Notes: generated from the letters alone by a model not told the origin. Shown: positions 1 to 32,000, counted from the stretch's first letter. The stretch: 32,000 nucleotides of DNA from Haloquadratum walsbyi C23 (GCF_000237865.1 NC_017459.1:1590001-1622000), one strand, 5' to 3'. A program made the numbers and translations.

Positions 1-550
1 AATCCGTTGATACGTCCTGCGTATAATCGCTCACTTCCTGCCATTGAATGAATAAATATAGTAAATACACAAATAACGGGATTACCGCAAGGGGACGAGT
101 AATCATCCCGACAAGTTCTCCACGATTTGGTGCTGGAAGATAAATAACTGCAAGTGCAAACGTCACAATAAGCGCTGAAACAGCGATCATATAGAACTGG
201 GCTTCTTTATACACAATATTTCGATTCGACTCAACACCTTGTTGTGCAAGTATCCCAGATAACGCGGGAATGACGAGGATATTGAATATTGCGGATCCAA
301 CAATAGTGCCAATACCCATACTAAAGACACCTGCTGCAGCGGTGAATACAACGCTTGCAAACTCAGGAAAACTCGACCCAATCGCAACAACAACTGAACC
401 CTGAACGACGGGTGGAAGCCCATAGTACGTTGAGAGACGTTCTGCTGCTCCTTCGAGCCATCCCGTCCCAATCCATACAAGTCCAGTCGCTACTAAGATG
501 ACAATAATGAATACAGATGGTGTCTGTGGCACCACGCCTGCAAGAACCAT
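1..550 (-). CDS. Ca2+/Na+ antiporter (CaCA family), N-terminal part; the gene runs off the left edge of the window
   Basis: I translated the minus strand by hand from the ATG at 550-548. It gives MVLAGVVPQTPSVFIIVILVATGLVWIGTGWLEGAAERLSTYYGLPPVVQGSVVVAIGSSFPEFASVVF.... It is hydrophobic throughout and carries the alpha-repeat signature G-S-S-x-P-E. It is absent from the ORF track, presumably because no stop lies inside the window. Confidence 0.7.
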   Translation of the reverse strand, partial: MVLAGVVPQTPSVFIIVILVATGLVWIGTGWLEGAAERLSTYYGLPPVVQGSVVVAIGSSFPEFASVVFTAAAGVFSMGIGTIVGSAIFNILVIPALSGILAQQGVESNRNIVYKEAQFYMIAVSALIVTFALAVIYLPAPNRGELVGMITRPLAVIPLFVYLLYLFIQWQEVSDYTQDVSTD

Positions 551-739
551 TATGATTCACCATGCAGACCTCCCTCCTGAATCTCCCGATTATATTATCT
601 ATCCGAATCAACTCAAAATTATCTCTAAAATCGCCATCAGTCTGTGTTTGTGGAAATTAAATAATGATACGTAAGCAATAGTGTGATTCCATGAGCCGTT
701 ATACAACAACTGATACGTGTGCGCTCACATATTATATAT

Positions 740-1624
740 ATGAAAATCCTCGTTGCAGGGGCGACCGGATTCGTTGGTCGTCGTTTAGTCCGTGCTCTTC
801 ACGACCAGAATCACGACGTTGTTGCTTTTTCACGAAGCGCCAGTGAGGCTGGATTTCCTTCAGGTGTCGAGCCATTTGAGGGTGATTTTGGCGATCCTGC
901 ATCGCTTGAGGGAATGTGTGATGATGTTGATGTTGCATATTATCTTATTCACTCATTGACCGCTGAGAATTTCGCTGAGCTTGATCGAACATACGCACGC
1001 CGATTTCGCCAGCGTGCATCGACAGCAGGCGTCGACCGTGTTATCTATCTGAGTGGAATCAGTGGCAATGAGCGGGATCTCTCACCACATCTTGCATCAC
1101 GACGAGAAGTTGAGGCTGTCTTAGAGGGAGGCGAGTATGAGTTGACAGTCCTTCGAGCAGCCGTCATTATTGGTCGCGGAAGTGCAAGTTTCCGAATTGT
1201 TGATGATCTTACAGATCGTCTTCCATTGATGGTGGTTCCGACATGGGTCCGCACTCCAGGAAATCCCATTGCTGTTGATGATGCAGTTAGGTATCTTGTG
1301 AGATTGCTCAGCGTACCGGAGACACGGGGGAAAATCTTCGATATTGGCGGTCCAAGTGTACTCTCATATGAAGAACTCCTTCGGATGACTGCAAACGTCA
1401 AAAACAAACGCGTATTGATTATTCCCGTTCCTGTGCTAACTCCCGAGTTGTCTTCACATTGGCTTCGACTTACGACCGATGTCCAATATCGCATTGCAAG
1501 ACCACTGGCGAAAAGCATGCGACATCCGGTGACAGTTGATGATGATCGGGATCTTCAAAATGTCGTTCCGATTGATCAGACCCCAATCAAGACTGCAATT
1601 AATCAGGCACTCACAGCAAACTAG
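740..1624 (+). CDS. NAD(P)-binding NmrA/SDR-type epimerase-dehydratase-like protein
   Basis: MKILVAGATGFVGRRLVRAL is a Rossmann GxxGxxG motif directly at the N-terminus. The ATG at 740 is preferred over the GTG at 719 given in the ORF track. Confidence 0.75.
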   Translation: MKILVAGATGFVGRRLVRALHDQNHDVVAFSRSASEAGFPSGVEPFEGDFGDPASLEGMCDDVDVAYYLIHSLTAENFAELDRTYARRFRQRASTAGVDRVIYLSGISGNERDLSPHLASRREVEAVLEGGEYELTVLRAAVIIGRGSASFRIVDDLTDRLPLMVVPTWVRTPGNPIAVDDAVRYLVRLLSVPETRGKIFDIGGPSVLSYEELLRMTANVKNKRVLIIPVPVLTPELSSHWLRLTTDVQYRIARPLAKSMRHPVTVDDDRDLQNVVPIDQTPIKTAINQALTAN

Positions 1625-1736
1625 TCTGGGTTTCATTTTCAGCTCTGAAGAATAGTGTACTGTGGTGACGCAACTCAGATATTCCAGAAATGAACGGTGA
1701 GCACTTGTACTTGTGGATGTGACTTTACTATCTACT

Positions 1737-2222
1737 ATGCCGACTGTTACGGTTGGAACAACCACCATTGAGTGTGACCACGGGGCAATCCTTCGTGACG
1801 TGCTTCAACGATATGACCTTGGAATAGACCCACACAATGGCGCTGCATCAGTTATCAACTGTCGTGGTCATGGGACGTGTGGAACTTGCGCGGTCGAAAT
1901 ACGATCAAATAACCATCACAGGAAGGATACAGGAACATCGAATGAAACTATTACTTCCACCGATACTAACAATTCTGTCGAGATGACAGCCGACATCGAC
2001 ACATCCAGTAGTCAGAACTCAACTAATAATCGCGAATCCGGTGATGCAGCTGCTCGTATTAACTCGCGCACAGCTATTGAGCGCGTTCGACTGTCGGTCC
2101 CGCCACACACATCTGATTCAGAACTCCGACTTGCGTGTCAAACGCGTGTTCTTGACGACATTAGGGTGATAAAACACGATGGACTGTGGGGGCATCACAC
2201 TGATGATGACCAAGACAAATAA
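1737..2222 (+). CDS. 2Fe-2S ferredoxin-like protein with a long low-complexity insertion
   Basis: Cys cluster NCRGHGTCGTC plus a distal LACQTRV. About 50 aa of S/T/N/D-rich sequence lies between the cluster ligands. The start could also be 1713. Confidence 0.55.
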   Translation: MPTVTVGTTTIECDHGAILRDVLQRYDLGIDPHNGAASVINCRGHGTCGTCAVEIRSNNHHRKDTGTSNETITSTDTNNSVEMTADIDTSSSQNSTNNRESGDAAARINSRTAIERVRLSVPPHTSDSELRLACQTRVLDDIRVIKHDGLWGHHTDDDQDK

Positions 2223-2243
2223 TGACATAGAGGAGTTACATCG

Positions 2244-2444
2244 ATGATTGGAAAACTAGTCGATATCGTTCGCGGGGCACTCACGATGTGGGGTAACGAC
2301 GATCCTCCTGTAGAGACACCTAATTATGGGCAATCTGTCACATATACACCGTGTCGAGTTTGTGACGAGGGTCGACTGGAATATCACTCAGAGACAAATG
2401 CTGATGTCTGCCAAACGTGTGGTGCGACATTTCCGCGGTCGTGA
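2244..2444 (+). CDS. small zinc-ribbon protein
   Basis: 66 aa with two CxxC pairs (CRVCDEG ... CQTCG). A GGAG lies a few nt upstream of the ATG. Confidence 0.5.
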   Translation: MIGKLVDIVRGALTMWGNDDPPVETPNYGQSVTYTPCRVCDEGRLEYHSETNADVCQTCGATFPRS

Positions 2445-2455
2445 CATCCTCGCCC

Positions 2456-2465
2456 GTTATAAACG
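2456..2465. repeat. Target-site duplication, left copy (GTTATAAACG)
   Basis: Identical 10-mer at 4127-4136, directly abutting both IS ends. The true duplication may be 9 bp, as for Tn5. Confidence 0.8.
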
Positions 2466-4126
2466 CTGTCTCTTACCCATAACTCAATACTAGAGGGTAA
2501 TTTCGACCAAATCAGGCATGAAAAGAAGAAATCAATCAAATTTCCATCAGTATCTGCCCAAGATTAGAGAAGTATCCATGAAGCCGCTTGGAAAGCTCAG
2601 CTGAACTCGTTATTTCGGCGGGTTCTGCTGAATGAGCCGCGAAGCGCGCTCATTCAGTACCGAGTTCGTATCCTTCAGCCCACATGCGTAGCTTCTGGAG
2701 TCCTTTCCACATCGTCTTCCACCCTGGTGGCGGATCTGAACCACGATCAAGATAACCGCCGAGTTTAGCCACGCTCACTGCGTATGATTTCCCATCTTGA
2801 CCGCTCAATTCTGGAAATTTCGTTTCCAGAATTGTGCGCTCTGCCTCACTCAGCAGGACCGCCGGAGATACTGAACTATCATCACGAGCAAGTTCTCGTA
2901 GCTCCAGAACTTTCCACGCGATCACTGAATACATGCTCAACAACACTTCCATCCGCTCCCAAGTCTGCAGTTGCCGTTCTTCGATGTTACAGCCACTCTT
3001 GAGCACTTTATGCCAGTCTTCAATTCGCCAGCGGAGACCGTAATAGTCGATGAGTGTCAGCGTTTCCTCAAACTCTTCGACCGATTCAGTGGTGAGCAAC
3101 ACCCACTGAATCGGGTCGTCATTTTCACCGACCTCGTCAACTCTCACGACATTCACCTCGATTGAACCCTCTTGTTCAGGATTATTCTTTGGCGCGCGCA
3201 ACTCACACGTTCCAGTGGCTATCGACAACTCCGCTGTTCTCGCTTCGCGCCCACCTCCCTGTTGAATCTCGATTGTTTTGCGACCTTGCTCGGCAAGGTC
3301 GCTGCTCCAGTCAAAGAGTTTTCCAGGTTCACCATCATCAGTCCAAATCCGTCGGTTTTGACTCGCTCGGATGATGAAGCCAGCATTTTCCATCTCTCTG
3401 GTGACTCCCTCGTAGAACGCGAATGAATCTGCGCCTCGGTCATGGATAAATAGCGGGCGGATATCGTCGGCAAGCCAGTCTCTGGCTTGCCTGTCGCCAC
3501 GGCTCCATTTCTCATGTTCACTGTCAAGTTGAATCGGCTCTGCTTTGCCGTTGGCATCGTACTTCTCATCGGCCTGCTGGTCCTCGATCAGCGGCTGCTG
3601 ATCGATGACCCCAGTCATTCGATGGGTCCGTGGATTGATTCCGATCGTGGAGTGAAGCTTGATACCTTCGAGATCCATTTCAGAGTTGCCAATATCGCCG
3701 AGACCCTCCTTGGAGGGGTGTCTCGGAAACACGAGTTCGGTGGTATCGGAGACAATCAGGAGTTCGTCTGACCGACTCACTCTTGATTGCTGTTGCTGCT
3801 TGTGAGCAGAGAGAACCTCGTTGGGATCCACACTCTCATTATCGCAAAATCGGTATGTAGCTTTTGTGGACGCCCAGTCTCCGCAGGCAGCAGGGATGGA
3901 CTCGGCAGGTGAGCTGCCGAGTTCATCCCCAAGTTGTACTAGTCGGTCACTCAGGCGCTTGTCTCCAAACTCGGCTGATCGAAACTCCGTTTGAATCCAT
4001 CCTGAAACATCCATGTCACACAGCTGCCCATCTTCATCGAGTTCTGGCTTCCAACTCCGTGAGCGACGCCCCATCTACCAATCTTGGTTCGTCTACTCTT
4101 GTATTACACTTGTGGGTAAGAGACAG
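2466..4126 (-). mobile_element. Complete IS4-family (Tn5/IS50-like) insertion sequence, about 1.66 kb
   Basis: Imperfect terminal inverted repeats: CTGTCTCTTACCCATAACTCAATAC (2466-2490) against the reverse complement of 4101-4126 (CTGTCTCTTACCCACAAGTGTAATAC). The 14 outermost bp are identical and resemble the Tn5 end CTGTCTCTT. There is a single transposase ORF, and the element is flanked by the direct repeat GTTATAAACG. Confidence 0.85.
2650..4074 (-). CDS. IS4-family DDE transposase (Tn5-like)
   Basis: The N-terminus (FGDKRLSDRLVQLGDEL...KATYRFCDNESV) resembles the Tn5 Tnp DNA-binding region. DDE context: LLIVSDTTEL, FIHDRGADSF. Y-(2)-R-(3)-E-(6)-K signature: YYGLRWRIEDWHKVLKSG. Confidence 0.85.
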   Translation of the reverse strand: MGRRSRSWKPELDEDGQLCDMDVSGWIQTEFRSAEFGDKRLSDRLVQLGDELGSSPAESIPAACGDWASTKATYRFCDNESVDPNEVLSAHKQQQQSRVSRSDELLIVSDTTELVFPRHPSKEGLGDIGNSEMDLEGIKLHSTIGINPRTHRMTGVIDQQPLIEDQQADEKYDANGKAEPIQLDSEHEKWSRGDRQARDWLADDIRPLFIHDRGADSFAFYEGVTREMENAGFIIRASQNRRIWTDDGEPGKLFDWSSDLAEQGRKTIEIQQGGGREARTAELSIATGTCELRAPKNNPEQEGSIEVNVVRVDEVGENDDPIQWVLLTTESVEEFEETLTLIDYYGLRWRIEDWHKVLKSGCNIEERQLQTWERMEVLLSMYSVIAWKVLELRELARDDSSVSPAVLLSEAERTILETKFPELSGQDGKSYAVSVAKLGGYLDRGSDPPPGWKTMWKGLQKLRMWAEGYELGTE

Positions 4127-4136
4127 GTTATAAACG
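4127..4136. repeat. Target-site duplication, right copy (GTTATAAACG)
   Basis: Identical to 2456-2465. Confidence 0.8.
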
Positions 4137-4184
4137 GCGGGATTCTCTCGCTGATTAAAGATAGGTATTGCCTTGACACTCAGA

Positions 4185-4517
4185 TTATCCCTTCTTGAAT
4201 CCAGCGAGAAATCCACCGGTAAACCCAACCGAGACTGAAAGCGTCGAGAGAATTGTTGAGATCCATCCGGGCGGCGTGCCGTCAGCCGCGCTTTGTGTCG
4301 TTTCAGCAAGCCCAGCAGTCAGCCGACTCCAATCAACAAAGATGATATCTCGTGATTCGAGAAATTTGAATATTGCAAGTTCAATCCCAACGAGTAGTGC
4401 AATCAGCTTTGCAACCTTTTTAGCCGCAAATCCAATTACTGCCCCAATGACCGCTCCGCTACCAAATTCAATCCCAAGTTGTGTTGGATCCAGTGATAGC
4501 TGCAGTAAGTCGACCAT
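4185..4517 (-). CDS. small membrane protein, FUN14-like
   Basis: 110 aa with Gly-rich TM segments (GSGAVIGAVIGFAAKKVAKLIALLVGIELAIF ... VGFTGGFLAGFKKG). The family call is from pattern recognition only. Confidence 0.5.
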   Translation of the reverse strand: MVDLLQLSLDPTQLGIEFGSGAVIGAVIGFAAKKVAKLIALLVGIELAIFKFLESRDIIFVDWSRLTAGLAETTQSAADGTPPGWISTILSTLSVSVGFTGGFLAGFKKG

Positions 4518-4839
4518 GCTACGTTTCTACTGTTTGCGGATAAATCATTTGTGTAATGATACAATTAAACTCACCCCAGGGCAGTCGACTCGATCGCCTG
4601 CACATCGACTCAGATAATAACTGTTGTACTTGTATAATGTATATCTGTGCCAGCAGGGCTGATAGTGTTCAAGTATCTTGACGTTCTATTCATGATGAAA
4701 CAGTGCAGGAATCAAATATACATTGGCGGAAACCGCATAACACAGGTTGCATAGCACGGAAGATGTATGCTGGGACCGCCTTTACTGCAATCACTGTTCG
4801 AGGTCATATCGCACAGACAGAAGGGATTGAGGTGAGATT

Positions 4840-6525
4840 ATGACGATATCTCCAGTCATTGTTGCACAACGAGTCGACCCCAACGCAGTCGCAGACTTAA
4901 GCGAAATTGCTGATCTCGCTAGAGCGGCTGGATATGATGTGAGCAATACCCTTACACAATCGCGGGAAGAGGATGCAGCATATCACTTTGGCGAGGGAAA
5001 GATAGAAGCACTCGCGAGATTGGTCAAGCAAACCGACGCAGAGGCAGTTATCGTTGACAATCGCCTTGGACCATATCAGACATATAACATTGGGGGGAAA
5101 CTCCCGACCGGAGTTGAAGTTATTGACCGGTTTACGCTTATTTTAGAGATTTTCGGGCAACGGGCGAACACCCGAAAGGCACAACTCCAAGTTGAACTCG
5201 CTGAACTACGATATGAATTGCCACGAGTGGAGGCAAAATCATCGCTCGCAAAACGTGATGAACGACCAGGGTTCATGGGACTTGGTGAGTATGATGAAAG
5301 TCGCGAGCGGGATATTAAAGCGCAAATTTCACGAATCAGTCAAGAACTAGATGCAATTGCTGAAAAAGAGCAAACACGTCGTGAACAGCGTCGTGAGTCT
5401 GGCTTCGACCTTGTTGCCCTTGCAGGATATACGAATGCAGGGAAGTCAACATTACTTCGCCGACTTGCGGATGATCTTGATATTACCGAGAATAAAAATC
5501 GACATCCAGATCTCGAGCAGACGGCTGAGTCTGAGGATCGATTGTTCACCACACTTGGAACGACAACACGGCGAGCCGATACCGGACGGCGAGATGTACT
5601 ACTGACCGACACCGTTGGGTTTGTCTCCGATCTCCCACATTGGCTTGTTGAATCGTTTGAGTCAACACTCGACTCAGTGTACCGAGCCGATCTTGTCTTA
5701 CTTGTGGTTGATGCCTCAGAGTCAATTGATGCAATGCGTGAGAAGCTCATCACCAGCCATGATACGCTCTATGAGCGTAATGAAGCTCCAATTGTTACTG
5801 TCTTGAATAAAACCGACTGTGTTGAGGAAGGGGAACTTGATCGGAAGATGCAATCGCTTGATGCGCTAGCACCGAATCCGGTCGCTGTTTCAGGGCTTAC
5901 TGGTGAAAATATTGAGCAGTTGACGAATCGAATCGAGAATGAACTCCCGTCATGGCACGACGAGCGGCTGCTTCTGCCGTTGTCGGACGATGCAATGAGC
6001 CTCGTTTCATGGTTATATAATCACGGTCATGTCGAAAATGAAGAATACACTGATACCGGCGATGCAGTGCTTATCGAGTTCTCTGCTCGATCAACGATTG
6101 TTAAGCGAGCACGCGCGAAAGCAGCCGAACTTGAGGAGTCCCCATCAAAAGGAGCGTCAGATGAAAGTGCAAACACACACGATTCAAACGGAGTGAATAC
6201 CAAAACACAAGCACAACTGAGTGAGCGCAGACATGACAATGAAATAATGGAATCAGAGTCAAACCCGGAGCGAATGGACACAGCAAGTGACCGTGAGTCG
6301 ACATCGTATGAGGAGTCTGATACTACCCACCAAGTTGCTTCAGATAGTCCTCCTGATCGCATGTCAGACTCGACTCGCGAGATTCACCATAATAATCCGT
6401 CACAGGTCACTGAGGATGATGTCACTCAGGAAGATCATATAGACGCAGTAGATATCGATGTGAATTACCCGCTCATGAGTGAAAAGAATTCATCCGATAC
6501 TGACACGAATTCTAAAGCTGAGTAG
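4840..6525 (+). CDS. hflX: GTPase HflX with an acidic/Ser-Thr-rich C-terminal extension of about 140 aa
   Basis: HflX N-domain (RKAQLQVELAELRYELPR). G1 GYTNAGKST, G3 DTVGF, G4 NKTD. The low-complexity tail starts at about nt 6112. Confidence 0.85.
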   Translation: MTISPVIVAQRVDPNAVADLSEIADLARAAGYDVSNTLTQSREEDAAYHFGEGKIEALARLVKQTDAEAVIVDNRLGPYQTYNIGGKLPTGVEVIDRFTLILEIFGQRANTRKAQLQVELAELRYELPRVEAKSSLAKRDERPGFMGLGEYDESRERDIKAQISRISQELDAIAEKEQTRREQRRESGFDLVALAGYTNAGKSTLLRRLADDLDITENKNRHPDLEQTAESEDRLFTTLGTTTRRADTGRRDVLLTDTVGFVSDLPHWLVESFESTLDSVYRADLVLLVVDASESIDAMREKLITSHDTLYERNEAPIVTVLNKTDCVEEGELDRKMQSLDALAPNPVAVSGLTGENIEQLTNRIENELPSWHDERLLLPLSDDAMSLVSWLYNHGHVENEEYTDTGDAVLIEFSARSTIVKRARAKAAELEESPSKGASDESANTHDSNGVNTKTQAQLSERRHDNEIMESESNPERMDTASDRESTSYEESDTTHQVASDSPPDRMSDSTREIHHNNPSQVTEDDVTQEDHIDAVDIDVNYPLMSEKNSSDTDTNSKAE

Positions 6526-6554
6526 GGGTATATTCTCTCTTCTCGTTTGTCATT

Positions 6555-7094
6555 CTACGTTTCACTTTGTTTTTGTTTATTTACAACCTCGATATTGGTG
6601 ATTGCTGTTTTAGGATATTGCCCTGCGTCATCTTTCTCAGCAGCTTTTACCATATCCCAAATAACATTTAATCCTGTTGTCACACCCTCAAGTGCTTCCA
6701 TTTCACACCCGGTTTTACCAGTTGTCTCAACGGTGACACGTAGCTCAACTGCAGTCTCATGCAGATCAAATACCGTGTCGACATTTGTAATTGGGATTTG
6801 ATGACACATTGGGATGGTCTCCCATGTATGTTTGACTGCCTGTATAGCACCGATCCGTGCAGTCGCAAGGACATCGCCCTTTCCAATTTCATTGTCGCGG
6901 ACCGCATCAACTGTTGTTTGTGTGAGTTCGATCTCCCCACGAGCGCTGGCCCGTCGATTTGTGTCCGGTTTCGCTCCGACATCAACCATCTGTGCATCAC
7001 CGTCAGCATTGACATGCGTCAATTCTGTATCAGGGCTTTGATTTTCATTATCAGAGTGTTTGGTGTCTGTTTGTGTATTAATATCCTCAGTCAT
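6555..7094 (-). CDS. moaC: cyclic pyranopterin monophosphate synthase MoaC
   Basis: MVDVGAKPDTNRRASARGEI...IPMCHQIPIT...TGKTGCEMEALEGV, typical of the MoaC core. Overlaps the stop of the upstream gene by 8 nt. Confidence 0.85.
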   Translation of the reverse strand: MTEDINTQTDTKHSDNENQSPDTELTHVNADGDAQMVDVGAKPDTNRRASARGEIELTQTTVDAVRDNEIGKGDVLATARIGAIQAVKHTWETIPMCHQIPITNVDTVFDLHETAVELRVTVETTGKTGCEMEALEGVTTGLNVIWDMVKAAEKDDAGQYPKTAITNIEVVNKQKQSET

Positions 7095-8592
7095 CTGAGC
7101 TCACCCCTGCTGTCACATCTTTTGGATCCTGTAATGCAGTTGGTATTGTCTCTAAAAGATCCGTTGCAAGCAGCCCATTTCCGCGCTTCTCAACGGTGAT
7201 ATCGCCAGCCCGACCGTTAGCGTATGCACCGACGGTTGCTGCTTGAATCGGGCTAAGAACGCATGCAAGTGCGCCAACGACACCTGCGAGGATATCGCCT
7301 GTACCACCGACTGTCATTCCTGGATTTCCAGTTCGATTTATTCGGGTTGTTTCGCCATTACTAATGATATCAATTGCTCCTTTGACAAGTAATGTATGAC
7401 TATCAGAAAGTTCTGAGATGAATGCTGACATTTTCTTTGCTCGATGCTCCCAGTCATCCGCTGTTTCACCCCCCATTGCCTCTAATTCGCCTTGATGTGG
7501 TGTGCAGATTATCTCACCAGCAGGGTCAACCGTCGGAACAACCGACAGTGCATCAGCATCGACAACGACCGTTCCAGTGTGCCCGCGGAGAAACGAAGCA
7601 ACGACTGATAGTGTTTTTTCATCATCACCAAGCCCTGGACCAAGTACCGTGACATCATGATCCGCCGCAAGTGACTGCACATGTTCAAGCGCAGTTGGTG
7701 TAAGTCGTTCTCCAGGATATGCCCTAACGATTAGGCTCTCACTGTAACTTTGTATTTCATCAGCGATTGCCACTGGGCATGCAATACGAACCAAATCAGC
7801 GCCAGCCCGTAGTGCTGCTTGTGCACTCAATGCGGGAGCACCAGTGTATGGTCCACCACCGATGATAAGCACCTCACCGAAGTCACCCTTATGACTTTGT
7901 GTAGGGCGTGAAAGCGAATACAGATCACCAGGTCCAGCAGTCTGCTCGGCTGCCTGTGGAATACCGATATCTGCGACTGTTACACCTGCATCAATCGCCG
8001 TGAGTCCTGGTTTTTGATCATGAAATGTAACGACATGATTTGGCTCAACCGCAACACCTGTGGATGAACCTGTATCAGCATTGACCCCTGAGGGCACATC
8101 AACTGATAAAACGGTCGCATCAGTATGATTGATCTGGCTGGCTGCTGTTGCCTCAGGTTCGCGAAGAGCACCGGTGACTCCCGTCCCAAGCATTGCATCA
8201 ACGACAATGTCTGGTGATTCGCCATTTGGTCCGACGATTTCGATACTCGATGTATCTTGAACAACTGTTGTGTCGTACCCACCCTTCATGAGTGCCTCCC
8301 AATTTTGCTTTGCGGTTGATGTTCGGATTGTCTCTGGACGCCCTAATAACAAAACACTCACAATATACTCATCAAGGAATCGAGCGGTAACAAAGCCATC
8401 ACCACCATTGTTTCCACGTCCTGCAACAATAACAGCGACTGGTGGTGTCTCTGATTCAACGTCTACATCAGTCAGCTCCCGCACTGTCTTCGCAACAGCG
8501 TTACCACCTGATTCCATGAGCTGTTGTGGAGAGACCCCCAGTGCCTCAGCGTTACGATCCACAGCTGCCATGCGTGCACTTGTGATCATCAT
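7087..8592 (-). CDS. nnr: bifunctional NAD(P)H-hydrate repair enzyme (epimerase / ADP-dependent dehydratase)
   Basis: YjeF-N motif GRGNNGGDG and a C-terminal carbohydrate-kinase motif GGTGDILAG. The start is taken at MMITSARM; the ORF track extends to 8625. Confidence 0.85.
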   Translation of the reverse strand: MMITSARMAAVDRNAEALGVSPQQLMESGGNAVAKTVRELTDVDVESETPPVAVIVAGRGNNGGDGFVTARFLDEYIVSVLLLGRPETIRTSTAKQNWEALMKGGYDTTVVQDTSSIEIVGPNGESPDIVVDAMLGTGVTGALREPEATAASQINHTDATVLSVDVPSGVNADTGSSTGVAVEPNHVVTFHDQKPGLTAIDAGVTVADIGIPQAAEQTAGPGDLYSLSRPTQSHKGDFGEVLIIGGGPYTGAPALSAQAALRAGADLVRIACPVAIADEIQSYSESLIVRAYPGERLTPTALEHVQSLAADHDVTVLGPGLGDDEKTLSVVASFLRGHTGTVVVDADALSVVPTVDPAGEIICTPHQGELEAMGGETADDWEHRAKKMSAFISELSDSHTLLVKGAIDIISNGETTRINRTGNPGMTVGGTGDILAGVVGALACVLSPIQAATVGAYANGRAGDITVEKRGNGLLATDLLETIPTALQDPKDVTAGVSSDD

Positions 8593-8833
8593 CTCACCCT
8601 CGCAGGCCAGCCACGAAAAATCCAACGTCGAATCATGACCTCATGAGGACAAAAAATAACTAGCATATATAGAGGTGAGACACCCTGAATCATCGATCAC
8701 AGGAATTAGCTCCCTACCGATATATCTGTAGTCACGCCCTATTTTTCGAACTGTATCGTCATGAAATGCATAATATATTACATAGTGATCGAAATCCGGA
8801 AGCCTTCTGTTGGCTCCAAACTAAAATTAGTAT

Positions 8834-10018
8834 GTGACGCGACGGCTCTTTGGAACTCTTTGTGGATTGGTCCTCCTCGTTAATTTTGGACGGACGGTGT
8901 TTGCACCACTCGTTGAACCACTTCAAGTAGCCTTTGGTGTTGGTCCAGCGACAATTGGATTTGTAACGACACTTGTCTGGGTCGGAAGTGCACTCCCACG
9001 TATTCCGGTTGGATACGTGCTTACCCGTGTTCCACGACACCATGTTGTTCTTACAGCGGGCGGACTCCTTTCGGTGTCAGCAGCATTTACTGCAAGTGCA
9101 ACGTCCATTTGGACGCTTCAACTAGGAGCACTTGCAATTGGTATTGCTTCTGGTGGATACTTTGTTGCTGCCATCCCATTGATTGGTGAACTCCGACCGG
9201 ACCGGGTTGGTCGATCAATCGGAATTCATGGAACGGCTGCACAAATAGCAGCCGTCATTGCGGCACCTATTGCCGTTGCTGCGGTAACAGCGCTTGATTG
9301 GCGTGCAGCCTTTTGGGCGCTTGCAGTGACTACAGCAGTAACAACAATACTGCTTGCTGGTACAGCTCGTGCCATTGAAGGACAAATCGGCACTGGACCT
9401 GACAGAGACTTCTCTGCAGTACTCACACACTGGCGTGTTGTCGTCGTTGGACTCATTATGATTGTCGTTGCCGGATTCGTCTGGCAGGGTGTATTCAATT
9501 TTTATGTTTCATATCTGATTGACGCTAAATCAATCCCTGCTGCACAAGCAGGTGGATATCTCACAATCGTCTTTGCGGCTGGTGTTCCTGCATTCTGGCT
9601 CTCAGGACAGCTCGTTGACCGATTTGCACCAGTCCCATACATCCTCACAATGCTCGGTGTGTACGCTACATCATTATTTATGCTTACCCGCGTTTCCGGT
9701 ATTGTCGGCATTCTTAGCTGCTCAATACTCATTGGATTCGCAATCCATAGTCTCTTTCCGGCATTGGATACATGGCTGCTTGGTGTTCTTCCATCTGAGG
9801 TTCGTGCAAGCGCGTATGCTGTTTTCAGTGGAATTGCACTTTTGATTGAGGCAACAGGAAGCAGTGCTGTTGGGTTACTGACTGCTGCAGGATATACCTT
9901 CGATGCCGTGTTTACCCTCTTCGCCGCCGGAGTTGCTGTTGTATTAATAGCACTGCTCATCGCTTTTCACGGTGGATCGATTCCACAACCAGCAGCAGTG
10001 GAGCCGACTGGTGAATAA
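8834..10018 (+). CDS. MFS-type transporter
   Basis: 394 aa, hydrophobic throughout, with about 12 predicted TM stretches. Apparent GTG start. Substrate unknown. Confidence 0.7.
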   Translation: MTRRLFGTLCGLVLLVNFGRTVFAPLVEPLQVAFGVGPATIGFVTTLVWVGSALPRIPVGYVLTRVPRHHVVLTAGGLLSVSAAFTASATSIWTLQLGALAIGIASGGYFVAAIPLIGELRPDRVGRSIGIHGTAAQIAAVIAAPIAVAAVTALDWRAAFWALAVTTAVTTILLAGTARAIEGQIGTGPDRDFSAVLTHWRVVVVGLIMIVVAGFVWQGVFNFYVSYLIDAKSIPAAQAGGYLTIVFAAGVPAFWLSGQLVDRFAPVPYILTMLGVYATSLFMLTRVSGIVGILSCSILIGFAIHSLFPALDTWLLGVLPSEVRASAYAVFSGIALLIEATGSSAVGLLTAAGYTFDAVFTLFAAGVAVVLIALLIAFHGGSIPQPAAVEPTGE

Positions 10019-10102
10019 ACGACATGAGATGTGTTTTTCTCTAGGATGAGACGAAGGTCAAATGATGAACAGTGTCACTACTTAATCGATAACTCAGCCT
10101 GA

Positions 10103-10315
10103 TCAGTTCTCACTGTTGGAATTGAAATTAGAATTAGACTCAAATTCAGTATGACATGTTTCTGAACAGAAATGTCGATGTTGAGCAGTTCCATCCTCAA
10201 TCCATGTGACGACATGGTGAGTTGGTAACTGCACGATTGCTTCGCCACAGGTCGCACATGTCGAGGCATTAGATTCGTCGACATCTTCTCCAAGATCCGA
10301 AGTCGGGTCTACCAT
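10103..10315 (-). CDS. small acidic zinc-finger protein
   Basis: 70 aa with CATCGE ... HFCSETCH, a Cys/His pairing typical of small haloarchaeal Zn-binding proteins. Confidence 0.5.
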   Translation of the reverse strand: MVDPTSDLGEDVDESNASTCATCGEAIVQLPTHHVVTWIEDGTAQHRHFCSETCHTEFESNSNFNSNSEN

Positions 10316-10923
10316 CTCTTTATCTACTGTCGGGCGACCACACTTTATTCCGTCTCAGGCGGCGGAAATTGCCTCAGCGTGGTGATGACTGAATCGCGAT
10401 TTATTACGACTCTTGACCAATATGTGTCAATGTATCGTTATAATTGTGAACCTGCCTCGGGGTCACATCAACATCCACATCAACATCAATATCAAAGCCT
10501 CGAGGCTTCCTGTTTCTTCGACAGAATTGACAAACCCACTCTCGCTGAGAGAGTCGTTTCAGAGCGGTTCCAGTCTACACGGGTCGTTTGAAAATCGAAG
10601 ATTTTCGTGATCACGAGAGACTTCGTCTCTTGGATGACGTTGATTTGGAACAATTTATCTCTGAGTTGGACGATGCGTGGTGTCTGACCGCCCGTGTGAT
10701 GAGACTCTCAGCCAGACACGTTGACCATCACAATCGCTATCTAATCACCAATCAGATTGCATATGACGGGTCACTGAAAGGTGTCGGCTTGAACCCAAGA
10801 TGGGTTCACCAAGCAATATAGCATGAGTACAGCAAAATGCATCTGAGATACCACTGTTGATATTTATTCAGTTTTTTCATTCAACCAGGGGTTTACCCCT
10901 CTCAAGACCCTATTTTTGATACA

Positions 10924-11613
10924 ATGGCTTTTTCTGAGGCAACGATTACGAGCATTAGCGAGATCAGCCCAGATTGTAAACAATATATTGTCGAGTTGAA
11001 TGATGGTAGCTTTAACGGTAAGCCTGGACAACACACAGCAATTCAAACCGAAAATGGGGTGAAACCATACAGCGTTCTTGCTGTTGATGACACACGGATT
11101 GGTCTTATGCTTCGCGCATACGGGACTGACGGTGTCGCCGATTATATGGACGAACGGTCAGTTGGAGATACCATTCAGGTGAAACCAACACTAACTGGAA
11201 GTCTTACTCTCCAGCAGACAGACCGACCAGCGGTGTTTATTGGGACTGGGACCGGTATTACACCGCTTATTGGTCTTTTACAGGAATATCTTGCTAACGG
11301 AGGTCCACAGGCAGTCTTTATGTTTGGGGAGAAAACACAGGAGCAGCTATTGTATAAACCACTGTTAGAACAATATGAACTCACATACCCAGTCGAAACG
11401 AGATTTTCCCTTTCGCGTGAAGAATGGCATGGTCACACTGGGTATATTCAAGAACAACTCTCAGGTGTGACCGATTCGCTGGGATCTGATGCAGATTACT
11501 ACATTTGTGGCGTGCCGGTAGCAGTTGTCGCTGCAAAGGAGCGATTAGACGAATTAGGAATTCCATCTGATCGGGTGCATACAGAAGGTTGGGAAGATGC
11601 ACAAGTAGCTTGA
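10924..11613 (+). CDS. ferredoxin-NADP reductase-like FAD/NAD(P)-binding oxidoreductase
   Basis: FAD-binding KPYSV and NAD-binding FIGTGTGITPL, within the typical two-domain length of about 230 aa. Confidence 0.75.
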   Translation: MAFSEATITSISEISPDCKQYIVELNDGSFNGKPGQHTAIQTENGVKPYSVLAVDDTRIGLMLRAYGTDGVADYMDERSVGDTIQVKPTLTGSLTLQQTDRPAVFIGTGTGITPLIGLLQEYLANGGPQAVFMFGEKTQEQLLYKPLLEQYELTYPVETRFSLSREEWHGHTGYIQEQLSGVTDSLGSDADYYICGVPVAVVAAKERLDELGIPSDRVHTEGWEDAQVA

Positions 11614-11711
11614 AATCCGCCTATGACTGAAGCCTTGGATTCTTGTTGTGAGAATCTCCTCGATATCAAGCCCAGGCGGTGTTCGTATATTGTAAAAAAG
11701 CTCAGACAGTA

Positions 11712-12056
11712 CTAGAATTCCTCTTTTGAGTTACTGTCTCGCACTCGATTAAGTTGTGAAATGACTGCTGATGGACGAGACAGATTCATTTCTATGCCAT
11801 CCTTTCGGAATTGGATCGTAATTTCATCGATATGACGTTGATAGATATTCGTCTGTCGGTGCTGATCAGAAAGAACACAATCGTGTAGAGTGAGAAGATT
11901 GGCTTCGATTAGTTGCTCAATTCGACGGTAACATGTCGCGATCGGGATATCAAGCTTCTCAGTTAGTTCCTGTGCAGATTGCGGTTGACCACTCGCGCGG
12001 AGGATATCTGCGTTATACTTAGTTCCAATCGCGGCAAGTATGTCCGTATTTAACAT
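11712..12056 (-). CDS. winged-helix (ArsR-like) transcriptional regulator
   Basis: SAQELTEKLDIPIATCYRRIEQLIEANLL is an HTH motif. The start is taken at MLNTDIL; the ORF track extends to 12101. Confidence 0.65.
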   Translation of the reverse strand: MLNTDILAAIGTKYNADILRASGQPQSAQELTEKLDIPIATCYRRIEQLIEANLLTLHDCVLSDQHRQTNIYQRHIDEITIQFRKDGIEMNLSRPSAVISQLNRVRDSNSKEEF

Positions 12057-12345
12057 GTTGTAGCATTTCTGCCCCTCTATTTTAACATACCGATTAAGCA
12101 TGTCTGAGGGTAATGAACTATTCGTAATACTGCAGTAGTGTAAACCGAGTATACCTCGCGATTTTAGCTAGATGCAGGCGCTAAGCCCGCGTCCTCAAGG
12201 AGTAAACGCAGTGAGCGAGTAGTGTGGAATAGTTCACCGCGGAGAGGATATCAATCATGCCTAATTTGTATTCGCAATGCGATATCCCATTTATTGGAAA
12301 TAATCCATCATGTATAAGCCAGTGGCTGGTGAATATTGCTGGTAT

Positions 12346-12789
12346 ATGTACGATCATATCCTCATACCGACGGACGGCAGCAAGTGTGCAGAGGAGGCGG
12401 TCACGCATGCGCTTGACCTTGCAGAACAGTATGACGCAGAAATCCATGTATTATCGGTCGTTGATGTAAGAGATGTCAGTCACGGTGCTCCAACAATCAG
12501 CCCTGCACAGGTCGAATCAACGCTCCGCGAGAACGCACATGAGTTGACTGATGCTGTTGCAGACCGTGCTGCTGACACTGACATTAGTGTCACACCGGCA
12601 GTTGAGGCTGGTATTCCTGATGATGCTATTGTGACATACGCTGAGGAGCATAATATCGATCTCATTGTTATAGGAACACACGGTCGGACTGGGCTTGAGC
12701 GATATCTTCTTGGGAGTGTAACTGAACGAACTGTCAGGCGTTCATCAGTCCCAGTGCTGACTGTGCGTACAGATGCAAACGGAACGTAG
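12346..12789 (+). CDS. universal stress protein (UspA family)
   Basis: MYDHILIPTDGS ... GTHGRTGLERYLLGSVTERTVRRSSVPVLTV is the canonical Usp ATP-binding C-terminus. Confidence 0.85.
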   Translation: MYDHILIPTDGSKCAEEAVTHALDLAEQYDAEIHVLSVVDVRDVSHGAPTISPAQVESTLRENAHELTDAVADRAADTDISVTPAVEAGIPDDAIVTYAEEHNIDLIVIGTHGRTGLERYLLGSVTERTVRRSSVPVLTVRTDANGT

Positions 12790-12903
12790 CGTATCTCAGG
12801 GATAAGCCCCGAGATACTCGCCCTGCTTATTTGCAGATCCAAATGAGATGCAGTGAAGTGAGCGACGAATAAGTAATATACCCACGTAACAATACATTAT
12901 CAT

Positions 12904-13737
12904 ATGGAAGTCCGCCGATATGTTCGTGGGCACATCGAGTGGCCGCGGTTAGAGGCGGTCGCTCGCGAACTTGCCGACCGATACGGTCACACGGCTGATT
13001 CGCTTCATATTGAGTTTCTTGACGCTGACAATTGGCTTTCAACGCCGATGATTGTCAATGAGCGGTGGTTTGTTAAGATTATCTCAAAACAGAATTCTGT
13101 TGTTCACGCGCTTTTGACTGCTGGTCGAAACCTCGGAGCCTTTTCTGCTGGAACCGAAGGCGAGGGATTTTTTGAGCATTTTGCGACACCACTAGAGATG
13201 GCAGAACATGAGTTCACGGCTGCAAAGCGAATGCGTAAGCTTGGACTTAACGCTCCGAAACCAATTGAAACGTTTGAAGTAGATAATTTGGGTATTCTCG
13301 TCTCTGAGTATCTCCCAGATTTCCAGACGCTTGATAGTTTAAATCAACAAGCAGAGACAGATGTTGCACCGATCATATTCAAGATGTTACGACAGATGCA
13401 CGAGGATGGGCTCTATCACGGTGATCTTCGTGCAGAGAATATTCTTCTGTATGAGGATGATGTGTATTTTATTGATGTGACAAATGTGAATGAAGAGAGT
13501 GTTGCTGATGCAATGGCATATGATATTGCCTGTGCACTGGGAGCACTTGAACCACATCTCGGTGTCAAATCAACCATTGATGCAGCTCTTTCCTCATATA
13601 CGCTCTCAGAGCTCCTTGTGGCAGCACGCTTTCTTGATTTTGTTAATATTCGTCCGGATCATGACTTTGATTCTGCTGTTCTCAAAGGTGAAATCGAAAC
13701 GCGAGCTGCATCCGCTGAGTCAAATCCAGCAATATAA
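12904..13737 (+). CDS. Kdo/RIO-like protein kinase family protein
   Basis: Catalytic loop LYHGDLRAENILL followed by FIDV. Size is about 277 aa. Confidence 0.6.
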   Translation: MEVRRYVRGHIEWPRLEAVARELADRYGHTADSLHIEFLDADNWLSTPMIVNERWFVKIISKQNSVVHALLTAGRNLGAFSAGTEGEGFFEHFATPLEMAEHEFTAAKRMRKLGLNAPKPIETFEVDNLGILVSEYLPDFQTLDSLNQQAETDVAPIIFKMLRQMHEDGLYHGDLRAENILLYEDDVYFIDVTNVNEESVADAMAYDIACALGALEPHLGVKSTIDAALSSYTLSELLVAARFLDFVNIRPDHDFDSAVLKGEIETRAASAESNPAI

Positions 13738-14152
13738 GACATACACTACTTGAAATGTATTTCTCATTTATTGCTTGATATCTAATAACGCATTCCATAT
13801 CAGATACTAAAATAATTCATGATGAAGATACTGCTGAGATATTGCTCATGCAAATATAATGTGTCGTGACATCCTTGCCCTGCTTGCGCTGACGGACGCT
13901 ATATCCTCTCGCTACTGCGGCCTCTTCGGTTGTTTCGTGAGGACGGGGTAACACCTGTTGAGTGATAAGTCGATCATTAATAGTAGTTTACATATGAAGA
14001 GGGGTGGGTGAGAACCCAGAGTGAACCCGGGAGGCGAAAGTGAAGGCGGAACGAAGGCGATGGTGACAGCGAGCGACGGGAGCGAGCGGTAACCGCAGCG
14101 GACCCCGAAACACTGCGGTATGAGTGTGATGCGGTGTGCGGTGGTTAGGTTT

Positions 14153-14185
14153 GCCGACTCGACGAGAAAAGCGTCTTGCGTCGGC
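14153..14185. terminator. interrupted hairpin in a convergent intergenic region (possible terminator or 3' end of an RNA)
   Basis: GCCGAC-tc-GACG-agaaaag-CGTC-ttgc-GTCGGC, with flanking A/T-rich sequence. Function not shown. Confidence 0.25.
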
Positions 14186-14235
14186 AATAATAATTAGTTA
14201 GCGTACCGGTATAAATCCACCGAGTAACCGTTTGG

Positions 14236-14688
14236 TTATGCTTCAAAGCTCCGACGAAGTGCTGACTCAAGATTGTCGAGTTCGTCATCAAGATTCCGTT
14301 TAAAATACCGTTCAACACCTGGAACACGACCATCAACGACGAATTCGTTGATTAATCGTGTCGTCTGGTTTGGTTCATCATGTTCGATTGTATGTTCACC
14401 GGTCACATTCATTACAGATGACTTCCCGACAAACTTGACATGCGTCGGCGGATCTCTGTCAACATCTTCGGTGTTAACTGTTGCTGTTGAACTAATGAGT
14501 GGAATTGGCAACGCCACCTCCCACGTTGCGGATATTGGTACATCATCGCTATCGGTGTTTGTCGTATCGACTTCATATGTATCTACAACACTGATCGCGT
14601 CCGCCCGTTTTGATGGGTCAGCAATAAACTTCCACACATCTGAAGGCGGTACCGTGAACTCAAAAACGCGCCTGACCCGTACCGTCAT
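14236..14688 (-). CDS. SRPBCC (polyketide cyclase/dehydrase, CoxG-like) family protein
   Basis: MTVRVRRVFEFTVPPSDVWKFIADPSKRADAISVV... is a typical SRPBCC N-terminus. About 150 aa. Confidence 0.6.
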   Translation of the reverse strand: MTVRVRRVFEFTVPPSDVWKFIADPSKRADAISVVDTYEVDTTNTDSDDVPISATWEVALPIPLISSTATVNTEDVDRDPPTHVKFVGKSSVMNVTGEHTIEHDEPNQTTRLINEFVVDGRVPGVERYFKRNLDDELDNLESALRRSFEA

Positions 14689-14800
14689 ACAGCGGTTATA
14701 CATGGCGATGATAAAAACACCCCGTCCTTGGAATTGGTTACATCGACATGTGGCAGGGTAAGTCTATAGAACTGCTCCGGGAGATTACAGACTCTGGTTA

Positions 14801-15028
14801 TTATCCACGGGTGACACGCCATGTCGTTGATCTTGCTCGCCCCCATTTCTCAATATCGACATCATCGGATTTCTCTGCCAATTGAGGCAGCCGCGCACCG
14901 ACTTGCTTCGCCGAGAGGCCAATTGCGTCGGCGATGTTTTTCGCACGGAAGTATCGCTCCCCCGCAGCGACGCTATCGCGCAAATACGCGACAATCTGCC
15001 GTTCCTCTTCGGTGTACTCACTCATCAT
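14801..15028 (-). CDS. small winged-helix DNA-binding protein (haloarchaeal DUF-type)
   Basis: 75 aa: IVAYLRDSV...RAKNIADAIGLSAKQVGARLPQL. Followed by a 450-bp AT-rich divergent intergenic region. Confidence 0.55.
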   Translation of the reverse strand: MMSEYTEEERQIVAYLRDSVAAGERYFRAKNIADAIGLSAKQVGARLPQLAEKSDDVDIEKWGRARSTTWRVTRG

Positions 15029-15477
15029 TATGGGTGTATGTTCGGTTTGGGCTTAATCGTTTCTTGTCTACTCGATTTATACACAACTTCACACTTATTA
15101 TATCTGATGATCATTCTTCATTTCTGGATATTGGTAAACATCGATGGAACTGGAATATGTCGGATCATATTTATATCGTGGAATTATTATTGTCAAAATT
15201 TCATATATTGGAGCACATAGAGAGCGTAATATATCACACCGATATGCTCTTCTGAGTTCGTGCCGGCGGGTATCAATGCTTGATTGCTTGCGGCAAGCAA
15301 ACCGCGAAGAATACCGAACTCATTCGATGTGCAGGCAGTTTGTGTCAGTTGAACGATTGAGAGAGCTTGTACTTGAGATTGCGGTATTCACCATGGTCAT
15401 GTATCAATAATTAATGCTATATCACTGCTAGCGTCCTGCTTCGGCGATTTTTTTACCCTCCCCGTTGTCGAATCGAC

Positions 15478-17139
15478 ATGGCGTCTAATACCCAGCAGCC
15501 AGTCTCACATACGAGACGGCGACTTGGGCTTTATATTCTTACTGCATCTATTTCGATCATACTTTTTACCGCTCTTTATCAATGGTCAATGGCGACATTT
15601 GAGGGTATCTCTGTCAGTTGGATTGAAGCACTTCACGTTGTCATCGAGACGTTTACAACCACAGGGTATGGTGAGGATGCTGACCAGTGGAGTTCAGCAC
15701 CGCTGCTTGTGCTTTCAATATTAATGCAATTGACTGGGGTTGCATTTATTTTCACGACCCTCCCGTTATTTGTTGTTCCACTCGTTGAGCAGGCGCTTGA
15801 ACGAAGCCCTCCAACGACAACGACAATCGAAGACCACGTTGTTGTCTCTGCGTTTACAGATCGTGGCGCAGTTCTAATCAATGAGCTACAATCACAGGGT
15901 ATCTCACATGTTGTGATCGAACCTGATCGGAATAGAGCAGTCGAACTTACACAACAGGGGTATGAGGTGATACACGGTGATCCAGAAGCGGTCGATACAT
16001 TAGCGAATGCAAACGTATCGACTGCTCGTGCGCTTATCGCTGATGGTGACGACCGCCGAAATGCAAGTGTTATCCTCGCAGCACGTGAGTTGACAAGTGA
16101 GCTTCGGATTGTGAGCTTTGCTGAGGATCCACAAGTATCCGATTATCACGAGTACGCCGGTGCTGATGAGGTCGTTTCCCCGCGACAACTGCTTGGTGAG
16201 AGTCTTGCACAAAAGGCTGCATCACCAATTGCATCGAAATTCAATGATGCGGTTCCAATCGGCGATGATTTCGAAATCGCAGAAGTGCTTGTTCACCCAG
16301 ATAGCACGCTCGTTGGTAAAAAGATCATCAACAGCGAAATTGGGCAGCGCACTGGGGTTAATATAATTGGGATTTGGTTCCGTGGTGAGTTTGTTTCGCC
16401 ACCATCACCGGAAGCTGAACTTGATGAACACTCCGTATTGGTTGTGACCGGGAGTGAAGAGCAACTTGAGCGACTCCATGTACTTGCACAATCACAAACA
16501 CGACGACATCGACGTGGACGTGTTGTTGTTGCTGGGTATGGTGAGGTTGGTCGATGTGCTGCTGAGACACTTGAATCTGCAAACCTCACACACGTCATTA
16601 TTGACCAGGATCAGTCCAAACCCGACAATGTTGATATTATTGGGGATGTGACCAATGCTGAGACATTATATGAGGCAGGAATTGAAAACGCTGAGAGTGT
16701 TCTTCTTGCAATCGATGATGATACAGCAGCTATTTTTGCAACACTTGTCATCTCACAACTTTCCCCGCAAACAGAGATTATCGTCCGAGCAAATGATGCT
16801 GAGAGTGTTCAAAAACTCTATCACGCCGGAGCTGAGTATGTGCTTGCCTTATCGACAGTCAGTGGTCGCATTCTTGCGTCAAGCCTAGCTGAGCAGGATG
16901 TTATTGTTGCACAATCACAGATTGAGGTTGTTCGCACTGACGCACCAGGACTCGCTGGACAATCACTTGTCGAAGCAGACATCCGAGCTCGAACTGGAAG
17001 CACGGTCGTCGCCGCAGAGCGCGATGATGACTTACATACCAACATTGGTCCAGATTTTGTGATTCAACAGAGGGACACGCTCGTTGTTGTTGGCACTGAT
17101 GCTGGGATTAACAGATTCAATAAATTAGCATCAACATAA
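15478..17139 (+). CDS. K+ channel with two RCK (TrkA-N/TrkA-C) modules
   Basis: Pore helix and selectivity filter ETFTTTGYGED between two TM segments. Two Rossmann-like TrkA-N segments (VVVSAF..., VVVAGYGEVGR), each followed by a TrkA-C-like region. Confidence 0.8.
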   Translation: MASNTQQPVSHTRRRLGLYILTASISIILFTALYQWSMATFEGISVSWIEALHVVIETFTTTGYGEDADQWSSAPLLVLSILMQLTGVAFIFTTLPLFVVPLVEQALERSPPTTTTIEDHVVVSAFTDRGAVLINELQSQGISHVVIEPDRNRAVELTQQGYEVIHGDPEAVDTLANANVSTARALIADGDDRRNASVILAARELTSELRIVSFAEDPQVSDYHEYAGADEVVSPRQLLGESLAQKAASPIASKFNDAVPIGDDFEIAEVLVHPDSTLVGKKIINSEIGQRTGVNIIGIWFRGEFVSPPSPEAELDEHSVLVVTGSEEQLERLHVLAQSQTRRHRRGRVVVAGYGEVGRCAAETLESANLTHVIIDQDQSKPDNVDIIGDVTNAETLYEAGIENAESVLLAIDDDTAAIFATLVISQLSPQTEIIVRANDAESVQKLYHAGAEYVLALSTVSGRILASSLAEQDVIVAQSQIEVVRTDAPGLAGQSLVEADIRARTGSTVVAAERDDDLHTNIGPDFVIQQRDTLVVVGTDAGINRFNKLAST

Positions 17140-17149
17140 AACAAGTCGT

Positions 17150-18010
17150 CTAAGCTCCGACTTCAGCACCGAGGTATAATACAACGACAAGGAAAATCCA
17201 GACAACATCAACAAAGTGCCAGTACATGGATGCAGTGCTGACAGAGACATGCCGATCAGCCGAATACTGTCCAAGTAATCCACGAAGCGTGACGACGCCG
17301 ATCAGTACCGCACCAAGACTCACATGGACTCCATGCAGCCCTGTCAATCCGAAGAATGCTGATGCAAAGATACCTGAAGTGAGTGTGAAGCCCTCGTGAA
17401 TGATGAACTCATAGTATTCATACACCTGCCCACCAATAAACACTATTCCAAGGAGAAGCGTTCCCAAGAGGCCGCCAATGAATTTCTTTCGCTTGTTATT
17501 TCGAATTGCAACATGCGCATAATGAAGCGTCACAGACGATGCAATCAGCAATGTCGTATTAATCAGTACAAGTGACCCTGTGAGGGTTGGAATCCCAACA
17601 AAAATTGAACCCCAGTTTCCAGCGCGTATATAGAAATAGTATCCAAATAACGCTCCGAATGTTGCTAGTTCAGATCCAAGAAATGCTAACATTCCCCAGC
17701 GGAGTTTATTCGCACTTTGTCCACTTGATTCTCGTGACCAAAAGTGACTGACAAAAGCATGATACACCCAGCCATACAGACCAGCAAGAAAGACACCAAC
17801 AGCGACAACCATGGTTGCAGGACCCACCATCGGTCCAACAAGGTCACTATTACTCTGCCCAAGGATGTATAATGCTGCTGCGACATAGACACTTGCTGCC
17901 CCGACTGCAGTGACGAACGGCCACCAACTCGCTTCGCCGAAGCCCCGAGGCCAGTCTTCAACTGCTGGAAGATGATGCCCATGATCGTCATGTGATTCTT
18001 CGGTACCCAT
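17150..18010 (-). CDS. heme-copper (cytochrome c) oxidase subunit III
   Basis: About 7 TM segments. WPFVTA..., FYIRAGNW, LTGLHGVHVSLG and YWHFVDVVWIFLVVVLY are typical of Cox3. Confidence 0.75.
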   Translation of the reverse strand: MGTEESHDDHGHHLPAVEDWPRGFGEASWWPFVTAVGAASVYVAAALYILGQSNSDLVGPMVGPATMVVAVGVFLAGLYGWVYHAFVSHFWSRESSGQSANKLRWGMLAFLGSELATFGALFGYYFYIRAGNWGSIFVGIPTLTGSLVLINTTLLIASSVTLHYAHVAIRNNKRKKFIGGLLGTLLLGIVFIGGQVYEYYEFIIHEGFTLTSGIFASAFFGLTGLHGVHVSLGAVLIGVVTLRGLLGQYSADRHVSVSTASMYWHFVDVVWIFLVVVLYLGAEVGA

Positions 18011-18159
18011 ATAGAGTCCGTTGCGATTCGATGATTAAAAACCCACTCAAACATGTGTCTGCAATATCTGATATCTGCAGTAGAATACTGATTATTCTAT
18101 TAGTCAGCGTGACTGCACAAGTGCTTGTGCGGTCGTTTCAGAGTCAGACCTAATCAGCG

Positions 18160-19233
18160 TTAGTCAGCGCTTGTTGGACGTCGGTGATATGGCTCCTCAG
18201 CAATTCGTGTACGAAGTCGATTGAGGACATCACGGTCAGTCGTTCCTGACATTTCTTCAACAACCGCAAATACCTCTTCACGAGAAATCTTCACATCTGT
18301 CTCCGAAAGGGCATCTTCAGGGCGTGAGAGAAGTTCACGAAGAGTGCCAACAGCCAATAAAAATGGGATAGCCCATGCTTCAAGTGTATTCCCGTCTCGA
18401 AGGGGGATTGTTTCAAGATATGTTTCGGCGTCATCAAGAAACGAACCAGCAAGTGATGCCGTCCGCCGAACTACAGTCGCCGCGCCAGCTTCATGCTCAG
18501 GATCAACAAGTTGATCTTGTGGGACATCTTCATCAGCAAGCCACTCTGCTGGGAGATAGATATTATCTTCATCGGTATAATCGTCATAGACATCCTTTGA
18601 GACATTCACTAACTGCAGTAGCAATCCAAATTCCTCTGCTGTCTCATATAGTTGCTGTCGTCGCTCTGAGGCGACACTACCTCGTGTGAGAAGATTCGTG
18701 ATAAGATTTCCAACTGTTCCTGCCGCATAATAACAGTATTCTTCAAGTTCCTCACGCGTTTGGATACGAAGTCCGCCAGTGTCGGAGTATCGGTCGACAA
18801 AGGTAGTCATTCCTTGGACAAGTTCCCTTGCAGGTGGGATGATAGCTTTTTGAACCTCGTCAGGAAGTTCCCCAAACGTACGAAGAACACGAGGTGCATT
18901 GCGAACAACAGTCCAGTCATCGTCTAATTCACCTGTTGGGAGATGCGGTTCAACGGCAGACGCAAAGGTGGCGGCGTCTATTTCGTTCTCTGGGTCAAGC
19001 GCAGCATCATACGTTTCAAGTAGTTCAGCTTGCGTTTCTGATGAGATGTGTGAGGCATCCTCGATTGTGTCTGCAATTCGACAAACAAGGTATCCAAGGC
19101 AGATGTATGACGACATCGGTTCGTCAAGGACGTCGACGGTGAGTGCAAAAGTCCGTGAAACGCCCTGCACCGACCGATGGCACCAACGTAAATCAGCCTG
19201 GTCGACTCTCGGATGGTCATCCTGCTGAGACAT
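18160..19233 (-). CDS. squalene/phytoene synthase family prenyltransferase
   Basis: RTFALT..., first Asp-rich region CRIADTIED, second region NVSKDVYDDYTDE. Length is about 357 aa. Confidence 0.7.
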   Translation of the reverse strand: MSQQDDHPRVDQADLRWCHRSVQGVSRTFALTVDVLDEPMSSYICLGYLVCRIADTIEDASHISSETQAELLETYDAALDPENEIDAATFASAVEPHLPTGELDDDWTVVRNAPRVLRTFGELPDEVQKAIIPPARELVQGMTTFVDRYSDTGGLRIQTREELEEYCYYAAGTVGNLITNLLTRGSVASERRQQLYETAEEFGLLLQLVNVSKDVYDDYTDEDNIYLPAEWLADEDVPQDQLVDPEHEAGAATVVRRTASLAGSFLDDAETYLETIPLRDGNTLEAWAIPFLLAVGTLRELLSRPEDALSETDVKISREEVFAVVEEMSGTTDRDVLNRLRTRIAEEPYHRRPTSAD

Positions 19234-19322
19234 TCGGGATATTATGCTACTACGAAGTAAGGATTAAAAAGGTTCGCGGGAAGCGATTCCAATTTAGTAT
19301 CTCTCAGTGCACGTTATCCAGA

Positions 19323-19341
19323 TTGACATCCTCCTCCGCGT
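19323..19341 (+). repeat. 19-nt repeat TTGACATCCTCCTCCGCGT, copy 1 (just 3' of the TnpB remnant on the minus strand)
   Basis: Exact second copy at 21115-21133 in the same orientation. Confidence 0.8.
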
Positions 19342-19385
19342 GAACTTGGAGGAATCCAACGGCACCGCACCGCTGGGTTGGGATA

Positions 19386-19778
19386 TTACGGTTTGTAGTC
19401 TCCCACCTCTGTCCGAGGTTGGAATCCTCGGGAAAGGTCATGAAGATAGACTCCAGGCTGTGCCAACCAGCCGGTACTGCTATCACCACCCAAATCGGGT
19501 GCAGACTCAGAGTTACTTTCTGTGTGATTGATGTCGAGACGGATGTTCTCCGCCCCATTCACATCAGCGTTGAACGCATCCCCGTCGCCGTCGTCGTGTT
19601 CTTCACACACGTACAGACCACGCTCAACACGCTGACTCTCGTCTTTTCTCCCACAGACACAACACGTTTTGCTCGTGTCGCGCTCTGACACTTCGACAAC
19701 TTCGATTCCCTCACCCTTCGCCTTGTATTCGAGGATGTTCGAGAACATATCATGGCAATACACGTATTGAAATTTCAT
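19386..19778 (-). pseudogene. tnpB: IS200/IS605-family TnpB, C-terminal remnant (about 130 aa; the N-terminal two-thirds is missing)
   Basis: ILEYKAKGEGIEVVEVSERDTSKTCCVCG...VCEEH...FNADVNGAENIR covers RuvC-II, the Zn ribbon and RuvC-III. Similarity begins only about 8 aa after the ORF start, and no TnpA or TnpB N-terminus lies upstream. Confidence 0.75.
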
Positions 19779-19920
19779 TAAATTGAGTAGAAGAAATAAA
19801 AATATATCAGATTACATCTTAGCGCTACGGAATATAGATTCGAGGTATGTTCATTATATCAGGGTGGCTGGTCATGGTACGGCCGGTAGATACGACTGTC
19901 TCGATATCTAAGCGATTACT

Positions 19921-20202
19921 ATGTCTGCGCATGAGACAGAAGCCGATGGTATTGTTGCACGATATCGCGAGACTGAGACCGAACGCGTGCTTGAATTCGA
20001 ATCAGAGACTGGTGGGCAAACAGCCGCGGTTGCACAGAACCGAGAGGGATATGCAATGTTGAAGGTGAGACCGAACGCGAACGGTGATGAGTTAGAGCGA
20101 TATTATGGATTTGATATGGCACTCGATCACGCTGCAGAACTCCTTCGTGTCAATGTTCATGATCTTCCAATCCCTGAACCTGCTTCGGACATGGGAATGT
20201 AA
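19921..20202 (+). CDS. acidic hypothetical protein
   Basis: 93 aa with haloarchaeal-like acidic composition. No recognisable motif. Confidence 0.4.
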   Translation: MSAHETEADGIVARYRETETERVLEFESETGGQTAAVAQNREGYAMLKVRPNANGDELERYYGFDMALDHAAELLRVNVHDLPIPEPASDMGM

Positions 20203-20344
20203 TTTCTGTTTACAATTGCGTTCGTGACCATGCCTTCGCTCGCGCTGAGTCACGTCACATGCAATAACTAGACGTGAGTAAATCACTCGAGCATTCAGAC
20301 CGTATATAATATATTTTATATATTTTACATACTTGACATACTTG

Positions 20345-21043
20345 TCACTCGCGTCGCCAATAAAACTGCGGTCCAAACACGAGATAAGCAAGAGATAAGA
20401 ATAATAGCCCAAAGGCGAATCCTTCTCCGAGTGTACCAGCAATGTGATGCCCAAACGATCCAGTTAGTCCAATCGCTGCTGTTTGAACAGATCCCATCAC
20501 AATCGCATCTTGTGCATGGAGGTCAGGATATGTAATTGGTGCAAGCATAAGCACTGTCAATATCACCACTAGAGCGGACAGAATCGCTGGATTTGTGAAT
20601 CCAGCAAGCACGCTTGCAGCAAGAATTGTGGCTGCCAATGTTGTTTGGACACCCTCAGTCTCGTTGCTTGCACTATCATATGCTGTATAGAGACCAAGTC
20701 GTGTGACTGCAGCGGCGACGAACAGTGCCGTGCCACCGAGAGCGAGCCCCCACCAGTTTGATTGATGCCACACGTCAAGGATGACCACCGCAACTACTGA
20801 TGCCGGTGCAACACCGAATGAAGCGACATCTGCAAGTGAATCAAGATATTCACCGACAGTTGTTCCCCCACGATGTCGAGCAATGACCCCATCAAGCGCA
20901 TCGGCAATCGCTGCGAGTAGAATAAGCCGTACTGCAAGTGTAATATCCACTATTGCAGCTACTGTAGCAAGAAACCCAACAGCAGCATTGGCGATAGTCA
21001 CGACGTCGGCAAGCCCAATCCGACCGACGAACCGTGGTTCCAT
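20345..21043 (-). CDS. CDP-alcohol phosphatidyltransferase (archaetidylserine-synthase-like)
   Basis: DALDGVIARHRGGTTVGEYLDSLADVASFG matches the CDP-OH-P transferase signature D-G-x2-A-R...G-x3-D-x3-D. Multi-TM. Confidence 0.8.
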   Translation of the reverse strand: MEPRFVGRIGLADVVTIANAAVGFLATVAAIVDITLAVRLILLAAIADALDGVIARHRGGTTVGEYLDSLADVASFGVAPASVVAVVILDVWHQSNWWGLALGGTALFVAAAVTRLGLYTAYDSASNETEGVQTTLAATILAASVLAGFTNPAILSALVVILTVLMLAPITYPDLHAQDAIVMGSVQTAAIGLTGSFGHHIAGTLGEGFAFGLLFLSLAYLVFGPQFYWRRE

Positions 21044-21114
21044 ACTCCCAGCAATTCAGAGGACCAATTTACCTCTTTACATCTGTCTATTCGATATCAC
21101 CGCATCCTAGATTT

Positions 21115-21133
21115 TTGACATCCTCCTCCGCGT
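21115..21133 (+). repeat. 19-nt repeat TTGACATCCTCCTCCGCGT, copy 2
   Basis: Exact match to 19323-19341. The upstream AGATT context is also shared, with a 2-nt indel. Confidence 0.8.
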
Positions 21134-21356
21134 ATAGTACTTCATGAAACATTTTGAACCATCGGTCCTATGCAGCAGTATCAGCAGCTACTCTATGCCA
21201 AGATTTTGAATTGAATTTCTCAGTAAGTTTTCAGGAGTATTAAACGCCGTAGTATTGCGCCTGCTCAGCATATAATCGACTGGTGGACGACATGATAACT
21301 ATCATAAAATACCCTTACAAATAACTGATATACCGTTTGCGCTTGGAGAATAATGT

Positions 21357-21833
21357 ATGAACGACAAAGCGGTGAACAACACGGATACTCCATCGCGTCG
21401 ACAAGTTCTTACTTCATTCGGGACCGGTGTCGGTGCTGTTATGACGACAAGTATAGCTGGATGTCTTGGCGGAGGGTCTGAGCCTGGAAGCGGTGATGCA
21501 TACGATGTCGGGATGACAGCAATTGCGTATACACCACAGGAGATCACGATTACAGCGGGTGAGAGTGTTGTGTGGCAGAATACCAGTTCCCGTGGTCACA
21601 CGGTAACAGCGTATGAATCAGGAATTCCTGATGCAGCATCATATTTTGCAACTGGTGGCTATGAAACTGAGGATGCGGCTCGTGAGGCATTTCGAAATGA
21701 CCTTGGTGGACTAATTGACGGCGGTGAGACATGGGAATATACCTTTGATATACCAGGGACATATGAGTATCTCTGTATCCCACATGAACAACAGGGCATG
21801 ATTGGGACGGTCACTGTAGAACCTGTTGAGTAA
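21357..21833 (+). CDS. halocyanin (type-1 blue copper protein), Tat-lipoprotein signal
   Basis: Twin-arginine SRRQVLTS, lipobox IAGC, and copper ligands GHTV ... CIPHEQQGM (C-x2-H-x4-M). Confidence 0.8.
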   Translation: MNDKAVNNTDTPSRRQVLTSFGTGVGAVMTTSIAGCLGGGSEPGSGDAYDVGMTAIAYTPQEITITAGESVVWQNTSSRGHTVTAYESGIPDAASYFATGGYETEDAAREAFRNDLGGLIDGGETWEYTFDIPGTYEYLCIPHEQQGMIGTVTVEPVE

Positions 21834-21924
21834 CTAACTTCGCTATCGAGAGAGAACAGCTATTCAATCTGGAGTTTCTCGAAATTAATCGAGAGATAGA
21901 GATAAATACAAATACAAATATATC

Positions 21925-22563
21925 CTATTCGACTGCGACGTCTGCTTCGTCAACGTCAACTGCGGCAGCCTCTTCGGCGGCAACCTCTTCAGGACGAGCT
22001 TCAAGTGTTAGTTTCTTTACTTCAACGCGACGAAGTGGATAGATTGTCTTTGCTTCACCATAGATAGCAGAGGATAGTTGCCCTTCGATTGCAGCATCGA
22101 TAAGATCCGCAAATGTACGCTCATCGGCGGCATCTTCGACAAGATCGATCATAACGCGTCGAATTGCCTGTTCTTGACTTCGGTCGGCTTTCTTTGTTGT
22201 GAATGCAACTGGTTGGAGTTGCACACGATAGTCATCTGTCGTGCGGACAGTAATTGCAGCATCAATCTTCGATGCACCGCGTCGAATAAGACTTCGCAGG
22301 TAATCGCGTGCAAGTTCGTGTTTAATGAACTCAGTGTATGCTGCATCGCTCGTGACATCGTTTACTTTGAATGTGAGCTTAGTATTGTTCTCGCCTTGGT
22401 CACCAGTGATATCACCAAGTGTTACTTCAAGTGTTCGTCCGTGGATCTTCTCAGGGTCGTCTGCAAAGGTTGATCCAAGTTCACTGCGGTCAAATTGCTC
22501 TGGAGCAATTATGCTATACCATCGGTCGCTACTCTTCTGTTTTGAAACTGATCGTTCACTCAT
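21925..22563 (-). CDS. rps3ae: 30S ribosomal protein S3Ae (eS1)
   Basis: SDRWYSIIAPEQFD...GRTLEVTLGDITGD... is a typical eS1 sequence. Overlaps the stop of the upstream gene by 8 nt. Confidence 0.9.
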   Translation of the reverse strand: MSERSVSKQKSSDRWYSIIAPEQFDRSELGSTFADDPEKIHGRTLEVTLGDITGDQGENNTKLTFKVNDVTSDAAYTEFIKHELARDYLRSLIRRGASKIDAAITVRTTDDYRVQLQPVAFTTKKADRSQEQAIRRVMIDLVEDAADERTFADLIDAAIEGQLSSAIYGEAKTIYPLRRVEVKKLTLEARPEEVAAEEAAAVDVDEADVAVE

Positions 22564-23107
22564 GTGTTTGAGATGTGTGTGATTGTGATTGTGATTCTGA
22601 ATCTATACAACTCTGACGACACTGTTCAACTGCGGTGATGACGGCATCTGCTACCGTCAGATTGACAATCATGTCATCGACTGTTGATTGCATCCCACCA
22701 GTCGTCTCGCGGGTTATTGTTGTCTGAAGGGTTTCTGTCTGATTATCAACAGACATTGTCATTGATGCGGTGTTGTCTGGTCGCACTGCTGCTGCGACGA
22801 GTTCAACATCAGTGTGTGTCGTCTCAACTTGCGCGGTTCGTGATACTCCCGCCGAATCTGCATCGACGCACGACTCTGCATCTGTAGACGGCGATGACGG
22901 CGATGACAACGATGACAATGACCCTGAGTCTAGCTCTGACTCGGAGTCCGATCTTTGTGTGTAGGTCATGCCCATAGTTGCATCATCATCCTCTGTTGCA
23001 TCGCGTTGATCATTCACTCGATACTTCGTATTGGTTGCATCGTTTTCGTGCTTGCAATTATTGCTTGTATGTGTAGTATCCTCCGCTGATTGATTCTTAT
23101 CTGTCAT
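22556..23107 (-). CDS. KEOPS Pcc1-like protein with a long acidic/Ser-rich N-terminal extension
   Basis: The C-terminal about 70 aa, VAAAVRPDNTASMTMSVDNQTETLQTTITRETTGGMQSTVDDMIVNLTVA, resembles haloarchaeal Pcc1. The position between the recJ-like gene and rps3ae fits. Confidence 0.5.
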   Translation of the reverse strand: MTDKNQSAEDTTHTSNNCKHENDATNTKYRVNDQRDATEDDDATMGMTYTQRSDSESELDSGSLSSLSSPSSPSTDAESCVDADSAGVSRTAQVETTHTDVELVAAAVRPDNTASMTMSVDNQTETLQTTITRETTGGMQSTVDDMIVNLTVADAVITAVEQCRQSCIDSESQSQSHTSQTHE

Positions 23108-23117
23108 ATATCCATCC

Positions 23118-24779
23118 TCATGATTCCTCTCGGGTCAGTTCACGGACAACAGCGATAATCTCCGCTGGAGGGACTGTCGAATTAACACGCACAAGTGCTT
23201 GATTCGCATCTCCAACCCATCCATCCTGCATTTGATTTATTTCATCATCACCCGTATCACCTGCATTAGCGCCATCGTCGACATCATCAGATTCCGCTGG
23301 TGTGGTTGTTGAATCCATCTGACTGACAGCGTTATTCTCCGCAGGAATATCAGTTGTCTCTATATCAATGTTGGTCCTGAGTGCCTCCGCGACCACAACT
23401 GCATCAACAGTAGTTGATGTTGACTGCGTATCCCGTGTTGGTTGTGTGGCAACTGCGACAACCTCCTCACCAATTGCAAGCACAAGAGACTCAGGTGTCT
23501 GATATCTTGACGCAAGCTCTGCGACTGTCAATAACCGCCCCGGGGTCGATATATCGCCTACCGAACTGTCTGTCTCTGTTTTCCCGGATTCAGTAGTGCT
23601 ACTCATCTCATCAGGACCCGAGGTGGTTGATGAGTCTTGGAACTCATCATGGTCACGGCATCGAAGGAGATAGACACCGTCATATCGCCCTGTATGTGCA
23701 GTTTGGAGTATGTGATGAACAGCTCGTGCATGTTCACGCCAAGCGCTGAGTACTGCATCACTTGCATCATGACTGATTGCGAATGCAATAGCAGTTCCCG
23801 GGCGCTCGCGTGAAACTGCACGCAGAACGTCTGCGTATCCTTCAATTGTTGTCATCGGACCATCTGGTAGATACTGCGGATGAAGAGCCTGCTCAAGAGA
23901 TATTGCAGTTCCAACTGTCGGCGTCGATGCCTTGATTACATCAATCGTGACCGCAGAAGCAATCGTCCGCTGATCCTCATCTGAGAGATTTATTAATGAT
24001 ACCGCATCAGTGAATTCACCTTGATCATCACCTTCACTACTATGAGCATCAATGTCAACGTCAAGATCAATCTCAGCCATCATCGCTTGAGTTGCATCAA
24101 CATCTCCGCTGAATGATGCATGCATTAATGTCGAGTGAGCAAGACCATCAACAACATTGCTAATAGGGATCCCGACTCCTGGTTGCTGGTCAACTGAGAC
24201 AGTGTCTGTTGTTGTCAGTGTTTCAAGTAGTGATGTAGCGAACCCACTATCATCCGTTGTTTGTGATTGTGCCTGCGTTTGCTCTTGATTATTACTCGCT
24301 GACTTCGTTTCGAGTGAAACGCCGGTTGTAATGATACCAGCAAGTGCAAGTAGTGTATCAGTCGGTGGAATGGTAATATTCACATCTTCTCCACTCACGT
24401 CATCGGTCGTATCTACTCCGGACTCAGATGCGTGCGTTGGCGTAGTGAGTGCCTCAGTGACTGCATAAACACTGCGTGTCACCGATCGTTCGACCGGATT
24501 AATATTGATATCTGCTGCTGGATGCGATAATCCAAGTGCAATACAGCAACCATCATCCTGGTCGGTAACCGTTGGATTAGCGTGCCCAAACTGATCAGCG
24601 CGAATTTGAAACGGAGTGCTCTCCCGACGAAGTGCGCGCGCAAGGAGTCCTGCTGCCGCAATTGCATCACCATTACTCCGACAAATAACACGAACAAATG
24701 CTGTATCTGTAAGTGTCGTTGCGACGCTCTCAGCAGAGCCATCTATTGTCGGCATCTCAGAGCGTGTTGATATTGTCAT
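23118..24779 (-). CDS. RecJ/DHH-superfamily-like protein, highly diverged with low-complexity inserts
   Basis: The N-terminal VRVICRSNGDAIAAAGLLARAL resembles DHH motif I/II with the acidic residues partly replaced. It lies in the conserved archaeal neighbourhood rps15-recJ-like-rps3ae. The start is taken at MTISTRSE; the ORF track extends to 24890. Confidence 0.4.
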   Translation of the reverse strand: MTISTRSEMPTIDGSAESVATTLTDTAFVRVICRSNGDAIAAAGLLARALRRESTPFQIRADQFGHANPTVTDQDDGCCIALGLSHPAADININPVERSVTRSVYAVTEALTTPTHASESGVDTTDDVSGEDVNITIPPTDTLLALAGIITTGVSLETKSASNNQEQTQAQSQTTDDSGFATSLLETLTTTDTVSVDQQPGVGIPISNVVDGLAHSTLMHASFSGDVDATQAMMAEIDLDVDIDAHSSEGDDQGEFTDAVSLINLSDEDQRTIASAVTIDVIKASTPTVGTAISLEQALHPQYLPDGPMTTIEGYADVLRAVSRERPGTAIAFAISHDASDAVLSAWREHARAVHHILQTAHTGRYDGVYLLRCRDHDEFQDSSTTSGPDEMSSTTESGKTETDSSVGDISTPGRLLTVAELASRYQTPESLVLAIGEEVVAVATQPTRDTQSTSTTVDAVVVAEALRTNIDIETTDIPAENNAVSQMDSTTTPAESDDVDDGANAGDTGDDEINQMQDGWVGDANQALVRVNSTVPPAEIIAVVRELTREES

Positions 24780-24959
24780 CGTCGGTATACGTTGAGTTGA
24801 GTCGATTAGCAGTCTCTCAGAGCTAAAACTCTGACATGGTGATGATATCAGCGTAATTACTGTCTGTCCCTGGTATCCTGTGATGAACACACAGCAATCA
24901 TGCGCTGAGAAATCATATGATCAATCTGGGTCATATATTTTTGAGCTTGGGTTTTCTGT

Positions 24960-25436
24960 CTATGCCTCTTCCGCCTCAAGTAATTCGACAGCGACTTCAA
25001 AGCTGTAGGTGAAGTCCTCATCAAGTTCGTCGCCACGATAGTATGAAGCGAGACGACGGATTTTCGACTCAGTATTTTGAAGTGCACGCTTATTCTGCAT
25101 GTCCTGTCCGTTTTCATCGACATGTCGTCTGAGTCGAATTGCGCGCTCCATGAGATTTCGAAGATCTTCAGGAAGCTCCGGCTTTGCGTTATGCTCCTCA
25201 AGGATTGTCGTTACTTTCTTATCAGTCGCAAGTTTGACATCTGGAATCGGAGTTCCTTTGACGCCTTCATCTCGAAGTTTCATCCCGATTTGACTTGGTT
25301 CATGTCCTTGCTCCGCAAGTTCGACAACGCGTTCTTCAATTGCGTCAGCATCAATATCGCTCCACTCTGGGGGGTCATCTGCCACCGGCTTGTCCGAACC
25401 GGACGAACCGCGGCGGCGGGTGTGCATTCGTGCCAT
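24960..25436 (-). CDS. rps15: 30S ribosomal protein S15 (uS15)
   Basis: MARMHTRRRGSSGSDKP... plus C-terminal RLRRHV...NKRALQNTESKIRRLASYY. Confidence 0.9.
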   Translation of the reverse strand: MARMHTRRRGSSGSDKPVADDPPEWSDIDADAIEERVVELAEQGHEPSQIGMKLRDEGVKGTPIPDVKLATDKKVTTILEEHNAKPELPEDLRNLMERAIRLRRHVDENGQDMQNKRALQNTESKIRRLASYYRGDELDEDFTYSFEVAVELLEAEEA

Positions 25437-25720
25437 TGGTGTATCAATCTAAATTGGTCAATATACGTTGATTGGAACGGCACAGACCGCAGAAAAGCGG
25501 TGAAGTAAGAGACGAGTATCAGATACGGCTCTTGTGTCACACTTCCGCAATCCCAAGCCGTCTAGAGACGGCAAGTCAGATTTGCGGCCGTGCTGTTCCC
25601 AACTAAATTATCGGTTGAGTGTATAAAAAACATTGCGACTGACAGATACCGATGATATTGGTACTGATATATGAGTCGAAGGGCTTAATATTACAATTGA
25701 AATAATATATCGTACAATGT

Positions 25721-25792
25721 GGGCTCGTAGATCAGGGGTAGATCACTCCCTTGGCATGGGAGAGGCCCCGGGTTCAAATCCCGGCGAGTCCA
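25721..25792 (+). tRNA. tRNA-Ala (anticodon GGC)
   Basis: Cloverleaf folded by hand: acceptor GGGCTCG/CGAGTCC with G3:U70, D arm GATC/GATC, anticodon arm CTCCC-TTGGCAT-GGGAG, 5-nt variable loop, T arm CCGGG-TTCAAAT-CCCGG, discriminator A. CCA is not encoded. Confidence 0.9.
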
Positions 25793-26004
25793 TACCGCTC
25801 CTTCGTCGCGGTGGATTGACCAGACGGCGCGGGGGTCGTTATAAAGAACCCCCCTTATTTACCCCCCATTTCTGCTGTTTTTCAAACGGTCCTGAGAGGG
25901 CAAAACTCAATCCAAAGTATTCCGTCGCGGTACACCACCCCTACACGTACCCCGGTTACACCCAGTGAGTTTCTTTTATTGACATATAATTCTATTCATT
26001 CCGG

Positions 26005-27803
26005 CTAACAAAACGACGCCAACCCCTTCTGACTCATACCATTCACCGCACACTGAACATCAATCTCAATCGCCGCAAGCACACTGTCAAGAGGACGAAT
26101 AACCGCGCCCTCTATCATGCGATCAACGTCAACGATAAACTCACCATCGTAACTCGCAATCTCATCAACAGTATTGAATCCGATCACGTCGATGTTCCGA
26201 TTCATCTCATCGGAGTACTGATTGTCGAGATACACTCGCATTGGTTTATCGCCTGATCCAATATTTGTGTCAAGCATATGGTTTGCGTTCCACGCCGCTC
26301 GTGGGTGTGCCCCCTGTGGATGATTGCCGCTGGAAGACCAGTTGTAATAATCATCGTTGTCGGCGTGCTCTTGACTAATCTTCTTTCCAAGCCCGCCGGG
26401 GATGCCGATGGAACCCCAATCTTCACTGCTGAGTCCGGGGTAATAACGTTCGATGCGGCTTCCACGATACTTACTATTTTATTTTCGCTTTTCCCGTCAA
26501 GAATGGCTTCTATGACCTTCTTCTGCGTGTTTTGAGTCAATTCTGAAAAGTCAGACCGCTTAGATCCATAGCCGACTATCTTCCGTTCGGGATTGTCACT
26601 AATGTCGTCGCCCTCGTCCCAATGACACAGATATGCGTACCGTTTCTTCTTGCCTGATTGGAAGAACCGCTTGATGTAGTTCTCGCGCTCGATCAACCAC
26701 TCGTTGTCTTCGACCGGAACATTGTACTGCTCGTTGACGAAGCGGGGATACACCTCATTGCTCAACGTGTCGCATACTTCTTTGGCACGTCGCAAGCATT
26801 TCTCCATGCTCCAGTCGTCAGACCACTTAATGTAATTACTGTCAGTGTCACCGTACAATACTTCGCCTTCGGTTTCTTCTTCGACGTACTGTGCAGTCCG
26901 TTTGATACATTTCCGACCTAAGACGGTGATTGCTTCTGCTACATCTTTGTCGTATAGGAAGAAGTGTTCCCATCCGAGCACTCCGTAGATTGAGTTAGTG
27001 ATAGTTTTGGCAACGGCGTACCGTTCACCCCACGTTGCAACTGCTTCTCGATCACCACGGTCACCAGCGTCGTTTTTCTTGTCACGGTAACTTTCTTTGA
27101 GGTCAATGGCTTCGTCAATTAGCTCTCGAAAGATGCCGTCTTCTCGTCGGTCAAAGTAGATTCCGTTTGGACTTTTATTGTGCGAGAAGCCCGGCGTGGT
27201 TGGACTCTCTATCTTTTTCTCGGGCGAGATATTGAACATCTTCATCGCCATTGGATACAATGACTTCACATCAATTCCTGTGACATTCTCGTAGACACCG
27301 TTGGCTGGTTCAAAGACGTGCCCGCCGCCGAAGTCCTCCTTGCCTTGGAAGTGCTTAGTTGGTCCGTGCAGTCCTTCTTCGTGTAACTTGCACCGAACGA
27401 ACATCTCGATGAATTGGTTGTTTTGTCGAGTCAGGTCAAAGTCAACGCCGACCTCCTCACGGAGAGCGTTCTTGAACCCGATAACTCCCGCCTCTTTGTT
27501 AATGCCGACTGTCAATAGCGTGTCTTTTGCATTGTAGTTGAGAAACTTGATTGGGTTTTCTTGCCACATTTCGTGGTAACCCATGTCACTGTGTTCTATT
27601 TTGGCGTCGTCCAGCTCAACTTGTGCTACGGCGTCGAGACGGTATGATTGAAGCTCGCTGCGTTTGGTGTCTTTGTATGCGCTCAAGAGGTCGTACACAG
27701 TCCGTCCACCGAACTCTTGAACATCTGCCCATCCACTCCCTGATAACTTCACACTGCCGTCTTTACGCGCCATACGGTCGGTACTGACACCAAGTTGTTC
27801 CAT
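26005..27803 (-). pseudogene. polB: family-B DNA polymerase, N-terminally truncated and frameshifted
   Basis: Exo III LNYNAKDTLL, motif A GIDVKSLYPMAM, motif B KTITNSIYGVLG, motif C LYGDTDS. Exo I/II are absent, and an in-frame stop at 27825-27827 lies 7 codons upstream of the first Met. A reading-frame change near the G4/C4 run at 26437-26440 joins the 533-aa ORF to the 26005-26277 ORF. By hand, the alternative frame reads ...PGLSSEDWGSIGIPGGLGKKISQEHADNDDYYNWSSSGNHPQGAHPRAAWNANHMLDTNIGSGDKPMRVYL.... Confidence 0.75.
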
Positions 27804-27866
27804 GCGACCGAGGAGCCATATGACTTATATTTTTAAAACAGTGACACGAATCTTGCAATATATCGC

Positions 27867-29282
27867 ATGGCATCAAGATATCTTGGGGTTTTTAATAGAT
27901 ATGATCTTTTTGGGAAATCAATCCCTGGCGCGACGCTCACAGCCGGAATTATTCTGATATCACCGAATGATAATTTACCTACCCAATATGGTAACAATCC
28001 CACATTAATCGAGCTGGTGGCTCTGATTGCTGCTGCTCTGGCTATCGGATTATTAATTGGTGAAGCAATCCATATGTTCGCTCGAGTAACTGAAAGATTT
28101 CTCCTAAATGTCGGACGACGGCTGATTAAGTTTGGACGAAAACTAAAAGATAGTGTCTTATCTCTCACTGGATCATTAAAGATCTTAGAACTTAAACTAA
28201 AGCCTAATTATGACTTCAACACTGATGATCTGGATAAAAAAGTTGGAGACAATGAGCGACCTGGCTCAATGGATCACCCGGACGCTGAAGAGGTAGCTAA
28301 ACTAATTCAATCTGATTCAGTAAGTAGTGACTCAGATAGCGAAAAAGGGGATAAACCAATTCGAATTGATTCAGTAAGTAGTGACTTAGATATCGAAAAA
28401 GGGGATAAACTGGTTCCAGATGATTCAGTAAGTAGTGACTCAGATAGCGAAAAAGGGGATAAACTGGTTCCAGATGATTCAGTAAGTAGTGACTCAGATA
28501 GCGAAAAAGGGAATAAACTGGTTCCAGATGATTCAGTAAGTAGTGACCCAGATGAAGACAAAACGGCTAATCAGGAGGAAGTGGGACTTATAAATGTGTT
28601 AGAACATCCATCAAATATATTGCGTTTACAACCAGGAATCTACAAGTCGATTCCGGAAATAATGGTTCAGATTCTTCAATGGGTATCGTATGTAATAGTC
28701 AATGTTATTACCATACCGTTGCGGAAGATACTCAATACAACTGTTTGGTTCAGTGGTTGGGTAGTCGACAAGCTATATCCCGTGTTCCAACGACATCGTG
28801 TATTATTTCAGGTATGGATTAGTTCAAACTACGATTATACATATCCAGAACACTTGGATCGCTGGGAGCCATCTGATCCGGTTTTAGCAAGAAAACTTGA
28901 CGAACAATGTAGTGAAATACATGATATCAAGCTAAAACAACGCGAAAGCCCTCCTGACGAATCTTTCTACACCTTCGTGGCGGCAAATGTCGGGCAGAAT
29001 TCTGAGACTCTTTCACAACGGTTTCAAAATCTCTATTCTTTCTGCCGAAGCATGTGGGTGGTGTTTTCAATTATATTAATCATTTACACGTTGTCAATAT
29101 ATTTAGCAATTATCGACACAGACTCTTCTCGTTACATATTAATTTCCTCTATTCTTTTTGTTTTAATTCTTCTTTTTTTGACTTCTACAGGAACATATAA
29201 AAAATTATATATAAAATATCTTATCTCCGAAATGTCAGTGCTCGAAAAATATGAAACATCCACAACTGAAACTGATCAGTAA
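27867..29282 (+). CDS. multi-TM protein of unknown family with an internal acidic tandem-repeat linker
   Basis: 471 aa. N-terminal TM pair (ATLTAGIILI, LIELVALIAAALAIGLLIGEAI), central hydrophobic segments (VQILQWVSYVIVNVITIPL, VWFSGWVV), and a C-terminal TM pair (MWVVFSIILIIYTLSIYLAII, ILISSILFVLILLFLTS). AT-rich codon usage unlike the core genes. Confidence 0.65.
   Translation: MASRYLGVFNRYDLFGKSIPGATLTAGIILISPNDNLPTQYGNNPTLIELVALIAAALAIGLLIGEAIHMFARVTERFLLNVGRRLIKFGRKLKDSVLSLTGSLKILELKLKPNYDFNTDDLDKKVGDNERPGSMDHPDAEEVAKLIQSDSVSSDSDSEKGDKPIRIDSVSSDLDIEKGDKLVPDDSVSSDSDSEKGDKLVPDDSVSSDSDSEKGNKLVPDDSVSSDPDEDKTANQEEVGLINVLEHPSNILRLQPGIYKSIPEIMVQILQWVSYVIVNVITIPLRKILNTTVWFSGWVVDKLYPVFQRHRVLFQVWISSNYDYTYPEHLDRWEPSDPVLARKLDEQCSEIHDIKLKQRESPPDESFYTFVAANVGQNSETLSQRFQNLYSFCRSMWVVFSIILIIYTLSIYLAIIDTDSSRYILISSILFVLILLFLTSTGTYKKLYIKYLISEMSVLEKYETSTTETDQ
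28314..28559 (+). repeat. 4.5 tandem copies of a 54-bp in-frame repeat (18 aa, DSVSSDSDSEKGDKLVPD)
   Basis: Repeat units start at 28314, 28368, 28422, 28476 and 28530. Units 3 and 4 differ by a single nucleotide. Confidence 0.9.
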
Positions 29283-29328
29283 TCTGCATGCGCATAATTT
29301 ACATATAACCGTATCATTTATCTTATTC

Positions 29329-29895
29329 ATGTCGTTGGGGCAGACTAAAACTCTCGATAATATCAAGATCTTCATCAATAGAGCGGATGGTCCAGTCTCT
29401 GCAATTGAATTACAAAAAATTATGTTCTTTGCAGATATTCATGCCACCGAAGAATTTGCAGCACGTGTTACGGAAGCGAAGTTTAAACCGATGATGTATG
29501 GTCCGTATTCACCTGACATCCGGGAAGCACTCGATCATCTCATTGAAAAGAACCCGGAGCCGCTTATAATACGGTCTCAAACGCGGAATGGTAATAGTGA
29601 AAAAATATTTAATTATGCCAATCTTTCAGACACCGATCGAACAAACCAAAAACGTGTTAGTTACATTAACCATATAATGAACGTGATTAATATTCTTGAG
29701 TGGGGCGTAGACGAATTAAGTGAATTTTGCAAGAACTCCTCTGCTTATCAAATGGCAATATCAGATGATAAAGAGTATGTTTCATTTAGCGATTATCGCG
29801 ATAAAATTGAAGATGATGAACAACCAGATATCGGCGTCTACAATCGCAATAATCACAGTGAAGATAGTCCTCCTGAGTGGGCATTCGAACTATAG
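29329..29895 (+). CDS. Panacea/DUF4065 (PanA, SocA/GepA-like) domain protein, putative antitoxin
   Basis: AIELQKIMFFADIHATEEFAARVTEAKFKPMMYGPYSPDIREALDHL fits the DUF4065 core pattern (KLQKLLYfa ... F.a...GPv.P.vY). The ATG at 29329 lies 46 nt after the stop of the co-oriented upstream gene; the ORF track starts at 29251. Confidence 0.55.
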   Translation: MSLGQTKTLDNIKIFINRADGPVSAIELQKIMFFADIHATEEFAARVTEAKFKPMMYGPYSPDIREALDHLIEKNPEPLIIRSQTRNGNSEKIFNYANLSDTDRTNQKRVSYINHIMNVINILEWGVDELSEFCKNSSAYQMAISDDKEYVSFSDYRDKIEDDEQPDIGVYNRNNHSEDSPPEWAFEL

Positions 29896-32000
29896 AGGTA
29901 GATATCTTCTTGCCACGTTTCGTTCTCCTGCTCCGGCTTTCTCAGGGCACGTTTTTCCGAACCAGCGGCAGTGCTGGTCATATCGCTCATCAGATATCAC
30001 GCTTCCTAACTTAATTTTGTGTCATCTGCGGTATTATGGAAAAGATATCCATGACTATTCCAGACTCGCTTGTAATAAATTAGCAATAATCGTGGATATT
30101 TCTCGGAGGCGTTATTCGCAATGTAGAAAACAAATATAGGTGATACTGTGCGCGTACTATGTGGAGAAGGCGATTTTGTCTTGGATCCTTGTCAGCTGAC
30201 TAAACTTTTTATTAACTGAGCTTATAGCTATCACCACTGGGTGTGTATCCGTCTCCAGAGATGTTTCTGAACTCGCTTGAGATGCATTCAGCCATCTCTT
30301 GATCACTGTGATTATTCTTTTTTGAGTCCCTTCCGTCCCCATAGCCAGCCCAGCTTTTCACCAAATGAATCCTTGCTTAGATACTCATAATATTCTTGAT
30401 CATCTCTTTGATCGACACCATATTCACTTTCCCAGTAAGGAATCGGCAGTTGACATTTCATACCATCGGTAGTGGTAATATGAAATAAAACAATTTTATG
30501 GCTAACTCAATAGTCAACATTCAGAAAAACATGAATTCCGAACACTCTGTCATCTCAACCACGATTTTCCATAATCATAGTGAAATGACTATGAGCAATA
30601 TATAATTGATCTCAATCAATTTCATCAGTGTCATCACCGCGAAAAACTGTCACACAAACAAATAAACGCTCTTTCTGTCACATGCCCAACGTCAGTCATC
30701 AACTTGCTGTCGTAATTTACAAATGAAATTGTGAACGCATCCTCTTGTCCTGATCGTGCTTCCAGTTGGTCGGTTTCCTGCGGAACTAAGCCAGATCTGA
30801 ACATTGAACAAGATATAATTGTATTCTTTTCAGGCTGAGAACGACGGGAAGCGCCGGCATCCTTGTGACAATATGATTGAGCAAGTTATTGTTCAACACG
30901 GCGATGTCCCTGATCCCAGTGATATTGAACAACTCATTTTCAATCTCATTGGTGGGGACTCAATATTGTGTTGATAATGAATTATTATAAATAATATTGT
31001 ATATATTATACATTATTGTGAAGTCAATGTTGACCGACAAAGTCAGTTATCTTGAATTGATAAAAAGCTATCTTGACTTATCAGAACCCACAAGATTGAC
31101 CGGTCGGAACAAAGTTAATGTCAGTTGCTTCTGAATCACAGTTGTGCTATTCTTACTTATTTTTGGACGAACGTAATATTCTGTATTCCGACATCGATTT
31201 ATTTCGTCTCATAACTGGACATTTGGTCATTTTAGATTAGAACTAAAGCGTGATTTACTCAGACGAGAATTTAATTCAGACACTGATCATATGATTCTTA
31301 TTCTGAGATACCTATCAATGCAAATCACACAAACTCCTGGGAGGACGGTGACGACATTTCGGGAACGACTTAATGAATGCCGTCAACCGACTCAAAAAAC
31401 TTCATAGAAGCGTTTTCTTGAATCCTTCAGACGGTTCCTTGTAGTGCATGTGATCGTAAGAATGAGTCTGGTTTCGTTCGGGAAGGCTCGGTTCTTGTAT
31501 GTATTATCGTCTTTTTTCGTTAGCTCGTGAGCAGGCTGTGGAGCCTGTCAGAAGGTTTTATTTTCATATATGCTACGGTTCATCTTTCATGAGAGAACGC
31601 TATCAGACACATCTGTTGGATCTCTCAGGTGGTCGCTTGTCTTTTACTGAATGTGACTGTGACAATCATTTCTGGTTTCGTCCGGGAAGCGGGCGCATCT
31701 TGTCTTTCTGTACCAGTGAATTGTGTGTGTATCAATTATACCATTGGTAATAATTGTTGAAAGTATATTATTAAAAGTATGCGGTTGCGGGTGGCGGTAG
31801 TTGTGCTGTTACTGTAGTGGATGCGTCTTCCCCCTTCCTGAACGTAAACAGTAATAAAGACAGCAACGCGGTAAAGACAACAGTATAATTAACAGCAGTA
31901 CTATTATAATAACTGTGCACAGTAACTGGGTACAATAAGGTAGGGTGGTAAGTCAATGTCCAGTAGTAATTGACTCAGCAAAAGTCAATAACGAATGGTA

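Follow-up and report, generated by a model that had tools for sequence, protein, structure and literature searches.

Introduction

In the PanAT toxin-antitoxin (TA) systems, PanA neutralises many unrelated toxins by direct binding, validated membrane-depolarising ones included (Kurata et al. 2022, PMC8832971), and a stand-alone Panacea domain can touch the cytoplasmic region that lies before the transmembrane (TM) helix of a toxin (Ernits et al. 2023, PMC10440598). Dataset S1 of Kurata et al. 2022 also holds the PanA of Haloquadratum walsbyi C23 (WP_077260071.1, here gene B), which is given as 'no_PanT', as are four neighbouring haloarchaeal PanAs (PMC8832971). A text match for haloarchaeal genus names and for this PanA accession returned nothing in the accessible part of the NetFlax supplements. 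Archaeal TA and abortive-infection biology is poorly charted in general, and we found no experimentally characterised archaeal Panacea pair in the literature. A second described protein relevant to this study is Csx27, which is described in PMC7642515 as a four-TM accessory protein of type VI-B1 CRISPR-Cas.

Here, we analysed a two-gene locus in a 32,000-nt stretch of the C23 chromosome (NC_017459.1:1590001-1622000, hereafter the window, to which all positions refer). A membrane-protein gene (gene A) is followed there by the Panacea gene (gene B). We lean towards reading the two genes as an autonomous, horizontally mobile PanAT-like cassette with a new, large putative membrane effector, and the comparisons presented below support its status as a candidate TA module.

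Gene B encodes a stand-alone Panacea-domain protein

Gene B (29329..29895, plus strand) encodes an acidic, soluble, PanA-like protein of 188 aa (20 K+R versus 33 D+E). A sequence-only reading of this DNA had recognised a Panacea/DUF4065 signature in the ORF, and the profile search bore this out: Pfam PF13274 (SocA_Panacea) was matched with E = 1.4e-8 and 36.0 bits, above its gathering cutoff of 25.7. The match spans profile positions 1-110 of 113, and the 188-aa form scored 36.5 bits. Within the protein, the domain occupies residues 28-138 (nt 29410-29742, plus strand), and an acidic tail comes after it. Starting from the ATG at 29251 instead would give 214 aa and overlap ORF A; we prefer 29329 as the probable start, because the 188-aa form is the one called by JGI on identical metagenome contigs and because this form, aligned with its homologues, shows only a short lead ahead of the first conserved helix.

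Partial matches were obtained with the NCBIfam models SocA_antitoxin and antitoxin_DarG (21.9 bits each, cutoffs 190 and 250, respectively) and with the DarG model of PADLOC (24.4 bits), in all cases over the Panacea-like segment. Gene B covers positions 176-265 of 329 of the DarG profile, which is the Panacea-like part alone, so that no macrodomain is evident. A profile search of gene B against PDB sequences found nothing. Among 11 homologous genes located downstream of A, nine matched PF13274 at E ≤ 0.01.

Gene A belongs to a large membrane-protein family without a Pfam model

Gene A (27867..29282, plus strand, ATG start) encodes a membrane protein of 471 aa, the candidate effector ('toxin') partner, and a hypothetical protein of Haloquadratum walsbyi matches its product at 100% identity. 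It showed no match to Pfam, no toxin match in Pfam, NCBIfam or PADLOC, and no match in a profile search against PDB sequences, and the 50 family members scanned share no common Pfam or NCBIfam family. Homology to TraX was considered on account of the lone NCBIfam match of A (E = 3e-6) and was ruled out: the score of 26.9 bits lies far under the cutoff of 100, and the match is absent from all 49 relatives (0/49), so that it is probably compositional and derived from the AT-rich TM region.

The partner had been seen as much larger than the usual small membrane toxins, which holds, but it is no isolated 471-aa oddity: the profile search recovered at least 254 clusters at E ≤ 1e-3, 76 of them at E ≤ 1e-30. 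Members are usually 310-370 aa long, and the A partners extend from 310 to 560 aa, the long forms carrying extra TM helices.

By hydropathy, the window protein has hydrophobic segments at residues ~19-33 (weak), 47-72, 265-285, 391-414 and 421-443, while most family members show a weak TM1, a strong TM2 and then TM3 and TM4. Invariant residues were taken from 21 paired loci and from the 50 family members and define, together with the AlphaFold2 (AF2) model, two conserved modules. The N-terminal module (residues 1-111; 27867..28199, plus strand) was delimited by invariant columns, hydropathy and AF2 (pLDDT 80-94 over residues 11-111); it contains an invariant YD-FGK-IPG motif, the weak TM1, and TM2 (residues 47-72) with G61xxxG65, H69 and E76 and a basic helix behind it. 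The C-terminal module (residues 258-465; 28638..29261, plus strand) was delimited by invariant residues and a pLDDT of 82-97 and comprises a cytoplasmic helical domain (H310-R311, Y368), an FQxxYSFCRSMW motif, TM3 (residues 391-414; nt 29037-29108, plus strand), TM4 (residues 421-443; nt 29127-29195, plus strand) and a GTYKxxYxxYL tail. The charge pattern fits an N-in, C-in topology. On this basis, the N-terminal motif, the middle domain of ~130 aa and the C-terminal tail are all predicted to be cytoplasmic and would there be reachable by B; invariant polar residues (H69, E76, H310-R311, C393-R394 and Y444-K445) fall on these parts.

With an alignment of 50 sequences, AF2 returned an all-helical model (pLDDT 74.7, pTM 0.68; a five-sequence alignment gave a pLDDT of only 41), whose core consists of four TM helices and the cytoplasmic helical domain. 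A Foldseek search with this model against PDB and BFVD gave nothing at E ≤ 0.001, in line with the earlier impression that no family motif is recognisable in the protein, although it does have a family of at least 254 clusters. Rows for ExbB, MotA and PomA, at a probability of ~0.1 and TM scores below 0.25, were not counted as evidence.

The sequence-only reading had proposed N-terminal, central and C-terminal TM segments. The outer ones persist; the central one (265-285) is probably not a family TM helix, because in the five-sequence alignment it falls in a stretch carried by the window protein alone and because AF2 places it within one long helix (264-307). Close by lies an in-frame tandem repeat of 54 nt in 4.5 copies (28313..28553, plus strand; Tandem Repeats Finder 412, 93% matches) that encodes acidic 18-aa DSVSSDSDSEKGDKLVPD units. 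It is situated in a variable linker (~residues 112-257) that is unstructured in the model, with a pLDDT below 50 for most of residues 129-255, and that shows no conservation in homologues. The repeat linker is a local, window-specific addition, and so, probably, is the supposed central TM. In a 99%-identical environmental variant, we observed a 51-nt in-frame insertion near 28635; the 15 differences between this variant and the window are too few for an informative dN/dS.

A and B are paired across haloarchaea

The coordinates of the two genes agree with the arrangement noted earlier: they are co-oriented, and 46 nt separate the stop of A from the ATG of B at 29329. The spacer (29283..29328) is AT-rich and contains TTACATATAA ~30-40 nt 5' of the B start. 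At homologous loci, spacers range from -8 to 115 nt, mostly 30-115, with one of 185 nt, and their sequence is not conserved. A TATA-box-like element, TTATATTTTTAAAA, lies 29-42 nt 5' of the A start (27825..27838, plus strand) and may represent the promoter of A, producing a short-leader or leaderless transcript. Similar AT-rich elements are present 25-45 nt upstream of A at many homologous loci.

Synteny of the two genes is widespread, as the pairing proposed from the sequence would require. A same-strand Panacea gene lies directly downstream of A in 29 of the 33 distinct loci with readable downstream DNA. In named haloarchaeal genomes (two of Haloferax and one each of Halorubrum, Halorientalis, Haloarchaeobius, Salinigranum and a Haloferacaceae MAG), this holds for seven of seven, and in metagenome loci for 21/24, two of the three exceptions being cut by contig ends. 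Overall, the A-then-B order spans at least six genera. Beyond the pair, little is shared: in an all-against-all BLASTP of the neighbourhoods, A and B are the sole genes common between loci, and when the 115 ORFs around 17 loci were searched with Pfam, no recurrent third family emerged, none of the 25 most-matched families occurring in more than two ORFs. Defence-like flanking genes comprise Mrr and a D12 methylase (twice each), N6_Mtase, SWI2/SNF2 and a resolvase; the rest include housekeeping genes.

Pairwise divergences of A and B are strongly correlated over 21 pairs (Mantel r = 0.79, reached by 0 of 5000 permutations), and the correlation persists among distant pairs (r = 0.60). This co-divergence is compatible with a complex of the two proteins and equally explained by simple co-inheritance, and is therefore no proof of contact.

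Four divergent A relatives have no Panacea neighbour: L042, which adjoins a terminase-like ORF, L051, L052, and a compact 246-aa relative in a glycosyltransferase cluster of a Halarchaeum megaplasmid. The A fold is thus not always in need of a Panacea partner. On a Natrinema plasmid, a related haloarchaeal Panacea gene overlaps one whose product is annotated as a toxin of the RelE/ParE family, which shows a habit of partner swapping within this lineage. One long-form pair (L049) lies near a Prim-Pol gene. A CRISPR array was suspected beside a Halorussus Panacea gene (L045), where Tandem Repeats Finder found no repeat. The cassette itself was observed at 99-100% identity in several environmental assemblies.

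A weak resemblance to Csx27 and a possible regulated membrane device

The earlier description of the partner as unclassifiable stands as far as Pfam and NCBIfam families are concerned, but some of its relatives, not the window protein, weakly resemble Csx27. The PADLOC Csx27 profile PDLC01605 was matched by 16/50 family members at E ≤ 0.01 with weak scores of 13-23 bits (best match: E = 2.5e-5, 22.8 bits), the type VI-B 'tm_4' profile by three of the 50, and NCBIfam CAS_Csx27 (NF040557) by one of the 50 (E = 1.5e-5). The matching stretch always consists of the pre-TM3 motif and TM3 and aligns to profile positions ~79-160 of 206. Reversed and window-shuffled controls of five family proteins gave no Csx27 match at E ≤ 0.1. 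The A protein of the window matched neither the PADLOC nor the NCBIfam Csx27 profile.

These similarities bear on an alternative in which the cassette is not a TA system and A instead belongs to the Csx27 superfamily of four-TM proteins, as a distant and enlarged branch in archaea, with B as its cytoplasmic sensor or regulator. A would then be a channel or transport-type protein, and the pair would act conditionally, for instance in signalling or in the exclusion or uptake of nucleic acids, and would not kill the cell. The order-specific matches, which always fall in the same region, the four TM helices common to both proteins and the occurrence of solitary A relatives speak for such a device, as does the sensory role that Ernits et al. 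2023 favour for Panacea (PMC10440598). Against it stand the low Csx27 scores and the missing match of the window protein. Csx27 adjoins cas13b, and the wider family is reported near competence, ubiquitin-like or WYL genes, whereas the flanks of A contain neither cas13b nor any other consistent partner, and the top 25 Pfam families of the 115 flanking ORFs (17 loci) include no Cas, competence, ubiquitin-system or WYL family. The channel function of Csx27 is, moreover, itself a prediction. The patchy, AT-rich, two-gene mobile pattern is a classic signature of selfish or defence cassettes. We regard the regulated device as unlikely and retain the PanAT-like cassette as the reading of choice.

The cassette as cargo of a decaying provirus

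From ~27.8 kb onward, the rest of the window has a GC content of 37-40%, compared with 46-49% upstream, in agreement with the AT-richness ascribed to both genes from the start. The same trend is seen elsewhere: in six named genomes, the cassette has 40-46% GC versus 52-59% for the whole locus, single flanking ORFs reaching up to 72%, and in the seventh the values are 60% versus 67.5%.

Upstream of the pair lies a tRNA-Ala(GGC) gene (25720..25793, plus strand; ARAGORN, Rfam 65.6 bits). This tRNA-Ala is the integration site and left end of DV7, a 19.7-kb defective prophage specific to strain C23, and a second, partial tRNA copy has been published for a position outside the window (PMC3119063). 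The locus had been described as tRNA-flanked, and the window itself contains just this one tRNA; its description as an accessory region next to a broken polB agrees with the prophage in the literature. The polB pseudogene (26005..27803, minus strand; PF00136, E = 6.5e-30), published as Hqrw_2609 (PMC3119063), encodes a halovirus-type family B DNA polymerase and is indeed broken, by a frameshift (frames 26005-26277 and 26202-27803) and by the loss of ~249 N-terminal codons relative to the 827-aa polB of halovirus HRTV-25, to which it is 46% identical from ~residue 250 on. It aligns to phrog_262 at positions 253-732 of 856. The truncated 5' end abuts the AT-rich segment bearing A and B, and the cassette gives the impression of having arrived secondarily and truncated polB. 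A target-site duplication or a second polB fragment around the cassette was considered and rejected: a 17-nt direct repeat with one mismatch brackets the module (27558-27574 and 29907-29923) and is probably due to chance, and tblastn found no continuation of polB downstream. On balance, the cassette would appear to be AT-rich cargo of a decaying HF1/Hafunaviridae-like provirus at the tRNA-Ala of strain C23.

This setting raises the alternative that the pair serves the virus itself, with A as a membrane-lesion or superinfection-exclusion protein and B as its cytoplasmic inhibitor, comparable to holin-antiholin or Sie systems. The position of the pair inside a published defective prophage, adjoining a halovirus-type polB, fits this proposal, as do the terminase-like ORF beside L042 and the Prim-Pol gene near L049. 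However, no A relative was found among 2.9 million IMG/VR viral contigs or, by tblastn, in 50,697 GenBank phage records, a result that counts against the PanAT-like reading too; the DNA of the module has no phage match, most genomic flanks are non-viral, and a secondary arrival cutting into polB is not what a conserved viral gene order would look like. A provirus function therefore seems very improbable. Fortuitous adjacency of two unrelated accessory genes in one strain, for which nothing speaks beyond the non-overlapping 46-nt spacer and possible separate promoters, is effectively refuted by synteny, namely the same order and strand in 29/33 loci of at least six genera amid unrelated flanks, together with the significant co-divergence of A and B.

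Discussion

Taken as a PanAT-like module, the cassette might work as follows. B would bind the cytoplasmic face of A and keep it inactive; once a trigger arrives, for example infection by a virus or the loss of the element, B would be lost, degraded or altered, and the freed A would compromise the membrane by ion leak or depolarisation. The membrane damage would lead to growth arrest, and the cassette could thereby act as an addiction or abortive-infection device. Binding of A by B, toxicity of A, its neutralisation by B, the trigger and the mode of membrane damage are all components that we infer for this model.

Several observations weigh against it. A greatly exceeds the validated small membrane PanTs in length, and its conservation is much more elaborate; its invariant His, Glu, Cys and Arg residues and its 130-aa domain could belong to an enzyme, channel or regulated transporter just as well as to a toxin. 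Spacers of 30-115 nt exceed the overlaps typical of type II TA operons, the flanks of the cassette are only loosely defence-like, and there are the four divergent A relatives that lack a Panacea neighbour.

The haloarchaeal PanAs that were left partnerless in the 2022 census are almost always preceded by one membrane-protein family, which fills this gap. With at least 254 clusters, no Pfam model and no PDB or BFVD counterpart, the A family would constitute a new effector class. Its invariant polar residues lend themselves directly to mutagenesis, and A and B together form a testable module for Haloferax genetics. As strain-specific cargo in a decaying provirus with environmental copies, the cassette also bears on the saltern virus-host dynamics of Haloquadratum.

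The weak Csx27 resemblance could join a CRISPR accessory protein to TA-like membrane effectors. In a bolder proposal, which we consider doubtful, the A family would belong to the Csx27 superfamily as an archaeal, domain-expanded branch, and the cassette would be a Panacea-gated membrane effector. If true, this would be a new system of abortive infection or addiction, widespread among haloarchaea and moved between them by proviruses and plasmids, and one of the first Panacea-linked archaeal modules to be characterised. A new, large class of PanT-like membrane effectors would be defined by it, whose conserved His/Glu/His-Arg/Cys-Arg site lies on the cytoplasmic face of the membrane. The proposal would also offer a functional handle on Csx27, suggesting a latent membrane-active effector instead of a mere Cas13b repressor.

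Comparison with known systems

SocAB (a type VI TA system) and DarTG resemble the locus in that B aligns partially to their antitoxin models over the Panacea-like segment. The scores are far under the curated cutoffs (190 for SocA, 250 for DarG), the partner of B is a membrane protein without a family match, and, as no third gene is conserved beside A and B, there is no conserved DarT- or SocB-like gene either. SocA acts as a ClpXP adaptor, and archaea, to our knowledge, lack ClpXP.

Csx27 is similar to A in its four predicted TM helices, in a defence-related or mobile setting, and in a profile similarity over the pre-TM3 motif and TM3 that is weak but recurrent, position-consistent and order-specific, with scores far too low for a family assignment and no match for the window protein. 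We are not aware of any report that connects Csx27 with Panacea. In contrast to Csx27 (Smargon et al., bioRxiv 10.1101/092577), the A loci are without cas13b and archaeal instead of belonging to Bacteroidetes, and A has a large cytoplasmic insertion between TM2 and TM3 as well as N- and C-terminal motifs.

PanAT (Kurata et al. 2022; Ernits et al. 2023) offers the closest comparison. A falls into none of the described PanT clusters checked. With a length of 310-560 aa, at least four TM helices and a cytoplasmic domain of 130 aa that is conserved, it differs from the many predicted TM toxins that are small peptides according to the 2022 census (PMC8832971). The A-B spacers, mostly 30-115 nt, likewise set the pair apart, and it is archaeal and so far found in Halobacteria only. 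Both gene orders, T|A and A|T, occur in the PanAT Dataset S1. In common with PanAT, the cassette has a stand-alone Panacea partner above the Pfam threshold, a prophage-borne location with a signature of horizontal transfer, and a co-oriented two-gene arrangement that recurs across taxa amid unrelated flanks, in keeping with a FlaGs-type criterion. Finally, three validated PanT toxins are membrane proteins, and so is the partner of the Panacea protein here.

Gene content and provirus setting of the cassette

ORF A (27867-29282, + strand, 471 aa; identical to a Haloquadratum walsbyi hypothetical protein at 100%) is separated by 46 nt, from its stop codon to the ATG at 29329, from ORF B (29329-29895, + strand, 188 aa), the co-oriented arrangement described in the sequence-only reading. 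The Panacea (DUF4065) domain proposed there for B was recovered by Pfam, with PF13274 (SocA_Panacea) matching over nearly its entire length at E = 1.4e-8 and 36.0 bits against a gathering score of 25.7; for the 188-aa form the score is 36.5 bits. Only the Panacea-like segment aligned to the antitoxin models of SocA and DarG, partially and far under their cutoffs, and no second recognised domain was found in this acidic protein. An alternative 214-aa reading of B from an ATG at 29251 would overlap A; we favour the start at 29329, which agrees with how JGI called the gene on identical contigs and with the orthologue alignment.

The window corresponds exactly to the left end of DV7, a strain-specific 19.7-kb virus-like insertion at a tRNA-Ala gene of H. 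walsbyi C23, whose tRNA end is adjoined by a frameshifted HF1-like DNA polymerase (Hqrw_2609) and whose far end carries an integrase together with a 22-nt tRNA duplication (Dyall-Smith et al. 2011, PMC3119063). The cassette had been placed in a tRNA-flanked region beside a broken polB. The flanking tRNA is a single one, tRNA-Ala(GGC) at 25720-25793, the sole tRNA in the window. The polB lesion is more extensive than a frameshift: the halovirus-type family B DNA polymerase pseudogene (26005-27803, - strand) carries the published frameshift and is 45-46% identical to Hafunaviridae polymerases, and its first residue is matched by a residue at about position 250 in the HRTV-25 enzyme (827 aa), so that about 249 N-terminal codons are missing. 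On the other side of the tRNA, a ribosomal protein leader of the S15-Halobacteria type (Rfam RF03143, 78.3 bits; 25539-25602, - strand) precedes the S15 gene (24960-25436, - strand) and is an ordinary core-genome feature beside the prophage attachment tRNA. A very acidic, Thr/Ser/Asp-rich ORF of 590 aa (23118-24890, - strand) had no Pfam match at E<=1.

At about 27.8 kb the GC content drops from 46-49% to 37-40%, and it does not recover before the window end, which bears out the AT-richness noted for both genes. Since this AT-rich segment begins right at the polB truncation point, a secondary insertion or replacement inside a decaying provirus is suggested. In the approximately 2.1 kb downstream of the cassette (29896-32000; 38-40% GC), ORFs on both strands do not exceed 139 aa, the phage collection gave no matching DNA, and no Rfam family reached its gathering threshold; this stretch may represent degraded cargo of the provirus or else non-coding sequence. 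The cassette lies between two copies of a 17-nt direct repeat, TTCTTGCCAC(A/G)TTTCGT, one within polB (27558-27574) and the other 12 nt past the B stop codon (29907-29923). The repeat could mark a recombination joint; it is probably due to chance, as no polB continuation was found after the second copy.

Assemblies from six environmental samples carry the whole or partial cassette at 99-100% identity. Two JGI metagenome contigs, independent of each other and matching the window at 100% identity (L014, L015), both start exactly at 27722, a point 81 nt within the polB fragment; this shared start hints at an assembly-graph branch, i.e. population variation at the junction.

Conservation of the gene pair across haloarchaea

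An initial homologue search with A returned only four distant relatives (26-31% identity), and a Panacea gene came next on the same strand on every contig with downstream DNA. When one genome was scanned for each GTDB species, all seven A loci (Haloferax sp. S1W, Hfx. denitrificans, Halorubrum californiense, Halorientalis brevis, Haloarchaeobius iranensis, Salinigranum sp. and a Haloferacaceae MAG) had a B homologue directly downstream; no H. walsbyi locus was returned, consistent with the published strain specificity. Metagenomes gave B downstream in 21 of 24 loci, with contig ends cutting two of the other three, and four further members inspected singly, including 520-aa and 557-aa long forms, were each followed by B. 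Counting near-identical loci once and requiring readable downstream DNA, the order A then B occurs in 29/33 loci, so the synteny on which the sequence-only reading depended is widespread. In one locus (L050), the 557-aa homologue lies between two Panacea-type genes, a weak-scoring one upstream on the opposite strand (2329-2979, -) and a B-family copy 185 nt downstream (5074-5619, +).

The four loci without B harbour the most divergent A relatives. Three of them come from one sub-branch with a different C-terminal motif, including L042 (3401-4471, 4669-5238, 6009-7355), where the A relative lies just upstream of an ORF that resembles a terminase large subunit by sequence inspection rather than HMM; this arrangement suggests halovirus or provirus carriage for some members of the family. 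The fourth is compact (246 aa) and is encoded within a glycosyltransferase cluster of a Halarchaeum megaplasmid.

When the neighbourhoods were compared all against all by BLASTP, A and B alone proved common to the loci, and a Pfam census of 115 flanking ORFs revealed no third recurrent family, only scattered restriction-modification and recombinase genes amid housekeeping genes. The two proteins diverge together (Mantel r = 0.79; 0 of 5000 permutations as high). The foreign-DNA signature also recurs: in the seven named genomes the cassette has 40-46% GC at six loci and 60% at the seventh, compared to whole-locus means of 52-59% and 67.5%, respectively, with some flanking ORFs reaching 72%.

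A membrane protein family with unmatched structure

A profile built from five sequences, A and the four relatives of the initial search, and run against 1.84 billion cluster representatives retrieved 254 proteins at E<=1e-3, of which 76 reached E<=1e-30; lengths are mostly 300-370 aa, with a minority of 450-560 aa, and the family has so far been traced to Halobacteria only. No Pfam or NCBIfam family was common to 50 diverse members, every match being confined to one member; an NCBIfam TraX match of the window protein was dismissed on this ground. The profile had no match among PDB sequences. Invariant or near-invariant residues comprise Y12, D13, K17, P20 and G21 at the N-terminus, G61, G65, H69 and E76, H310, R311 and Y368 in the middle, Q387, Y390, F392, C393, R394, M396 and W397, and F437, G442, Y444, K445 and Y451 at the C-terminus.

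Hydropathy indicates a weak TM1 (~19-33), a strong TM2 (47-72), TM3 (391-414) and TM4 (421-443). The N- and C-terminal membrane segments first proposed are thus retained; the central one (265-285) is probably not a TM helix of the family, as it falls within a stretch that only the window protein has in a five-sequence alignment. Net charges across 21 orthologues (N-terminus +0.8, loop 1-2 -1.0, after TM2 +2.0, loop 3-4 -0.5) fit an N-in, C-in topology, and by the positive-inside rule the N-terminal motif, middle domain and C-terminal tail are predicted to be cytoplasmic. The middle domain (residues 258-390) is charge-neutral across 21 loci (about 16 K+R versus 16 D+E), compared to a mean net charge of -13 for B; for a soluble domain of a haloarchaeal protein, neutrality counts as unusually basic.

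An AlphaFold2 model from a 50-sequence alignment is all-helical (mean pLDDT 74.7, pTM 0.68), with pLDDT of 80-97 in the conserved parts and below 50 in most of the repeat-bearing linker (129-255). Foldseek against PDB and BFVD gave nothing at E<=0.001, and top TM-scores were below 0.25. The gene contains an in-frame tandem repeat of a 54-nt unit (x 4.5, 28313-28553). Environmental variants at 99% identity (L016 155-203, L017; near window ~28635) carry a 51-nt in-frame insertion, PDTHDVIYALANPEIIP, in the linker, with both ORFs intact, and their contigs break within these repeats of 54 nt. Changes of length that keep the frame thus seem to be tolerated in the linker.

Interpretation and comparison with known systems

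These results confirm the original observation and support its PanA-type module reading as a candidate. They fit a PanAT-like mobile cassette whose membrane protein, A, would act as effector, and whose stand-alone Panacea protein, B, would be its cytoplasmic neutraliser or sensor. A would then be toxic, presumably through membrane damage, and B would bind it, neutralising it until a trigger intervenes.

Chief among the alternatives is a Csx27-like membrane device that would be non-lethal and regulated by the Panacea protein. The PADLOC Csx27 profile matched 16 of 50 A members and the type VI-B 'tm_4' profile three. The Csx27 match always spans the pre-TM3 motif and TM3 (profile ~79-160 of 206), at low scores of 13-23 bits; the window protein itself had no match to Csx27. 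Reversed and 15-residue-window-shuffled versions of five matching proteins gave none at E<=0.1, so the resemblance rests on residue order, not composition. We regard it as a lead and not as membership. Csx27 is a reported repressor of Cas13b interference and is described second-hand (PMC7642515) as having four TM regions and a predicted channel; unlike type VI-B systems, the A loci have no cas13b nearby. A role in provirus lysis or exclusion is less probable, since viral collections (IMG/VR contigs and GenBank phage records) yielded no relative of A, and mere chance adjacency of the two genes is effectively ruled out.

Compared with the PanAT systems defined by Kurata et al. 2022 (PMC8832971), in which membrane-targeting PanTs were validated, the PanAT-like cassette proposed here joins a known antitoxin domain to a large, structurally unmatched membrane protein family earlier given no partner role. 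Full-text literature searches found no description of this pairing, and the haloarchaeal names looked for are not present in the accessible part of the NetFlax 2023 supplements. In Halorussus caseinilyticus, a related plasmid-borne Panacea gene (NZ_CP119811.1, L045) is paired with a 152-aa hypothetical protein. Translated in several frames, the unannotated stretch upstream of that Panacea gene (2800-3500) gives peptide strings that keep recurring (VAVPRKPTPGLK, FNPGVGFLG), suggesting that repeats are interspersed in the DNA, perhaps as a CRISPR array; Tandem Repeats Finder gave no hit there. On a Natrinema thermotolerans plasmid (CP031304.1, L046 3896-5043), a DUF4065/Panacea gene overlaps an annotated RelE/ParE-family toxin gene by one base, and its product is 34% identical to a B-family member; this pair looks like a canonical PanAT in a haloarchaeon. 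Together with the Halorussus pair, it indicates that Panacea partner-swapping reaches this haloarchaeal lineage.
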